From Bacillota bacterium (GTDB lineage: Bacteria; Patescibacteriota; Patescibacteriia; Patescibacteriales; UBA12465): a stretch of DNA of 64,000 bases. Below are positions 1 to 64,000 of this stretch, in pieces. The stretch covers positions 75,005-139,004 of the forward strand of contig JBLNBA010000004.1 in the NCBI GenBank assembly GCA_050259635.1. Reading direction: 5' to 3'. Made by a program: the position numbers and the translations under genes. A model generated the notes under the pieces. The model did not search any database, was not told the origin of the DNA, and saw only the letters and a program-made list of their open reading frames with translations. Each line of letters starts with the position of its first letter. The stretch's first letter is position 1.

Positions 1-1
1 G

Positions 2-1036
2 CAAGAGAATAATCTTAAGCTCGAGGAATGCCGCCAGCGAATGGCCGGTATTTTTAGGTTGGAAAGCGCCGGCATGATCTTTACCGCCAGTGCCAGCGAA
101 GCAAATAATCTCATTCTGCGAGGGATCATGCATGCTAACCGAAATAAGGGCAAGCATCTTTTGGTGTCGGTCATCGAGCATCCTTCTGTGATCCAGACGG
201 CGCGAGCCTTGGAAAAGGAGGGTTATGAATGCGGGTTCATTTCCGTCGACGGAGAGGGAAGAATAGATTTATCCGCTCTTTCCAAGATGATTCGTAAGGA
301 CACCGTATTGGTTTCGGTAATGGCGGTGAATAATGAAATCGGTACCATTCAAGACCTTAAAAAGATTTCCGAGATCGTCCATGCCAAAGGGGTTTTATTC
401 CATTCGGATATCGTCCAGGCGATCCCTTATTTGAAGCTAGATTTTAGTAAGCTTGGTTTGGATGCCGCCAGCGCTTCCGCCCATAAGTTTTATGGCCCGA
501 AAGGAGCGGGTTTCGCCTATGTGAAACCGGGAATTGCCTGTGATCCTCTGATAACGGGCGGCGAGCAGGAAAATGGACGTCGCGCCGGTACCTACAACCT
601 TCCGGGCATAGTGGGTATGGCGGAAGCTTTATGTTTTGCTTATGCCAGCCGGGATAAAGAATTGAAACAAGTAAAGGATCTGAGGGATTATTTTTGGAAG
701 AGGCTTAAAGCGGAAATTCCCGACATCAAGCTTAATGGCGGTCTGCGTCATCGTAGTCCCAATAATCTCAACGTCCGTTTTGGTCGGATCGAAGGGGAGG
801 CGATCTTGATCGATCTGTCGACTAAGGGGGTTTGCGTTTCCACGGGCTCTGCTTGTAGCGCTCACAACCTCAAGAGCTCGTCCGTGCTCAAAGCGATCGG
901 CTTGGAAGATTATGATTTAAACAGCAATATCCGCTTTTCCTTCGGCAGATACAATAGCAAGAAAGAGCTTGATTATACGGTAGGGGCTTTGAAAAAAACG
1001 GTTAAGCGGCTGCGAGAATTTACTCCTGTCGGATAA
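2..1036 (+). CDS. iscS: cysteine desulfurase (IscS/NifS type, PLP-dependent); 5' end cut by the window edge
   Basis: The frame of ORF 41..1036 stays open back to nt 2. It has the PLP-lysine motif 'SASAHKFYGPKG' and the catalytic-Cys loop 'STGSACSAH'. A scaffold gene follows 4 nt downstream. Confidence 0.9.
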   Translation, partial: QENNLKLEECRQRMAGIFRLESAGMIFTASASEANNLILRGIMHANRNKGKHLLVSVIEHPSVIQTARALEKEGYECGFISVDGEGRIDLSALSKMIRKDTVLVSVMAVNNEIGTIQDLKKISEIVHAKGVLFHSDIVQAIPYLKLDFSKLGLDAASASAHKFYGPKGAGFAYVKPGIACDPLITGGEQENGRRAGTYNLPGIVGMAEALCFAYASRDKELKQVKDLRDYFWKRLKAEIPDIKLNGGLRHRSPNNLNVRFGRIEGEAILIDLSTKGVCVSTGSACSAHNLKSSSVLKAIGLEDYDLNSNIRFSFGRYNSKKELDYTVGALKKTVKRLREFTPVG

Positions 1037-1040
1037 ATAT

Positions 1041-1427
1041 ATGTCCCTAAACTATACCAAGAAGACAATGAGCCATTTCCTCAAGCCGAAGAACGTCGGT
1101 GAACTTAGGAATGCGGACGCGGAGGCGGAGATAGGCAACATGGTTTGTGGCGATCAGCTCAAATTTTCCATCAAGGTCATGGGTGATAAGATTAAGGATA
1201 TTAAGTTCTTATCTTTCGGCTGCGCATCCAATATTGCCACCGCTTCGCTTATGACAGAGAAGGTAAAGGGAATGAGCATTTCGGAAGCTAAGAAGTTCAG
1301 TTGGAAAGATATCGTCGAGGAGTTGGGCGGCTTGCCCCAACAGAAGATCCATTGCTCCATGATGGCCGTAAAGGGATTACAAAAGGTGATTGAGGCTTAT
1401 GAAGAAAAAGCTGGCGCCGGGGCCTAG
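1041..1427 (+). CDS. iscU: Fe-S cluster assembly scaffold (IscU/NifU N-terminal domain)
   Basis: 128 aa with the three conserved ligand regions 'VCGD', 'FGCASNIA' and 'IHCS'. It lies directly after the cysteine desulfurase gene. Confidence 0.9.
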   Translation: MSLNYTKKTMSHFLKPKNVGELRNADAEAEIGNMVCGDQLKFSIKVMGDKIKDIKFLSFGCASNIATASLMTEKVKGMSISEAKKFSWKDIVEELGGLPQQKIHCSMMAVKGLQKVIEAYEEKAGAGA

Positions 1428-1443
1428 ATTATAAAAGATATAT

Positions 1444-1475
1444 AAAAAAACACCCTCTTTCGGGGGTGTTTTTTG
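1444..1475. terminator. bidirectional rho-independent terminator between iscU (+) and the RRM gene (-)
   Basis: A-tract, then stem 'acaccc'/'gggtgt', then T-tract ('aaaaaaacaccctctttcgggggtgtttttt'). Confidence 0.8.
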
Positions 1476-1505
1476 TTAGCTATTTTCAACGTTAATTGAT
1501 TTAGC

Positions 1506-1763
1506 TTAGAAGCGCTTTTCAAGAGGGCGGGCCTCATTGACAGCGACGCGGCGTCCGTCCAATTCCTGGCCGTTCCACATCGCGATCGCAGCCTGAGCCT
1601 CTTCTTCGGTTTCCATTTCAACGAAACCAAAACCTTTTGAGCGCTGGGTCATGCGGTCCTTGATGATGACAGCGGAGGTAACATTGCCAGCCTTGGCAAA
1701 AGCGTCCGCTAACACATCTTCGGTAGTCTGGAAAGACAATCCGCCGACGAATAACTTTTTCAT
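1506..1763 (-). CDS. RRM-type RNA-binding protein
   Basis: 85 aa with RNP2 'LFVGGL' and RNP1 'KGFGFVEM'. Confidence 0.9.
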   Translation of the reverse strand: MKKLFVGGLSFQTTEDVLADAFAKAGNVTSAVIIKDRMTQRSKGFGFVEMETEEEAQAAIAMWNGQELDGRRVAVNEARPLEKRF

Positions 1764-1963
1764 GTTTTTTCGCTCTGCCTGCGATGCCTTAGCTTCGCGG
1801 GCAGATTCGTGTGCTTTTTAACAAATTGTAAGGCGACCTTTGTTGCCTCATAACGACGAACGGCTAGTTCGTATCGTTTCCGTAGAACCGACACGGACTA
1901 GCCGCTCGCGTCTCGAACAAAACTTACAAGTAAAATAATATACTAATTCGGGGAATTAGTCAA
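1764..1963 (-). promoter_or_regulatory. promoter plus a long structured 5' leader of the RRM gene
   Basis: On the minus strand: TTGACT (1963..1958), a 17-nt spacer, then TATTAT (1940..1935). The leader is about 165 nt. It has an 8-bp-closed hairpin at 1861..1904 and a hairpin at 1774..1805 that ends 11 nt before the ATG. Confidence 0.4.
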
Positions 1964-1968
1964 TACCC

Positions 1969-2682
1969 TTAGGAGATTACAACCTTTACGCTCGGGCTCA
2001 TGGAAGAGCAAATAGCGATATTCTTGATATAGGAGCCCTTAGCCGCTGCCGGCTTGACTTTACGTATGGTATCGATCAGGGCTTGGAAATTCTCGGCTAA
2101 TTTGCTGTCTTCGAAGCTGAGCTTGCCAAGGACGGAATGCAGATTGGCAGTGTCATCATTCTTGAAGCTGATCTTACCTTTCTTTAATTCCTCAACGGCT
2201 TTAGCCGGATTAGGGGAAACAGTATCGTTCTTAGGTGAGGGCATGAGACCGCGGGTACCGAGAATCTTAGCGATGACTGCCAGGTTCTTCATCATCAACG
2301 GTTCGGCAATAGCCACCTCGAAATCAGTCTTTTCGGTTTTTTTGATCTGGTCAATCAGCTCTTCACCGCCAACCAGTTCGGCGCCGGCAGCCTTGCAAGC
2401 TTCTTCATTAGCCGGTGAAACGAAAGCAGCGACGCGGACGCTCTTGCCGGTTCCATGAGGAAGGCTGATAGCGCCTCTTACGAGCTGATCGCTTTTCTTA
2501 GGGTTGATGCCCAGGCGGATGTGAGCTTCCAGGGAGGCATCGAACTTCGCCTTGCTGATCTTCTTGACGATGGCGATCGCTTCAAGAAGGCTATAAGCTT
2601 TCTGGCGGTCGTAGATAGCGGAATAATCGGTTACCTTTTTCTTAGGCGCGGCAACCGGCGCCTTTTTAACTTCTTTAGCCAT
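1969..2682 (-). CDS. rplA: 50S ribosomal protein L1
   Basis: Sequence 'LEAHIRLGINPKKSDQLVRGAISLPHGTGK'. The start is taken at the internal 'MAKEVKK' (2682) rather than the ORF-track start at 2724. Confidence 0.95.
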   Translation of the reverse strand: MAKEVKKAPVAAPKKKVTDYSAIYDRQKAYSLLEAIAIVKKISKAKFDASLEAHIRLGINPKKSDQLVRGAISLPHGTGKSVRVAAFVSPANEEACKAAGAELVGGEELIDQIKKTEKTDFEVAIAEPLMMKNLAVIAKILGTRGLMPSPKNDTVSPNPAKAVEELKKGKISFKNDDTANLHSVLGKLSFEDSKLAENFQALIDTIRKVKPAAAKGSYIKNIAICSSMSPSVKVVIS

Positions 2683-2738
2683 ATTTTTTCGTGGTGTGAT
2701 CGTCAGCTTGGCTGGCTCCCACAAATTTAATTATTTAC

Positions 2739-3164
2739 TTAGTCTTTGATTTCCACTCCCATCTGGCGAGCGGTACCGGCGATGATGTTCATCGCAGCAT
2801 CCAGGTCGCGGGCATTGAGATCGGACATCTTGGTTTTGGCGATCTCCGCCAGCTGAGCCTTGGTTATCTTTCCAACCTTGTCTGAGCGAGGCTTGCCGGA
2901 TCCCTTTTTGATTCCGGCCGCTTTCTTTAAAAGTTCGGAGGCAGGAGCGGTTTTGGTAATGAAGTCGTAAGTGCGGTCTTCATAAACCGTGATTTCCACC
3001 GGCACGACGTCCCCCATCTTATCTTTGGTGGCGGCGTTGAACTTCTGGCAGAATTCCGCGATATTCAAGCCGTGTTGGCCTAATGCCGGACCGACTGGAG
3101 GAGCAGGATTGGCCTGGCCACCGGTTATCTGTAATTTGATCTTAGTCTTTATTTTCTTAGCCAT
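2739..3164 (-). CDS. rplK: 50S ribosomal protein L11
   Basis: Sequence '[27 protein letters not shown]'. The start is taken at 'MAKKIKT' (3164). Confidence 0.95.
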
Positions 3165-3214
3165 ATGATTTTTATTAGGCTTGGACGGCAGAAGCGACCG
3201 GACAAGCATTAGCT

Positions 3215-3760
3215 TTATGCTTTCTTGATTTGGAGGAAATCCAGCTCGACAGGGGTTTCACGACCGAACATGGAGACAGAAACCTTAACTTTTCCTTTAG
3301 CCTCGTCAATCGCCGTGACTTTACCTTCCATGTTCTTAAAGGGTCCTTCATTAATCTTGACCGGGGAGCCAACGACCACGTCGATGGTGAATTTGGGGTC
3401 TTCGACGCCCATCCTTTTCTGCAATGCTTTGACCTCGTTATCGCTGATAGGGGTAGGGATGGTGCCGGTACCGATAAAGCCGGTGACATTCGGAGTATTG
3501 CGGACTACGTACCAGGAATCATCGGTTACTTCCATTTCTACCAGAATATATCCCGGAAAGATCTTTTCTTCAACGACTTTGCGTTTGCCGTTCTTGATCT
3601 TGATCTTCTTTTCCGTGGGAATGAGGATGTTGAAGATCTTGTCCTCCATGTCTAAGGACTCCACTCTTTGCTTGAGGTTCTGAGCGACGTTCTCCTCGTA
3701 GCCGGAATAGGTGTGGAGGACGTACCAGCGTCGGCCTTGGTTTAGTAATTGTTTAGCCAT
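3215..3760 (-). CDS. nusG: transcription termination/antitermination factor NusG
   Basis: N-terminal NGN domain ('[14 protein letters not shown]') and a C-terminal KOW domain ('[18 protein letters not shown]'). It sits in the secE-nusG-rplK-rplA order. Confidence 0.95.
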
Positions 3761-3821
3761 AATTTTCTGGCGCGAGCGGGCTGTGGACGCTCCGTAGCGC
3801 GCAATGTTTTATGAACGAATT

Positions 3822-4007
3822 TTATTGCAGAATGAGTTCCTCGATGCCGAGATTGAAGATGAAATCTAGGATCCCGAGAAAGGCGGCGACAGCTAAAGAG
3901 ACGCCAATGACTAACAGGGTGTAGTGATAAGTCTCTTTTCTGGTCGGCCAGGTTACTTTTTTCAATTCCTCCATTGATTCCTGGAAATACCGGCTGATTT
4001 TGCTCAT
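3822..4007 (-). CDS. secE: preprotein translocase subunit SecE
   Basis: 61 aa with 'EELKKVTWPTRKET' followed by a single TM helix. It lies upstream of nusG. Confidence 0.85.
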   Translation of the reverse strand: MSKISRYFQESMEELKKVTWPTRKETYHYTLLVIGVSLAVAAFLGILDFIFNLGIEELILQ

Positions 4008-4166
4008 ATTAGATAAATTTGTTGATATTAAAAAGAGCCCTTCAGGCCACTTTTTTCTTATGCTTATATATTACCCAAAATATATCCCCATGTCAAGATA
4101 ATCGGCTTTCTTCCCGTTGCTTTTTGGGGTCAAACAATATAAAATGAGAATGAAGCAAAATACATT

Positions 4167-5891
4167 ATGGTTAGCCCTAATTTAGCTACAAAGAAAACTC
4201 AAACCGGTACGGAAGAGATGAATGACAATGCCAAGAAGCTCTTCCAGGCGGTATATAACGACCTTAAAAAACCGGATGCTCCCGATGATGAGAGCCCCCG
4301 TCTTCGGGTTTCCACCTTGATTTCAAGGATGGCCTTTTTTTATGAGAAGATCCGCAATGCCGTCGATTATGAGGAAGATCACCTTCTGAGGAAGAATGCC
4401 ATTGCCCGCATCCTTAAGAGGCAGATCGTCATCGAGGGAATTTTGAAATCGATAAATTCCGAACAGCTCGCTCGCCATCTGTTAGAAGAGCTTATTCGCG
4501 CAAGCTATCTTCCCAATAACGTTCTTCCGGAAAGCAAAGCGAAAGACGTTGCGAGAACTCTGGATAAGTATATCAAGCTGAAAGATGCCGCTCTCGAGCA
4601 ATTCCAAACCGGACTGGGCATCAAAGCCGGACTGCAAGAAGGGAAAAATGAGATGAGAGAGAAGAATCGCCTGGTAAATTGGATTATCGCCATGGCTGCC
4701 TGTGAAATTGAAGAAGATTTGGGTCGCAGCCAAGTGAAGCCTGCCATGGTTAATGTGATGTTCGATACTCTCCAGCGGATTATCAAGCTTCCGCCCGAAC
4801 TCCCGCATGGAGATGATTTAGATATCCAGATATATCTGAGCATCAGCCGGACTTTCAGCCGTTTTGATGAGGAGATGCTGTCCTTCGTATTATTCAAATA
4901 TTACAATCAGGGCTGGGTGGATGACCGTCTCGATTCTACTCTTGCGCCAGACGACGGAACGATCAGGAAGATCGCCTTGCGCCTTAATCTCTTGCGCCAA
5001 TCGATTGACGGGCAGATGAAGCATCCTTTGAAAAAGCAGCTGGACCGGATCGTCCGTCGCTATGCTTTATATTTTACCGTTCTGCAGGATGCGATCAGCG
5101 GAGATCCCGCTAAGGTCTATAATGATTTCCGCCAAAATCCCAAGGCTTTTACCTCGCTAGTGAGAAAAGTTTGCGCCGCCAAGTATAAAAAAGCCAAGTC
5201 TCGTCTCTGGAGGGCGGCGATGCGCAGTATCGTCTATATCTTTTTAACGAAATCAGTTTTTGTTTTCTTGATTGAGGTCCCGGCGATAAACTGGTTCAAT
5301 CAGCCGCTTAATCCGGTCGCTCTGGCTATTAACGTCGCTTTCCCGGCCGTCCTGCTCTTTCTGATCGTAACATTCACTCGCGTACCCGATGATAGCAATA
5401 CGGACCGGATTGTTGAAGGAGTCCGGGAAATCGCTATTGCCGGCTCCGAACGCCAACAACCCATAATGTTGCGTAATCCCAAAAAGAGGAGCGGGCCGAT
5501 GAATTTCATGTTCAACCTGATCTACGCCTCGACGTTCTTCATTTCCATTTATTTCATCATCTGGGTTTTGACCCGCGCAAATTTCAATTGGGTCAGCATC
5601 ACCATCTTCCTTTTCTTCCTGGCTTTTGTCAGTTTCTTCAGCATCATCGTGACCCGAGGGGTCAAGGACTTGCTGGTGGTGGAGAAAAAAGAGAATCTTC
5701 CTTCCTTCTTGCTCGATCTCTTTTATATGCCCATTATCATGGCGGGTAAGTGGTTATCAAGCAACGTTTCCAAGGTTAATGTATTTATCTTCCTTTTCGA
5801 CTTCGTTATTGAGGCGCCCTTCAAGATCGTGATTGATATTGCCGAGGAGTGGACAAAATACATTAAGGAACGTAAGGATAACATGGTTTGA
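4167..5891 (+). CDS. hypothetical membrane protein: large soluble N-terminal half, four or more C-terminal TM helices
   Basis: 574-aa ORF with no motif I can assign. Hydrophobic segments include 'IVYIFLTKSVFVFLIEV', 'ALAINVAFPAVLLFLIVTF', 'FMFNLIYASTFFISIYFIIWVL' and 'VSITIFLFFLAFVSFFSIIV'. Confidence 0.6.
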   Translation: MVSPNLATKKTQTGTEEMNDNAKKLFQAVYNDLKKPDAPDDESPRLRVSTLISRMAFFYEKIRNAVDYEEDHLLRKNAIARILKRQIVIEGILKSINSEQLARHLLEELIRASYLPNNVLPESKAKDVARTLDKYIKLKDAALEQFQTGLGIKAGLQEGKNEMREKNRLVNWIIAMAACEIEEDLGRSQVKPAMVNVMFDTLQRIIKLPPELPHGDDLDIQIYLSISRTFSRFDEEMLSFVLFKYYNQGWVDDRLDSTLAPDDGTIRKIALRLNLLRQSIDGQMKHPLKKQLDRIVRRYALYFTVLQDAISGDPAKVYNDFRQNPKAFTSLVRKVCAAKYKKAKSRLWRAAMRSIVYIFLTKSVFVFLIEVPAINWFNQPLNPVALAINVAFPAVLLFLIVTFTRVPDDSNTDRIVEGVREIAIAGSERQQPIMLRNPKKRSGPMNFMFNLIYASTFFISIYFIIWVLTRANFNWVSITIFLFFLAFVSFFSIIVTRGVKDLLVVEKKENLPSFLLDLFYMPIIMAGKWLSSNVSKVNVFIFLFDFVIEAPFKIVIDIAEEWTKYIKERKDNMV

Positions 5892-5892
5892 T

Positions 5893-6606
5893 ATGGCATT
5901 AGGAAAACTATATGTTGCCGCTACACCGATCGGCAACTTAGAAGATATCAGTCTCAGGGCCTTGCGCGTTATGCGTGAGGCCGATTATATTTTGTGTGAA
6001 GACACGCGTCAGACGCGGATCTTGCTCAATGAGCATGATATCAAGACGGCGACGATTTCTTTTCATCAGCACTCCGGCTCGGGAAAGATGTCCCAGCTTT
6101 TGCGCTACCTGGGCGAAGGGAAAAATTTGGTCCTCGTCTCGGATGCCGGTACCCCCGGGATTTCCGATCCTGGTTCGGCTTTAGTCGCGGCTGCGCGTGC
6201 GGAATACGGGGAGGAGTTGGAAGTGTTAAGTCTTCCTGGCCCTAGCGCGGTCATTGCCGCTTTGTCAGTCTCAGGTTGGCCCGCAGATCGCTTCTGCTTT
6301 TTTGGCTTCCTGCCTCATAAAAAAGGAAGGCAGACGATGCTCAAGGAAATTGTTTCCAGCCGCTATCCCGCAGCGTTCTATGAATCTAAGCACCGGATCG
6401 CGAAGTGCCTGGCGGAAATGACCGTGATTAGCAATGACGAAGGGATAGGCTTAGAGTTGATGATTGCGAGGGAAATTACCAAAATGTTCGAGACTGTATA
6501 CTTTGGGAATCCGGCCGATTTAGCAGAAAAACTGGCCGCGGACCCGGATATGCAGAAGGGGGAATTCGTTGTCCTCTGTCGACGGACCGATAAGAAAAAT
6601 ATATGA
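5893..6606 (+). CDS. rsmI: 16S rRNA (cytidine1402-2'-O)-methyltransferase
   Basis: Sequences 'LYVAATPIGNLEDISLRALRVMREADYILCEDTR' and 'SDAGTPGISDPG'. The start is taken at ATG 5893. Confidence 0.9.
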   Translation: MALGKLYVAATPIGNLEDISLRALRVMREADYILCEDTRQTRILLNEHDIKTATISFHQHSGSGKMSQLLRYLGEGKNLVLVSDAGTPGISDPGSALVAAARAEYGEELEVLSLPGPSAVIAALSVSGWPADRFCFFGFLPHKKGRQTMLKEIVSSRYPAAFYESKHRIAKCLAEMTVISNDEGIGLELMIAREITKMFETVYFGNPADLAEKLAADPDMQKGEFVVLCRRTDKKNI

Positions 6607-8054
6607 GCCAAAATAATAAGTTTTATATTACTACCACTCTTCCGTATACCAATTCTGATCCCCATATCGGCTTTGCCGCCGAGCTCATAAAAGCGGATGT
6701 CATTGCTCGTACCCAGCGTCTCTTGGGAAAGGAGGTAGTTTTTAATACCGGAACCGATGAACATGGGTTGAAAGTCTATCAGCTAGCGGAAGTCGCCGGC
6801 CTTTCTCCTCGCGATTATTGTACGCCCTATGCCGAGCGCTTTGCCTCGCTTAAAGAGGCTCTCGACTTGAGTGTCACCAATTTCGTGCGTACTTCGGATG
6901 AACATCATTGCGGAGCGGCCCAGGAATTCTGGAAGCGCTGTGCGGATAAGGGGGATATTTATAAGAAAAATTACAGCGTAAAATATTGTGTGGGCTGCGA
7001 AATGGAGAAGACTGAGTCCGAGCTAATAGATGGCCGTTGCCCCTTGCATCCCGGAAGGGAACTCGAGCTGATCGAGGAAGAGAATTACTTTTTTCGCTTT
7101 TCTAGATACCAGCAGGCTCTCTTGGAATATTTCGATCGCCATCCCCAGTTTGTCGTGCCGTCCCACCGCTTTACGGAAATCCGCAACTTCGTGGCGGCCG
7201 GTTTGCAAGATTTCAGTATCTCCCGGCTAAAGGAAAAGATGCCTAACGGCGTTCCTGTCCCCGGAGATGACGAGCAAGTAATGTATGTATGGTTTGATGC
7301 TTTGGTAAATTATATTTCCACCCTTGGTTGGCCGGAAGATATTGGAAACTTTGAAGCTTTCTGGCCCGGGGTTCAGGTTTGTGGGAAAGATAATCTTAGG
7401 CAGCAATCAGCGATGTGGCAAACGATGCTCTTGTCCGCCGGCTTACCTTTGACGGAGCAGGTATTAGTGTTCGGCTTCCTTACCGCCAACGGGAAGAAGA
7501 TCAGTAAGAGCGCCGGTAATGGCATTGATCCCTTCGAATACGCCGGTCGATACGGGGCAGACGCCTTACGTTATTATCTTTTAACCGAGATCCTTCCTTT
7601 TGAGGATAGTGATTTTTCCGAGAGCCGTTTGCGGCTGAAATATAATGCCGATCTCGCCAACGGGCTTGGCAACTTAGTAGCTCGCGTAAGCACCCTCTTA
7701 GAGAAAAACAGCCTTGAAACCGGCTTGGCTCCTGATCGGGAGGATGGTCTCAAGCGGGTTCTTTCTTCAGGTTTGGATAAATACCAATTCAATCGCGCTC
7801 TCCAATCTATTTGGGCGGAAGTAGCGGCTTGTAATGAGGAACTGACCGGTAAGGCTCCCTGGAAGCTTACAGAAAAGAATGAAATAGCGGCGGTGCTTGG
7901 ACCGCTTGCTCGCAGAATCTTGGCGATCGGCGTAATGCTCGAACCCTTTTTGCCGGCGACGGCAAAAGCGATTATCACCCGCTTTAGCGAGAAACAAATA
8001 AGAAAAGGCGAGTCTCTCTTTCCGCGCTTAGTGGAGGAGAAGGCCGCAGAATAG
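6603..8054 (+). CDS. metG: methionine--tRNA ligase (short form, no C-terminal tRNA-binding domain)
   Basis: HIGH-like motif 'PYTNSDPHIGF', KMSKS-like motif 'KISKSAGNG' and a Cys-rich knuckle 'CVGCE...CPLHP'. There is an ATGA overlap with rsmI. Confidence 0.95.
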   Translation: MSQNNKFYITTTLPYTNSDPHIGFAAELIKADVIARTQRLLGKEVVFNTGTDEHGLKVYQLAEVAGLSPRDYCTPYAERFASLKEALDLSVTNFVRTSDEHHCGAAQEFWKRCADKGDIYKKNYSVKYCVGCEMEKTESELIDGRCPLHPGRELELIEEENYFFRFSRYQQALLEYFDRHPQFVVPSHRFTEIRNFVAAGLQDFSISRLKEKMPNGVPVPGDDEQVMYVWFDALVNYISTLGWPEDIGNFEAFWPGVQVCGKDNLRQQSAMWQTMLLSAGLPLTEQVLVFGFLTANGKKISKSAGNGIDPFEYAGRYGADALRYYLLTEILPFEDSDFSESRLRLKYNADLANGLGNLVARVSTLLEKNSLETGLAPDREDGLKRVLSSGLDKYQFNRALQSIWAEVAACNEELTGKAPWKLTEKNEIAAVLGPLARRILAIGVMLEPFLPATAKAIITRFSEKQIRKGESLFPRLVEEKAAE

Positions 8055-8055
8055 T

Positions 8056-8571
8056 ATGTCGTATTTCGATATCGCTCTCTTGGTGATCGTGGCCGGCTTT
8101 GTCTTTAACGGCCTTTCTAAGGGCTTGATCCGGCTGCTCGGCAATATTGTCGGTCTGATCGCCGGAGCCTTCATCGCCTCCCGTTTCTATCTGCAATTTT
8201 TTGAATGGAGCCAGAATTTGTTCGGCGCTCGAGAAAACTTGGGGAAGGTAATATCTTTCATCGTGGTCTTTATTCTGGTAACCATCGCGGTAGACTGGAT
8301 CTTTGTCATTATTGAGAAGATATTTAACCTGATTTCCATCATTCCTTTTACCAAATTTATCAATAACCTGGCCGGAGCGGCCCTGGGATTCCTTGAAGGC
8401 TCCCTGGCTATCGGGCTAGTCCTGTTCGTCGCTTCCCGCTATGCCTGGATTGGCAGCCTGTTTGGCGACCATCTGGTTTCTTCTCAGTTGGTCCCTTTCT
8501 TTTTGCGGATAGTAAATTTGATCATGCCTGTTCTTCCGTCGGCCCTGAAAGCGCTTCAATCTTTAGTTTGA
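8056..8571 (+). CDS. CvpA-family membrane protein
   Basis: 171 aa with four TM helices. The N-terminus 'FDIALLVIVAGFVFNGLSKGLIR' is typical of CvpA. Confidence 0.7.
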   Translation: MSYFDIALLVIVAGFVFNGLSKGLIRLLGNIVGLIAGAFIASRFYLQFFEWSQNLFGARENLGKVISFIVVFILVTIAVDWIFVIIEKIFNLISIIPFTKFINNLAGAALGFLEGSLAIGLVLFVASRYAWIGSLFGDHLVSSQLVPFFLRIVNLIMPVLPSALKALQSLV

Positions 8572-8572
8572 T

Positions 8573-9160
8573 ATGGAATACTTAGATTGGTCCGAGAGCG
8601 CGGCTTTTCGGCGGCGGTTGGCAGGAAAATTGAAAGCGGGCGCAATCGTCATGATGCCCACCGATACCGTATACGGCTTAGTAGCAAGAGCCGATGACCA
8701 AAGCGCCGTGAGGCGCGTTTTCGATATCAAGCGTCGCAACCGCGGCAAGGCCTTGCTGGTCTTGGTATCAAGTATGAACATGGTGGAAAAGTATTGCCGG
8801 CTTAACGGCCGGCAAAGGGAAAGCTTAAGGGGGCTATGGATGGGAAGGCGTCCGATAACCGCGATTTTGCCGCACCGTAACCGGCTACCCCGGGAACTTA
8901 CCGGCGAAGAAGACGGATTGGCAGTGCGTTTGCCGAAAACTGATTTTTTGCGTAAAATGATAAGAGCCGTAGGCGCACCTTTGATCGCCACTAGCGCTAA
9001 TCAGAGCGGACAGCCAGTATTAGACGCTGATAGCGCATCTTTAGCCTTTCGGCGGGGTCCTAAGCCTGATTTAGTGGTGAGAGGAGGCAATAACCGGAGA
9101 TCTGTTTCCCGTTTAGTTCTTATTAAGGAGAACGGCGGCGTAACCGTAATCCGTCCATAA
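8573..9160 (+). CDS. tsaC: L-threonylcarbamoyladenylate synthase (YrdC/TsaC family)
   Basis: Sequences 'VMMPTDTVYGLVARADD', 'FDIKRRNRGKALLVLV' and 'IATSANQSGQP'. Confidence 0.85.
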   Translation: MEYLDWSESAAFRRRLAGKLKAGAIVMMPTDTVYGLVARADDQSAVRRVFDIKRRNRGKALLVLVSSMNMVEKYCRLNGRQRESLRGLWMGRRPITAILPHRNRLPRELTGEEDGLAVRLPKTDFLRKMIRAVGAPLIATSANQSGQPVLDADSASLAFRRGPKPDLVVRGGNNRRSVSRLVLIKENGGVTVIRP

Positions 9161-9162
9161 AT

Positions 9163-10407
9163 ATGAAGATGACAAAAGGAATATACGATAAGGAGAAGGG
9201 AATATCGGTAAATTTACGCCGGTTGGGCATAATATTGCTAATGGCTGCATCTTTTGCGGCCGGTCTTTCCTGGTCTAAAGGCGCCAACACGGATAAGCAG
9301 CTGGCCTATTCTCCCGAGGCGATAAAGAATGATCAGCACGCGACTTTTGATTTCGGGCTTTATTGGGAAGTTTGGGACAAGCTGAAAAGTGATTATGTCG
9401 ATAAGAATAAGGTGAAGGATGAGGAAATGTTTTATGGCTCGTTAAGAGGCCTGGCCGCATCGATGGATGATCCTTATACGGTCTTCATGGATCCGAAAGA
9501 GACCAAGGAATTCAATGAAGATCTTTCCGGTACCTTTGAAGGAATTGGGGCGGAAGTCGGGATGCGTAACGACCTAGTGACCGTCATTGCGCCATTGGCG
9601 GGGATGCCGGCTGAAAAAGCCGGTGTTCGTGCGGGCGACAAGGTCTACGCCATTGACGGGTCTAGCACCATAGGGCTTACTGTCGACGAGGCGGTGAAGA
9701 AGATTCGTGGCCCGAAGGGGACTGAAGTGACCCTGACCGTCATTCATCCAAATGAAGATAAGCCGGTGGATATAAAGATAACTCGAGGCGTCATCGTAGT
9801 TAAAAGTGTGAAGACTGAGCAGCGGAATGACGGCGTTATGGTTATTACCGTTTCAAATTTCAATGACGATACTTTAGACCTATTTAACCAAGCTGCCCGT
9901 GAGGCGGTTTCCAAGAAACCGAAGGGTATTATCCTGGATCTGCGCAACAATCCGGGCGGTTATCTCGACACGGCGATTGCGATGGCCAGCGCCTGGGTCA
10001 AGGAAGGGCCGGTGGTCGTCGAACAGTTCGGCGAAGGCAAAAGGGAAGAGTATTTTGCTTCCGGCAACTCGTCTTTGGGTGGTTTCAAGACGGTCGTCCT
10101 TATCAATGGCGGGAGTGCGTCTGCTTCGGAAATTGTCGCCGGTGCTTTGAGGGACTATAAGAAAGCGACGCTGGTGGGCGAAAAATCCTTTGGCAAAGGA
10201 TCCGTGCAGGGGCTCCGCGATCTCTCTGGCGGTTCTTCGCTCAAGGTGACGGTGGCAAAGTGGCTCACACCAAATGGCGATTTCATCGATGAAAAGGGAA
10301 TTGATCCGCAAATTAAAGTGGAACTTACTAATGAAGATGTAAATAACGGGCGCGATCCCCAAATGGCGGAAGCACTCAAGCTCATCTTACAGAAAGCCAA
10401 GAAATAA
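9163..10407 (+). CDS. S41 family C-terminal processing peptidase with a PDZ domain
   Basis: N-terminal TM helix, PDZ motif 'PAEKAGVRAGDKVYAIDG', and catalytic regions 'GGSASASEIVAGALRD' and 'GEKSFGKGSVQ'. Confidence 0.9.
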   Translation: MKMTKGIYDKEKGISVNLRRLGIILLMAASFAAGLSWSKGANTDKQLAYSPEAIKNDQHATFDFGLYWEVWDKLKSDYVDKNKVKDEEMFYGSLRGLAASMDDPYTVFMDPKETKEFNEDLSGTFEGIGAEVGMRNDLVTVIAPLAGMPAEKAGVRAGDKVYAIDGSSTIGLTVDEAVKKIRGPKGTEVTLTVIHPNEDKPVDIKITRGVIVVKSVKTEQRNDGVMVITVSNFNDDTLDLFNQAAREAVSKKPKGIILDLRNNPGGYLDTAIAMASAWVKEGPVVVEQFGEGKREEYFASGNSSLGGFKTVVLINGGSASASEIVAGALRDYKKATLVGEKSFGKGSVQGLRDLSGGSSLKVTVAKWLTPNGDFIDEKGIDPQIKVELTNEDVNNGRDPQMAEALKLILQKAKK

Positions 10408-10437
10408 CCAGTTCCCTTCATAAGGGAAGGTACGACT

Positions 10438-12156
10438 ATGAAAAAGATTAAAATAGAGAAGGAAAAGATTAAAACGACGAAGTATATCTTTGTTGTCGGC
10501 GGGGTGATGTCTGGAGTAGGAAAAGGAGTCAGTACCGCTTCTATCGGCCAGATTTTACAGGCACGTGGCTACCGCGTTAGTTCCATCAAGATGGATCCCT
10601 ATATCAACGTTGATGCCGGAACCATGAATCCGATTGAACACGGTGAAGTCTTCGTGACTGAAGATGGCGATGAAACAGACCAGGATTTGGGGAATTACGA
10701 GCGTTTCCTCGGTAAGAATATCTATCGTGAGAACTACATGACCACCGGACGCATCTACCAGACAGTTATCAATCGCGAACGGAATCTTGAATACAAAGGC
10801 AAGTGCGTCCAAGTGGTTCCTCATATCCCGATGGAAATCCGAGACCGTATCGATAAAGCGGCCGAAAAGAGCCAGGCGGAGATCATGACGATAGAAATCG
10901 GGGGCACCGTCGGCGAATATGAGAATCTCCTCTTTCTGGAGGCGGCCCGCGTGATGAAGCTTTATCATCCGAAGGACGTCTTGTTCGTGATCGTATCGTA
11001 TCTGCCGGTGCCGAATATGATTGGTGAGATGAAGACCAAACCAACCCAGCATGCCGTCCGCAATCTGAACAGCGCCGGTATCCAGCCGGACTTCTTAATT
11101 GCTCGCAGTGAACGCCCGATAGATTATGCTCGGAAAGAGAAGCTGGCCATCCACTGCAATGTCGCTATCGAGGACGTGATTGCCGCCCCGGATGCAGAAT
11201 CCATCTACGATATCCCTTTGAATTTCGAGAAGGAAAATATGAGCGAACGGATACTGGACAAGCTCGGGCTTCCTCTGCGCAAAAAGCAGATTGATAATGC
11301 CGATTGGAAGAAATTCGTCCAGGCGACTAAGAATCCTTTGAAGGAGATCCAAGTCGGGATCGTGGGCAAATATTTCACCACCGGAGATTTCTCTCTAACC
11401 GACTCCTATATCTCCGTCATCGAGGCGGTGAAACACGCCGGTGCCGCTAATCGCTGTAAAGTGCATCTACATTGGTTGAATGCCGAAGATATTGAAAAGC
11501 AGGGAACCGGGTGTCTGAAGGGCTTGGACGGGATCATTATCCCTCAAGGATGGGGCGGGCGCGGTTCTGAGGGCAAGATTGCTTCGATTCGCTATTGTCG
11601 CGAAAATGGCGTGCCATATTTCGGATTGTGCTATGGAATGCAGATGGCGGTGATCGAATTTGCCCGGAATGTGGCCGGCTTGAAGGGAGCTAATTCGGCT
11701 GAAGTTGACCCTAAGACTCCTTATCCCGTCATTCATATCATGCCCGGCCAGGAAAAGCTGATTGCCGAAAAAGGTTACGGCGGAACCATCCGCCTCGGCG
11801 GTTGGCCTTGCAAGCTCCAGCCCGGCACGCGTTTGGCTAAAGCATATTCCCGTTATACCAAAAACAAGGTCGTGAGTGAGCGGCATCGCCACCGTTATGA
11901 GTTTAATAACGATTTTCGTAACCGTTTCGAGGCCTTGGGACTGACAATCGGGGGTGCCTCGCCTGATGGGTCGATCGTCGAGGCCATCGAACTGGAAAAC
12001 CATCCTTTCTTTGTCGGCGTGCAGTTCCATCCGGAATATATCTCGCGCCCGCTTTCTCCGCATCCATTATTCGTAGAGTTCGTGCGCTCTTGCTTGCCTA
12101 AAGAACAAACGGCGGCGGCACCGAAGAAACGCAAATTAGTCCCGGTGAGGGCATAA
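10438..12156 (+). CDS. pyrG: CTP synthase
   Basis: Sequences 'YIFVVGGVMSGVGKG' and 'DPYINVDAGTMNP', plus the glutaminase motifs 'GLCYGMQ' and 'HRHRYEFN'. Confidence 0.97.
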   Translation: MKKIKIEKEKIKTTKYIFVVGGVMSGVGKGVSTASIGQILQARGYRVSSIKMDPYINVDAGTMNPIEHGEVFVTEDGDETDQDLGNYERFLGKNIYRENYMTTGRIYQTVINRERNLEYKGKCVQVVPHIPMEIRDRIDKAAEKSQAEIMTIEIGGTVGEYENLLFLEAARVMKLYHPKDVLFVIVSYLPVPNMIGEMKTKPTQHAVRNLNSAGIQPDFLIARSERPIDYARKEKLAIHCNVAIEDVIAAPDAESIYDIPLNFEKENMSERILDKLGLPLRKKQIDNADWKKFVQATKNPLKEIQVGIVGKYFTTGDFSLTDSYISVIEAVKHAGAANRCKVHLHWLNAEDIEKQGTGCLKGLDGIIIPQGWGGRGSEGKIASIRYCRENGVPYFGLCYGMQMAVIEFARNVAGLKGANSAEVDPKTPYPVIHIMPGQEKLIAEKGYGGTIRLGGWPCKLQPGTRLAKAYSRYTKNKVVSERHRHRYEFNNDFRNRFEALGLTIGGASPDGSIVEAIELENHPFFVGVQFHPEYISRPLSPHPLFVEFVRSCLPKEQTAAAPKKRKLVPVRA

Positions 12157-12173
12157 TAAAATTCCAATAGATA

Positions 12174-12203
12174 AAAAAATAACGCCCTGAGGCGTTATTT
12201 TTG
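12174..12203. terminator. bidirectional terminator between pyrG (+) and rpmA (-)
   Basis: Sequence 'aaaaaaataacgccctgaggcgttattttt': a 6-bp stem flanked by an A-tract and a T-tract. Confidence 0.8.
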
Positions 12204-12222
12204 TATTCTCCGTTATGATATT

Positions 12223-12498
12223 TTATCTGACGACGCTGACGAACTTGGTGGTTTTGAGATTTCCGTCGAATTTCTTCAGTTTCTTGGTGCTGAATTTGAC
12301 TTTTCCATCGGCCACTGCAAAGAGCGTATCGTCGTTACCGCGAGATACGTTTTCGCCCGGATGGTACTTGGTTCCGCGCTGGCGGATGATGATGTTGCCG
12401 GCCTTAGCGTCTTGACCGTCCGAGAGTTTAACGCCTAAGCGTTTGCTTTCAGAATCGCGTCCTAACGAGGTTGAACCGGCGGCCTTCTTATGTGCCAT
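12223..12498 (-). CDS. rpmA: 50S ribosomal protein L27
   Basis: Sequence '[24 protein letters not shown]...[16 protein letters not shown]'. Confidence 0.95.
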
Positions 12499-12526
12499 AC
12501 TGGTCTCAAAGCGCTGTCTGCCGTCT

Positions 12527-12609
12527 AAAAAAAAGAAACGGCCGGCCGCTTTTCGTTATGATTTATTTATCAGTAAGGCTAATATAACAAAATAATCGGC
12601 GGGTGTCAA
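12527..12609 (-). promoter_or_regulatory. rpmA promoter and a leader containing a terminator-like hairpin
   Basis: On the minus strand: TTGACA (12609..12604), a 17-nt spacer, then TATATT (12586..12581). The leader carries a short GC hairpin ('aagcggccggccgttt') followed by 'cUUUUUUUU', about 30 nt before the ATG. Confidence 0.35.
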
Positions 12610-12720
12610 ATGCCTTTTTCGGGCTCGATCTATGGGCTGAAGACGGCTGTTATTTTTCTGTAAAACTTGATATAATTCGGATGTAGACTATTAATAATGA
12701 CATAGGGGATCGGCCGGCAT

Positions 12721-12918
12721 ATGCAGGCTGTTTTTTCCGCTAACCATATGGTGAAAGTTGATCAGAAGAAGTGTATCGGCTGCGGCTTATGCGTCAGCAT
12801 GTGCCCGGAGGTCTTTCGTTTTAACGAAGAAGGAAAATCTGAGGCTTATTCCCAGGATAATCCGGCTTGTGCAGCCGATGCCGCCGCCGGCTGTCCGGTG
12901 GTAGCGATTACTTTATAA
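12721..12918 (+). CDS. small 4Fe-4S ferredoxin
   Basis: Sequence 'CIGCGLCVSMCP' plus a distal 'GCP'. An extended -10 element, TGATATAAT, lies at 12668..12676. Confidence 0.8.
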   Translation: MQAVFSANHMVKVDQKKCIGCGLCVSMCPEVFRFNEEGKSEAYSQDNPACAADAAAGCPVVAITL

Positions 12919-12925
12919 ACTTTTT

Positions 12926-13396
12926 ATGGATGTTATCAAGAGCCCGGAAAGGCCGGCTGCAAACACAAAAGAGAATATATCAGAAAGCAGTCGCGTCGAA
13001 CATCCCGCAGAATTGCCGGAAAAGCAGGAAGAGCGCAAAACAAAACCTGTTGAACAAGCCCGGCCCGTTGTGGCAGCCGCACCGATGGCGGATGTAAAGA
13101 TGCAAGATGATTACCGACTCAGAAGAGGGAAGGAGATTGACGCAATCCTTGCTGACGGTCTTGATAAGATTTACCTGGGAATGAAACCGGAAGAGCAGAA
13201 GGTATTCAAACAGGAAGGAGAGAAAACGGCAGCGGCCATTAATCGCTTGATGGATAAAGCCAAGGCGGGAGTAGGGAAGATAATTTCGCTTATCAAGCAT
13301 TGGCTCGGTCTAATACCAGGAGCCAATAAATATTTCTTGGAGCAAGAGGCGAAAATTAAAGCGGATAGAATATTGAAGATAAATAAGAGTATTTGA
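12926..13396 (+). CDS. hypothetical protein: charged N-terminus, helical C-terminus
   Basis: 156-aa ORF packed tightly between the ferredoxin gene (7-nt gap) and the VirD4-like gene (1-nt gap). No recognisable motif. Confidence 0.6.
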   Translation: MDVIKSPERPAANTKENISESSRVEHPAELPEKQEERKTKPVEQARPVVAAAPMADVKMQDDYRLRRGKEIDAILADGLDKIYLGMKPEEQKVFKQEGEKTAAAINRLMDKAKAGVGKIISLIKHWLGLIPGANKYFLEQEAKIKADRILKINKSI

Positions 13397-13397
13397 T

Positions 13398-15959
13398 ATG
13401 GCATTATTTTTTGCCAGCTTGTCTGCTTTTTTAACCAGCGATGCCGGTGCGGGCGTGCTGGCTTTTATTATCCTTTTTGTTGGGTTTGGGGCGCTTTATG
13501 GGCTGGTTCTGGCTATCCGGAGTGTCGTCCGTTCTCTTTCAACCGATCATGCATATTTTGATCATCAGGTTTTTTTGATTCGTTTACCCAAAGAGAAGCC
13601 GAAAGATGAGAACAAAGATACGACCCTTCAGCAAATGCGTGAAGAAATCGCCGTCGGTGAGACCATCTTCGCCAGTATCGGTGGTCTAAAGGCGCAACGT
13701 AGCCTTACTTCCTGGTTTCTAGGCCGCAACGATCATTTTTCCTTTGAGGTAGTCGCTAACCGAGGGAAGATTGCTTTCTATGCGGTTGCCCCAGGACATC
13801 TGGCTCGATATCTTGAGCAACAGATTACCGCCCACTATCCCGATGCCGTCATTGAAGAGGTGGAGGATTACAATGCTTTCGCTCCCAAAGGAGAAATTGA
13901 GGCGGCCTATCTCATGACTCGAAAGAGTTTCGTCTTGCCGCTTAGGACTTACCAGAAAATGGAGGTTGATCCTCTGAATTCCTTGATCAATATCATGTCT
14001 AAGCTGGAGGCGGATGAGAGCATGGCTGTCCAGTATGTGGTGCGCAGCGCTTTCGGCTCCTGGCATCGGCTGGTGCGCCGGATTGTGCGCCGTATACAGC
14101 AAAAGAATTCCGTTCGCGACGGCATCCGCAGTTCCAGCTTATGGTGGCGGGCGGCCGGGGTCATGAGCGATATGCTGGGTTCTGTTTATAAGGAAGCTGC
14201 TCAGAAAGAGCAGGATCTTAAAGCGCCTAAGCGTCTCTCGGTGATTGAGGAAGAGACTTTGAAGGCGATCGAGGAAAAGAACCTACGTGCCGGTCTTGAT
14301 GTGAATGTCCGCCTGGTCGTATCCAGCCCGGATTGCAAGCGAGCAGCTACTTATCTGGAAAATGCTTCCAGCGTCTATTCTGAATATAACAACTACAGTT
14401 ACGGTAATGTTTTCTCTAGAGCGATTAGGACTGGCCAAGAAAGGCAAATCCGAGATTTTATCCATCGTCGCTTTCGCGATGACCGCTCGTTCCTGCTTAA
14501 TACCGAAGAACTTACCAGTCTGTATCATCTGCCGCTCAAACACCTTGAGACTCCGAACATAATGTGGCTTACCGCCAAAAACGCGCCTGCTCCGGCCGAC
14601 GTTCCCTCTGAGGGCATGCTTTTGGGGCACAACGTGTATCGCGGCGTTTCCAAGGATATCCGCATTAAACGTACCGATCGCCGCCGGCATACCTATATCA
14701 TTGGTAAGTCTGGCGTCGGGAAATCCGTCCTGCTTGCTAACATGGCCATTCAGGACATCCAGAACGGGGAAGGGGTCTGCGTGCTTGATCCCCATGGAGA
14801 TTTGATCGAAGATATTTTACAGCGTATACCGCCGGAAAGGGCTGATGATGTGGTCGTTTTTTCACCGGCGGATACCGAACGCCCACTGGCGCTAAATTTG
14901 CTTGAATACGATCCCCGATATCCGGAACAGAAGAGCTTCGTGATCAATGAACTTATCGGGATATTTGATAAGCTTTACGATCTCAAGCAGACTGGCGGTC
15001 CGATGTTTGAACAGTACATGCGCAATGCTCTCTTACTCATAATGGATGATCCTGACAGCGGCTCAACGCTGATGGAGGTGCCAAAAGTACTGGCAGACGA
15101 GAACTTCCGCAAAATGAAGCTTGCCCGTTGCCAGAATAGGACGGTGGTCGATTTCTGGAAGAAAGAAGCGGAGAAAGCCGGCGGGGATGCGGCTCTGGCT
15201 AATATCGTCCCTTATATCACTTCCAAACTTACCGCCTTTATTTCGAATGACATGATGCGGCCGATCATCGGGCAGCAGCAGAGCTCCTTTAATTTCCGGG
15301 ATATCATGGACCGCCAAAAGATTCTGTTGATCGATTTGCCGAAAGGCGTGGTCGGAGAGATGAACGCTTATCTGCTTGGCATGATCGTGGTCGGGAAGAT
15401 ACTTATGGCGGCTTTATCCCGAACGGATATTCCCGCTGACAGCCGGAAGGATTTTTATCTTTACATTGATGAGTTCCAGAACTTTACCACGAATTCTATC
15501 TGCCAGATATTATCGGAGGCACGAAAGTATGCTTTGAACCTCGTTATCGCTCACCAGTATATCGGCCAATTAGTCAAAGCAAATTCGGCCAGCCGTACCT
15601 CCGAGATCAAGGATGCGGTGTTTGGGAACGTCGGGACGATGGTTGCTTTCAAAATTGGGACCGAAGATGCCGAGTTCCTCTCTAAGGAATTCGCCCCAGT
15701 ATTTAACGTCTATGATTTGCTAAATATTGACAAAGGAACCGCTTATATTAAATTGTTAGTGGATAATAGCCCGACCCGTCCCTTTTCGATGAAGACCGTC
15801 TGGCCGCTCATTGGTGTCCGACAGGAGGGAATCTCCTCTAAAATTAGGGCGCTTTCCCGGCTCAAGTACGGGCAAGACCGTTCAATCGTCGAGGCGGAAA
15901 TCATCCGACGCAGCGAAGCGATTTTGCCTAGTCATGCCAGTGTTGCCGTTACGAAATAA
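13398..15959 (+). CDS. membrane-anchored VirD4/TraD/TraG-like (type IV coupling protein-like) P-loop ATPase
   Basis: N-terminal TM region, Walker A 'IIGKSGVGKS' and Walker B 'FYLYIDEFQNF'. The size and layout fit the T4SS DNA-binding coupling-protein family. Confidence 0.75.
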   Translation: MALFFASLSAFLTSDAGAGVLAFIILFVGFGALYGLVLAIRSVVRSLSTDHAYFDHQVFLIRLPKEKPKDENKDTTLQQMREEIAVGETIFASIGGLKAQRSLTSWFLGRNDHFSFEVVANRGKIAFYAVAPGHLARYLEQQITAHYPDAVIEEVEDYNAFAPKGEIEAAYLMTRKSFVLPLRTYQKMEVDPLNSLINIMSKLEADESMAVQYVVRSAFGSWHRLVRRIVRRIQQKNSVRDGIRSSSLWWRAAGVMSDMLGSVYKEAAQKEQDLKAPKRLSVIEEETLKAIEEKNLRAGLDVNVRLVVSSPDCKRAATYLENASSVYSEYNNYSYGNVFSRAIRTGQERQIRDFIHRRFRDDRSFLLNTEELTSLYHLPLKHLETPNIMWLTAKNAPAPADVPSEGMLLGHNVYRGVSKDIRIKRTDRRRHTYIIGKSGVGKSVLLANMAIQDIQNGEGVCVLDPHGDLIEDILQRIPPERADDVVVFSPADTERPLALNLLEYDPRYPEQKSFVINELIGIFDKLYDLKQTGGPMFEQYMRNALLLIMDDPDSGSTLMEVPKVLADENFRKMKLARCQNRTVVDFWKKEAEKAGGDAALANIVPYITSKLTAFISNDMMRPIIGQQQSSFNFRDIMDRQKILLIDLPKGVVGEMNAYLLGMIVVGKILMAALSRTDIPADSRKDFYLYIDEFQNFTTNSICQILSEARKYALNLVIAHQYIGQLVKANSASRTSEIKDAVFGNVGTMVAFKIGTEDAEFLSKEFAPVFNVYDLLNIDKGTAYIKLLVDNSPTRPFSMKTVWPLIGVRQEGISSKIRALSRLKYGQDRSIVEAEIIRRSEAILPSHASVAVTK

Positions 15960-15970
15960 TAATATTGTCT

Positions 15971-17542
15971 ATGCCTACTATATACCGTGATTACCGACCG
16001 CAGAAGTTCGCTGATATCCTCGGCCAGAACCATCTAAAGATTACTCTGCAAAATGAGCTCGCCTCCGGTTCGCTGGGGCAGGCATATCTTTTTTGCGGTC
16101 CGCGAGCGGTGGGGAAGACTTCGATGGCTCGCGTGCTGGCGCAGGCGGTAAACTGTGAACGGCGTACCGCCGGTGAATCCGAGCCTTGTGGCGCTTGTCC
16201 GAGCTGCGAGGCTATCCGCAAGGGTTCTTTTTTGGATGTGATGGAAATTGATGCTGCTTCAAATACGGGTGTGGATAATGTCCGGGAGAATGTGATTTCA
16301 ACTGCCCGATTGGCGCCGGCCTCCGGAAAGATGCGGGTGTTTATCATCGATGAAGTCCACATGCTTTCCATTTCCGCCTTTAATGCGCTGCTTAAAATTA
16401 TCGAAGAACCGCCGCGCCATGTGTTGTTCATCCTTTGTACGACTGAAGTGCACAAGGTTCCCGGCACGATTGTCTCCCGTTGCCAGCGTTTCGATTTCAA
16501 GCGTATAAGCCCGGCGGAAATCATTCTTAAGCTCGGCCGTATCGCCGGGGAAGAGAAGGTTGATGTCAGCCGGGAAGTTTTAGAAGATGTCGCTCGCCAA
16601 AGCGGAGGTCATTTGCGTGATGCCGAGAGCTTATTCGGCCAAGTTTTGGCTCTGGGAAGCAAGAAGATCGGTGCGGAAGAAGCGGGATTGGTTTTGCCGC
16701 GCCATCACCATGAAGAGGCCTTAGAGTTTATTGGAGCGATTGCCGATAAGGATGCCGGAGCAGCGGTCTCGCAGATAAACCGACTCGCCGATAACGGCGT
16801 AAATTTCAAGAATTTCAATGAAGAGCTTTTGATGATGCTTCGGAAGATCATGCTCCAATCCGCCCAGCCGGGTTTGGCGGAAAAACTCGGATTAGATTTC
16901 GGAGAACAAATCGAACTTAAGATCGGGGCCTTGGCCTCTAGGCTGCCCTTGCCGATGTGCTTAAAGGCTTTGCGTCGTATTGTCTTGCTTGTCCAGGAGA
17001 AATCGTCTCCGATACCTCAGTTACCTTTGGAAATCGCGGCGGTAGAACTCTGTTTGTCGGAAGAAAAAAGCATTGTGGTGAAATCTCAGCCGATATCGTC
17101 CTTGGCAGGAAATCCTTCGGGCCACGCTATTAAGCCACCGTCGGCAAAGCCGGAAGCGATGGCCGCCGATCTTGATGAAAGCCAGGTATCCGAGCGTTGG
17201 CCGGAAGTATTGGTAAAAATTAAAAAGTATAACCATTCGTTGTCATTCGTTCTTCAGAATTGCGCTCCTCAGACTCTGATTTCCGGCACCTTGTCATTGC
17301 GCTTCAAATATAAGTTTCATCGCGACCGTATCCTTGATGCCTCGGTCAGAGGGATAGTAGAGTCTACCCTGGCGGAAGTCTTTGCGGGCAAAGTGATTGT
17401 CGAAGCCTTGCTTGATGAAAGCCTTGAATTGGACCCCCCGTCTACTCCGGAAGCAACGGTTGCCCAAGCGGAAGTAAATAACGCTTCCGACGGAGTCTTG
17501 GGAAGCCTTCTCCAAAGTTTTGGCGGAGAGGCGGTATCATAA
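15971..17542 (+). CDS. dnaX: DNA polymerase III subunit gamma/tau
   Basis: Sequences 'AYLFCGPRAVGKTS', the Zn module 'CERRTAGESEPCGACPSC', 'IIDEVHMLS' and 'SRCQRFDF'. Confidence 0.92.
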   Translation: MPTIYRDYRPQKFADILGQNHLKITLQNELASGSLGQAYLFCGPRAVGKTSMARVLAQAVNCERRTAGESEPCGACPSCEAIRKGSFLDVMEIDAASNTGVDNVRENVISTARLAPASGKMRVFIIDEVHMLSISAFNALLKIIEEPPRHVLFILCTTEVHKVPGTIVSRCQRFDFKRISPAEIILKLGRIAGEEKVDVSREVLEDVARQSGGHLRDAESLFGQVLALGSKKIGAEEAGLVLPRHHHEEALEFIGAIADKDAGAAVSQINRLADNGVNFKNFNEELLMMLRKIMLQSAQPGLAEKLGLDFGEQIELKIGALASRLPLPMCLKALRRIVLLVQEKSSPIPQLPLEIAAVELCLSEEKSIVVKSQPISSLAGNPSGHAIKPPSAKPEAMAADLDESQVSERWPEVLVKIKKYNHSLSFVLQNCAPQTLISGTLSLRFKYKFHRDRILDASVRGIVESTLAEVFAGKVIVEALLDESLELDPPSTPEATVAQAEVNNASDGVLGSLLQSFGGEAVS

Positions 17543-17561
17543 ATATTAATCAGTAAATAAT

Positions 17562-18824
17562 ATGTTGGATTTAAAACAGATCAGGGAAAAAAAGGAGGAA
17601 GTGGCGACAGCGTTGGCTAAGAGAATGGACGCAGATAAGATCGGATTAGATGAGATCATCGCCTTGGATGACCGCCGGCGTGAGCTTATCAAGGAAAGTG
17701 AAGGCTTGAAGGCAGAACGTAACCAGGCTTCAAAGTCTAAGCCGGATGCCCAAACTATCGCCGCCATGAAGACGCTGGGCGAAAGGATCAAGGATTTAGA
17801 GCTTAGCTTGGATGCTTTGGAAAGCGAATTGAAAGACAAGCTTTCGGCTCTCCCTAACATACCGGCGGATGATGTTATTGCCGGGGGAAAGGAAAATAAT
17901 GAAGTCGTTTATACTCATGGAGATAAGCCGATTTTCGGTTTCGAACCTAAGGATCATGTTGCCCTGGCGGAAGATTTGGGGATTATCGACTACGAGCGTG
18001 CAGCGAAGATGTCCGGTAGCGGCTTCTGGTGTTATCGGGGCATGGGGGCGTTATTGGAATGGGCACTGCTTTCTTATTTCATCACTTTCCATAATCGTAA
18101 CGGTTACCAGTTCCTGATCCCTCCTTTCATGCTTACCGAGAAATCCGCCTATACTTCCGGCCACTTGCCGAAATTCCGCGATGATCTTTACTGGACTCAG
18201 GATGAACTCTGCCTTAATGCTACCAGCGAAATGATGTTGGGGAATTATCATCGGGAGGAGCTTCTGCCGGCGAGCAGCCTGCCGCTGAAGTATTTTGCTT
18301 ATTCACCTTGTTTCCGAAGGGAGGCGGGAAGCTATCGCCAGGAAGAACGAGGCATGGTACGCGGGCATCAGTTCAATAAGGTGGAAATGTTCATCTTTTG
18401 CAAGGAAGAGGATTCATGGAAGATGTTTGATGAGCTAGTGGATAATGCCAAGCAATTAGTGGAAGGATTAGGACTCCATTACCAGCTTTCTAAGCTTGCT
18501 GCCGGCGATTGTAGCGCCGCAATGGCTAAGACTTATGATCTGGAAGTATGGCTGCCGAGCATGGGGATCTATAAGGAAGTGAGCAGCGTTTCTAACGCTC
18601 TCGCTTACCAAGCGCGCCGCGGGCAGACCAGATATAAGAATGAAGCCGGCGACAATGTATTCGTCCATACCCTTAATGGCTCCGGCTTGGCTACGAGCCG
18701 CTTGCTTCCGGCAATACTTGAACAGAATCAGCAAGCAGACGGGTCCGTGCGTATTCCGGTAGCCTTGAAGCCTTTTATCCCCGGTTCGCCAGATTTCATT
18801 TTTCCGGATAAGAATAAGATCTAA
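17562..18824 (+). CDS. serS: serine--tRNA ligase
   Basis: N-terminal coiled-coil arm plus class II motifs 'FRREAGS', 'RGHQFNKVE' and 'HTLNGSGLATSR'. Confidence 0.95.
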   Translation: MLDLKQIREKKEEVATALAKRMDADKIGLDEIIALDDRRRELIKESEGLKAERNQASKSKPDAQTIAAMKTLGERIKDLELSLDALESELKDKLSALPNIPADDVIAGGKENNEVVYTHGDKPIFGFEPKDHVALAEDLGIIDYERAAKMSGSGFWCYRGMGALLEWALLSYFITFHNRNGYQFLIPPFMLTEKSAYTSGHLPKFRDDLYWTQDELCLNATSEMMLGNYHREELLPASSLPLKYFAYSPCFRREAGSYRQEERGMVRGHQFNKVEMFIFCKEEDSWKMFDELVDNAKQLVEGLGLHYQLSKLAAGDCSAAMAKTYDLEVWLPSMGIYKEVSSVSNALAYQARRGQTRYKNEAGDNVFVHTLNGSGLATSRLLPAILEQNQQADGSVRIPVALKPFIPGSPDFIFPDKNKI

Positions 18825-18829
18825 GACGC

Positions 18830-20830
18830 ATGCGTTTCCGCCTAGCCGCCGCCAGCCTAATCATTTTCTTGTTGCCGCTTGCCGTTTTGGCTGAGCCGGC
18901 TTATCCTCGGCTGGCCAATTATTTTCTTAAATGGGAAATTTCTTCGGCTGAAGCGGAACAGCTAGCCAAATGGGATTTGCTTATTTTAGACATGGAGATC
19001 CAAGAGAATAATCCCGATCTCATAAGACATATCCGCCGCCTCAATCCAGAGATAAAGATCCTGGCTTATATCACCTCCCAGGAAATCTATAATGATGCCG
19101 GTTCCTTTAATAACGCTCCTTTACGCGGTCGTCTCTATCAGTCTTTGGATGACGACTGGTTTCTCCGGAGTTCATCGGGGTCTAAGGTTGTTAATTGGCC
19201 TTCCACCTCGATGCTTAATCTTTCCGAAGAAGTAACGAGAAACAAAGAAGGGTATCGTTATAACGAATTCCTTCCTCGTTTTATCCACGAAGAAATACAA
19301 GCGACTGGCCTGTGGGATGGCGTCTTCTATGACAATATTTGGGGAGACATCGCCTGGGTGAATGGCGGTGACCTGGATTTTGATAATGATGGGCGAACCG
19401 AATCTGCTCTGGTGGCAAATAGTCTATGGGCTGAAGGCGTTACCAAGCTGCTCCGCCTCACCCGTGAACTTTGCGGTCCTTCTTTCCTGATAATGGGTAA
19501 CGGGCGGGTGTATTGGCCTTATCAGCCATTACTCAACGGCATGATGCTGGAAGGTTTTCCATCTTCGTGGGAAAATGGCGGTACCTGGAAAGGATCGATG
19601 TCCACCTATCTGAAGCTTCCGAGTGCCAATTCTCAGCCCAATACGCCGGTAATCAATCTATATAACAAGAAAACGGAAGACTACCAGAAGCTGCGTTACG
19701 GATTAACCAGCACTTTACTGGGGGACGGCTATTTTAGCCGTGATTACGATGTGACCGATCACGGGCAGACTTGGTGGTATGATGAATATGACGTGAACCT
19801 CGGTACGCCGAAATCACAGGCCTATAATATTCTCCGGAGCGGCAGCAACGTCCTGGAGCCCGGACTATGGCGCCGTGATTTTACCAATGGGATCGCCCTC
19901 TTGAACTCTACTGACAAATTGCAGTCGTTCGTCTTCAGTAAGGAAGAATTTGAAAAAATCAAAGGCGATCAGGCGCCGCTCATAAACGACGGCAAAAGGA
20001 TAAACTCCATCAAGCTGGCACCGAACGACGGCATCATTCTTTTTAAGAAGCTCACCGCCTGGCAGGGAAGCGGCTTTGTAAATGGCAGCTTCTTGCGTGT
20101 TTTTTCTCCTGATGGCACGCAGGCACGCAATGGATTCTTTTCTTATGTAAGTTCTTTGCCGGCGGGCAGCGAGACCTTGATCGACCGGTTTAACGGCGAT
20201 AGCGAGGAGGACTACCTGTATTACTCTGAGGGCAGCGTTATTAGGCAGAAGAAAGGAAAGACGATCTTGAACATCAAGCCTTTTTCTGCAGGATATCGCG
20301 GTACGGCCAATTTGGCTGCCGGCGATATCAATGGGGATGGCAAGCCGGAATTTGTTGTCGGAGCGGGGCAGGGCGGAGGACCGCAAGTAAGAGTCTTTAC
20401 CTTTGACGGCCGCCCCCTTTTGAACTTCTTTGCCTATGACAAGAATTTCCGCGGCGGGGTCAATGTCGCCGTAGGCGATATCGACGGCGACGGTGTGGCG
20501 GAGATTATTACCGGCGCTGGCAAAGGCGGCGGCCCCCATATCCGATACTTTGACGGCAAAGGGCAAGTGGTGGGGTCATTTTTTGCCTATGACAAGAATT
20601 TCCGCGGCGGGGTCAATGTCGCCGTAGGCGATATCGACGGCGACGGTGTGGCGGAGATTATTACCGGTCCCGGAGCGGGTGGCGGTCCGCAGGTAAGGAT
20701 CTTTGACGGTAGCGGTTTGCCGGTGAGTAGCTTCTTCGCTTTTGAGAAAGATTTTCGAGATGGAATACGCGTGGGGTTCTCGATGGCTTCCGGCTTACCG
20801 GAAATCGCCGCGGGTATTATAGGTTTTTAA
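18830..20830 (+). CDS. secreted protein: GHL-type (glycoside-hydrolase-like TIM barrel) N-terminal domain fused to C-terminal FG-GAP/VCBS repeats
   Basis: It has a signal peptide. The N-terminal domain resembles ORF 40952..41977 ('RRLNPEIKILAYI' versus 'RKLNPKVKILIYS'). The C-terminus has three or more 'GDI(D/N)GDG..E...G.G.GGGP.(V/I)R.F' repeats. Confidence 0.7.
   Translation: MRFRLAAASLIIFLLPLAVLAEPAYPRLANYFLKWEISSAEAEQLAKWDLLILDMEIQENNPDLIRHIRRLNPEIKILAYITSQEIYNDAGSFNNAPLRGRLYQSLDDDWFLRSSSGSKVVNWPSTSMLNLSEEVTRNKEGYRYNEFLPRFIHEEIQATGLWDGVFYDNIWGDIAWVNGGDLDFDNDGRTESALVANSLWAEGVTKLLRLTRELCGPSFLIMGNGRVYWPYQPLLNGMMLEGFPSSWENGGTWKGSMSTYLKLPSANSQPNTPVINLYNKKTEDYQKLRYGLTSTLLGDGYFSRDYDVTDHGQTWWYDEYDVNLGTPKSQAYNILRSGSNVLEPGLWRRDFTNGIALLNSTDKLQSFVFSKEEFEKIKGDQAPLINDGKRINSIKLAPNDGIILFKKLTAWQGSGFVNGSFLRVFSPDGTQARNGFFSYVSSLPAGSETLIDRFNGDSEEDYLYYSEGSVIRQKKGKTILNIKPFSAGYRGTANLAAGDINGDGKPEFVVGAGQGGGPQVRVFTFDGRPLLNFFAYDKNFRGGVNVAVGDIDGDGVAEIITGAGKGGGPHIRYFDGKGQVVGSFFAYDKNFRGGVNVAVGDIDGDGVAEIITGPGAGGGPQVRIFDGSGLPVSSFFAFEKDFRDGIRVGFSMASGLPEIAAGIIGF
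20429..20667 (+). repeat. two 86-bp copies, identical at nucleotide level, 153 bp apart, inside the FG-GAP region
   Basis: 20429..20514 equals 20582..20667 ('tttgcctatgacaagaatttccgcggcggggtcaatgtcgccgtaggcgatatcgacggcgacggtgtggcggagattattaccgg'), and the copies are in frame. Confidence 0.9.
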
Positions 20831-20834
20831 TCTT

Positions 20835-21866
20835 ATGGCTAATTTCATTACAGCCTGGTGGCAGAAGAGAAGGGAGCGATATTATAAACGACGCTGGCAC
20901 CTTGCCATCGAAATTTTTCTTAGTACGGTTATCCTTCTTTTGGCCGGCCTGGTGTTATGGTTGCCATCTTTCCAGCCGCCGCTCGTAATCGATGGCTTGG
21001 CCCCTCATAGCACCGGCACTCCAGCAGTAACTGTCCCCAAGCTTGAAGCCGAGGCTACGATAACTGATTCGGCCGTATATCCTGGTGAACGGGTTGCCTG
21101 GAATTTGAAATTGATAAATACCGGCGAAAGCACGATCGAAAGGGTTGAGATTGCTTTGCCCTCGCCATCGCTATCCCGCTTCCGGGCGGAGGGAGCGGAG
21201 GTATTGGCGGACAAAATAATTGTTCATTCATTATCTCCGAAGGAGGAGGCTGATGTGGTTATTTCCGCCCTTAGTTCCCAGGATGGAAATAATCGCAGTA
21301 TCAAGGCGGAAGCTGAAATACTGGCAATCACTGGAAGTTCTAGTTCCAGCCGCAGCCTAGCCTTGCCCGAGGTGCGTTTTAAAAGCGAGCTAAAGGTTAC
21401 CGCGAATGCTTATTATCATAGTCCTCAGGGAGACCAGCTCGGCATTGGCCCGGTGCCGCCGGTGGTTGGTATCCCTACTACCTATTGGTTAATAATCCAA
21501 GCGGAAAATGAAGGTAACAGTTTGAAGGATTTTGCTTTGAGTTTTCGTTTGCCTTCCGGTGTGGAATTATCCGGGGAACAGAGCCTGATGGCCGGAAAAT
21601 TCTCTTATGACAAAGGCAACCGGCGCGTAATCTGGCAGATTAATAGCCTAGAAGCATCCGGTGGCCACTATATTGCCAATTTCGGCCTTACCCTGACGCC
21701 CCGAGCATCTCAAATCGGAAAGGAGCCTTTGCTCGCCGAAAGTTTCAGTTACCACGCTTTGGATTCATGGACCGGCGGCCAATTATCGGGCCATTTAGAA
21801 GATCTTGATACATCTCTACCCGCTGATCGTTTTAATGACGGATCAGGAAAAGTACAAATGCCATGA
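20835..21866 (+). CDS. hypothetical membrane-anchored extracellular protein
   Basis: 343 aa. A basic N-terminus and one TM helix ('LSTVILLLAGLVLWL') are followed by beta-rich domains. It starts 4 nt after the GHL/FG-GAP gene and has an ATGA overlap with alr. Confidence 0.6.
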   Translation: MANFITAWWQKRRERYYKRRWHLAIEIFLSTVILLLAGLVLWLPSFQPPLVIDGLAPHSTGTPAVTVPKLEAEATITDSAVYPGERVAWNLKLINTGESTIERVEIALPSPSLSRFRAEGAEVLADKIIVHSLSPKEEADVVISALSSQDGNNRSIKAEAEILAITGSSSSSRSLALPEVRFKSELKVTANAYYHSPQGDQLGIGPVPPVVGIPTTYWLIIQAENEGNSLKDFALSFRLPSGVELSGEQSLMAGKFSYDKGNRRVIWQINSLEASGGHYIANFGLTLTPRASQIGKEPLLAESFSYHALDSWTGGQLSGHLEDLDTSLPADRFNDGSGKVQMP

Positions 21867-23017
21867 AGATGATTAATCTTATCAGACAAGCGCTCAAGCC
21901 CAAGTACCCGACCCTTAATCGCATCGAGGTCTCTTCGGAAGCGCTGAAAAGCAATCTTTCTTATCTCCAATCTTTCCAGCCGGGTGCGGAAATAATCCCC
22001 GTTCTTAAATCAAATGCCTATGGGCATGGACTGAAAGAAGTCTGCCGGATATTAAGGCATTCCTCGGTGAAGATGGTCGCCGTCGATTCGTTTCCGGAAG
22101 CGCAGACCGCTTGTCGTTATTTTAACGGCAAGGTCCTAGTTTTGGGCGAGATGCCCTTAGCGGCCTATCGTCACCTTAATTGGAAGAGAACAGAAATCTG
22201 CATCTATAACTCAGCGACGCTGGCGGCCTTGGCGGCCACCGGAAAAAAAGCTAAGATCCATCTCTTCGTAAACACCGGCATGAACAGGGAGGGCATCAAG
22301 GATCTGCCATCATTTTGGAAAGCTAATACTGCGGTTTTGGGAAAAATGGAAATAAGCGGCCTTTGTTCTCACTTAGCCGATGCTGAAGGGGATGGCTCTC
22401 TTAATTCCCGTCAATTATCACGTTTTTTTCAGGATTTAGATTTTTTACATCAGCAAGGAGTTAATCCTCATTATGTACACTTAGGTAATAGCGCCGGTAT
22501 TTTTTCCATTCATGATCCACGCCTGACCGCCTTTAGGCCCGGTCTCGCGATTTATGGCTATAACCCCTTTTCTCCAGGTAATCCTTATTATGAAGCCGGT
22601 TCTCGCCTGCGGCCAGCCTTGCGCCTTCTGAGTACTATAGTTTCCGTTCAGGAGCTTATGCCGGGGGAGATAGTATCCTACAATGGTGCTTATGAGGCTG
22701 ATAAAGCGACGAAGGTAGTAGTAATACCTTTCGGTTACTATGAAGGCCTGGATCGGCGCCTATCTAATCTGGCAGACTTCCAATTATATAAAGGTACCCA
22801 GGTATTCAGTCTTAAGCTGGCAGGCAAGGTCTGTATGAACCTCTGTTGTTTGGATGCGGGCAGGGAAGCGCCGGTAGCCGTAGGGGACGAGGTAGTGTTG
22901 ATATCCGATCGAAGGAGCGATTTTAACTCTTTGGAGAATCTTTCGACCTTGCAGGGAAGTATACCTTATGAAGCCCTGGTTAAGCTGCAAGCAAATATTA
23001 GGAGAAGAATAATTTGA
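21863..23017 (+). CDS. alr: alanine racemase
   Basis: PLP-lysine motif 'IPVLKSNAYGHG', with length and C-terminal beta domain consistent with alanine racemase. Confidence 0.88.
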   Translation: MKMINLIRQALKPKYPTLNRIEVSSEALKSNLSYLQSFQPGAEIIPVLKSNAYGHGLKEVCRILRHSSVKMVAVDSFPEAQTACRYFNGKVLVLGEMPLAAYRHLNWKRTEICIYNSATLAALAATGKKAKIHLFVNTGMNREGIKDLPSFWKANTAVLGKMEISGLCSHLADAEGDGSLNSRQLSRFFQDLDFLHQQGVNPHYVHLGNSAGIFSIHDPRLTAFRPGLAIYGYNPFSPGNPYYEAGSRLRPALRLLSTIVSVQELMPGEIVSYNGAYEADKATKVVVIPFGYYEGLDRRLSNLADFQLYKGTQVFSLKLAGKVCMNLCCLDAGREAPVAVGDEVVLISDRRSDFNSLENLSTLQGSIPYEALVKLQANIRRRII

Positions 23018-23032
23018 CCGAATTTATAAAAT

Positions 23033-23911
23033 ATGTTGAAAGGGAAGAGTCCATATGGCAAAAGGGCTAACCAGTTAAAGAAAGTCCGTAAAGATTATCA
23101 GCGGAAGAATCTGAATAATCCGTTTTTTAATCGTCGTAAACCTCAACCGATCCGGACAAAATCCAAGAGCGGCTTTTTGCCGATGACCGTTACAATCCTC
23201 CTCTGTACGGGATTTGCCTATCTGCTTTTTTTCTCCCCGCTTTTTGCCCTCAAGAAGATTACCGTCCAAGGGGTTACCCGGGTTTCTCCCGAGGAACTCT
23301 CCGGCTATGCCTGGAAACAAGCTGGAGAAAGAGGTTTTTGGCCCTTTCACCAAGGAAAACTGATCTTTTTTAAGACCGCACAGCTAAACAAGTCCTTATC
23401 GGAAAATTTTAGTTTTGATTCCTTGCGCGTGTATAAGAAGTGGCCTCAAACGATAGTTATAAGCGCTGGTGAGCGTAATTTGGCCTTTATCTGGAGGGAT
23501 GGCCAAGGAAATCATTTCAGTGATGGCCAAGGCTGTCTTATCCGGGAGGCGGGGGTATCCAATGAACAATTAGCAGCTTATCCAATCCTCGAAAGCGCTG
23601 ATGCTGCTGAGCGTCTCGATAGCAAGGACTGCCTGTCCCTCGATGCTGACTACCTGCAAGCGATGTTTTCTTTGTCCGACAAGATGAAGGCCTATCCGGA
23701 GTTAAAGGTGGAAAGGTTCCTGGTCGAAGGCGAGGCCAATACCCTTAAGGCGGATCTCGCCAGTGGGCCAAATATCCTGTTTAACGTGAAAGATGACCCG
23801 GATAAGCAATTAAATAAATTAATTATCATTAAGCAAGATAAACCGGCGGCGGACTTTAATCGTCTTGAGTACATAGACTTGAGATACGGCGACCGGGCTT
23901 ATTTCAAATAA
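23033..23911 (+). CDS. ftsQ: FtsQ/DivIB-like cell division protein (TM helix plus POTRA domain)
   Basis: Basic N-terminus, a TM helix, then 'LKKITVQGVTRVSPEEL' (POTRA start). Confidence 0.65.
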   Translation: MLKGKSPYGKRANQLKKVRKDYQRKNLNNPFFNRRKPQPIRTKSKSGFLPMTVTILLCTGFAYLLFFSPLFALKKITVQGVTRVSPEELSGYAWKQAGERGFWPFHQGKLIFFKTAQLNKSLSENFSFDSLRVYKKWPQTIVISAGERNLAFIWRDGQGNHFSDGQGCLIREAGVSNEQLAAYPILESADAAERLDSKDCLSLDADYLQAMFSLSDKMKAYPELKVERFLVEGEANTLKADLASGPNILFNVKDDPDKQLNKLIIIKQDKPAADFNRLEYIDLRYGDRAYFK

Positions 23912-23913
23912 AT

Positions 23914-24054
23914 ATGGAAACAATGTTCAAGGTGCTTTTTGGGTTCGGCATCTTTCTATTTTCTTTGATCAGTATCGGCGTCTTCTTGCTGATCGTAAAA
24001 ATCATCCTGATGTTTACGCCGCAGTTCCACATCCTGGGCTTAACCGTGTACTAA
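23914..24054 (+). CDS. possible 46-aa small membrane protein (not in the ORF track)
   Basis: Sequence METMFKVLFGFGIFLFSLISIGVFLLIVKIILMFTPQFHILGLTVY. It starts 3 nt after the ftsQ stop. Support is the ORF only. Confidence 0.3.
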   Translation: METMFKVLFGFGIFLFSLISIGVFLLIVKIILMFTPQFHILGLTVY

Positions 24055-24085
24055 GACAGGATGCCCCCTGTTTCCCTGGCCCTTT

Positions 24086-24113
24086 ATGTGTATTAATATA
24101 CATTATGCGAAGT
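24086..24113 (-). other. candidate dif-like Xer recombination site
   Basis: The minus strand reads ACTTCGCATAATGTATATTAATACACAT. It matches E. coli dif (GGTGCGCATAATGTATATTATGTTAAAT) at 20 of 28 positions, including 16 contiguous (CGCATAA TGTATA TTA). The right arm diverges. It lies about 250 bp upstream of the xer gene. Confidence 0.3.
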
Positions 24114-24366
24114 ATTAATCTGCAGAAATGCCAATGAATTTGCATATTCTCCCTACTCTTTCTCTAAAAACCCTGGGCATATTGTTCGGGGTTTCATTAT
24201 ATAAATTGAGTCGATGTTTCGGATACTAATAACATCAGCAAGACGCATTAGATCCGAGGGTTTACAGATGGTTATGAATCCCAGGGGGGTATCCATATAT
24301 ATAAGTAATTCCCTGCTATTTTGAATATCTTAGCCCAGCCCCGATTTTCTGGTATAATCTAAGCAT

Positions 24367-25320
24367 ATGCTTCAGAAGCCGATTATAAATTATCTAATAG
24401 ATTTTCTAGATTTTTCCGAGATCGAGAAAGGACTCTCCACAAAGACGCAGGAGAATTACACTCGTTTCCTGAGAAAATTTTTCCGCTGGCTGGAGTCGTC
24501 TGGATACAAAGAGATGAAGCCCGCAGATCTTACCCCGGACCATATTTGGCAGTACAAAGTCCATCTTTCGCGCCACGCCGATCCCAAGACGAAGCGTACG
24601 CTCAAGAAAAGCACCCAGAATTACTATCTCATCGCTTTGCGTTCCCTCCTCGAATTCTTTGTAGAGAAAGATATCACTTCCCTTCCGCCTTCAAAGGTGA
24701 AACTGGCCAAGGATAAGGGAGACAAGGAGATAAAGTTTCTCAAGCTTGAACAATTGGCCCGCCTGCTATCGACTCCGGACGGATCAAGCTTGATCGGTTT
24801 AAGGGATCGGGCGATTCTAGAATCGTTATTTTCAACCGGTTTGCGTGTAGCTGAACTAGCCACCCTTGATCGTGAACAGATTAGGCTCAAGGAACCGGTT
24901 TCTGATTTAGAATTGTCCGTTATCGGCAAGGGTAGCAAGATCAGGGCGGTTTATTTTTCGGCTCGCGCTGCCAGGACCCTGAAAGCCTATCTCGATGAAC
25001 GCAAGGACTTTGATCCTGCCCTGTTCGTAAACTATCGTCGAGGATCGGCCCGATCGGGCGAATCCAGGAGGTTGACCGTCAAAAGCATCGAAGACATAGT
25101 AAAGAAATATGTAAAGATTGCCGGCTTGCCGGTCATGGCCACTCCTCATACCTTGCGGCATTCATTCGCTACGGACCTCCTTAACCAGGGAGTGGATCTA
25201 AGAACGGTGCAGGAATTTTTAGGTCACAGCAATATCGCTACCACCCAGATATATACTCATGTCACTAATCGGCAGCTGCGGGACATCCACCGGCGCGTCC
25301 ATGAGGGGCGGAAGCTATAA
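24367..25320 (+). CDS. tyrosine recombinase, XerC/XerD family
   Basis: Sequences 'GLRVAELATL', 'HTLRHSFATDLLNQGVDLRTVQEFLGHSNIATTQIYTHV' (R..HxxR..Y catalytic set). Confidence 0.9.
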   Translation: MLQKPIINYLIDFLDFSEIEKGLSTKTQENYTRFLRKFFRWLESSGYKEMKPADLTPDHIWQYKVHLSRHADPKTKRTLKKSTQNYYLIALRSLLEFFVEKDITSLPPSKVKLAKDKGDKEIKFLKLEQLARLLSTPDGSSLIGLRDRAILESLFSTGLRVAELATLDREQIRLKEPVSDLELSVIGKGSKIRAVYFSARAARTLKAYLDERKDFDPALFVNYRRGSARSGESRRLTVKSIEDIVKKYVKIAGLPVMATPHTLRHSFATDLLNQGVDLRTVQEFLGHSNIATTQIYTHVTNRQLRDIHRRVHEGRKL

Positions 25321-25337
25321 AAACATTTAAGGATTAT

Positions 25338-25364
25338 AAAAAGGCCGCAGATCGCGGCCTTTTA
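25338..25364. terminator. bidirectional terminator between xer (+) and the M23 peptidase gene (-)
   Basis: Sequence 'aaaaaggccgcagatcgcggcctttta'. Confidence 0.8.
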
Positions 25365-25381
25365 TATCTATATAATTATAT

Positions 25382-26632
25382 TTACGGCAAGTAGTTAAGT
25401 GGATCTACGGGAATGCCGTTCTTACGGATTTCGAAATGGAGATGGGAACCGGTAGAGAATGGTCCGGAGCCCGGCATTCCCGGCGCCCCGCCGGTCTTCC
25501 CTATCTGCTGTCCTTTAACCACGTATTGGTCAGCCGCCACGTTCGCTCCTGATACGTGCCCGTAAACGGTAGAAATGCCGTCGTCGTGGATGATCATGAT
25601 ATAAGCATAAGCGGTGGAACCATCAAATTTAACGCGGGCCACATAACCGTCGGCGGCGGCATAAAGCGGACTTCCCTGCTTGGAACGGATATCGACGCCG
25701 GAATGCTCTCCGATAATGCGGCGGAAAGGATAATCCGGATCGTGAAAGGTTGCCGTTATCGTCCGTCCGGCTACCGGCCAGGCGATGGCGCTGTCGCTGT
25801 TCGCCAGGCGATCCTTATTTGCCTGGGACATCTTGTCCCTGACGACATTCTCCATGTTTGCTATATCGGCGGCGGCTTGAGCCGCTTGTCTCTTAGCTTG
25901 AGCGAGAAGGTCTTGGTATGCCCTTTCGGATGATTTGGTTTCTTCTAGGAGATAGTTCTTTTCGTTCTGTTCGTATTGTAGCTGATCCTTTTTTGCTTCC
26001 AAACCGGCTTTGATTTTAGCGAGCTCGGCCTGTTTAGACTTTACCTCGGCCTCGGATCGGTCAAGGCGCTCTTTCTCTACCTCGAGGCTGTATAGGCTTT
26101 CCTTAAGCTCTGTATTGGCATTCTGAAGGTATTTGGATTGATTGAGGAATTCTGATATAGAATCATTTAGCAGCAGGGCTTCTAGGGCGGAAACCTGATC
26201 CTGACGGTACACTAGGCGCAAGAGCGTGGCAATGTGGTCTTTCTGTTGTGAAATGCGAGCGTTGGTATCGACAATATCTAAGGAAATCTTCTTGGCTTCT
26301 AATTCGGTCTTGCTTAATTCGATCTGGGCCGATTGTAGTTCCAGCTGAGTTTTGTTTGCTCGATCTTCGATCAAACTGAGCTGAGAAGATAAGTCGTCTT
26401 TTTCCGCCTGCTTGGCGGCTATGGCTTGGTTATAGGCTTTTTGTTGAGCGGCCAGGTCGTCTAGCTGCTGTTTCTGTGCTTGTATCTTAGCGTTTAACTC
26501 TTGGATCTCGGCGTTTAGCTGGTCGTCTTGGATACCGGAGACGAACTCCGCTTTATTGTATATGCAAAAAATCAGCGCCCCGATGAGTATCGCGCTCGGT
26601 ATGTACTTACTTAACATGGTCTTGCTCTTCAT
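25382..26632 (-). CDS. M23 family metallopeptidase with a long N-terminal coiled coil (EnvC-like)
   Basis: TM helix and a Q/E/K/L-rich coiled coil of about 250 aa, plus 'HSGVDI' and 'GSHLHFEIRKNGIPVDP'. Confidence 0.85.
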   Translation of the reverse strand: MKSKTMLSKYIPSAILIGALIFCIYNKAEFVSGIQDDQLNAEIQELNAKIQAQKQQLDDLAAQQKAYNQAIAAKQAEKDDLSSQLSLIEDRANKTQLELQSAQIELSKTELEAKKISLDIVDTNARISQQKDHIATLLRLVYRQDQVSALEALLLNDSISEFLNQSKYLQNANTELKESLYSLEVEKERLDRSEAEVKSKQAELAKIKAGLEAKKDQLQYEQNEKNYLLEETKSSERAYQDLLAQAKRQAAQAAADIANMENVVRDKMSQANKDRLANSDSAIAWPVAGRTITATFHDPDYPFRRIIGEHSGVDIRSKQGSPLYAAADGYVARVKFDGSTAYAYIMIIHDDGISTVYGHVSGANVAADQYVVKGQQIGKTGGAPGMPGSGPFSTGSHLHFEIRKNGIPVDPLNYLP

Positions 26633-26672
26633 ATCGAAATAATAACATCTTTTGGATGTTCTGTAAATAAAA

Positions 26673-27635
26673 TTAGAGCCCTTGATAGGCCGCCGCCGAT
26701 ATATCCTTGATGAAGGTGCTCATCTTAGTGAAATCCTTGCCGCGAGTCATTACGCAGATAAGGTAGGGTCGTCCGGGTTTATATACGATACCGCAATCGT
26801 GGAGCTGTTTGGCATCAAAGAGGACGCGTTCGCCGAACTTATGCGCAACATCCACTTGAGATGGGACACCAGCGGTTAGACCGAGGCTGAATTGGGACTT
26901 TGTCAGGATATCCAGGGCTTTCTCAGACATTTCACGGTTGAGATAAGAGGCGTTATAGAGAATGCGGAAGAATGAAGCGTAATCCCGGACCATCATGAAA
27001 TTTTCTGTCTTCTCTACGCTAGGCTCCGTTAGGCCTAGATCTTTATAAACTTTATTCAGTTTGTCGGTTTCGATATTTTCCAATAAGGTATTGGCGGCCA
27101 GATTGTCCGAATATATGATCATGTATTGCAGCAAGTCTTCAAGCCGATACGTCTTGCCGGTCTCGACGCTGCGCTGAGGCATGATGTTTTGGGAAAGGAG
27201 AGTGGCGTCGCCCTTTACCATGATTTCTTTATCAAAGATGGAAGGGTCGGTTTCAGCTTCCTTCAAGTAGGCGATCATCAGGGGTACTTTGAGAAGACTG
27301 GCGGGAGTGAACATTTCATTCTCATTTATTCCCAGCCAAGGGCCATTGTTCAGGTCGCGGATATAAATGCTCGCATGGCTAATGTCACCCGACGCTTTCT
27401 TGCTCTTGATCACCGCTTCTATCTTCTCCTGAAGGCTGGAAAGGACTGCTCCCCCGCGGAAATCGGCACATCCTAACAACGGACTGATATGACGATACCC
27501 GCTTTGGTGTTGTTCGGTGGGAGAATTGCCATTATTAGAAATATAAAAACGCAAGCATTCTGCCCCGACCGCCCCCAAAACGATGGCGCTTGCCAACCCC
27601 GCAATTAACCAGATGAGCTCCCTCCTGAATCTCAT
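26673..27635 (-). CDS. serine hydrolase (class A beta-lactamase / penicillin-binding fold)
   Basis: N-terminal TM helix, an SxxK motif 'PASLLKVP' and a downstream 'YSDN' (SDN-like) motif. There is an ATGA overlap with the upstream gene. Confidence 0.6.
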   Translation of the reverse strand: MRFRRELIWLIAGLASAIVLGAVGAECLRFYISNNGNSPTEQHQSGYRHISPLLGCADFRGGAVLSSLQEKIEAVIKSKKASGDISHASIYIRDLNNGPWLGINENEMFTPASLLKVPLMIAYLKEAETDPSIFDKEIMVKGDATLLSQNIMPQRSVETGKTYRLEDLLQYMIIYSDNLAANTLLENIETDKLNKVYKDLGLTEPSVEKTENFMMVRDYASFFRILYNASYLNREMSEKALDILTKSQFSLGLTAGVPSQVDVAHKFGERVLFDAKQLHDCGIVYKPGRPYLICVMTRGKDFTKMSTFIKDISAAAYQGL

Positions 27636-28828
27636 AATTTGACCTCTTTTAGTTTGTTAAGATAGATCGCGGCGGCTTCGCGGCGGCAGGGGTGCAGGCT
27701 GGCTACCAATTCGCTTTCCTTTACCCAGCGCCACGCCATATGGTCCCAGTGCTTTATATTAAATTCGCCGTCTTCGCCGTTGAATCGGCAAATGAGCAAG
27801 CCTTGCGCTTGTCCCTTATAACCGAAATGCCTCTGTTTGCGGGGGTTAGCGTATTTGCCGCTTTCTTTGTCAAAGTCATATTTATAAAGATCCGGTAAAG
27901 AGGCAATAATCGAAAAGCTGGAAGCGCCGCTTTCTTCTCTCAGTTCTTTTTCGCCTGCTTGTTCTAAGCTAAGGTCATCCAGTCCTCCTTGGGGCAGCTG
28001 CCAGTGGCCGGGCTCTCCTTGCCGCTCGACCGTGAAGATAAATTTTTCGCCGCTCTCTTGTTTGAATAGTAAGATTGCCACATTGGGGCGGTATTTATTT
28101 GGTAAGATATAAAGCCAGCGGATCAACTGCCAGCCAAACACGACCGTGGCTCGATAGATGCGCTTAAGGCGGGAAGGCTGTTGGATGAGGCGCCAGAGCC
28201 ATTCGATGCCTAAGCGGCGGAAAATGAGCGGAGCGCGGCTCACACGTCCGGTAAGGAAATCAAAAGCGCCGCCAAGTCCGGCGGAAACCGGCAGTTTCCC
28301 GAGAGCCGCGCGGAGATGGAATAGATATTTCTCCTGGAAAGGGGCTCCGAAAGTACAAATAGCAAGATCGGGTTCCTGCTCTTTTATCAGCGTTGCCTCT
28401 TTTTGGGAGGGATGATCTTTCCGGTCGATATCGAGAACCGTAGCTTGGAGGTTGGGAAACCTTTTATGGAGGGCTGACAAGATATCTTGCGCGCTGGAAA
28501 GACCGTCGCGGCGATTAATCACCAATACTTTCCGGTTATTATTTTCCGCATCTTGAAGAAGCTCGGGCAAAAGGTCGGCGCCGGTAAGGCGGGAAAGCGG
28601 CTGCCGACTGAGTAAGGCGGCTATCTGCAAGCCGAAGCCATCCGCTAAGGATAATTCTGCTTGGTTTAGGATATAGAATAATTCCTCGTCTTCATCGGCG
28701 CTGAGGATGATTTCGGGGTTAGGGGTGACGATCAGATGGGAATTGCCTGATAAATAAAAAGCGCTGATCGCGCTTAACGCTTCAGCCTTCCCTTTGCCGT
28801 CTATGTTGATGCCTAGTATGTTAGCCAT
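27632..28828 (-). CDS. fusion protein: WecB/TagA/CpsF (GT26) glycosyltransferase plus a C-terminal NUDIX hydrolase
   Basis: GT26 motifs 'IVTPNPEIIL', 'LADGFGLQ', 'FGAPFQEKY' and 'RAPLIFRRLGIEWLWRLIQQPSRLKR'. A Nudix box follows: 'QGGLDDLSLEQAGEKELREESG'. Confidence 0.8.
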   Translation of the reverse strand: MANILGINIDGKGKAEALSAISAFYLSGNSHLIVTPNPEIILSADEDEELFYILNQAELSLADGFGLQIAALLSRQPLSRLTGADLLPELLQDAENNNRKVLVINRRDGLSSAQDILSALHKRFPNLQATVLDIDRKDHPSQKEATLIKEQEPDLAICTFGAPFQEKYLFHLRAALGKLPVSAGLGGAFDFLTGRVSRAPLIFRRLGIEWLWRLIQQPSRLKRIYRATVVFGWQLIRWLYILPNKYRPNVAILLFKQESGEKFIFTVERQGEPGHWQLPQGGLDDLSLEQAGEKELREESGASSFSIIASLPDLYKYDFDKESGKYANPRKQRHFGYKGQAQGLLICRFNGEDGEFNIKHWDHMAWRWVKESELVASLHPCRREAAAIYLNKLKEVKL

Positions 28829-28932
28829 AAAGCCTTTGAAGCTCTTGCATTATCTGTTATAATCTTAGCAGATACAGCTATATTTTATTACAAATCGGAA
28901 GCGCCGTCAAAAAGGGCGCTCGAGCAAGCGAT

Positions 28933-29898
28933 ATGTCCAATTATAAGAAGGAAAGCGGTAAGATCGAAACTTTGACCATCGATCGTCCGGGCACAGAAAA
29001 TGCCTTGCGCTGGATTAATATCGTCGATGCCGGGAAGAAGGAGATCGAGTATCTGCGCAAGCAGTTCGGTTTCAATCTCGAACATCTGCGGGCTTCAACC
29101 GCCAATTCGTTTTCGCAACGCCCGATGGTCGCGGAAGAAAACGGTTATCTTTTCCTTATCCTTCACTTCCCTACTTACTTCAAGGGCCGGATAATTGCGG
29201 GTGAAATCGAGTTCTTCATCAGCCATGGTTATCTTGTTGTCCTTCATAACGACAATATCCCTGCCTTAGTGGATTTCTTCAATACCGCCAAGAAGGACCA
29301 GAACGGCCTGCTTTCTTACGGGACGGAATCTTCCGCTACTTTGCTATACGAGATTCTGGATCGCCTCCTCCAATCCTGCTATTCTCTCATCGATCGCAAT
29401 AGCATCGAGATCGATTCGGTGGAAAATTTGATCTTCGATAAACACTCAAAAGAAGCGGTGGAGCATATTCTCAATCTTCGCCGGAATATCATCAACATCC
29501 GCAAGATCATGCAGAATCATAAGAATATTTTACAGAAGCTCATGACCATGGAGAGTGGTCTTGTGCCCGCCTCTGAGCTCAAGATCCAATACGGACGCTT
29601 AGTGGATCATTCCAAGCGGATCTGGGAGATGCTGGATAATCAGAAGGAGATGGTTGAGGTATTAAATGATACCAACGAATCATTGTTGAATGACCGGATG
29701 AGCACAATCATGAAGACCCTCACCCTTTTCTCAGTCATCGTCTATCCTCTTAGTCTTATGGCGGGCATATTCGGGATGAACGCCAAATATATGCCCTTTG
29801 TTGATGGCCATTATGGGTTCTGGGTAATCTTGGCAATTATGGCTCTCGGATCATGGCTGATGTTATCATATTTCCGCAGGAAGCATTGGCTCGATTAA
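28933..29898 (+). CDS. corA: CorA-family magnesium/cobalt transporter
   Basis: Two C-terminal TM helices with the signature 'GIFGMNAKYMP'. Confidence 0.9.
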   Translation: MSNYKKESGKIETLTIDRPGTENALRWINIVDAGKKEIEYLRKQFGFNLEHLRASTANSFSQRPMVAEENGYLFLILHFPTYFKGRIIAGEIEFFISHGYLVVLHNDNIPALVDFFNTAKKDQNGLLSYGTESSATLLYEILDRLLQSCYSLIDRNSIEIDSVENLIFDKHSKEAVEHILNLRRNIINIRKIMQNHKNILQKLMTMESGLVPASELKIQYGRLVDHSKRIWEMLDNQKEMVEVLNDTNESLLNDRMSTIMKTLTLFSVIVYPLSLMAGIFGMNAKYMPFVDGHYGFWVILAIMALGSWLMLSYFRRKHWLD

Positions 29899-29916
29899 AA
29901 TTTATCTATTATTATT

Positions 29917-29948
29917 AAAAAAAGCCCTATATTTCCAGGGTCTTTTTT
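29917..29948 (+). terminator. corA terminator
   Basis: Sequence 'aaaaaaagccctatatttccagggtctttttt'. Confidence 0.7.
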
Positions 29949-29962
29949 ATTATCCAATTTGC

Positions 29963-30033
29963 TTGACAGGAATTAAAAAATTTGCTATTATACTAGGTTA
30001 TTTATTGACATTTTGGTCATTAACTGATATACT
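29963..30033 (+). promoter_or_regulatory. two tandem sigma70-like promoters upstream of the GT4 gene
   Basis: TTGACA (29963), 17 nt, TATTAT (29986). TTGACA (30005), 17 nt, TATACT (30028). Confidence 0.45.
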
Positions 30034-30052
30034 TTTTAGTTAGTTTGAATTT

Positions 30053-31177
30053 ATGAGAATCGCCTTCATCGGGCAAAAAGGAATCCCAGCTCAAAGCGGC
30101 GGCGTCGAGCGTCACGTAGAGTTTTTGGCAAAAGAAATCCTTGCGTATGGCCACGAGGTGCTTGCCTATAGCCGTAAGGGGTACAATGAAGTAAAAATTT
30201 CTAGCTTTAAAGGAATCCAGATTAAAGAGGTTCCTTTTATTAACTCAAAGAACTTTGCGAGCATCACTCAGAATTTTTTTGCTTCCGTAGACGTAATCTT
30301 TCGTCGCGCTGATGTTATCCATTACCACGGAGTCGGGCCTTCTCTGCTTCTCTGGATTCCCAAAATATTCTCGCCACGTTCCCGGCTGGTGGCTACTTTG
30401 CATAGCTTCGATTACGATAATGAAAAATGGGGCACTTTCGCTCGCATGATGCTTCGCGCGGGTGAAAGGATAATGTTCGCTTTAGCCGACGATATCATCG
30501 TCCTTACGCCGGCTATGCGCGAGTATGCGCATAAGAAGTATGGCCGGAATGCAAGCCTTATTCCCAACGGCACTGAAATTGATGCTGTAGAAGGTTCTGA
30601 CATCCTGTTGCCTTGGGGCCTGCGCCCGAAAGGATATATCTTCAGCGCCTCCCGTTTGATTAAGCTTAAAGGCATCCAATATCTAATTGAAGCCTTCCGC
30701 CACATAGATACAGACCTGAATCTGGTAATCGCTGGAGATGGCGAATATGAAGAAGAATTGCGCAATCTAGCCCAGGGGGATAAGCGCATCATCTTTGTGG
30801 GCAAGCAGAGCGGGAATGCGCTCCGCCAGTTATATGCGAACTCCTTGATCTTCGTGCAGTCTTCCGAAATGGAGGGCTTGTCGTTATCATTGCTCGAAGC
30901 CATGGGAAGCGCCTGCATGTGCATTGCCAGTGATATTCCGGGCAACCGTGAGGCTTTAGCCGATTGCGGATACTATTTCCAAAGCCAGGATGCTAGGGAG
31001 CTCGAGGAAAAGATCCGTCTTGCGCTTTCCGATTCCGAAAAAGCGGCAGAGATGGCAAAGGCAGCCTATGACCGGGCTGCACAGAATTTCAATTGGGAAT
31101 ATGTAGCCAGTTCGATGAATGAAGTCTATGCCGCCGGAGAGTCCAGGAACGTTTTGCTTAATCATCAAGAAGATTAA
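30053..31177 (+). CDS. glycosyltransferase family 4 (GT-B fold)
   Basis: Sequences 'GGVERHV' and the EX7E region 'SEMEGLSLSLLEAMGSACMCIASDIPGNRE'. Confidence 0.85.
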   Translation: MRIAFIGQKGIPAQSGGVERHVEFLAKEILAYGHEVLAYSRKGYNEVKISSFKGIQIKEVPFINSKNFASITQNFFASVDVIFRRADVIHYHGVGPSLLLWIPKIFSPRSRLVATLHSFDYDNEKWGTFARMMLRAGERIMFALADDIIVLTPAMREYAHKKYGRNASLIPNGTEIDAVEGSDILLPWGLRPKGYIFSASRLIKLKGIQYLIEAFRHIDTDLNLVIAGDGEYEEELRNLAQGDKRIIFVGKQSGNALRQLYANSLIFVQSSEMEGLSLSLLEAMGSACMCIASDIPGNREALADCGYYFQSQDARELEEKIRLALSDSEKAAEMAKAAYDRAAQNFNWEYVASSMNEVYAAGESRNVLLNHQED

Positions 31178-31233
31178 GGAATTAGTCTTTTTGAGAGTTA
31201 ATCAAATAGTCGCACATTTAAAAATGAAAGGAA

Positions 31234-32409
31234 ATGAAAAAAAGCCTCTGGATTATTTTGGCCGGATTATTTATCTTGGCATTATCGAGCTGCGAGAAGC
31301 TTGATGAAGATTATCAGAATCTACCCGATCCGTCGGAAAACGATGGAACTCTCTCCCTTAAATCATCTTCCGCATTTATCGAGGGTGATACTATCTTCAC
31401 CTTGGTGAACCAGGCCACAACCTGCAAGATTGAAACTACCTTCATATCGCCTTCAAATTACACGGTGACTCCATCGGTAGGCAATCCTTATGTTGTGACC
31501 GATGAGGGATATTTCACCTTTAATCTGGTCTCTGTCGGCTTGTCATCTTTGACGGTCACAGCTACCGATTTGCAAGGAGCAGTGCACACCCGAACCTATA
31601 TCGTGAAGGCAATGTCCTCTTTGGACGAAATGGGACCAGTCAGGTTCATCTCTTCCACGTCGAATGGGTCGGGCGGATACAATATCGTATTTGCGGTCTA
31701 CAAGAATGCGATGTTATTAGACCAAAATAGTTTCGGTTATGTCGGTTCCGGTACTCAGTGGACGCCAATGGCTATTGCGCCAGCTGATACTAATTATCGG
31801 ATTGGTGCAAACAACACCATTATCGCCGTTCCTCCGACCACCCAGTATGCTTCTTGGATTGCCGTGAGGTGCACCAATATTCCCGGAGACTATATGATGG
31901 GAGTGGGAAAATTCAATTCAACCAACACCACATTGCAGTATTGGGGAAACTTCCTCGGTTCGCAATATGCTACCGATCCGGCAAACACGACCATGCTGTA
32001 CTACACCGTCCATCCTAATGGAGCGGTAACGCCTCCTGGTGGGACGACAACCGAGTTGCCGGGCAAGATCGGAGACGCAGGTCCTAATGGAGCGGTAAGG
32101 CTTGAACAGAACCCTGATGATACCTGGACATTATTCGTGAATAACGGTGCTGCCTTTAGCACCCTGGCCTCCCCATTCTTTAGCATCTATTCTAATGATG
32201 TCTGGGGCCAACCCGTCGCTCAGCAACCCGTCACCGGATATCCGAATTGGGGCAAGATGGTTATTACCGCTGACATGTTTGTCAATTATGGCAGCAACAC
32301 TAGTAGTCCCACGGCTTTCAATCCATTATCCGAAGGATCAATGTTCTATGATTCCAGATACAACGCCCTTTCAATAGGAGTTGGTAATCTAAGCGTCCTT
32401 AATAAGTAA
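31234..32409 (+). CDS. predicted lipoprotein, unknown function (paralog of 32530..33306)
   Basis: Signal peptide with lipobox 'ALSSC', followed by an acidic stretch 'EKLDEDY'. It is collinear with the next ORF, for example 'VRFISSTSNGSGGYNIVFA' versus 'VRWISSIKNGSSYDVTFA' and 'TMLYYTVHPNGAVTP' versus 'TMLYYTLDSNGNVTP'. Confidence 0.7.
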   Translation: MKKSLWIILAGLFILALSSCEKLDEDYQNLPDPSENDGTLSLKSSSAFIEGDTIFTLVNQATTCKIETTFISPSNYTVTPSVGNPYVVTDEGYFTFNLVSVGLSSLTVTATDLQGAVHTRTYIVKAMSSLDEMGPVRFISSTSNGSGGYNIVFAVYKNAMLLDQNSFGYVGSGTQWTPMAIAPADTNYRIGANNTIIAVPPTTQYASWIAVRCTNIPGDYMMGVGKFNSTNTTLQYWGNFLGSQYATDPANTTMLYYTVHPNGAVTPPGGTTTELPGKIGDAGPNGAVRLEQNPDDTWTLFVNNGAAFSTLASPFFSIYSNDVWGQPVAQQPVTGYPNWGKMVITADMFVNYGSNTSSPTAFNPLSEGSMFYDSRYNALSIGVGNLSVLNK

Positions 32410-32415
32410 ATGAAG

Positions 32416-32445
32416 GCCCTGCAAAAAACATGCAGGGCTTTTTTT
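32416..32445 (+). terminator. terminator of lipoprotein gene 1
   Basis: Sequence 'gccctgcaaaaaacatgcagggcttttttt': an 8-bp stem plus a T7 tract. Confidence 0.85.
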
Positions 32446-32529
32446 ATTTCCCTTCTTGACGTTTTGACAGAAAGCTGGTAAGCTATAGGCCAATCCACCA
32501 AATCATTGTTCATTTTAAAATTGAAAGAC

Positions 32530-33306
32530 ATGTTACGAAAAGAAATGTTGATTTTAGTAATCGGGCTTGTTGCCCTGTTTACCGCCTGCGAAAAGATCGG
32601 CGATAGCAACAAGGATGATGGAGAATATATTATTCTTAAATCGACCGAAGCCACGATCAGGAATGACTCGATCTTTACCCCGCTTGGACGCGACGTGTCC
32701 TTTTGGATAGAAACGTCCTTCCCTTCTCCTGTTTATGATGTGATCATCTCGAACGGTTACGACCCGGCGGTCAGCAGTTTAGGCGTGTTTACTGCCAGAT
32801 GGACCGAATTCGGCATTACAGCCTTAACCGTGATCGCTAAAGACCTTAATGGCGCCACTTACTCTAAGGTGTATATCGTGAAAGCAGGTGATTATTCTGC
32901 GGGCGGGGGTGTTCTGGTCCGATGGATTTCTTCGATTAAGAACGGCTCATCTTACGATGTTACTTTCGCCCTCCAAAAAAGCGGTATGATCCGCAACAAG
33001 CAGAATTACGCTTACGTCGGCACTAATGTCGGCTGGCAATGGCCAATAACGATTTCTAGCTACGATACGAACTATCGCCTTGCGGATAACAATACCCTGG
33101 AACGCGTGTATAATGAATTTGCTCCGTGGATTTCAGTCAGGGTCACCAATGTACCTGGAAATTACCGGATGGGCGTCGGTAAGTATGATGCTAATGGGAA
33201 ACTGATCTGGGGAAGCTTCCCTGGGTCAAGCTATGCTCTCGATGCCGCTGATCCCACTATGCTCTATTACACCCTTGATTCCAATGGGAATGTTACTCCG
33301 AATTAA
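32530..33306 (+). CDS. predicted lipoprotein, unknown function (shorter paralog of 31234..32409)
   Basis: The start is taken at ATG 32530 ('MLRKEMLILVIGLVALFTAC'). It has a lipobox-like 'FTAC' followed by 'EKIGDSNKDDGE'. Confidence 0.7.
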   Translation: MLRKEMLILVIGLVALFTACEKIGDSNKDDGEYIILKSTEATIRNDSIFTPLGRDVSFWIETSFPSPVYDVIISNGYDPAVSSLGVFTARWTEFGITALTVIAKDLNGATYSKVYIVKAGDYSAGGGVLVRWISSIKNGSSYDVTFALQKSGMIRNKQNYAYVGTNVGWQWPITISSYDTNYRLADNNTLERVYNEFAPWISVRVTNVPGNYRMGVGKYDANGKLIWGSFPGSSYALDAADPTMLYYTLDSNGNVTPN

Positions 33307-33312
33307 GCTATC

Positions 33313-33340
33313 AGCCCTGTAAAGAAAGCAGGGCTTTTTT
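33313..33340 (+). terminator. terminator of lipoprotein gene 2
   Basis: Sequence 'agccctgtaaagaaagcagggctttttt'. Confidence 0.85.
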
Positions 33341-33345
33341 AATAG

Positions 33346-33376
33346 AAAAACCCCCACAAGCATTTGCTTGAGGGGG
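33346..33376 (-). terminator. terminator of the minus-strand operon ending at 33403
   Basis: The minus strand reads 'ccccctcaagcaaatgcttgtgggggttttt'. Confidence 0.8.
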
Positions 33377-33402
33377 CTAAGAAGTAATACATTTCAATAC
33401 TC

Positions 33403-34173
33403 TTAGAACTGAGGGGAGGAGCTGAAGTCAGCTACGTAGAAGTTCCCTTCCTTATAAGCTGGTATCCAGGTCGACCAGTGGTTGTAGTCGCAACCGACCG
33501 ATACTCCGTATTCATTAGCTCCATATCGGTCCAGGATTTCAGCATCGATATAGATTTTTCGGTCATCCGTCGGTGCGAAGAGCAGGCCGTCGATTTGGGA
33601 AACAGGAGGCATTTTGATGTTGTGTCCGTCTCCTGAAAAATTTATGATGGTGTTATTAATCACATCGCCATTATCTAGGCCGATTTGTGGCCAGTAGTTC
33701 TGACCGACTTTGACGCAGAATTCAACGTTTTTAGGACCTCCTTCCTTAATTCTTGTGGCTACCGCAGGTCTGTCGGCAGATAAGAATTCGGATTCGAGAT
33801 TTTGAGCCGGAGCCTTCCTAACGGATTTCTTCATAGTTGATCCTGAGGATCGTACCTTTTTAGTGGTAGTTGTAGTCTGGCTAACGCTTTGGTTCTGCTT
33901 TGTCATCTCGACCTGATAGCAATCCAGCGCATCCTGGTAATCCTGATAAGCAACCCTGGCTTCATTGAGTTCTTTGGCATATGCCTTGGCATAATATGCC
34001 GTGTCACACCTGTCTGTCGGACCGGCGATGTTAGCAGACGGCTGTTCTATAGAGGAGATGGGCCTTTCTGTTTTTGCATTCTTTCCCTGCTGTATCATCC
34101 AAGGGATAAGAAAGATAAGGGCGATGAATATAACAGCGCCGATAAGTGCGTAAAAAACTTGATTTCTTCTCAT
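33403..34173 (-). CDS. hypothetical membrane-anchored protein
   Basis: 256 aa with an N-terminal TM helix ('VFYALIGAVIFIALIFLIPWMI'), a Thr/Ser/Lys linker and a C-terminal globular domain. No motif assigned. Confidence 0.6.
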   Translation of the reverse strand: MRRNQVFYALIGAVIFIALIFLIPWMIQQGKNAKTERPISSIEQPSANIAGPTDRCDTAYYAKAYAKELNEARVAYQDYQDALDCYQVEMTKQNQSVSQTTTTTKKVRSSGSTMKKSVRKAPAQNLESEFLSADRPAVATRIKEGGPKNVEFCVKVGQNYWPQIGLDNGDVINNTIINFSGDGHNIKMPPVSQIDGLLFAPTDDRKIYIDAEILDRYGANEYGVSVGCDYNHWSTWIPAYKEGNFYVADFSSSPQF

Positions 34174-34205
34174 GATTTACTGATTTTTTGTGTTACTGAT
34201 ATTGG

Positions 34206-35078
34206 TTAATATTTCTTAAATAGCGCAATTAAGTTTACACTCCCCATGAGGAAGTGAAGAGTCCTCGGCTGATAGCCAGGTTTTTCGGGGATGTCTTTCT
34301 TAGCCATATAGCTGAGAGTGAAGAAGTCATCGGCATATATCTTGCGTATGCCAGCTTCTATGATCCAAGCTTTGGCATCCGGCCCGCTGTAGCGGCTGTA
34401 CTGGAAGCCAATTTTCGGCTGTAGAAATAATTCATAACTCAAAGGGATGTCGTAGATGCTCTGTTTAAACAGAATATCGGTCGATGTCTTATCCCACGGA
34501 GCAGTTTCCGTCCTTTTTTTGTTTATTATGGTTTCGCGAGCGCTTTTCTGCGGCGCCTGATGTGTTATGATTAGCTGGGTCCTGGGGAGCCAGCGAGTCA
34601 TGCCATAATCGTGTTTCAGGAGGTTTAAGTTAAGGATCCCGATTACGAGATCGTCATTTTGTAAGGACTGGTCTCGTGTGGCGGATTGCCATATTCCCTT
34701 CTCGGAAATATGCTTATATCCGATTGCGCCTCCTATATAGAGGGCATGGACGAAGCCAACGATGTCGTCGTAATATCCTCCGGTCAGGCCGAAGGCAACT
34801 TCATGGGCCGTTGATTTGAATTTATCTTCGGTGTTTTCCCACTTTGGCCGTGAGTATAAGCCCCATAGGCCTAAGTTGAACGCTTCGTCTGCAGATCGGA
34901 ATAATGCCACATCGGCGTAAACCCCTTTCCAACCTCCTCTGATGATACTGCTGTCCACTTCGCTGAATTGTCCGGCGAATAGGACGAGGTTGGAGTGACG
35001 CCATTGCATGGGCGTCGCTTGTCCGCTAGCCCTTAGGCTACCGACAATACAAAGCAGGATGAACAGAAACTGTTTCAT
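34206..35078 (-). CDS. hypothetical secreted beta-rich protein (possible beta-barrel)
   Basis: 290 aa with cleavable-type signal 'MKQFLFILLCIVGSLRASGQ'. It has alternating hydrophobic/polar, Gly/Tyr-rich segments and a terminal aromatic residue (..FKKY). Confidence 0.55.
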   Translation of the reverse strand: MKQFLFILLCIVGSLRASGQATPMQWRHSNLVLFAGQFSEVDSSIIRGGWKGVYADVALFRSADEAFNLGLWGLYSRPKWENTEDKFKSTAHEVAFGLTGGYYDDIVGFVHALYIGGAIGYKHISEKGIWQSATRDQSLQNDDLVIGILNLNLLKHDYGMTRWLPRTQLIITHQAPQKSARETIINKKRTETAPWDKTSTDILFKQSIYDIPLSYELFLQPKIGFQYSRYSGPDAKAWIIEAGIRKIYADDFFTLSYMAKKDIPEKPGYQPRTLHFLMGSVNLIALFKKY

Positions 35079-35165
35079 GATAAGTATGATTTAATTGTTA
35101 ATGATCTGGTGAATTGGGAATTCTTTCCCAGAACTGACGGCTTTACCGGCAATTCCGGAAAGGCA

Positions 35166-35957
35166 TTACCGGATGATATTTTCTATTTTGCCTTTAAAAT
35201 CGAGTGGTCTGTCTAAGGTTGTTGGTACCTGTTGCATGGGTCTGCTGGGAGTCTCCTGGTTGGGCAGGCTTTGCCAAACGGCAATGTTGGCCGCTTCCTT
35301 CTTGATCCTCATCTTCTCGCTCCGGCTTTTGCCGAATACCTTCCAGTCATATTTCTCTTCGGGGAAGATGTAGATATAGAAGAAGGAAAAGATAAGGCCG
35401 AAGATGACGGCGAGGGCCGCATTCTGGGGCAAATTCGGTTTTATAGGATAGCTCGATACGATCGGCTGATCAATGACGCTGATCTTTACCCGGTCGTTTG
35501 CGCGATAGGAAGAACTGCGGTTCATCATCACTTCGTTGACCGCTAAGGAAATCTGCTGCGCCTGAAGCGGGCTGGTGTGGTATACCTTAATCTCGACGAT
35601 GCCAGAATCGGAAATCGTCCGAGCCTTGACGGTCTCGCGCCATTTCTTGATCTGCTTGGCGCTGTTGCCGCTGAAATACCCTCGGTCTATCTGATAAGGC
35701 GTTTCAAGTGCGAGATTATAAAATGAGGCCGATCCCGTGATCTCGGAAAACAAGATGCCCAGATACTCGTTAGACCGTGAGAGCGCATAAGCATCCATTT
35801 CTTCCGTCTGTTGGCTGATAAGAAGTCTCGAAGAGGCCTCGTAGCGCAAAGGGAAAAGCAACGAGATCGACAAAGTTGCGATCAGGGCGCAAAACGTTAT
35901 CATTATAATTGTCTGCCGTTTTAATTTTACCAGCAGCAAAAATTCTTTTATATCCAT
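35166..35957 (-). CDS. Wzz/polysaccharide co-polymerase-like protein (chain-length determinant family)
   Basis: The start is taken at 'MDIKEF' (35957). It has the two-TM PCP topology ('IIMITFCALIATLSISLLF' ... 'AALAVIFGLIFSFFYIYIF') and the N-terminal signature 'PLRYEASSRLLI'. Confidence 0.55.
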   Translation of the reverse strand: MDIKEFLLLVKLKRQTIIMITFCALIATLSISLLFPLRYEASSRLLISQQTEEMDAYALSRSNEYLGILFSEITGSASFYNLALETPYQIDRGYFSGNSAKQIKKWRETVKARTISDSGIVEIKVYHTSPLQAQQISLAVNEVMMNRSSSYRANDRVKISVIDQPIVSSYPIKPNLPQNAALAVIFGLIFSFFYIYIFPEEKYDWKVFGKSRSEKMRIKKEAANIAVWQSLPNQETPSRPMQQVPTTLDRPLDFKGKIENIIR

Positions 35958-36019
35958 AGTGATTGTGATTTCTAACTTCCAAGTATAATATATTAAAATA
36001 TAATTGTCAAGTACCTGCC

Positions 36020-36048
36020 TTGACAAGTGCACTAGTTTTAGCTATAAT
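36020..36048 (+). promoter_or_regulatory. perfect consensus sigma70 promoter for ORF 36090
   Basis: TTGACA (36020..36025), 17 nt, TATAAT (36043..36048). Confidence 0.6.
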
Positions 36049-36089
36049 AGTCTGATTACTTTTAATAGACGTAGTATATAATACGATAT

Positions 36090-37355
36090 ATGAAGAAGAA
36101 AACCATATTTGCGCTAACCTTAGCGATACTGAGTATCGGATTTGCCTCCTTTACCCTGGGTAAAACCAAGTCTTATTACTCCGGGGACGCCATTGCTTTT
36201 GATGGCCGCCTTTATGTTGCTACGGCCAATACCGGCAGTTTGGAGGTTTTCCAGCTGAACGGCTCCTCCTTGAATCGGATAGCCAAGGTTAAGGCTAGAG
36301 ATGAGCGCTTCAATACAGAACAGGCATATTCAGATGCCCTGCTCCGGGTTGAAGACGGATCATTGGTCGTATATGCTACGTCCGGACGCAAAATTGATCG
36401 CTATTCAGTTAACGGCTCGAGCATTTCATTAGACGACTCGATTGTTAATACCTATTGGGAGTGGTATAACCAGCTCGATGAAATTGATGGTAAATTAATT
36501 ACCTTGAGCGAGCGCGGAATCAAGGTTTGGAACGAAGACATGCAGATTATCGATGAGCATGCTTATACCAATGTTGTAACCCCATACAATCTGCAGGGCG
36601 CTGGCAAGAAGGTGTATAATATCCAGGATGGAAGCCTTAGGGTGTATGACCTTGCGACTCGCCAGGTGCAGCTTACTATCCCGCTTAACTATCGGATAGA
36701 CCCTTCGGCGCATAAATCATACATCGATGCCAATGGAAATATTTTTGCAGTTGATGATTATTACGCCAAGAAGTTCTCTCCGAACGGCAAGCTCTTAGCG
36801 AGCTTCCGCCACCTAGACCATGAGGGTTATGATCTCTCCGCTTCAGGCCACAGCGGCTTCGTATATTTCAGCGATGGCGTCGGAGTGGTAAAGCTAGATG
36901 CCGATACCATGGAGGCTGTAGACTGGGAGTGGACCGGAGGTATCAGCGGTTCCCAAGGATGGGCAATGGGCTTGAAGGTGGTTAATCTCGATGGGGATAA
37001 GCTCGTGTTATTCAACAACAGCAATATATCTGTATTGGACTCTTCTTTGAAAAAAATCGCGTCATTCAGGGCGGATGAAGAAGAAGAGCCGGCTCCTAAG
37101 GATAGCCTTTATCTCAATGTGGACAAGAATCGAGGGGCGGTAAATAGCGAAGTTCTGGTAACTGGAGGGGGGTTTGTCCCTGACGAACCACTTGAACTCA
37201 CACTTGGTAGCAAGAAGCTGAACTTGGTCGCTGATTATCGCGGACGCTTTTCACAGAAAGTGACGGTTCCCGGTGAGCGGCCGGGCGGCTACGATATTAA
37301 GCTAGTTGGCCAGAAGTCCAAGCTTTCATATAGCATTGCCTTCTACATTGAATAA
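36090..37355 (+). CDS. secreted repeat (beta-propeller-like) protein with a C-terminal Ig-like domain; paralog A
   Basis: 421 aa with a signal/anchor sequence. It is collinear with ORF 42162..43445, sharing 'GDAI', 'DDYY.K.F...G.LL', 'GGGF.P.EPL', 'GRF' and 'DIK..G.KS..YSI'. Confidence 0.7.
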   Translation: MKKKTIFALTLAILSIGFASFTLGKTKSYYSGDAIAFDGRLYVATANTGSLEVFQLNGSSLNRIAKVKARDERFNTEQAYSDALLRVEDGSLVVYATSGRKIDRYSVNGSSISLDDSIVNTYWEWYNQLDEIDGKLITLSERGIKVWNEDMQIIDEHAYTNVVTPYNLQGAGKKVYNIQDGSLRVYDLATRQVQLTIPLNYRIDPSAHKSYIDANGNIFAVDDYYAKKFSPNGKLLASFRHLDHEGYDLSASGHSGFVYFSDGVGVVKLDADTMEAVDWEWTGGISGSQGWAMGLKVVNLDGDKLVLFNNSNISVLDSSLKKIASFRADEEEEPAPKDSLYLNVDKNRGAVNSEVLVTGGGFVPDEPLELTLGSKKLNLVADYRGRFSQKVTVPGERPGGYDIKLVGQKSKLSYSIAFYIE

Positions 37356-37379
37356 ATAATGTGAATTAAATATAGTTAA

Positions 37380-37407
37380 GAAAACAGCGCCCTAAGCGCT
37401 GTTTTTT
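37380..37407. terminator. bidirectional terminator overlapping the last codons of the minus-strand GT4 gene
   Basis: Sequence 'gaaaacagcgccctaagcgctgtttttt'. Confidence 0.8.
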
Positions 37408-38618
37408 GTTTGGATCAATACATTATAGAGCTCAAGCATCAGCTTGGTGTTATCTTCCGGCAGGTATTTACAGGATGAAGCAATTATTGACTCGCGGTTA
37501 AAGCTGATGTCGCCGTCTTGCACCTTTTGGATGACGGAAGCGAGAGCTGCCGAGTCGGCCGGAGGAACCAACACTCCATTTGCTTCGGAGACGATTTCTG
37601 GCAAGCCTCCGATATCCGAGGCAATCACTGGAGTTCCTAGAGACAAGGCCTCGAGCGCGGATAAAGGAAAGTTCTCGTACCAGATCGAGGGGATAATAAC
37701 CGCTTTGGCTCCGCATATCAAAGCCCTGACCCCATCTTTGTCCTGCTGGCCGACGAAGTCAATTCTGCCACTTAGATTATGCTTGTCGGTGAGTGCTTTA
37801 AGGTCCTCTATCATTTCTCCTTCGCCTGCTATAATCAGTTTTGTATTCTGGGTGAGGGACATGGCCTTTATCGCAGTATCTATTCCCTTTTCCGGGCTGA
37901 GCCTTCCGAAGATGAGGAAATATCGTCTATCTGTCGTTTCCCTTTGGTCGGTTTGCGGGTGAAAAGAATTATTGATGACATTGATGGCTTCAGGTCTCCA
38001 TCCCCCCGAAACCAAGATATCTTTCATGAAGCGGCTGGGGGCGATCACTCTATCGAGATGCTTGCGATAGACATCCATCATATTGTGATGGACATGCATT
38101 TCTACCGCGGCCAGCAGGCTGCCCGGCAAAGAATCTTTTACGCATCGATGGATGGCGCAATTCTGGAATTTCCCAGGTATGCAGCGGCGGCAAGGCTGTC
38201 CGTCCATGAACAAGCTGTGGTTCGGGCAGACCAGCTTATAGTCATGCGCATGCATCAGCATGGGAATTCCCCGTCTTGAAGCCTCCAGGATTACGGAAGG
38301 AGATAGATGATGATAGATGTTGTGAAAATGGATGATATCCGGCCGGAATTCATCTAAGAGCCGGGAGAAACGCTTTTTAGCTTCAAGGCTGTATAGGGTC
38401 CGGCCCGGAATCTTATAGGCGTATTTACCAGGCTTCTCATTGAAGCTTACCCGGCTGACAAAATATTTCGACCAGGGAGTGGGAAGATTTAGGGGGTGTT
38501 GCATCGAAAAATAGGCGATTTCATGCCCGGCAGCTTCCAGGCGCTCGCCCAGATCTAAATAGAAGATATCCGCTCCTCCGCGCGGGTAGTGGTATTTATT
38601 TACTTGTAGTATCCTCAT
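37392..38618 (-). CDS. glycosyltransferase family 4
   Basis: 408 aa with 'YHYPRGGADIF' and the EX7E region 'YENFPLSALEALSLGTPVIASDIGGLPE'. Confidence 0.85.
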   Translation of the reverse strand: MRILQVNKYHYPRGGADIFYLDLGERLEAAGHEIAYFSMQHPLNLPTPWSKYFVSRVSFNEKPGKYAYKIPGRTLYSLEAKKRFSRLLDEFRPDIIHFHNIYHHLSPSVILEASRRGIPMLMHAHDYKLVCPNHSLFMDGQPCRRCIPGKFQNCAIHRCVKDSLPGSLLAAVEMHVHHNMMDVYRKHLDRVIAPSRFMKDILVSGGWRPEAINVINNSFHPQTDQRETTDRRYFLIFGRLSPEKGIDTAIKAMSLTQNTKLIIAGEGEMIEDLKALTDKHNLSGRIDFVGQQDKDGVRALICGAKAVIIPSIWYENFPLSALEALSLGTPVIASDIGGLPEIVSEANGVLVPPADSAALASVIQKVQDGDISFNRESIIASSCKYLPEDNTKLMLELYNVLIQTKNSA

Positions 38619-39678
38619 AGAGTTTCTCGTAGAGTTTCAGATATTCCCTTCCGACAGATTTCATTGAGTAATGATCTTCGATTTGTTTTCTGAGCGCTGC
38701 TGTTTTAGTAGCGAGACGTCCGGCCTGGAGATCTGTCAGAGCTCTCTTGATAGCCGATCTGAGACTTTCTTTGTCTTCCGGTATGGCTGGGTATCCGGTT
38801 TGGTCGTTTACAAACTCTGCCAAGCCTCCGACCTGGCTAGCGACGATGCCCGCACCGCTTGCGCCGGCCTCTAGGGCGGCAATTCCTAAACCTTCCCATC
38901 TGGAGGGCATGGTAAATAGGTCTAAACTGCTAAGAAAGCTCTCAGGTTGAGCGATGTCGCCCATGAATTCTATCTTCCCTTCCTTGATTTCTGCCGTGGC
39001 GAGATCCTTGAGCATGGCTTCTTGCGGTCCGGTGCCCGCGATGAGGAGCTTGGCATCCGGCTTGAGACTTTGCCAGGCCTTTATCAAGATATCAAAACCC
39101 TTCTGCTCATTAAGCCGGCCCATTGCCCCGATAATCGCTGGCTTACGGGGCGTTCTCTCGGAATATGGAAAACGGCTGAGGATGATACCGTTGGGGATGA
39201 TCAGCTGCTTTGATCGGGGGATGAGATAACGGCGTGTCATATCGCTAGCGACTGCTTTCGAGATGGCTACGATCTTATCTGCCAAGGTTGATGATAAGGC
39301 CTTGGCGGCACGCCGCATAAAGCCTTCGCCGATGTTAGTATTCTGTTCTGTCGAGACAATAATCTTAACCCCGGCCATCTTAGCTGCTATCCTGCCTCGG
39401 ATGTCGCCTCCAAGCTGGGTATGGACGATATCTGCCCGGAAGTTCTTTATCGATTTAGCGATAGCGAAGACATTGGCAATGTCTACCGTTCCTTTCTTAG
39501 TTAAGACCTCGACGGCCGCAAGCTCGCTTAACTGGCTCAAAAAGGCTCCGCCATCCTTGAATAAGATGACTTTGATCTCGGCCTCATCTTTGATTTCACT
39601 GATTAAGTCGAGAAGGAAGCGCTCGGCTCCACCTCTGGCCATCGAAGGCATAACGTACGCAATTCTAAGCTTTGCCAT
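38596..39678 (-). CDS. glycosyltransferase family 4
   Basis: 360 aa with 'MARGGAERF' and 'WEGLGIAALEAGASGAGIVASQVGGLAE'. It overlaps the downstream GT4 gene by 23 nt. Confidence 0.85.
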   Translation of the reverse strand: MAKLRIAYVMPSMARGGAERFLLDLISEIKDEAEIKVILFKDGGAFLSQLSELAAVEVLTKKGTVDIANVFAIAKSIKNFRADIVHTQLGGDIRGRIAAKMAGVKIIVSTEQNTNIGEGFMRRAAKALSSTLADKIVAISKAVASDMTRRYLIPRSKQLIIPNGIILSRFPYSERTPRKPAIIGAMGRLNEQKGFDILIKAWQSLKPDAKLLIAGTGPQEAMLKDLATAEIKEGKIEFMGDIAQPESFLSSLDLFTMPSRWEGLGIAALEAGASGAGIVASQVGGLAEFVNDQTGYPAIPEDKESLRSAIKRALTDLQAGRLATKTAALRKQIEDHYSMKSVGREYLKLYEKLYEDTTSK

Positions 39679-40891
39679 ATCGTTTTTCAGCTAAATAGGT
39701 GGCAATCAAGGCGATTGCAATCGGGAGCCAGGTCTTCCCTTTATAATAGGAAGTATTGAATATCTGAAAAATCATGACGCCGAGAGCGCTGGTCCAGAGC
39801 GGTAGTAGCCATGGTGCCTTATAACCAAAATTTTCAATTGCTAGATATGCCTTACGGGCGATAGCGGCCAAAAGGAACAGCCAAGCCAATAAGCCGGTTA
39901 CCCCCCCTTCTAACAATATTTTCTGTAGGAAGCCATGAGAATCTATAGGGTCCCCGTATTTAGCGGTAAAGCGTATATTGCTGGCGACGAAATCGGTAAA
40001 TCTTCCGGCGCCGTTGCCGATAAGGGGGTGATCTTTCCAGGCTTGGTAAGCGATTTCGCTAAGGATGATCCTATTCTCGGTCGAGCTGATATTCTCTTCC
40101 TGTAATTTAGCCATGCGCAGGAAGACCGGGATCATCACAATCGTTATGCCCAATCCGATAAGCAAAATCAATCCTTCTTGGCGTTTTAGGCTATTGCGAT
40201 ATTTGATTAGCAGGTAGAAGACGGCTTGGATCGCGAGACTGATCCAGGCTGCCCGGGAAAAAGTAAGGACAGCGGCCGCGGTGATGAAGAGATAGACTAC
40301 GGTGCAGGCTCGGCGATAACGTTCATTTAATGATAGTTCCTTGATCGCCAGCCAGAAGTAAGAACCTACTACCAAGAATTCCGCAATCAGATTGTGGTTA
40401 GAGCCAAAGGGCTGAGTTCCCCAGAAGCTGATCGTTCCCACTCTAAAAAATTTGTCATTTATATCTTGACCAACTAAAGACAACCAACCAGAAATAGCAA
40501 CGATTAGTGACGATAAGCTTAAGCCGTAAATAGCTACCTTTAAACGCTTATGGTTATCGATGAGGTTGGCTGGTACAAGAACGTAGCAGATGTAGGCGAA
40601 TAGTATCCAACGAATGATGTAGTAGACACCGGAAAGCGGATCTGGATGATTTAGCAGAGAAAGAAAATTAGCGGCCAGGAAAGCCGCAAATGGGAAAAGC
40701 AAGGGTTGCCGAAGCACGGCTGACTTACCTGGCGAAAACAATACTTTAAACAACAAAGAAAGAATTCCTCCAAGCAAAACGAACAGAGCCACCGCTTCTG
40801 TGATGGTAATCTCAAAGCCGCTGATCACGAAGCTCAACCCGATTACGGGCACAGTAAAGGATAAGAGAAAAATGAGGCTATTCGCTAGCAT
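39665..40891 (-). CDS. O-antigen ligase/polymerase-like (Wzy_C family) polytopic membrane protein
   Basis: 408 aa with ten or more TM helices and the 'TFSRAAWISLAIQ' motif typical of the family. It overlaps the GT4 gene by 14 nt. Confidence 0.7.
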   Translation of the reverse strand: MLANSLIFLLSFTVPVIGLSFVISGFEITITEAVALFVLLGGILSLLFKVLFSPGKSAVLRQPLLFPFAAFLAANFLSLLNHPDPLSGVYYIIRWILFAYICYVLVPANLIDNHKRLKVAIYGLSLSSLIVAISGWLSLVGQDINDKFFRVGTISFWGTQPFGSNHNLIAEFLVVGSYFWLAIKELSLNERYRRACTVVYLFITAAAVLTFSRAAWISLAIQAVFYLLIKYRNSLKRQEGLILLIGLGITIVMIPVFLRMAKLQEENISSTENRIILSEIAYQAWKDHPLIGNGAGRFTDFVASNIRFTAKYGDPIDSHGFLQKILLEGGVTGLLAWLFLLAAIARKAYLAIENFGYKAPWLLPLWTSALGVMIFQIFNTSYYKGKTWLPIAIALIATYLAEKRYGKA

Positions 40892-40922
40892 ATACTTTAA
40901 TCATAGCTGAAATATCGGAAAT

Positions 40923-40948
40923 AAAAAAGGCCCCTGTTTGAGGCCTTT
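40923..40948 (-). terminator. terminator after the GHL gene
   Basis: The minus strand reads 'aaaggcctcaaacaggggcctttttt'. Confidence 0.7.
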
Positions 40949-40951
40949 GGA

Positions 40952-41977
40952 TTATGATGGCTTGTCCTTAAGGACAATTTTCCCGGTACGGGTCGAGGGA
41001 ATTACGATAACCGTTGCATTTTGGTAATCGCGGATGTATTCTTTGCCCTTTTTATAGGCTTTTCCCAGAGGCTTTCCGACATCATAACGTTGGTTGTTCG
41101 GCATCGACATGTTCTGGGTGACGGCTACGTATACATTATCGAGGAGCAAGCTGCTCGCCATGCCGAATTCGGCATCTTTCAAGTCGACTTGGAATATCGT
41201 ATATTTCCCGGCATCCGCGGCATTCTTCATGCTTTGGTGCCAGCCTCCGTCTAGCTTTCCTCCGATGTAATCGTTTGGAAAACGCTCGAACATGACACCG
41301 TCGTTCAAAGGAAAGAAATGCCTTTCTCCTTTATTGGTCACTAAGATCGAGCCAGGCTTCATCCCCTTCCTTACTTCCTTGAGGAAGCGGGTCATGCCTT
41401 CCTTCCACCAAGCATCTAAAGCGGCTTTTGGATCCGGAACTTTGTTATTATCCGCGTCGATCTTAGAATCCACCCAGGAAATCGTCGGAGTCCCGTTATC
41501 GACGAAATAGCCGTCGATTAGGGGGTCCTGAAGGACCTTTGCAGCGATCCAAGAGGAGTAATAGTCTATGTAATCTTTTCCGTCAACTTTGGGACATTTA
41601 GTAGTCAGGTTCATCATCTGCATTCCTTTCCAGAATACGGCTGGTTTGCCGTCTGAGCGTTTGAGCCTATATTCCTTAGGCAGCTTAGCCAAGAGCTCAT
41701 TAGCGATTGTGCGGTTATCCCGGGTTTTATCCCAGACCTCCATCGGATTGGAATAGATGAGGATTTTTACCTTCGGGTTGAGCTTTCTGATTTTTTCAAT
41801 GCTTTCCCGATTGTTCCACAGGTTTTCATAATCGATTATCAGGAGGTCGTCCTTCGAAAGTTGGGTTGCGCTCTGTTCGGACATTATTGGAGTCGTCCAA
41901 TATGTGCATGTTTTAAGCTGAGCCTGCAGGCTGGCTGTAACAAGGGTTAAGAATAGGGTAAAAAGGGTCGTTTTCAT
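40952..41977 (-). CDS. secreted GHL-type (glycoside-hydrolase-like TIM barrel) protein
   Basis: The start is taken at 'MKTTLFTLFLTLVTASLQAQ' (41977). It is similar to the N-terminal domain of ORF 18830 ('LLIIDYENLWNNRESIEKIRKLNPKVKILIY', 'DGYFVDN'). Confidence 0.6.
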   Translation of the reverse strand: MKTTLFTLFLTLVTASLQAQLKTCTYWTTPIMSEQSATQLSKDDLLIIDYENLWNNRESIEKIRKLNPKVKILIYSNPMEVWDKTRDNRTIANELLAKLPKEYRLKRSDGKPAVFWKGMQMMNLTTKCPKVDGKDYIDYYSSWIAAKVLQDPLIDGYFVDNGTPTISWVDSKIDADNNKVPDPKAALDAWWKEGMTRFLKEVRKGMKPGSILVTNKGERHFFPLNDGVMFERFPNDYIGGKLDGGWHQSMKNAADAGKYTIFQVDLKDAEFGMASSLLLDNVYVAVTQNMSMPNNQRYDVGKPLGKAYKKGKEYIRDYQNATVIVIPSTRTGKIVLKDKPS

Positions 41978-42101
41978 GTTTATCTTGGTTTTAAATGTGC
42001 GACTGCTTATCCTAACACAAATATTCATTTTTGGGAAGAGTCGTCGTGCTTCATCCATGGGTAGACGCTAAGTGTCTTGGTATATTATTCTATATTAACG
42101 A

Positions 42102-42130
42102 TTGACTTAGGGCGGTATTTCCTGTATAAT
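42102..42130 (+). promoter_or_regulatory. near-perfect consensus promoter for ORF 42162
   Basis: TTGACT (42102..42107), 17 nt, TATAAT (42125..42130). Confidence 0.6.
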
Positions 42131-42161
42131 ATAGGCCTGTTTTATTTAATATCTTAACTAT

Positions 42162-43445
42162 ATGGCGAAGTATCTTCTCGCAGTACTTGCGTTGTTATTA
42201 ATCTTTTTAGCGGGAATTTATCGGGCTCGAAGCCTTGATGTGGTTTATAAGGATGGCGATGCGATATACTACAAGAATCGCATAATCATCGCTTCGGCTG
42301 ATTCTGGTAACATCGAAATCTTCTCGCTTGGAGGTGAACGGGTTGATAGGCTGATGACCATATCCCACCCCTCAAGAAGCCCTCGTTCGAACGATAATTA
42401 TTCCGCGGTGAAGCTTGAGCAATCTGACAGTTCCCTTATCGCGTACGCTGTTTCTGGCGGCGCGATTTTTAAATATGATATTTCCAATCTATATGAACCC
42501 GTCTTGGAGAAGAAGGTGAAGAATAATCTAGGAGATGTGTATTATGACCTTTCTTCGGAAAATGGCCGCCTGATAACCTATGGAAGCAAGGGCATTAGCA
42601 TTTGGAATGGAGACCTTGAGGTCGTCGTGTCATATCCTCTCGTCACCTCAATCGGTACTGCAAGTGTCCTTAGTCCAGATATTGCCGTTGGCGTTGATCC
42701 TGAGCATACTTCCCTTCTGTTCTATAATCGAGGGACCAGAGATTCTATCTCTGTGCCGGTAAATTTCAAATCGCAGCCGGATAAGAGCTGGAATGCAGCT
42801 TACGATCCTATAGTCGGGTCCATCCTGATTATTGATGACTATTATATGAAGAATTTCGACGCGCAAGGAACTTTACTTGGCTCGCATATAAATCCAGGGG
42901 GAGCCTCCTATGGAGCGGCTGTAGACGGAGCCAGCTCGGCTGCATTTTTCACCAATGGAATGTCGATTCTTAAGTTGGACATCTCGAATATGGAGCTGCT
43001 TGGTTCAATGAATTCCACTCAAGCCGCTGGTCGCGGGTCTCGCCTGATGGGGATAAGGCTGGTCGAGACCGCCTTTGGTAAGCGCCTGGTAGTATTTGCC
43101 GGAGATAGCATCTCGATTCTGGATTCTGACCTAAATAGGATTGGGTATTCCGGAAACATAACGCATACGGAGGAGCTACTGCCCTCGGAAAGCCTATTCC
43201 TTAATTTATCGGATACAAGTGCCGTGGCTGGCCAGAGCGTATCTTTGGATGGGGGTGGCTTTTGGCCGCAGGAGCCACTCATAATATCAATCGGTGAAGA
43301 ACAGCTGTCCGAGTCTTCTGGAAAGAACGGAAGATTCCAGGCTGAGATTTCTATTCCAGAATTACCTCCTGGAATGCAGGATATAAAAGTTACCGGCGAG
43401 AAGTCTGAAATGACTTATAGCATTTCAATAAGGATTGAAGAATAA
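42162..43445 (+). CDS. secreted repeat (beta-propeller-like) protein with a C-terminal Ig-like domain; paralog B
   Basis: 427 aa with an N-terminal anchor. It is collinear over its full length with ORF 36090..37355, at low identity. Confidence 0.7.
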   Translation: MAKYLLAVLALLLIFLAGIYRARSLDVVYKDGDAIYYKNRIIIASADSGNIEIFSLGGERVDRLMTISHPSRSPRSNDNYSAVKLEQSDSSLIAYAVSGGAIFKYDISNLYEPVLEKKVKNNLGDVYYDLSSENGRLITYGSKGISIWNGDLEVVVSYPLVTSIGTASVLSPDIAVGVDPEHTSLLFYNRGTRDSISVPVNFKSQPDKSWNAAYDPIVGSILIIDDYYMKNFDAQGTLLGSHINPGGASYGAAVDGASSAAFFTNGMSILKLDISNMELLGSMNSTQAAGRGSRLMGIRLVETAFGKRLVVFAGDSISILDSDLNRIGYSGNITHTEELLPSESLFLNLSDTSAVAGQSVSLDGGGFWPQEPLIISIGEEQLSESSGKNGRFQAEISIPELPPGMQDIKVTGEKSEMTYSISIRIEE

Positions 43446-43454
43446 ATACTAAAC

Positions 43455-43480
43455 AAAAAAGAGCCGCTTAGCGGCTCTTT
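43455..43480. terminator. bidirectional terminator between paralog B (+) and DUF4012 (-)
   Basis: Sequence 'aaaaaagagccgcttagcggctcttt'. Confidence 0.85.
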
Positions 43481-43482
43481 GC

Positions 43483-45396
43483 TTAGTCCTTTGTTTGTAT
43501 GTTCAGGCTCTGGCTGGTATCGAGATTCGTCTGCCATCTAAAAGTTCTTCCTTCTGCTTTCCCTGAACTCGCCGTGCTAATGGTTTGCTTTAGGTCCAGG
43601 GCAATGTTTAGCGATGCAATCCGGCTGCCTGGTTGTCTCTGCACGAGCACTGAGTATCCTTTAGTATCAGAAAGGCTTTGTTTGAGGGTGTTTGGCAGCG
43701 CATAACGGATACTTAAGGAGCGGCTGCTTCCCGGTTCGATGCTCCAAAAGAAGCCGATAACATGTTTCCCTAAAGATACATCTTCGTAGCTTGAGACATC
43801 TGTTTCATCTTTTTTTAGTCCGTCGATGGCTATAAGTTCTGCTCCAGCGGGGACGAGGACGCGGGTATAGCTTCGGTAACGGGTGGTTCTCCAATCAAAA
43901 CCGCCAGTATGGGAATAATCTAGTTTCACAGTAGATTCAAGGCGGTACTTTTCTTCTAGGTGGTACGAAATCCTCTTTTCCATGACAGCGTCGCTCTTGA
44001 AGGCGGCAAGGTTGGCGTCCACTACCATGAGGTAGTCTGATGAGACTTGTTTCACTGCCCCGTCGGCGCCAAGAGAAGCGGCGGTAGTTTGCATGCCGGG
44101 TAAGCTGAAATACATCTGCAAATCTCCGCTTTTCATGGATGACTGCAAGGTGGAGGCTAGTTCCGAATAGCGGGATATGGGCAAGGCGGTTAGCTTGTCT
44201 CGGAGTATTGAAATAAGGTCATTTATGATCTCTTTCCTGTCCCAAGAGGAAATATCGTCATCCTTATAGGCCACTTCTACATTATATTGGAGAAGTGCCT
44301 GCATGTTTTCCGGTGAATATGTTTCCCCCCTCACGGTAATCGGCCCGGTAAGGCGTATAAGATCTGCCACGAATTCGGGCGTAATGGCGAACACGCCATC
44401 AAGCTCCGGCTCGTTTAGTCCTGCCGCCGATGCTTCTTTTCTATACATTTCCTTTATCAGCTTAGCGCTTTGCGGCCAATCCGGGGACCAATTCGCATCG
44501 CGAAGATACCATCCTTGGACCTTGAGGTAGTTGGCGAGAGGAAGCGGGGGCTGATATGCCACCTTCCCTATCGACGGCATATCAAGATGGTATACGTCGC
44601 TTGCATCCAACTTGGTTATTTCGCCGAAATTTTCTATGTCCGCACGCACAAAGCTTCCGAGGAATCCGCCGGTCGGACGGAGTTCATCGTTATTTTGCAG
44701 CATGATAAGATAGTGGGAAGGATTTGGGTAACCGCTGAAGGCTGGTAATAGACGGATAAGAGGAGTCCCCTTTTCCAGCAGATTCAGGGCTTTAGCAAGT
44801 TCTTTTTGCGCTGCAAGCAGACGGTTGTGCAATGGCCAGAGGACGCCGAAGCGGTTGATATTATTTAGTTCATAGGCAGCCAATGAGAGATTGGCTTTGA
44901 GCCCGTTTAATTCCGGTTCTAAGGCGATCAAGCTTTGGAGCATCGCTGCTTTCTTTTCTGCCGGCAAATCTTGGAAATTTCCCTCGGAGAAAGCACGTAA
45001 ATCCAATCCGCCGGCCAGGTTGGCGGCTTGCTGTCCACTGGCGCATGCAATTTCCCCGGCACGGACCAGCCTTCCCAAATCATTTAAGGCAGAAATTCCC
45101 AGACCCATCTTAGCCGGAAGCCAGGTCGACCTAAGAGAGGCAAGCGATGATTCCGCCCCGGAAAAGTTTTCCTTGCCGTTTTTAAAAGAGGAGGCGGCGT
45201 CTTGCCAATACTTGCTCTTGGCCGCATCCAAGCCTGTCTCAAGGGCGCTCTTGCCATTTAAAGCTTCCTTAGAAAACTGGCGCCAAGTCGGCAGAGAGAT
45301 GAGTAAACTGGCGATTAAAGCAAAAAAAATCACCGCAAAGGCGATTAGGATATAACGGGCGGTGGTTTTAAGCCTGTGTCCGATCTTGGCAGTCAT
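43483..45396 (-). CDS. DUF4012-like membrane-anchored extracellular protein
   Basis: 637 aa with an N-terminal TM helix. My recollection of the family signature matches 'MLQNNDELRPTGGFLGSF'. Confidence 0.6.
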   Translation of the reverse strand: MTAKIGHRLKTTARYILIAFAVIFFALIASLLISLPTWRQFSKEALNGKSALETGLDAAKSKYWQDAASSFKNGKENFSGAESSLASLRSTWLPAKMGLGISALNDLGRLVRAGEIACASGQQAANLAGGLDLRAFSEGNFQDLPAEKKAAMLQSLIALEPELNGLKANLSLAAYELNNINRFGVLWPLHNRLLAAQKELAKALNLLEKGTPLIRLLPAFSGYPNPSHYLIMLQNNDELRPTGGFLGSFVRADIENFGEITKLDASDVYHLDMPSIGKVAYQPPLPLANYLKVQGWYLRDANWSPDWPQSAKLIKEMYRKEASAAGLNEPELDGVFAITPEFVADLIRLTGPITVRGETYSPENMQALLQYNVEVAYKDDDISSWDRKEIINDLISILRDKLTALPISRYSELASTLQSSMKSGDLQMYFSLPGMQTTAASLGADGAVKQVSSDYLMVVDANLAAFKSDAVMEKRISYHLEEKYRLESTVKLDYSHTGGFDWRTTRYRSYTRVLVPAGAELIAIDGLKKDETDVSSYEDVSLGKHVIGFFWSIEPGSSRSLSIRYALPNTLKQSLSDTKGYSVLVQRQPGSRIASLNIALDLKQTISTASSGKAEGRTFRWQTNLDTSQSLNIQTKD

Positions 45397-45400
45397 AAAT

Positions 45401-46063
45401 TTACTTTTTTACATTATCATCATCAGGCTCGATCACCTTGAGGTGCCGGCTGTGGCTGATGTTATGGAGGAAAATATCATTAATTTCCATACGATAATCG
45501 AACTCGCTTTCGTCCATCATGGTAAAATTGATTTCACGGCCGAGATCGATCTCTAGCTGCTTTAAACGCTTCACGAAAGGATCTTTGCGGATTTTGCCGA
45601 TGATCAAGAGGTCGGTTGGAGAGCTCGCATCCCCGGTAAACATGCCGCTCAGCCATAAGCGCTTGATAGAGGAGTCTTTCTTCATTTCCTCAATAAAGTC
45701 CCGGCAGGAAAGGAGATTGGCTTTGGCAAAGAGGCTTTTCAGCTCGTTAAAGAGCAGGAAGTCTCGATCGACCATGAAATATTTCTTGTCGTTTTTGGAT
45801 TTGGCTATGGATAACTTATCTATGGCCGCCTTCTTCCCTTTTTTCTTGTCTTGAGCCTCTTCTATCACCTCTTCTGGATGGATGGAATCCACTACTTTAA
45901 GCAACCCGATGTCTTGGAGAATTTCCAGTTCTCGCCGCACTGAATTAACCTGCAGGCCGAGGTCTCTGGCTAATTGACGAGTATAAAATTCTTGTTCAGG
46001 CTTGCAGAGGAAGGTCTTGAGGATCTTGACCCTGGCTGTTGACCCAAAAAATTGCGCTAGCAT
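45401..46063 (-). CDS. winged-helix transcriptional regulator with a C-terminal nucleotidyltransferase-like domain
   Basis: N-terminal wHTH 'ARVKILKTFLCKPEQEFYTRQLARDLGLQVNSVRRELEILQDIGLL' and C-terminal 'LWLSGMFTGDASSPTDLLIIG'. It starts 4 nt upstream of DUF4012. Confidence 0.65.
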   Translation of the reverse strand: MLAQFFGSTARVKILKTFLCKPEQEFYTRQLARDLGLQVNSVRRELEILQDIGLLKVVDSIHPEEVIEEAQDKKKGKKAAIDKLSIAKSKNDKKYFMVDRDFLLFNELKSLFAKANLLSCRDFIEEMKKDSSIKRLWLSGMFTGDASSPTDLLIIGKIRKDPFVKRLKQLEIDLGREINFTMMDESEFDYRMEINDIFLHNISHSRHLKVIEPDDDNVKK

Positions 46064-46219
46064 ATCGTTTGGAATAATGTCATTGCGCTATTCGCTTTGA
46101 AAGCATATTCAGGAAGAATTTAGGGCTTCTGCTTTCAATCTTTATGCATTTATAGTATAATAGTTGCGAGTAAGAGTCAAATAAAAAAGCCTCTTTTATT
46201 GTAATATTCGTGCCTTGCT

Positions 46220-48457
46220 ATGCACTATAAAGTTGCCTCCCTGATGCTCAACACCGGCAGACACCTTAACGGATGCCGGGAAGTGTACATCTCTCAGCCG
46301 GACGCTGTCAAAGAAGATTTGGCGGGCCGTATTTTTATATTGGCGGAAATAGACGGCAAAAAAGCGGATTTGAAGCGGGTCGTGGATTTCATCATCACGA
46401 GCCTGGAAGATTTCTATTATAATGACGAAAAAATTTATCTACTGGATAAGATCGAGGGCCTTTCTCTGGATAACGTCTTTGAAGCTGCCCTGGCTAAGCT
46501 TAATCGCGCTCTATTGGAATTTTTAGCTGATGAAAAAATCTTCTTAAGGCAGGAAGAGACTAATCTGATCATTGGCCTCTTGTTCGAGAATCGGTTGATG
46601 TTTTCAAACTTCGGCCTCAACAAGACCTTTCTCATCTTCAAGAAACAGGATGATTACGAATTGATTAACGTTGAAGCCAGCGCCGCCGAAGAAGAAACCG
46701 CGAATGACGCTATTTCCGCCGGTCCGAAATTCTTTTCTTCCGTAATCACCGGGAAGATTCCTCCCGCCTCTTTCTTCCTCTTCTGTAACGAAGCCCTTCC
46801 TGAATACATATCCAATAAGGATTTGATCGACTATGTTGCCAAGCTGCCCCCCTTGGTCGCCGCGGAACAGATAAAATCAGCTCTAGGAAAGGTTAATAGC
46901 TATGTTCCCTTTCTAGGTATCATTGTAAAAAATACCTATGGCTTATCACCGGCGGAACTAAAAGACGATGCTTTGGCTGAGAGCACTCAGTCCGCCCATA
47001 ATTCAATCTCTCATTTAAATTATACCGAGAAACGCACGGAACAGATGCTGGCTCCGGCGGGGCTGGTCAATTGGCGCAAAGTCGGTAAATTTTTCGGTAA
47101 GAGCAAGGGTAAAGGAAAATTTGCGCCTGTCACTTCCTCTCTGCGCTTGAAAGAAACCGCTTCCGCCTTGGCTTCTCTCCCCCCGCTTTCGCGACAGAAG
47201 ACGGTCTCTGCCGCCCGTCTGATCAAGCAGATGAATTTCAGTCGCGGCGTTTCACCTCGCACTTCCCTTTTGCGATTGATATCGGGGACGGCTAGCCTAT
47301 TTAGCCCCCATTTCTGGAGGCAGTCATATTCTCGGGGGCGTATTTGGCTGAAAGACTTAAATCCCAAGAATCGCTCCTTGCTAATAATCTTAGGGTCGGT
47401 GCTGATCATATTATCCGGAAGCATCGCTTATGGCGCCGTTACCAACGGACGTAAAGCCAGTGAACAGGCTTTTAGCGACGCGGTAAGCTCTATCGAGGAG
47501 AAGAAAGGGATGATCGACCTATATCTAGCCGCCAAAAATCCTGAAAGCGCGAAGCCCCTTATTGGTGATAGCCTTGCTTTGCTCGATTCCCTCGAGGCCA
47601 AGAAAGAGGTACAGATAGAAACGGTGGCTCGCTTGCGCTCTGAAGTCGAAGCCCTGCGTTCCCGGGTATGGAAGCTTACCGATGTGTCCCCGGAACTTTT
47701 AGGTGGCTTCAAGAGCGTCAATCAAGGGGCGGAAGTCCGTAACCTGTTAGTTGCCGAGGGCAAGGCCTATGCAGCGGATCCTAACGGCAAGGCAGTCTAT
47801 GTGCTGAAGCAGGATGATAAGTCGATCTCTTCCTTGCTAATAAATGGCGACATTAAGGAATTGGCTCATCCCATATTAGAAGCCGGCGCGATCTATTATG
47901 CCGATAGTAATCGGCTTTTACGACTAGACAGATCGAACGGTACCAGTGAACTGCGCCCAATTTCCGGCATGGATGCCGGTTCTTCTCCGGCGGCTATCCA
48001 ATTCTACAATGATTACCTCTATCTTCTAATGGCTGATGCCGGCAAGATCTATCGCTTCTCCGCCAGTAATTCCGGGTTTGGATCTCGTTATGATTGGATA
48101 CGGGATGATACCCAGCTCACGGACGCTGTTTCCATGATCATCGATTCGAAGATCTTTGTACTTAAAGCCGATGGTAAGGTGATCCGTTTCTCTCGAGGCC
48201 TTAAAGAAGATTTTGCTTTAGAATCAATTGAACCCGCCTTATCCAGCGCCTCGCTGATGAAAGATGCGGGCGATAAGCTGGCGATCTTGGATAAGGCCAG
48301 CCATCGCTTAATATTTTTCAACAAATCCGACGGCAAGCTCGCTTGGCAATATCGTTTCCCCAACCTGGGCGATGTAAAGGATTTCGCTTTAAGCGAGGAC
48401 TACAAAACTGCATTCATTCTCGATGGTGATTCGGTGTATCGCTTCTCGGTCCAGTAA
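46220..48457 (+). CDS. hypothetical bitopic protein: cytoplasmic N-domain, TM helix, extracellular repeat domain
   Basis: 745 aa with a central TM helix 'LLIILGSVLIILSGSIAYGAV'. The C-terminal half has beta-propeller-like repeats ('AYAADPNGKAVYVL', 'IYYADSNRLLRLD', 'LYLLMADAGKIYRF', 'IFVLKADGKVIRF'). Confidence 0.65.
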   Translation: MHYKVASLMLNTGRHLNGCREVYISQPDAVKEDLAGRIFILAEIDGKKADLKRVVDFIITSLEDFYYNDEKIYLLDKIEGLSLDNVFEAALAKLNRALLEFLADEKIFLRQEETNLIIGLLFENRLMFSNFGLNKTFLIFKKQDDYELINVEASAAEEETANDAISAGPKFFSSVITGKIPPASFFLFCNEALPEYISNKDLIDYVAKLPPLVAAEQIKSALGKVNSYVPFLGIIVKNTYGLSPAELKDDALAESTQSAHNSISHLNYTEKRTEQMLAPAGLVNWRKVGKFFGKSKGKGKFAPVTSSLRLKETASALASLPPLSRQKTVSAARLIKQMNFSRGVSPRTSLLRLISGTASLFSPHFWRQSYSRGRIWLKDLNPKNRSLLIILGSVLIILSGSIAYGAVTNGRKASEQAFSDAVSSIEEKKGMIDLYLAAKNPESAKPLIGDSLALLDSLEAKKEVQIETVARLRSEVEALRSRVWKLTDVSPELLGGFKSVNQGAEVRNLLVAEGKAYAADPNGKAVYVLKQDDKSISSLLINGDIKELAHPILEAGAIYYADSNRLLRLDRSNGTSELRPISGMDAGSSPAAIQFYNDYLYLLMADAGKIYRFSASNSGFGSRYDWIRDDTQLTDAVSMIIDSKIFVLKADGKVIRFSRGLKEDFALESIEPALSSASLMKDAGDKLAILDKASHRLIFFNKSDGKLAWQYRFPNLGDVKDFALSEDYKTAFILDGDSVYRFSVQ

Positions 48458-48477
48458 TCTAATAGATTTGAAGATAT

Positions 48478-48510
48478 AAAAAAAGACCGCTTATTCAGCG
48501 GGCTTTTTTA
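48478..48510. terminator. bidirectional terminator between ORF 46220 (+) and rplL (-)
   Basis: Sequence 'aaaaaaagaccgcttattcagcgggctttttta'. Confidence 0.7.
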
Positions 48511-48518
48511 TTTTGATC

Positions 48519-48935
48519 TTATTTAAGGGTTACCTTAGCGCCGGCTTCTTCAAGCTTCTTCTTCAAAGCTTCGGCTTCTTCCTTCTTAAGGGCTTCCTTG
48601 AGGACCTTAGGGGCGCCATCGACTAAATCTTTAGCTTCCTTGAGACCCATCTCGGTAACTTCGCGGACAACCTTGATGACAGCAATTTTGTTGGCTCCAC
48701 CATCGGTGAGCTCGACATCGAAGCTATCCTTTTCTTCTACGGCTGCGGCGGCACCGGCGGCTGGAGCCATCATCATGGCAGGAGCAGAGGCGGAAACACC
48801 GAACTTTTTCTCGAGGATCTTCACCAATTCGGCGAGATCGAGAACGCTCATCTTTTCAATTTCAGTGACTAAGCTCTGGAACTTAGCCGGTACCACCACT
48901 TCTTCAGTGGCGTCATTCTTCATTTCTTCGGACAT
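48519..48935 (-). CDS. rplL: 50S ribosomal protein L7/L12
   Basis: Ala-rich hinge '[13 protein letters not shown]' and C-terminal domain '[28 protein letters not shown]'. Confidence 0.95.
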
Positions 48936-48955
48936 AGATTTAAATTAGATTTGAT

Positions 48956-49480
48956 TTATTTTTTCTCACTAACCGCTTTCAAAACGTAAACGAGGTTGCG
49001 GAGGTTGCCGGCTAAAGCGTTAACAAAACCGGATACCGGGGCGTTGATAGACCCCACAAGCTTAGCATACAATTCCGACTTGGTAGGAAGCTTAGCGACT
49101 TCCTCGATTTCGCTCTTCGAAAGCAATTTGCCTTCGAGGATACCGCCGAGGAAGAAGAGCTTGTCATTCATGTCCTTGCGGAAGGTATCGAGGACTTTCG
49201 CCGCCGCTACTTCATCTCCATATGAGAATACAGCAGCGATCTTGCCGTCCAAATCTTTTGCATCTAAGCTGTCCAAACCTTGATTCTTGAAGGCGAGATT
49301 CAACAGGGTCTTCTTCGCTACATAGTATTCGCCATTTTCCTGGCGGAGCTTGTCGCGTAAAGCCTCGTTGTCCTTCACCCCAAAGGCATTGAATCCGGCG
49401 AAGACGATTGATTTGGAATCAGCAATCTTCTTCTCCAGACTCCGCAGGATTTCCTGCTTCTGGACTTTGCTTTTAGGCAT
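48956..49480 (-). CDS. rplJ: 50S ribosomal protein L10
   Basis: 174 aa lying directly upstream of rplL, with 'IVFAGFNAFGVKDNEALRDKLRQ'. Confidence 0.9.
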   Translation of the reverse strand: MPKSKVQKQEILRSLEKKIADSKSIVFAGFNAFGVKDNEALRDKLRQENGEYYVAKKTLLNLAFKNQGLDSLDAKDLDGKIAAVFSYGDEVAAAKVLDTFRKDMNDKLFFLGGILEGKLLSKSEIEEVAKLPTKSELYAKLVGSINAPVSGFVNALAGNLRNLVYVLKAVSEKK

Positions 49481-49659
49481 AATATTTTAAGCGTTTGCAC
49501 GCAGTTTATAAGTACTATATAAAAAAATCTGCGGAAACCACAGATGAAAATAGCTAATATCAGCTTAATTTACCTCGGCAAGACTTATCTTTGTGCTTGC
49601 TGTCTGTGGTATCTATTCAATTTATGCTCTTATATTAACAAATATAAGAGCTTTGTCAA
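49481..49659 (-). promoter_or_regulatory. rplJ promoter and an L10-leader-like attenuator
   Basis: On the minus strand: TTGACA (49659..49654), 16 nt, TAATAT with a TGn extension. The leader has stem 'ccacaga'/'tctgtgg' enclosing two hairpins. Its 3' strand is shared with a terminator hairpin 'atctgtgg-ttt-ccgcagat' plus U7 (plus-strand 49521..49545). Confidence 0.5.
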
Positions 49660-49664
49660 GCCGC

Positions 49665-50834
49665 CTAAATGATAGTGGGCTTTTTTGCCCGTCGGCGGCC
49701 GTAGTTTGCAAAACGGTGGGCTTCTTCTCTTACCTTAAGTAAAGTCGGTTTGAGGACCGAGGCCAATTCCTTGAATTGCTTAGAAACGCCCTTGGTAAAT
49801 ACCAGGCGGTCTCCTCCGAATTTGGATATTCCAACCATGGGGATATGGATATTGATCTTCCCCAGTTCCCGGGAAAGGAAACTTATCTGCGGGCTGCCTC
49901 CGTCTATCATCACAAGATCCGGCCGATTCCAACCCTCATGCTTAAAGCGGCGGGTAAGGACTTCAAGCAGTCCGCGTTCATCGTCTCCAGCCGGTGCCTC
50001 CTTGATTTTAAATAAACGGTATTCGTCGGACTGCCTGTCGCCATTCTCAAAGACCACCATTGAGGCGTAGCTCTCTTTGCCTTGAAAATGCGAAATATCG
50101 TAACCTTCTATCCGGCCAAGCCTGGGGCTGGACAGATCCTCTTCCCGGCTGAGGAGGGTGACCTCCTGCAGATGGCGGAGAGCTCGCGCTTGTTCCGGAT
50201 TATCCTTGCTGAGTTTCTTTAAAAGGCGGGTTCTCTCGCCGCTAAGCAGGAGAATCAGTTTCTTGATATTTTTTATATATTCTTCGGGAGATATCGCTTC
50301 GACGCAGGCTCCGGGACAAACACCAATCTGATAATCGAAGCACGGGCGGCCGCTACGCGGAGTGCACGTACTATAAGGAAACACTCGACGTAGCAAACGC
50401 AAAGCGGAACTGATTAGGTAATATGCCTGGTATGGGCCGAACACCCGGTATTTATCCGAAGGAAATTTTTTTAATTCCCGCCCTCGGAAAATTATCGGCC
50501 GAGGGTAATCCGCCTTCTCATCAATGGCTACGTAGATGAAAGAACGGTCATCGCGATCAACAATGTTGTATTTCGGCCAATACTTTTTGATGTACTCCGC
50601 CTCCAAGATGATGGCTTCGAGCAAGCTCTCGCAAGGGATATATTTAAGGTCGATAGCCTGGCCGACCATCTCCGCAATCCGGGCGTCGAGATTCTTCTGG
50701 AAGTATTGAGATAAGCGGTTCTTGAGGCTTACGGCCCGCCCCACATATAGCACTTCCCCGTTTTTATCAAGCCAAAAATAGACGCCAGGCGCCTTTGGTA
50801 TTTCTTTTAGCTTGTCTTTCAAGGGGTGGGCCAT
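49665..50834 (-). CDS. uvrC: excinuclease ABC subunit C, short form
   Basis: GIY-YIG motif 'PGVYFWLDKNGEVLYVGRAVSLKNR', Cys cluster 'CFDYQIGVCPGAC' and endonuclease domain 'RIEGYDISHFQG..ASMVVF', 'DLVMIDGG', 'EEAHRFA'. At 389 aa it ends before any (HhH)2 domain. Confidence 0.85.
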   Translation of the reverse strand: MAHPLKDKLKEIPKAPGVYFWLDKNGEVLYVGRAVSLKNRLSQYFQKNLDARIAEMVGQAIDLKYIPCESLLEAIILEAEYIKKYWPKYNIVDRDDRSFIYVAIDEKADYPRPIIFRGRELKKFPSDKYRVFGPYQAYYLISSALRLLRRVFPYSTCTPRSGRPCFDYQIGVCPGACVEAISPEEYIKNIKKLILLLSGERTRLLKKLSKDNPEQARALRHLQEVTLLSREEDLSSPRLGRIEGYDISHFQGKESYASMVVFENGDRQSDEYRLFKIKEAPAGDDERGLLEVLTRRFKHEGWNRPDLVMIDGGSPQISFLSRELGKINIHIPMVGISKFGGDRLVFTKGVSKQFKELASVLKPTLLKVREEAHRFANYGRRRAKKPTII

Positions 50835-50836
50835 AA

Positions 50837-51163
50837 TCAGTAGCCAAAGCGATCAAGGTCGATATATCCGTTTCTTATTATTATTCCTTCCGTAGCCAAA
50901 AGCGCCTCTTTCTTCTTTGTTCCCGAGGCGAAGCCGCCCAGGCCGCCATCACTTCTTACTATTCGGTGGCATGGGACTTTGGGCGCAAAGGGATTATTGT
51001 GCAATGCTTGTCCGACTGCCCGAGCCGCGCCTTTGTTGCCGATCCTTTCCGCTAATTTTCCATAGGTGGTTACTTTACCTTTCGGGATCCGAGTCGCTGC
51101 TTCATAGACTTTTGCCGAAAAAGCACTTATTTTTTTATTCAAAATACCTTTATTCATTGACAT
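50837..51163 (-). CDS. ogt: single-domain methylated-DNA--protein-cysteine methyltransferase (MGMT/Ogt DNA-binding domain)
   Basis: 108 aa with active-site motif 'VPCHRIV' and 'TYGKLAERIG'. Confidence 0.85.
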   Translation of the reverse strand: MSMNKGILNKKISAFSAKVYEAATRIPKGKVTTYGKLAERIGNKGAARAVGQALHNNPFAPKVPCHRIVRSDGGLGGFASGTKKKEALLATEGIIIRNGYIDLDRFGY

Positions 51164-51325
51164 AACGGTAAAAATGCATTATATTGAATTTAGTACTTTA
51201 AGCATCGGAAGAGGCTAAGCGTTACCCTGCCTTTAAGGTTTGGCATATTGCGGTCGCCGCCTCATATTCCGATTCCGGTTTTCCGGGACGCTTGTACGTA
51301 CGGATGTTGGTTAGTGCAACCCGCT

Positions 51326-53854
51326 TCAAATATTTGGAGCGGGTTTTTCTTTTAGGTAAGATTCAAGATACTGCCCTGTGAGGCTATTATGGTTGGTCGC
51401 TACTTGTTCCGGCGTACCGGCGGCTACTAATTTTCCGCCTTTTTCTCCGCCATCCGGCCCGAGATCCAGTATGTAATCCATTGATTTGAGCATGTGGAGG
51501 TTGTGTTCGATTACAAGAACGGAATTTCCTCGTTCAACCAATTTATTGAGGACATCCAAGAGCATGGCGATGTCGTAATAATGGAGGCCGGTCGTCGGTT
51601 CATCCAGGAGATAAAGGGTGCGTTTGCCGAGCGTATGCGTAAGCTCTTTACCGATCTTAATTCTTTGGGCTTCGCCGCCGGATAAAGTTGTGGCGGATTG
51701 GCCGAGCTTAAGATATCCCAATCCAACCGATTGCAGTACGAGCAGCTTGTCAGTGATGTAATAATTACCTTCGAATAGCTCTATTGCCTCGTCGATCGTC
51801 ATATCTAAGACATCGGCGATATTCTTGTCCTTGTATTTTACCTGTAGGGTCTCGCGATTGAAACGGCGGCCGCGGCAAACCTCGCATTCAACCAAGACCG
51901 GAGGCAAGAAGTGCATTTCTATGAGATTAGACCCTGCCCCTTCACAGGCTTCACAGCGTCCACCGGGACGATTGAAAGAAAAACGTGATATGCCATACAT
52001 CCTTTCCTTCGCTTCCGGTAACGAGGCGAAAAAATCCCGGATAGGGGTAAAGATCCCAGTATAGGTCGCCGGGTTGGAACGAGGCGTCCGTCCGATAGGA
52101 GACTGATCGATGACGACGATTTTATTGATGTATTCTGCACCTTTGATATCCTCGACGTTCGTTAGCTTGGCCTTCTTGCCGGGATGATTCTTAATATAGC
52201 TTAGATTCTTGTAGACGACATCATAAAGGAGAGAGGATTTGCCTGACCCGGATACTCCGCTGATGCCTACTAATCTCCCTAAGGGGATTTCCGCTTTGAC
52301 GTTTTTAAGATTATGGCTTTTGGCGCCGATAACCTTGAGGCTGCCGTGATTTTGAGACCGCCGGCGATCCGGGATGCCGATTGTCTTATGTCCGGCTAGA
52401 TATTGGAGGGTAAGGGATTGGCTCAGGGGTTTCTTTATTTCTTTATCGAGGAGCTCTTTGGTTTTGCCGGACGCTTCAACTTCTCCGCCATGTACGCCGG
52501 CTAGCGGTCCTAAATCAACCAGATAATCCGAGGCTAAGATGGTCCTTTCATCATGCTCGACGATAATCACGGTGTTATTCTTATCCCGAAGAGTCTCTAA
52601 GGTCTTGATTAGGCGGTCAGTATCACGTTCATGCAGGCCGATTGTCGGTTCATCCAGGACGTAAAGGGTACGTGAGAGTTGGGAACCGATTTGCGAGGAA
52701 AGGCGGATGCGTTGCGCTTCGCCACCGGAAAGGGTTTCAGCCTCGCGATCGAGAGAGAGATAGTTCAAGCCCACTTTATTCAAAAACTCCAAACGGTTAA
52801 TGATTTGAGAGATAACATTTTCCGCAATGGCGGATTGTCTCTTTGTCATCTTTTGGTAGAATTTCCAAAAAAAATCATAAGCTTTGTCGATACTTAAATG
52901 GCTGGTATCGGCGATGTTTTTCCCATCGATCCGCACGGACAAGGCCTCGGGCCTCATTCTTTTCCCTTGGCATTCAGGGCAGATCTTATCGGCATGATAG
53001 CCTACTTTTCCTAATCCGGTGCATTGCGGGCAGGCGCCATGAGGAGAATTGAAAGAAAATAGTCTCGGTTCTACCTCCGGAAACGCAAAATTGTCTTTCG
53101 GGCAGGTCCAATTGGAGGACAATAAGAATTCTTTGCCCTTAAAGATGACGACCACTAAGCCGTGGCTGTAATCGATCGCATTTTCCACCGCTTCAAAAAG
53201 CCTTCCTTCATCATCCAGCATGACTTTATCGGTCACGATATCGATGTCATGCTTTTTCTTTGCGTCGAGCTTGATGCTGTCACGGAGGTTGATCATTTTT
53301 CCATCGATCCGAGCCTCGCTGTAACCTAGTGAGAGATAATCATAGAGTAACTGATAGTATTCTCCTTTTCTCCCCCTTACCACCGGGCTAAGAATGATCG
53401 CGTATTTCTGGCCATTTTCCTTGCCGCGATTAATAATGATATCGATCATTTCTTCCAGGGTAAGCTTCTCTATCTTGGTTCCGCAAATGGGGCAAAAAAC
53501 TTCCCCGATGCGAGCATACAGGACACGAAGGTAATCATGCACCTCGGTCAGGGTGCCAACCGTCGACCGGGGATTGTGGGATAAGGCCTTTTGGTCGATG
53601 GAAATCGCGGGGGCGAGCCCTAAGATCTCATCTACATCCGCCGGTTTCTTCTGTCCTAGGAATTGGCGCATATACGGAGAGAGAGATTCTACATATTGGC
53701 GCTGCCCTTCCGCGAAAATAGTATCAAAAGCCAGGGATGATTTCCCTGAGCCGGAAACGCCCGTAATGACCGTTAAGGAGTTATGCGGTATTTCGAGGTC
53801 GATATTTTTCAGATTGTGCATCCGCGCGCCGCGGATGATGATCTTATCTTGCAT
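51326..53854 (-). CDS. uvrA: excinuclease ABC subunit A
   Basis: Two ABC modules ('[14 protein letters not shown]' and '[14 protein letters not shown]', with two 'LSGGEAQR' signatures) plus Zn modules ('CPICG', 'CPQCTGLG', 'CEACEGAG'). Confidence 0.97.
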
Positions 53855-53883
53855 AAGAGGTTGCTGGATGGCAGGACATCAAA

Positions 53884-54309
53884 TTATTTATATATCTTTC
53901 CCAGTTTATAGCGCTCAATCATCAACGCGGATCCTTCAAAGAGCGGCGAGGGCAATTCGTTTAAGGAAAACCATTCCCAGCGTTCCCACTTTTCCGGCTC
54001 GGTTATCGCCGGTTTCCCCGAGTAGGTGTGGGCAACGAAGCCGACGTTTACATAATGCTTGCCTTGCTCCAGGGCCCCGAGTTCGTCCGCCAATGATACG
54101 AGCTCAAGGTCGCTTACAATGAGACCTGTCTCCTCATGGGCTTCACGGATGGCAGCCTGGATCATATTTTCTCCGAATTCCAGGTGGCCTCCCGGAAAGC
54201 TCCAGGTGCCGTAGCCGTGCTTGGAGAGCCTGAGGCCGAATAGGGCCTTGCCCTGCTCATTTCTTATCATTACCCCTACGCCTATTTTCGGGCGATTTTC
54301 GTTTTCCAT
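53884..54309 (-). CDS. NUDIX hydrolase (MutT-like)
   Basis: Nudix box '[24 protein letters not shown]'. The start is taken at 'MENEN' (54309), which overlaps the uvrB 3' end by 53 nt. Alternative starts are 54351 and 54270. Confidence 0.8.
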
Positions 54310-56176
54310 ATTTTTGTTCGTTAATAATTTCGATTTCGGCCCGCTCTTCATCCAATCCGAGCAGGCTTTCGATCTTTTTTACGATAGTTTTAGGGGTAAT
54401 ACCATGAGCGGCATTATATTCCAGCTGTTTTTTGCGCCGGCGTCCTGATTCTTTCATGGCGTTCTTGATGGAATCGGTTAAAGTATCGGCATAGAGGATT
54501 ATTTTGCCGGAAACATTTCTGGCGGCCCTACCCATGATTTGCAACAGCGAGGTTTGGCTACGCAGGAATCCCTCCCTGTCCGCATCCAGGATGGCTACCA
54601 AGGTTACCTCTGGCAAATCTAAGCCCTCTCTTAGTAGATTGACGCCGATCAGGACGTCAAAAGCTCCTTCACGGAAAGCCTTGAGGATATCGGTACGCTC
54701 GAAGGTCTTGATATCGGAATGTAGGTAATTGGCGCGTATCCCCTTCTGATTAAGGTAATTGCTGAGATCTTCCGCCTGCTTTTTGGTCAGAGTGTTGATG
54801 ATTGCCCTCTCGGAGCGTTCTGCAATCGCCTCTACTTCCTTCATCACGTCATTAATTTGACTGTAGTTTTCCTCCTTGACGAAAACCGGCCGGACTTCGA
54901 TTTCCGGGTCGACCAGGCCGGTCGGGCGGATGATCTGTTCGACGACTTGTTCAGAGTGTTCTTTTTCGTAATCGCCAGGAGTGGCGGTAGTGAAGATGAT
55001 CTGCCCCACTCTTTTCTGGAATTCCGTGAATTTAAGCGGCCGATTATCTAGGGCACTGGGAAGCCGCCAGCCGTATTGGACCAGAATATCTTTACGCGAG
55101 CGGTCGCCATTATACATGCCTCTTATCTGGGGAACGGTTATGTGGGATTCGTCGATGATCGTGAGGAAATCTGGATGCCCATCTTTCCAGGGAAAATAAC
55201 TCAATAATGGATCCGGAGCTTCGCCGGCCAATTTTCCCGAGAGATGGCGCGAATAGTTTTCTATCCCATGGCAATATCCGAGGGTGTGCAGCATCTCGAT
55301 GTCATAGCGAGTGCGTCTTTCCAGGCGCTCTGCCTCTAGTAATAAGCCCTCGCGGCGAAAATATTCCAAGCGTTCATTCAACTCTTCTTCGATATTCTTT
55401 ATCGCTTGTTCGATCTGAGGCTGGGTGGTAATGAAGTGTTTCGGCGGGAAGACTACTATCTCCTTAAGATTCTCGATGATATTACGGGTAACATTGTCTA
55501 TGACGGCTAAATCCGAAACCGTCTGGCCGGCCATTTCGACCCGATAGATGATATTTTCTGACATCGGCCTAATCTCAAAGACATCGCCCCTGACTCGGAA
55601 CTCTCCGCGTTTAACGTCTCCGTTTACCCGTTCGAATTGCATGGAGATCAGCTGGCGGATGAGATCAATGCGGGTGATCACCGTCCCCTGTTCGAGATGT
55701 AAAGAAGCCTGGAGGTAGTTAAGAGGGACGCCAAGATTATATATGCAAGACACCGAAGCGACAATGATAACGTCCCGCCGGCTAAGTAAGGCCGAGGTCG
55801 CACCGTGTCTGAGCCTGTCCATCTCTTCATTGATCATTGCCTCCTTGTCTATATATGTATCGGTAATCGGCAGATAGGCTTCCGGCTGGTAGTAATCGTA
55901 ATAAGAAACGAAATAATGCACCGCATTTTCCGGAAAGAAATTCTTATATTCCCGATAGAGCTGGGCGGCCAGCGCTTTATTAGGAGCGATCACCAGGGCC
56001 GGCTGGTCGAAGGCGGCGATTACATTAGCGGCCGTAAAGGTCTTTCCCGACCCGGTAACACCAAGCAATGTTTGGTGCGCAAAACCTTGCTCGATCCCTT
56101 GGATGAGCTTAGTTATTGCCTGTGGCTGGTCGCCTGCAGGTTCAAATTCTGATCGTAGCTGGAATGTTCCGGCCAT
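54257..56176 (-). CDS. uvrB: excinuclease ABC subunit B
   Basis: Sequences 'LLGVTGSGKTFT', 'IIDESHIT' and the helicase motif 'QIMGRAARN'. At 639 aa, its C-terminal tail shows no recognisable UVR motif. Confidence 0.95.
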   Translation of the reverse strand: MAGTFQLRSEFEPAGDQPQAITKLIQGIEQGFAHQTLLGVTGSGKTFTAANVIAAFDQPALVIAPNKALAAQLYREYKNFFPENAVHYFVSYYDYYQPEAYLPITDTYIDKEAMINEEMDRLRHGATSALLSRRDVIIVASVSCIYNLGVPLNYLQASLHLEQGTVITRIDLIRQLISMQFERVNGDVKRGEFRVRGDVFEIRPMSENIIYRVEMAGQTVSDLAVIDNVTRNIIENLKEIVVFPPKHFITTQPQIEQAIKNIEEELNERLEYFRREGLLLEAERLERRTRYDIEMLHTLGYCHGIENYSRHLSGKLAGEAPDPLLSYFPWKDGHPDFLTIIDESHITVPQIRGMYNGDRSRKDILVQYGWRLPSALDNRPLKFTEFQKRVGQIIFTTATPGDYEKEHSEQVVEQIIRPTGLVDPEIEVRPVFVKEENYSQINDVMKEVEAIAERSERAIINTLTKKQAEDLSNYLNQKGIRANYLHSDIKTFERTDILKAFREGAFDVLIGVNLLREGLDLPEVTLVAILDADREGFLRSQTSLLQIMGRAARNVSGKIILYADTLTDSIKNAMKESGRRRKKQLEYNAAHGITPKTIVKKIESLLGLDEERAEIEIINEQKYGKRKSPENRRRGNDKK

Positions 56177-56328
56177 AAGTGTTCTTTAACGCCAAAAGCG
56201 GAAGATTGCTTCCGATAACGGCAAGTATTCAGGTTGGACCGTGGTATCGAACATATCAAAGGAGGCGATAAAAACGGTCTGGTCATTGTAGCACAAAATC
56301 CTGGAACTGGATAGATTGGACGGGCGAT

Positions 56329-56362
56329 GGCGAAAGCGACCGGTCAAGAATGATCCGGTCGC
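56329..56362 (-). terminator. probable ldh terminator
   Basis: Minus-strand hairpin 'gcgaccgg...ccggtcgc' (8 bp) followed by 'tttcgcc', which is a weak U-tract. Confidence 0.45.
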
Positions 56363-56384
56363 TTCAGATAAGGTATATATTAGC

Positions 56385-57308
56385 TTATTTTAAAGCTTTT
56401 TCCGCGTCTTTGAGCTTTTGGGCTGACCTCTGGAAAAGACGCTTTTCTTCGGCGTTCATTTCGAGATCAATCTTACGCTCGATACCCTTCGCCCCAATCA
56501 CCATGGGCAAACTGAGCGATACTCCCCTGATTCCCAATTCCCCGCTTAGAAGGTGTGATACTGTATAAACCGTTTTCTTATCCCTCAACACGGCCTTGAC
56601 TAGCTTCACTATCCCCGCGGCAATGGCGTAATATGTCGCTTGTTTCCCTTCAATGATCGCATAGGCGGCATTCTTAGCCTTGTTGAATATCTGGAGCTTA
56701 TTGCGGTTCTTCAGGCGATAGAAGCGGTCTATCGGGGTGTTGCCTACGGTCGCTGTGCTCCAAAGCGGGACCTCGCTGTCCCCGTGCTCGCCAACGATAT
56801 AGGCATGAACGCTCTTCGGGTTCACGCCCATTCTCTCGCCCAATAGGAAGCGGAAGCGGGCGGTATCAAGGATGGTGCCCGAGCCGAATATTTGGCGCTT
56901 CTTCCGCGGGTACATCTTTATCGCCAGATTGGTCAAGATATCGACCGGGTTGGTAACGATAATGACAATCGCCTCGGGGTTGGCCTTGAAAATCTTGGGC
57001 ATCCATTCCTTTATAATCCCGGCATTCTTCTTGAGGAGATCCAGCCTTGTTTCGCCCGGCTTCTGGGCGGCGCCGCAGGTCATGACCACCACCCGGCTAT
57101 CCTTGAGATCGTCGGCAGTGCCCGGATTGATATCCGTGTAATCCCAGAACGGAACTGAATGTTCAAGATCCATCACCTGAGCTTCGGCCAGTTTCCGATC
57201 GATGTCGATCAGGGCGATTTCATCGCAGACATTGGCGGCGATAAGCCCGTAGGCGGCAGTACTTCCCACCATGCCCGCGCCAATAATAGTTACTTTATTT
57301 TTTTGCAT
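56385..57308 (-). CDS. ldh: L-lactate dehydrogenase
   Basis: Sequences 'VTIIGAGMVGS', 'GEHGDS' and the substrate loop 'CGAAQKPGETRLDL'. The Gln at the LDH/MDH discriminating position favours LDH. Confidence 0.85.
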   Translation of the reverse strand: MQKNKVTIIGAGMVGSTAAYGLIAANVCDEIALIDIDRKLAEAQVMDLEHSVPFWDYTDINPGTADDLKDSRVVVMTCGAAQKPGETRLDLLKKNAGIIKEWMPKIFKANPEAIVIIVTNPVDILTNLAIKMYPRKKRQIFGSGTILDTARFRFLLGERMGVNPKSVHAYIVGEHGDSEVPLWSTATVGNTPIDRFYRLKNRNKLQIFNKAKNAAYAIIEGKQATYYAIAAGIVKLVKAVLRDKKTVYTVSHLLSGELGIRGVSLSLPMVIGAKGIERKIDLEMNAEEKRLFQRSAQKLKDAEKALK

Positions 57309-57369
57309 AAATAGAAGTGGCGGCTTGATGGCCGCGTAATGTATTTGCTTCTATTTTAGCATTTAGCGT

Positions 57370-59379
57370 TCAGTTGCGGAAGTCGTTATCGAAGACCAGC
57401 TTGTCTCCGCCGAACTGAGTGTAAAGACGAGAACGTATGAAGGTGTTATTGGAAACAACGAGGTCGCTAGAATGCGAATAGACCCCCGTGCCGTTCACGA
57501 AAGTATTATATCTCACCTTGGCGCCAAATACTCCTTTATAGATATAGAATCCGGATTCGTTCCCGCCGGATCGAAGATTGCAGTAATTGTATTCAAGACG
57601 GCCATTGCTTATCTTGCCGTCTTGTACCGGACTGACGATGACGCAGAATTTATTGTCCGTATCGGCGCGATCAATAATATTATGGTGGATATTAAAGTTA
57701 ACGATAGTACCGTTCAGTTGGATGCCATCCCCGGGCGCCGAGGCTTCGCTTTTTCCTTTGTACCAATAGCTATTTTCGTTCCAATGCTGGTTGACGTGGT
57801 GGATATAGTTATAGGCTATTTCCATATCGTCCTGATTTTGTGAGTAATGACCGTCGTCTCCCGTATAAGATATTTCCGAATCAAGGAGTTTGAACCCCTT
57901 GGCGGCGTTGAGGGTGCGGAGCCCCCATTCGCTATAACGGATCCGGACGTTTTCAATACGGTTATAATCTCCGCCGCCGGAATAGATGCCGGCCGTGGAA
58001 AGCTTGGCATCTAAATCCAGATCTCGGACGGTATTATTGTCACCGGTCATGGAAACAGCGGCATTTGTTCCACCTTTGAGGTTTTGGATCTGGAGGATCG
58101 GCTTTTGGGCGGCATTGCCATATGCGCCTAGCAGAACATTATCCTTGTCTCCGATATTGATGCGGGCGGATAGGGTTTCGCTGGTTCCTCGTTTCTGCAA
58201 ATAATTCTTGCCGGAGGAAATACTGATCCCCTTCCAGCTTTTTAATGGCCTGGCCCTGGTCCCATCTCCGTTTGACGATGCCATGGGATCGATGAAGATC
58301 GTGTTTGCTGCGGGTAGCAAGCGTACGGTCATTGTCGCTTCTTCGGTTTTTCCACCGCTTACGGCGCGGACTATCACTGGTATGCTAGTGCCATTAACCT
58401 TAGTCTTGTCCGCCACTTTGATAACGCCGGAACCATCCACGCTAAAGGCGCCATTGCCGCCGTTTAGGCTATACGTAATAGCGGACTTTTCTAAATCTTT
58501 CCAGAAGTGGTTGATTTCACCGACGATATCGCCATTTTCCACATTCGCCGGGATGGCAAAACCCTGGGAATGGATTAAGTTCCCCGCTAGAACCACTTGG
58601 CTGGCATTTTCTCCGGCTTGATTTCCGGAATTACTTCCATTATTGCTCGGCGCTCCTCCTTGCCCGCTGCCGTAGTTATCTAAAGCATTATCTGAAATCC
58701 CGTTCGGATCCCTTAGCGCAGATTCTTGCCCTAAGATCGACTCACCGATCTTAGCTGAAGGAACAGGAAGGTTAAGAAGATATTTTTCATTGAACCGGTT
58801 GGCGACGAGAGCGGCCATGTTAACGATGTGGCGGAAGTGCACTCCATCGTAATAATAGATGGCATTTAGGCCGGAAGACTTCACGAGACTGCCAGCCGGT
58901 ATCTCATCATCGGCTAAGGCTTGTCCGCTTGTGTAGTCTACGAATAAAGAATCAGGCAAATCAATCACTCGCTTTGCCCAGTTTGGCCCGTATAAGGCTC
59001 GCGCCTGGGCTTCGCTGGTAATCCTTCTTAACTTGCCGCCCGGTTCTGCCGCATAAACTGCAGGATCGCTTATTACCTTCACTAATGATGTGCCGGCTCG
59101 GAGTTTGATATTTCCTCCGATCGCATAGGATGAGAGCTCCGCGTCGCTAACCGTATTGACCCCTTGGAAATTCTGATACCAAGAATAATATATGCTTTCG
59201 TTGGGAAAGACGTAACGTCGGTTGTCATCTCCCAAATAATATACGGCCGAAAAGCGGCTGGATTTTATCAAGCTCCCTGCCGCGGCGGCCCGCAGAGGCC
59301 GGGAGATGAGAGGACTGGCTATAAACAAAAAGAGCGCAAGAACTGCGATCTTCGAGAGTATTCTAAGGCTTATATGCAT
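57370..59379 (-). CDS. secreted protein with N-terminal repeats, a central Ig/cadherin-like domain and a C-terminal right-handed parallel beta-helix
   Basis: It has a signal peptide. PbH1-like turns include 'NNTVRDLDLD', 'NRIENVRIRY', 'HHNIIDR' and 'VSNNTFIRS'. Confidence 0.6.
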   Translation of the reverse strand: MHISLRILSKIAVLALFLFIASPLISRPLRAAAAGSLIKSSRFSAVYYLGDDNRRYVFPNESIYYSWYQNFQGVNTVSDAELSSYAIGGNIKLRAGTSLVKVISDPAVYAAEPGGKLRRITSEAQARALYGPNWAKRVIDLPDSLFVDYTSGQALADDEIPAGSLVKSSGLNAIYYYDGVHFRHIVNMAALVANRFNEKYLLNLPVPSAKIGESILGQESALRDPNGISDNALDNYGSGQGGAPSNNGSNSGNQAGENASQVVLAGNLIHSQGFAIPANVENGDIVGEINHFWKDLEKSAITYSLNGGNGAFSVDGSGVIKVADKTKVNGTSIPVIVRAVSGGKTEEATMTVRLLPAANTIFIDPMASSNGDGTRARPLKSWKGISISSGKNYLQKRGTSETLSARINIGDKDNVLLGAYGNAAQKPILQIQNLKGGTNAAVSMTGDNNTVRDLDLDAKLSTAGIYSGGGDYNRIENVRIRYSEWGLRTLNAAKGFKLLDSEISYTGDDGHYSQNQDDMEIAYNYIHHVNQHWNENSYWYKGKSEASAPGDGIQLNGTIVNFNIHHNIIDRADTDNKFCVIVSPVQDGKISNGRLEYNYCNLRSGGNESGFYIYKGVFGAKVRYNTFVNGTGVYSHSSDLVVSNNTFIRSRLYTQFGGDKLVFDNDFRN

Positions 59380-59407
59380 ATATGATTCATTTATTTTTGC
59401 AGGTTAC

Positions 59408-60370
59408 TCAAGTGGACCGTTGGACGGAATTAAGGATGCGGTCAATCAAGGAATCGAGGTCGAACGTCTGTCTTTCTAGATTACAAGCATCAGCTTCTGC
59501 CTGCGGATAATTGCCGCATTGGGGATATCTGAGAGTGAAACTGGCGGTAAGGATCTTTCCTCCTATTACCGCTGCATAGTCGTAATCCTGATAAATGCTA
59601 CCTGCCGCTCCTTCGCTCTTAGTGCGAATACAATAATCTCGTCCGCCGATATTAGCATTGCGGACAAACATACCTTGGGCTGTTTCTCCTGCCGGGCAGT
59701 TCAGGTCGACACTATCCTCTGATTTTATTTCTGGCGGCCAGCTCTGCGTACTAATATATTTTACGCCGAGGGTTTCCGGATAGCGGAAAGTGAGATTGCC
59801 TTCGGTAACGCTCTTCCAGCCATCAGTGGAGGATTGGGTAATTGAAGCCGAGGTTATGAGCCAATGGCCGGAGATCTGGGTGAGAGTAAGAGAGATAGGT
59901 TGGCGCGTTTCTTTATTATCGCTGGTAAGTTCCACTACTTCCCCTTCGACTTTATAATCTGATCCTTGCTTCATAAGCGACTTGATTTCGATCCTATCTG
60001 GTACCGGGCTGGAAACGAGTCTTCCGGGGGCCAGCTCTGGCTTCGCTTGCCATTGGGCCAGAAGCTCGGTGGAAACGAATTCACGGTAATGGTTCATAAT
60101 CTGTCCGCCGGCATCGGGAGCGAGCAATGAAACTTGTTTTAACTCTTTTCCGAAGTCTTCCACCGTTTTTCTTACTTGGTCAGAATCTGCTTGTTCCGTG
60201 GTGCTGGTAGCGGTTGAAGTGCTGGTTGAAGTGCCCTTGTTGCCTCCCGGGGAATATGGCGCTGATTTAAAGGGTTTGGTTACCAAGATGACAACCAAAG
60301 CAATTATTATGATCAGACCGATACCAAGCCATAAATTTGTCGAATTTCTCGAAATTTTATCATTTGCCAT
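59408..60370 (-). CDS. hypothetical membrane-anchored protein
   Basis: 320 aa with TM helix 'LWLGIGLIIIIALVVILV', low-complexity 'TSTSTSTATSTT', and two globular domains carrying conserved Cys pairs. Confidence 0.6.
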   Translation of the reverse strand: MANDKISRNSTNLWLGIGLIIIIALVVILVTKPFKSAPYSPGGNKGTSTSTSTATSTTEQADSDQVRKTVEDFGKELKQVSLLAPDAGGQIMNHYREFVSTELLAQWQAKPELAPGRLVSSPVPDRIEIKSLMKQGSDYKVEGEVVELTSDNKETRQPISLTLTQISGHWLITSASITQSSTDGWKSVTEGNLTFRYPETLGVKYISTQSWPPEIKSEDSVDLNCPAGETAQGMFVRNANIGGRDYCIRTKSEGAAGSIYQDYDYAAVIGGKILTASFTLRYPQCGNYPQAEADACNLERQTFDLDSLIDRILNSVQRST

Positions 60371-60484
60371 ATGTATTCTATTAAAATTCTTCTAATTAAT
60401 CTTTAAGGGCGCTATGAATTATACCAGAAATTGACGTTAGTGGCAACCTTTACCGGAAGTAGTAATTAAGGTATAATACAGCGC

Positions 60485-61525
60485 ATGAAATCATCACTTC
60501 TAAGTATCTTGTCCCTCGCCGCCATCTTGATTCCGGTAGTCAGCGCGGACTCAGCCCAAGCCGCTAATGATCGTACCGGATATATCCTTTTGCAGGTCGA
60601 GGCACATGGCGAAGCTTGGTACGTTTTTCCGGCTGATGGAAATCGCTACTACCTCGGTCGCCCGGATGATGCTTTTTCATTAATGAAAAAGCTATCTCTT
60701 GGCGCCAAGCACGATTTGATCGCTAATACCGAGAAATTTCCGGAACGTTTAAGCGGCCGGATCCTCCTTGATGTGGAGAAAAACGGCGAAGCGTATTATA
60801 TCTATCCCGGAGACCGTCAAAAATATTATCTTGGGCGTCCTTCTGATGCTTATAAGATAATGCGCAATCTGGGCCGCGGTATTGCGGATTCTGGTCTGGC
60901 TAGCATCCCAGTCGGAGATATTGATAATGCCGGAAAAGCAGACCTTAAAATAATCCAGGTGGTACCCTTCACCTCGCAGGCGCCTCTTGGAGAATGGTCG
61001 GATGAGCGACAGGAGGATGGTTGTGAAGAAGCATCCGCCTTAATGGCTGTAAGCTGGGCCAGAGGCGAGACCTTCACCGCCCAAGAGGCCTTAGACAGTA
61101 TTACCGGCGCCTCTGACTATATCTATGGAAAATATGGGGAGTACCGGGATATTAACGTCCACGATACGCTTGATTGGATAATAAAAGACTACTTCCATTA
61201 TAATAACGCCGTCGTCAAGGAAAATGTCACATTGTCCCAGATCATTGCCGAATTAGAAAAAGGCCGCATCATCCTGGCACCGATGAATGGGCAAACCTTG
61301 CATAATCCCAACTATAAAGCTCCCGGTCCCCCTAACCACATGTTAGTTATTATCGGTTACGACCAGGACCGCCAGGTATTCATCACCAATGATCCCGGCA
61401 CTCGAAAAGGACGCTCATACGAATACCCGACGGATGTCATCTATAAATCCATTAGAGCCTACGCCACCGGATATCATGTCCCGATCAAAGAAGTAAAAAA
61501 GGATGTAATTATCTTCTCAAAATAA
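60485..61525 (+). CDS. secreted C39-like cysteine peptidase-domain protein with a duplicated N-terminal module
   Basis: It has a signal peptide. Two repeats of about 55 aa are present ('GYILLQVEAHGEAWYVFPADGNRYYLGRPDDAF' and 'GRILLDVEKNGEAYYIYPGDRQKYYLGRPSDAY'), then 'VPFTSQAPLGEWSDERQEDGCEEAS'. Confidence 0.6.
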   Translation: MKSSLLSILSLAAILIPVVSADSAQAANDRTGYILLQVEAHGEAWYVFPADGNRYYLGRPDDAFSLMKKLSLGAKHDLIANTEKFPERLSGRILLDVEKNGEAYYIYPGDRQKYYLGRPSDAYKIMRNLGRGIADSGLASIPVGDIDNAGKADLKIIQVVPFTSQAPLGEWSDERQEDGCEEASALMAVSWARGETFTAQEALDSITGASDYIYGKYGEYRDINVHDTLDWIIKDYFHYNNAVVKENVTLSQIIAELEKGRIILAPMNGQTLHNPNYKAPGPPNHMLVIIGYDQDRQVFITNDPGTRKGRSYEYPTDVIYKSIRAYATGYHVPIKEVKKDVIIFSK

Positions 61526-61567
61526 GGCAACATAAAAAAGACCGCAGCCATAGCGATCTTTTTTAAA

Positions 61568-62308
61568 TTACCTCAAAGTCCAGCCGCCATCAACGATAAT
61601 CGTCTGCCCGGTAATATATGAGGCGCCCTCGCCCGAGAGGAACACTGCTAGTTGCGCGATATCATCGCCGCTTCCCATTCGTCCGAGGGGAATGGCGGCC
61701 ACGGTTTGTTCTTTAAGCGTCTCATCCAGACCAACGGTAGCGCCAGGCGTCTCTATCGACCCCGGAGCGATTCCATTTACGGTAATCTGCCTAACAGCCA
61801 ATTCCAACGCTAAAGCCCTGGTAAAGCCGTTTAAACCGCTTTTAGAGGCACTGTAATGAGTTAAACCCGAGAAGCCGACAAAGGCTGATATCGAAGAGAT
61901 ATTAATGATCCGGCCGCCCGCTGACATGACCTTGGAAGCGGCATGGGAACAAAGGAAGACGCTTTTAAGGTTGGTAGACATCACTTTATCCCAGTCCTCT
62001 TCGGTCATGGACTCAAAAGGGGTGAAAGGAAAGATCCCGGCGTTATTTACTAAAATATCTATAGTCCCAAACTCTTCCATGGCTTCGTCGATGAGTTTAG
62101 AAATATCTTCTTGGGACGTTGCGTCGCAGTGCAAGGATATAGCGGTTCCTCCTTGTTTCCGGATTTCCTCGGCCACCTGATCGGCGAGCGGCTTGTTCAG
62201 GTCGCTCACGATCACGCGGCAACCCGCGGCCCCCATAGCTAAAGCGATGGCGCGACCGATACCCTGGCCGCTACCGGTGATAGCAGCCGTCTTGTTTCTT
62301 AAAGGCAT
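61568..62308 (-). CDS. SDR family oxidoreductase (FabG-like)
   Basis: Sequences 'TGSGQGIGRAIA', 'NNAG' and 'YSASKSG'. Confidence 0.85.
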   Translation of the reverse strand: MPLRNKTAAITGSGQGIGRAIALAMGAAGCRVIVSDLNKPLADQVAEEIRKQGGTAISLHCDATSQEDISKLIDEAMEEFGTIDILVNNAGIFPFTPFESMTEEDWDKVMSTNLKSVFLCSHAASKVMSAGGRIINISSISAFVGFSGLTHYSASKSGLNGFTRALALELAVRQITVNGIAPGSIETPGATVGLDETLKEQTVAAIPLGRMGSGDDIAQLAVFLSGEGASYITGQTIIVDGGWTLR

Positions 62309-62326
62309 ATTAGCGTGGTTGCACCC

Positions 62327-62731
62327 TCAGGCATTCCTGATGCGGCTGACATCCATATATAAAATTTCCCACAAATGGTCATCCAGATCACGGAAGCTAC
62401 GTCCGTACATCCAATCTTGCTCTTCTCCTTTCTTCCCTTCTTTTCCTCCGGATTCTAAGGCCAGCCTTAGTATTTCATTTACTTCTTCGCGGCTGCCGGC
62501 ACTTATGGTTATTATCACTTCCCTCCCTCGGGCAAGATCCGCTATTCCGCCTTCGATGAATGTCTTGAAGTATTCTGATTCGATGAGCATGATAAATGCC
62601 TCTTCGCTGATGATCATGCAGGCGGCATTATCATCGGTAAACTCCGCATTGAAATCAAACCCCAGGCTACCAAAGAACGTCATCGACGCTTTCAGGTCCT
62701 TGACCGGAAGATTTATGAATATCTGTCTCAT
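62327..62731 (-). CDS. VOC/glyoxalase-family protein
   Basis: 134 aa. The N-terminus 'IFINLPVKDLKASMTFFGSLGF' is typical of the glyoxalase/bleomycin-resistance fold. Confidence 0.6.
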   Translation of the reverse strand: MRQIFINLPVKDLKASMTFFGSLGFDFNAEFTDDNAACMIISEEAFIMLIESEYFKTFIEGGIADLARGREVIITISAGSREEVNEILRLALESGGKEGKKGEEQDWMYGRSFRDLDDHLWEILYMDVSRIRNA

Positions 62732-62813
62732 AGGTATTAAGTTAATAATTAGCAGTTTAATATTGTGATGTTAAGCGCTTAATTATAGCATTTTTTCAGG
62801 CATTTTTCCAGTA

Positions 62814-62840
62814 CAAAAAAATCGGCTTGGAGCCGATCTT
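62814..62840 (-). terminator. terminator of the 40-aa basic-protein gene
   Basis: The minus strand reads 'gaagatcggctccaagccgattttttt'. Confidence 0.75.
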
Positions 62841-62855
62841 CTGAGCTTGTAGAGC

Positions 62856-62978
62856 TTATCTCTTTGCGCGCTTTTCAGCGAGAGCGCCTAAGCGCTCCTT
62901 CTTGATCGCGAGCCTTTTCGCCGTCTTCGGGGAATTAGATTTCTTGCCCTTTCCGACGCCAGTTGCACGTTTTGCCAT
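62856..62978 (-). CDS. 40-aa highly basic small protein (not in the ORF track)
   Basis: Sequence MAKRATGVGKGKKSNSPKTAKRLAIKKERLGALAEKRAKR. It has its own terminator 16 nt downstream. The overlapping plus-strand ORF 62902..63210 looks spurious. Confidence 0.5.
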   Translation of the reverse strand: MAKRATGVGKGKKSNSPKTAKRLAIKKERLGALAEKRAKR

Positions 62979-63041
62979 AAATTTGGATTGTTTATATAGC
63001 AATCCTATCCTAGAAGAAAGAATAAATCAATACGCTTCGGG

Positions 63042-63191
63042 TTACATCACCTTCCTCCCTTGGATAATTCGGATGAGGATCAGAATGACAGCAACGACAA
63101 GCAAGATGTGGATGAAGCCGCTCAAGGTGTATGAAGTTGCGAGCCCTAATATCCAAAGGATGATTAGGATGGCGGCGATAGTCATCAACAT
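63042..63191 (-). CDS. 49-aa two-TM small membrane protein (lmo0937-like family)
   Basis: Sequence MLMTIAAILIILWILGLATSYTLSGFIHILLVVAVILILIRIIQGRKVM. Its pattern matches my recollection of the widespread lmo0937/DUF-type small membrane proteins ('..LW.LG........IH.LLV.A.....I..I.GR'). Confidence 0.55.
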   Translation of the reverse strand: MLMTIAAILIILWILGLATSYTLSGFIHILLVVAVILILIRIIQGRKVM

Positions 63192-63357
63192 ATGGTTAAG
63201 GATTAATTAATGAAGGAAGATATTATAGCATAAATTTGGCCCCTTCGCAATGCTAACTGATACGCGTTTATTGAAAAACTTCAATAATATGGTAATATCT
63301 AGGTGATAAAAACCCCATACCTGCCACGGTGTTGTGGTTAACAAAATACCTTAAGTC

Positions 63358-63480
63358 ATGGCAAATGAATTTGAAGGGTGGGTCAGCGCCCTCTTTACTA
63401 CCGTGGGATTACCGGATCCGGTTATACATACGGAAGAAATAGAAGAGGAAGTCGATGACGACGAAAGTTCAAGCGATTAG
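63358..63480 (+). CDS. possible 40-aa acidic small protein
   Basis: Sequence MANEFEGWVSALFTTVGLPDPVIHTEEIEEEVDDDESSSD. It is preceded by TTGAAA-16-TAATAT and followed by a hairpin plus T-tract at 63502..63529. Confidence 0.3.
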   Translation: MANEFEGWVSALFTTVGLPDPVIHTEEIEEEVDDDESSSD

Positions 63481-63536
63481 CACCTAATGCCAGAACAATC
63501 AGGGGAACGTAAACGCGTTTCCCTTTTTTATATCTG

Positions 63537-63565
63537 TTGACTTCTTTAGAGAAATTAAGTATAAT
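63537..63565 (+). promoter_or_regulatory. near-perfect consensus promoter for ORF 63650
   Basis: TTGACT (63537..63542), 17 nt, TATAAT (63560..63565). Confidence 0.6.
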
Positions 63566-63649
63566 CAGATGCTGGCTGGGAAGCGGCCCCGCGAGGGGCT
63601 GCACCTGCCAAAAGTACCTAAATAACACTAGATGGGGGGGTGATAAACT

Positions 63650-64000
63650 ATGAAAAAAGCAACTATAGCAGCTTTCGCTGCCATGGGCTTGATAGCTTCC
63701 ACTCTTTCTGTCCAAGCGATTGGAAACGGCGCTCCTAGCGGTAGCCATTACAACCTTAACCTCATTGGGGTTTCTAAGGACAAAACATCCTTAATGGATA
63801 GTAATGACGGCCACCGCATCTTCGTTAACCTTGAAGGTAAAACTTCTATTAAACTTACAGAAGGTAACGAATTTGCAGTCCTCGATGCCAACGGCACCGA
63901 CGGCAATGGCGCAAGATTCCAGCTTCCTAATCCGGACCCGGATAATGACGGAGTTACCGTTTACTCGGTATACGCTCGTCCTCTCGGGACCCCCGGAGGA
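63650..64000 (+). CDS. secreted hypothetical protein; 3' end cut by the window edge
   Basis: ATG preceded by 'gggggggtga'. It has signal peptide 'MKKATIAAFAAMGLIASTLSVQA', and the frame is open to nt 64000. The antisense ORF 63422..63748 is rejected. Confidence 0.65.
   Translation, partial: MKKATIAAFAAMGLIASTLSVQAIGNGAPSGSHYNLNLIGVSKDKTSLMDSNDGHRIFVNLEGKTSIKLTEGNEFAVLDANGTDGNGARFQLPNPDPDNDGVTVYSVYARPLGTPGG

Follow-up and report, generated by a model that had tools for sequence, protein, structure and literature searches.

The genes uvrA, uvrB, and uvrC are dispersed in Escherichia coli, and Bacillus subtilis has only a uvrBA pair. The C-terminal UVR domain of E. coli UvrB binds UvrC and auto-inhibits UvrB. 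As for incision in E. coli, the UVR contact between UvrB and UvrC is required for the 3' cut and the (HhH)2 domain for the 5' cut (PMC7835731). It has been reported that Deinococcus radiodurans UvrC without (HhH)2 binds UvrB and DNA and makes both incisions, the 5' cut being impaired, and that only the 3' cut depends on contact with UvrB (2023, PMC10085695). Class I UvrA proteins have a UvrB-binding domain and an insertion domain, and class II proteins lack the UvrB-binding domain (PMC3167621). Besides, alkyltransferase-like (ATL) proteins have no N-terminal domain; their binding partners are UvrA and UvrC, not UvrB, and they channel O6-alkylguanine lesions into excision repair (PMC10779285). 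The uvrBAC order is conserved in Thaumarchaeota, possibly as an ancestral operon (Bartossek et al. 2012, PMC3379541).

On the minus strand of the window (the whole 64-kb stretch of DNA analyzed here), ORFs and domain content place uvrB, a Nudix gene, uvrA, an MGMT gene, and uvrC in this order, as follows.

54257..56176, minus strand: uvrB, 639 aa; NCBIfam UvrB equivalog, 930 bits against a cutoff of 743
53884..54309, minus strand: Nudix hydrolase, 141 aa (155 aa, 53884..54351, if started at the ATG at 54351)
51326..53854, minus strand: uvrA, 842 aa; NCBIfam equivalog, 1186 bits against a cutoff of 1147
50837..51163, minus strand: MGMT, C-terminal domain only, 108 aa; TIGR00589, 94.5 bits against a cutoff of 46.4
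49665..50834, minus strand: uvrC (mini-uvrC), 389 aa; TIGR00194, 304 bits against a cutoff of 285

Read from the sequence, the junctions form two tight blocks, uvrB-Nudix-uvrA and MGMT-uvrC: the 3' end of uvrB overlaps the 5' end of the Nudix gene by 53 nt (95 nt if the longer ORF is taken), the Nudix-uvrA gap is 29 nt, a spacer of 162 nt follows uvrA, and MGMT and uvrC are 2 nt apart (TGA TT ATG). The ATG at 54309 is the likelier Nudix start, and the public gene call likewise has 141 aa. Gene identities, order, spacing, and tight coupling were therefore as the first-pass annotation had described them.

That annotation had also seen a special merger of the three uvr genes in this genome, and here the comparison with relatives spoke otherwise. 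Among species-level genomes with 6 kb or more upstream of uvrC, uvrB>uvrA>uvrC lies on one strand in 58 of 60 related species representatives (Falkowbacteria-like Patescibacteria), 18 of the 58 loci being tight and insert-free, and uvrA is just upstream of uvrC in 65 of 66 relatives with at least 3 kb upstream. A more distant lineage is less uniform, with 13 of 31 loci collinear. The arrangement is thus widespread in the clade and, given the thaumarchaeal uvrBAC, already documented; uvrBAC collinearity is an inherited clade state and not a special consolidation in the window's genome. Because an independent Logan assembly shows the identical five-gene order, as do four related MAGs (L002, L003, L005, and L009, with uvrB of L002 cut by the contig end), and because the core order is so general, the five-gene arrangement is neither chance nor an assembly artifact.

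Elsewhere, the uvrB-uvrA and uvrA-uvrC junctions hold genes for CYTH (14 loci), EamA (8 loci), GNAT, His-phosphatase (His_Phos_1), DUF3800, Sua5/YrdC, and DUF3750 proteins or restriction-modification genes. Both junctions are promiscuous insertion slots, and the Nudix and MGMT genes are variable passengers, jointly present in only four close relatives. We consider it probable that the window carries a clade-typical uvrB-uvrA-uvrC operon, with two passenger genes in a sub-lineage, encoding a domain-reduced but catalytically intact excinuclease.

The first-pass annotation had regarded the cluster as a DNA-damage toolkit, and the corresponding alternative, that selection joined Nudix pool sanitation, alkyl reversal by MGMT, and excision repair into one purpose-built, co-regulated module, seems to us rather unlikely. 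The very tight coupling, the common strand of all five genes, and the four relatives that keep the order would fit such a module, but the uvrBAC core is older than both inserts, 18 loci are free of inserts, and the same slots are occupied by transporters, acetyltransferases, membrane proteins, and restriction-modification genes.

The two passengers fared differently in this respect. The product of 53884..54309 has an intact Nudix box (Pfam NUDIX, 2.6e-22), its best solved relatives in a structure-database comparison were 4kyx, Arabidopsis NUDX1, and NUDT15, and it is predicted to be a NUDT1/NUDT15-like Nudix hydrolase. It fell below the cutoff of every NCBIfam equivalog (MutT equivalog, 40 bits against 97.9), and the gene occurs at the locus in only 6 close relatives, both of which argue against the Nudix part of the toolkit. 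The three commonest identified uvrB-uvrA inserts (Nudix, CYTH, and His-phosphatase) all act on phosphorylated small molecules, an observation in favor of the module reading.

The gene between uvrA and uvrC is predicted to encode a single-domain, Cys-bearing O6-alkylguanine-DNA alkyltransferase. Its product matches Pfam DNA_binding_1 (5.6e-33), aligns in the PDB to the C-domain of Mycobacterium tuberculosis OGT, and in sequence resembles true AGTs (M. tuberculosis OGT, 1.6e-17) more closely than it does Atl1 (3.4e-12). The active-site residues are complete (PCHR Cys, Tyr, RAVG Arg finger, NP hinge, and EG Glu) and are kept in 14 homologues. In 17 of 80 relatives MGMT immediately precedes uvrC, and in 6 of 72 loci of another lineage it immediately follows it. 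Since this second lineage has MGMT on the opposite side of uvrC, the MGMT-uvrC link is better supported than that of the Nudix gene. The two configurations favor the module reading, as does the binding of UvrA and UvrC by ATL relatives of MGMT (PMC10779285). The MGMT gene of the window is placed exactly between the genes for these two ATL partners.

Three noncoding features bear on the transcript structure.

56285..56293, minus strand: extended -10-like element TGCTACAAT, read from the sequence upstream of uvrB
51157..51353, plus strand: candidate opposite-strand small RNA unit within the uvrA-MGMT spacer, from a promoter and terminator scan
49511..49659, minus strand: downstream cluster boundary, a promoter-like site and L10 leader before rplJ-rplL

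The TGCTACAAT element is preceded by the hairpin that terminates the ldh/mdh gene (56365..56331), and the uvr transcription unit probably starts there; the element went unreported in the consensus promoter scan, for which both hexamers are required. The uvrA-MGMT spacer carries on the opposite strand a promoter-like TTGACA-17-TATATT (51157..51185; inferred start near 51192) and a terminator, made up of a 12-bp hairpin (51318..51345) with a T run behind it and overlapping the uvrA stop codon, and this combination suggests a small antisense RNA. The candidate has a fold energy of -59.9 kcal/mol (z = -3.7) and matched neither Rfam nor tRNA models; a similar opposite-strand bias was seen in 25 loci. 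The spacer would thus hold a convergent small transcription unit and not an operator. The SOS/LexA-type operators that the first-pass annotation had proposed seeking were found in neither window spacer (upstream of uvrB or between uvrA and MGMT), and neither the window nor 58 relatives yielded a shared operator or a LexA-type box. Both this result and the opposite-strand unit, which appears to split the cluster, speak against a co-regulated module. Downstream, the boundary consists of a promoter-like TTGACA-16-TAATAT preceded by TG (49659..49632), together with an L10 leader (49511..49627; Rfam RF00557, E = 3.4e-4, 41.9 bits where the gathering score is 44) ahead of rplJ-rplL, identified by Pfam L10 and L7/L12 matches.

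More notable than the gene order is that all three Uvr proteins lack domains on which the textbook enzymes rely. UvrA retains its two ABC ATPase modules as well as the UvrB-binding domain (Pfam UvrA_inter, 3e-23) and lacks the insertion domain of about 105 aa: the PDB alignment covers only residues 21-313 and 418-957 of 2r6f, and NCBIfam profile positions from about 296 to 402 are unmatched. The CxxC pairs of its Zn module 2 are 13 residues apart (CPQC-13-CPEC), a spacing of 12-13 aa being found in 60 of 61 clade members. UvrB retains, by Pfam, the helicase core, the UvrA/Mfd-interaction domain, and the UvrB motif, and a short K/R-rich tail stands in place of the C-terminal UVR domain (domain 4). 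It matches NCBIfam profile positions 2-605 of 653, its PDB alignment to Bacillus UvrB ends near residue 606 of 658, and it had no UVR match at E<=10, nor any with a custom UVR HMM; UvrBs of the clade end 15-45 aa past the GITP..KKIE.FLD motif.

UvrC consists of a GIY-YIG domain (residues 3-99), a four-Cys motif (C157, C165, C173, and C177), and an active RNase H domain (241-384), without the UVR signature, the inactive RNase H1 platform domain, or (HhH)2. Pfam counts for clade UvrCs were 0 of 78 each for UVR, HHH, and PF22920, against 35 of 36, 25 of 36 (HHH_5), and 33 of 36 (PF22920) in canonical-length relatives. The AF2 model (pLDDT 82) has both nuclease domains confident, its Foldseek matches being 2nrz/2nrt and 1yd6, and contains a shortened helical hairpin (201-225) before a disordered linker (228-237). 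Because this hairpin is predicted at the UVR place, part of the UVR element may persist.

The custom UVR HMM recognized an E. coli UvrB C terminus, the positive control, at E = 1.2e-11. In the nearest outgroup, represented by contigs carrying no taxonomy, it detected UVR in all 17 UvrB tails that were complete and in nearly every UvrC, and it found nothing better than E = 0.06 in 57 UvrBs and 78 UvrCs of the window's clade. UVR thus co-varies, absent from both proteins in the clade and present in both in the outgroup; if the joint loss was a single ancestral event, as it may have been, the co-variation counts lineages and not independent events. As a new result of this analysis, the whole clade encodes a domain-reduced UvrABC with all catalytic residues invariant.

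Could the domain losses be decay, excision repair being lost in reduced-genome, probably host-dependent bacteria and the short proteins being nonfunctional or repurposed remnants? Patescibacterial genomes are small, each of the three missing elements is important in E. coli (PMC7835731), and UvrA and UvrC exceed their equivalog cutoffs only narrowly. However, the window's genes have no frameshifts or internal stops, and ORF lengths are very uniform over about 60-78 species (clade medians of 612 aa for UvrB, 839 aa for UvrA, and 389 aa for UvrC). Across species UvrC is 55-82% identical, with Y19, Y30, R40, E78, and N90 of GIY-YIG, the four Cys, and D246, D311, and H373 of RNase H invariant. Deletions are precise, as at the Zn2 linker of UvrA, and nearly all loci keep the gene order. 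These features together point to purifying selection and not drift, and make decay very unlikely.

For the domain-reduced excinuclease that we favor, the following mechanism is proposed. Transcription probably begins upstream of uvrB and reads through. UvrA, in which the ATPase and zinc modules and the UvrB-binding domain remain but the DNA-contacting insertion domain is lost, and UvrB, keeping helicase and UvrA-binding parts but not the C-terminal UVR domain, would locate and verify damage as UvrA2-UvrB in the usual way. Mini-UvrC, whose two nuclease active sites and Cys cluster are retained, would then be recruited to UvrB-DNA by some contact that is not the UVR-UVR hairpin pair, and would make both cuts. 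The alkyltransferase would reverse O6-alkylguanine directly and may, like an ATL, also hand bulky O6-adducts to UvrA/UvrC. Since incision in E. coli requires the UVR contact and (HhH)2, the reduced system might be impaired or need a partner encoded elsewhere, which would fall outside the 64 kb of this genome sampled here. Loss of (HhH)2 is compatible with activity, because D. radiodurans UvrC without it still makes both incisions.

That the 389-aa protein is a Cho-like accessory nuclease, with a true UvrC elsewhere in the genome, is scarcely credible: it is short, shares with E. coli Cho the absence of the UVR signature, and is named by NCBI merely "GIY-YIG nuclease family protein," but it has a second nuclease domain (RNase H, DDH) absent from E. 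coli Cho (class II; PMC10085695), scores 53 bits against a cutoff of 367 with the Cho model while passing the UvrC model, and holds the operon's uvrC position in every relative.

Among known systems, the canonical UvrABC of E. coli, Bacillus, Thermotoga, and Deinococcus has the same three components as the window, whose UvrA, UvrB, and UvrC each exceed the cutoff of the respective NCBIfam equivalog. The two have in common the ATPase modules, UvrB-binding domain, helicase core, GIY-YIG site, DDH RNase H site, and Cys-rich motif. The window lacks the UvrA insertion domain, UvrB UVR/domain 4, and the UvrC UVR signature, RNase H1 platform, and (HhH)2, and its genes are collinear, whereas those of E. 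coli are dispersed. E. coli Cho resembles the window's UvrC as a GIY-YIG and Cys-motif nuclease that lacks a UVR domain and acts with UvrB, although it makes only the 3' cut. Cho works even with UvrB lacking its C-terminal domain. The UvrA of the window shares the UvrB-binding domain with class I, unlike class II, but lacks the insertion domain of class I, and therefore fits neither definition. ATLs (E. coli YbaZ/eAtl and Schizosaccharomyces pombe Atl1) likewise have the C-terminal AGT fold alone, but their active-site Cys is replaced (PWHR), whereas the window's MGMT and all 14 homologues keep PCHR and the Glu-His-Cys network. The laboratory truncations of D. radiodurans UvrC keep the UvrB-binding helices and RNase H1 platform, whereas the natural UvrC of the window also lacks RNase H1 and the UVR signature. 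Finally, Thaumarchaeota, although belonging to another domain of life, have the same uvrB-uvrA-uvrC order as the window's clade (PMC3379541).

We identified five minus-strand ORFs in the stretch 49665..56176 by Pfam, NCBIfam, and PDB sequence searches. The first-pass annotation had described this cluster, and we confirmed it; the gaps that it gave match the junctions as read from the sequence. Thus, uvrB and the Nudix gene overlap by 53 nt (95 nt with the longer Nudix ORF), and the following gaps are 29 nt (Nudix-uvrA), 162 nt (uvrA-MGMT), and 2 nt (MGMT-uvrC). An ldh/mdh gene with a hairpin at its end lies upstream of the cluster, and rplJ-rplL, with its own promoter-like site and L10 leader, lies downstream, so that the cluster is bounded on both sides. 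The leader is probably a genuine but divergent patescibacterial L10 leader. A chimeric or misassembled cluster is ruled out, since the gene order recurs in independent assemblies. The features, in the direction of the cluster, are as follows.

56293..56285, extended -10-like element TGCTACAAT, after the ldh/mdh hairpin and upstream of uvrB
minus strand, UvrB, 639 aa
minus strand, Nudix hydrolase, 141 aa (ATG start at 54309) or 155 aa (alternative ATG at 54351)
minus strand, UvrA, 842 aa
minus strand, O6-alkylguanine alkyltransferase (MGMT), C-terminal domain only, 108 aa, PCHR present
minus strand, UvrC, 389 aa
49511..49627, minus strand, L10 leader (RF00557) upstream of rplJ, 41.9 bits (gathering score, 44)

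The main interest of the cluster is a nested reduction of UvrA, UvrB, and UvrC throughout the clade of the window (Falkowbacteria-like Patescibacteria), together with a paired loss of the UVR contact. UvrB was recognized by NF003673 (930 bits against a cutoff of 743), by the Pfam domains UvrB_inter, Helicase_C, and UvrB, and by PDB 9gy7_E (E = 9e-232). Its family profile was matched only to position 605 of 653, with positions 606 to 653 unmatched, and UVR (PF02151) had no match in this protein at E ≤ 10. The UvrBs of relatives typically end 15 to 20 residues past the GITP..KKIE.FLD motif (median, 612 aa). A UVR hidden in the Nudix overlap or encoded separately is ruled out, because the 6- to 40-nt uvrB-uvrA junctions in relatives leave no room for it.

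UvrC has both nucleases. The GIY-YIG domain (PDB 1yd6, E = 8e-21) has Y19, Y30, R40, E78, and N90 invariant among 78 sequences, and the RNase H-like domain (PF08459, 1.2e-32) has an invariant DDH triad (D246, D311, and H373) and Foldseek matches to 2nrz/2nrt. The four-Cys motif is also present, with all four Cys invariant. The protein passes TIGR00194 narrowly (304 bits against a cutoff of 285.45) and falls below the cutoffs of PRK00558-type models. The UVR hairpin has lost about 12 residues, among them the FExAA..R signature, and the protein ends 5 residues past the RNase H domain. In an AF2 model (pLDDT 82) made with database homologues, helices 183-197, 201-211, and 213-225 are followed by a disordered linker and the RNase H domain, and a short helical hairpin remains at the UVR site. 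The inactive RNase H1 platform (PF22920), the HHH families corresponding to (HhH)2, and UVR were each found in none of the 78 UvrCs of the clade. Compared across three sets of UvrC, the domain reduction is nested and conserved.

Pfam domains in three sets of UvrC
Canonical-length relatives, n = 36: UVR 35, PF22920 33, HHH 25 (HHH_5)
Diverse short cluster representatives (370 to 470 aa), n = 95: UVR 79, PF22920 0, HHH 0
Window's clade, n = 78: UVR 0, PF22920 0, HHH 0

Decay could in principle leave such shortened proteins. It is argued against by the identity of the clade UvrCs (55 to 82% between species), by the invariant residues, and by the very uniform ORF lengths; the Uvr proteins of the clade are under obvious constraint.

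We further searched both partners with a UVR HMM built from UvrCs of the outgroup, a more distant lineage whose short UvrCs still carry UVR. As a positive control, an E. coli UvrB C-terminal sequence was detected at E = 1.2e-11. UVR was present in all 17 complete UvrB tails of the outgroup (E values of 1e-5 to 1e-11) and in nearly all of its UvrCs, whereas 57 UvrBs and 78 UvrCs of the clade yielded nothing better than E = 0.06. The contrast is complete (Fisher p ~4e-17), although the p value is on counts that a single ancestral event may underlie; thus, the absence of UVR from both partners is best counted as one well-supported co-loss and not many independent ones. The paired loss lends independent evolutionary support to the UvrB-UvrC UVR interaction. 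We found no description in the literature of trimming of UvrA, UvrB, or UvrC or of paired UVR loss, and nothing specific on uvrABC in Patescibacteria or CPR.

UvrA is reduced as well. It passed the equivalog NF001503 (1186 bits against a cutoff of 1147) and TIGR00630 (1131 against 730), matched PDB 2r6f at E = 1.4e-289, and has two ABC ATPase modules and the UvrB-binding domain (UvrA_inter, 3e-23, residues 132 to 237). It aligns to residues 21 to 313 and 418 to 957 of Geobacillus UvrA (2r6f), and residues 314 to 417 are unmatched, which means that the insertion domain of about 105 aa is absent. Between the CxxC pairs of Zn module 2 lie 13 residues in this UvrA and 12 to 13 in 60 of 61 clade members. 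Class I UvrA has both the UvrB-binding and the insertion domains, and class II is without the UvrB-binding domain (PMC3167621). The window's UvrA shares the UvrB-binding domain with class I but is missing the insertion domain, and it differs from class II in retaining the UvrB-binding domain; it therefore fits neither class. Some outgroup loci combine an insertion-domain-free UvrA with a UvrB and a UvrC that retain UVR, and hence the loss of the insertion domain is wider than that of UVR.

The first-pass annotation had taken the joining of the three uvr genes as a special consolidation in this genome, which is not borne out. We located the window's proteins by tblastn in 80 loci from species-representative genomes, all of them Patescibacteria-type MAGs, several with implausible labels. 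Where the sequence extended 6 kb or more upstream of uvrC, 58 of 60 loci had the order uvrB>uvrA>uvrC on one strand; where it extended 3 kb or more, uvrA lay directly upstream of uvrC in 65 of 66. Eighteen loci are tight, without any insert, and uvrA and uvrC overlap at several of their junctions; rplJ-rplL follows uvrC in most of the loci surveyed. The gene order is less fixed in the distant lineage, for which a metagenome scan with UVR-containing short UvrCs provided 31 loci: 13 have uvrB>uvrA>uvrC, 3 have uvrA>uvrC only, 4 have a divergent uvrA, and 11 have uvrC alone. Besides being clade wide, the arrangement has been reported before, as a conserved uvrBAC order and proposed ancestral operon in Thaumarchaeota (PMC3379541), and a "uvrABC operon" is mentioned in Clostridioides difficile (PMC4689574). 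The lineage has inherited a uvrBAC operon, and the cluster is this operon plus two passengers; synteny alone is ordinary in this lineage and adds little.

A UvrC identical to that of the window is present in one Logan assembly and in one NCBI MAG. The closest named relatives of UvrC belong to Candidatus Falkowbacteria (82% identity), a phylum within the Parcubacteria/Patescibacteria group. The source MAG is recorded as "Bacillota bacterium," and many relatives, among them the comparison loci L005, L010, L012, and L014, as "uncultured Gammaproteobacteria." Since their Uvr proteins and synteny group with Falkowbacteria/Patescibacteria, these public records are probably mislabelled.

The passengers vary among relatives. 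A Nudix gene lies between uvrB and uvrA in six close relatives only, and the Nudix and MGMT genes occur jointly in four (L002, L003, L005, and L009). The commonest insert between uvrB and uvrA is a CYTH protein of about 195 aa (14 loci, e.g., L028 6527..7111), and an EamA-type membrane protein was found in 8 loci. Inserts at the two junctions further comprise GNAT, histidine phosphatase, DUF3800, Sua5/YrdC, and DUF3750 proteins, restriction-modification genes, and a LexA-S24-C5-methylase fusion. The last is a 525-aa ORF (L055 5329..6906, minus strand) in which a LexA DNA-binding domain is fused with an S24 peptidase and a C-5 cytosine DNA methylase; situated between uvrB and uvrA, it is encoded on the opposite strand. 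The two junctions are evidently permissive insertion sites. CYTH, Nudix, and histidine phosphatase proteins, the three commonest identified uvrB-uvrA inserts, all act on phosphorylated small molecules, which may or may not be meaningful.

The window's Nudix protein has an intact Nudix box and is most like Rickettsia 4kyx, plant NUDX1, and human NUDT15. Despite the box, it scores far under the cutoffs of the MutT models (TIGR00586, 40.3 bits against 97.9; PRK10776, 37.5 against 148). The earlier label "MutT-like" was thus a guess, and these scores justify only the name "Nudix hydrolase, NUDT1/NUDT15-like." The stretch 54257..54309 (minus strand), which overlaps the Nudix start in another frame, encodes the K/R-rich C-terminal tail of UvrB. 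An overlap of about 50 nt is kept in four relatives (L002, L005, L009, and L011), and therefore the tail may be shaped by the Nudix overlap rather than by UvrB function.

Concerning regulation, an SOS/LexA operator had been suggested as a check for the spacers at 56177..56384 and 51164..51325. Neither these spacers nor the upstream regions of 58 relatives hold a LexA box of the seven known types, although a LexA of other specificity is possible, and no palindromes or 8-mers are common to 59 upstream regions (the window and 58 relatives). The spacer after uvrA carries two signals on the opposite strand.

51157..51185, plus strand, promoter match (11/12, TTGACA-17-TATATT)
51318..51345, plus strand, 12-bp hairpin with T run, overlapping the uvrA stop codon

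Read on the sense strand, this hairpin is without a T run and is therefore not a canonical uvrA terminator. We surveyed 25 loci with an ORF-free gap of 150 to 480 nt after uvrA. Promoter matches of at least 10/12 numbered 19 on the opposite strand versus 6 on the sense strand (Fisher p 5e-4), and terminators beside the uvrA stop numbered 16 versus 1 (Fisher p 1e-5), showing that the opposite-strand bias is a general pattern in these loci. For the predicted RNA of 159 nt, the folding energy is -59.9 kcal/mol (z = -3.7), for which the terminator is partly responsible. Rfam matched nothing in the spacer at E ≤ 1 and gave only subthreshold, terminator-driven matches at E ≤ 10; a tRNA scan of the window and of the gaps in 22 relatives found no genes. 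By blastn, MAFFT, and RNAalifold, the spacer elements are similar only within subclades, and the RNAalifold consensus of 4 pairs is too weak for building a covariance model. These signals suggest a small RNA of about 160 nt at 51157..51353 (plus strand), convergent with uvrA, and like units in the uvrA-uvrC/MGMT spacers of the comparison loci L002 to L057. Such an RNA would overlap the intergenic portion of a uvrBA-uvrC read-through transcript and might lower uvrC relative to uvrA and uvrB, which is speculation.

In one group of relatives (L021, L024, L025, L027 to L030, L033, and L035), the uvrA-uvrC spacer is ORF free, 280 to 340 nt long (e.g., L027 9688..10000), and 80 to 95% identical between species. 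It contains a CCGG-loop-CCGG hairpin and matched no known RNA family. Part of the terminator hairpin has its complement in a segment CCCTAGCAAC of L027, L029, L030, and L035 (CCCCAGCAAC in L021).

The MGMT gene lies directly upstream of uvrC in 17 of the 80 loci. Its product scored 94.5 bits with TIGR00589 (cutoff, 46.4) and only 75 bits with the full-length equivalog PRK10286 (cutoff, 192). At 108 aa it is without the N-terminal domain of full-length Ogt/Ada, aligning only to residues 74 to 153 of the 165-aa Mycobacterium tuberculosis OGT. As the Cys (PCHR), His, Glu, Tyr, Arg finger, and Asn hinge are all kept in the 14 aligned homologues, a working suicide alkyltransferase without the N-terminal domain is predicted. 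A similar single-domain PCHR protein of 89 to 132 aa lies directly downstream of uvrC in 6 of 72 outgroup loci; thus, the adjacency of MGMT and uvrC arose at least twice, upstream in the clade and downstream in the outgroup lineage. Outgroup loci with a PCHR alkyltransferase right after a UVR-bearing uvrC are L116, L126, L127, L136, L140, L145, and L146, and in L126 the alkyltransferase ORF runs in frame into RF2 (prfB)-like sequence (449 aa in total). The DNA-damage toolkit proposed in the first-pass annotation has partial support: a functional tie to uvrC is credible for MGMT and not yet for Nudix.

The functions considered for the cluster are all predicted from sequence. Work in model systems ascribes functional importance to the UVR contact, to (HhH)2, and to the insertion domain of UvrA. 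Nevertheless, a highly conserved system without these parts is maintained in no fewer than 80 genomes of the clade at the species level and in related database proteins numbering in the thousands, which makes it a natural experiment in what is indispensable to UvrABC. To our knowledge, the structure of the UvrB-UvrC incision complex is still unsolved, and the small proteins (UvrC of 389 aa) suit structural work on it. We found no conserved partner gene for the missing parts inside the operon, the tight loci consisting of uvrB, uvrA, and uvrC only; the analyzed part of this genome spans 64 kb. The mini-UvrC would dock on the UvrB-DNA preincision complex independently of UVR. E. coli Cho acts with UvrB lacking the C-terminal domain. 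D. radiodurans UvrC that lacks (HhH)2 can still bind UvrB and DNA, and both incisions occur, although that on the 5' side is reduced (PMC10085695). By analogy with these two cases, UVR-independent docking is plausible. In model systems, the 3' cut depends on the UVR contact between UvrB and UvrC, an efficient 5' cut requires (HhH)2, and some of the DNA contacts come from the insertion domain (PMC7835731). It is possible, if on balance doubtful, that the excinuclease of the clade is mechanistically distinct and minimal. UvrB and UvrC, having lost the UVR-UVR handshake together, would then have to dock through another interface, UvrC would need neither the RNase H1 platform nor (HhH)2, and UvrA would discriminate damage with no insertion domain. 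Possible added layers in the same tentative scheme would be the Cys-bearing alkyltransferase as an ATL-like UvrA/UvrC adaptor and the opposite-strand small RNA tuning uvrC yield.

ATL proteins are without an N-domain and bind UvrA and UvrC, not UvrB (PMC10779285). The window's MGMT is like them in having no N-domain. However, their active-site Cys is replaced, usually by Trp, and they do not transfer alkyl groups, whereas the window's MGMT and 13 relatives keep PCHR; with its Cys kept, this MGMT is not an ATL. An ATL-like hand-off to UvrA/UvrC besides direct reversal is a reasonable hypothesis by analogy, with gene adjacency as the link in the window. That MGMT and uvrC recur as neighbors suggests that direct reversal and excision repair may be bridged by a protein intermediate between AGT and ATL.
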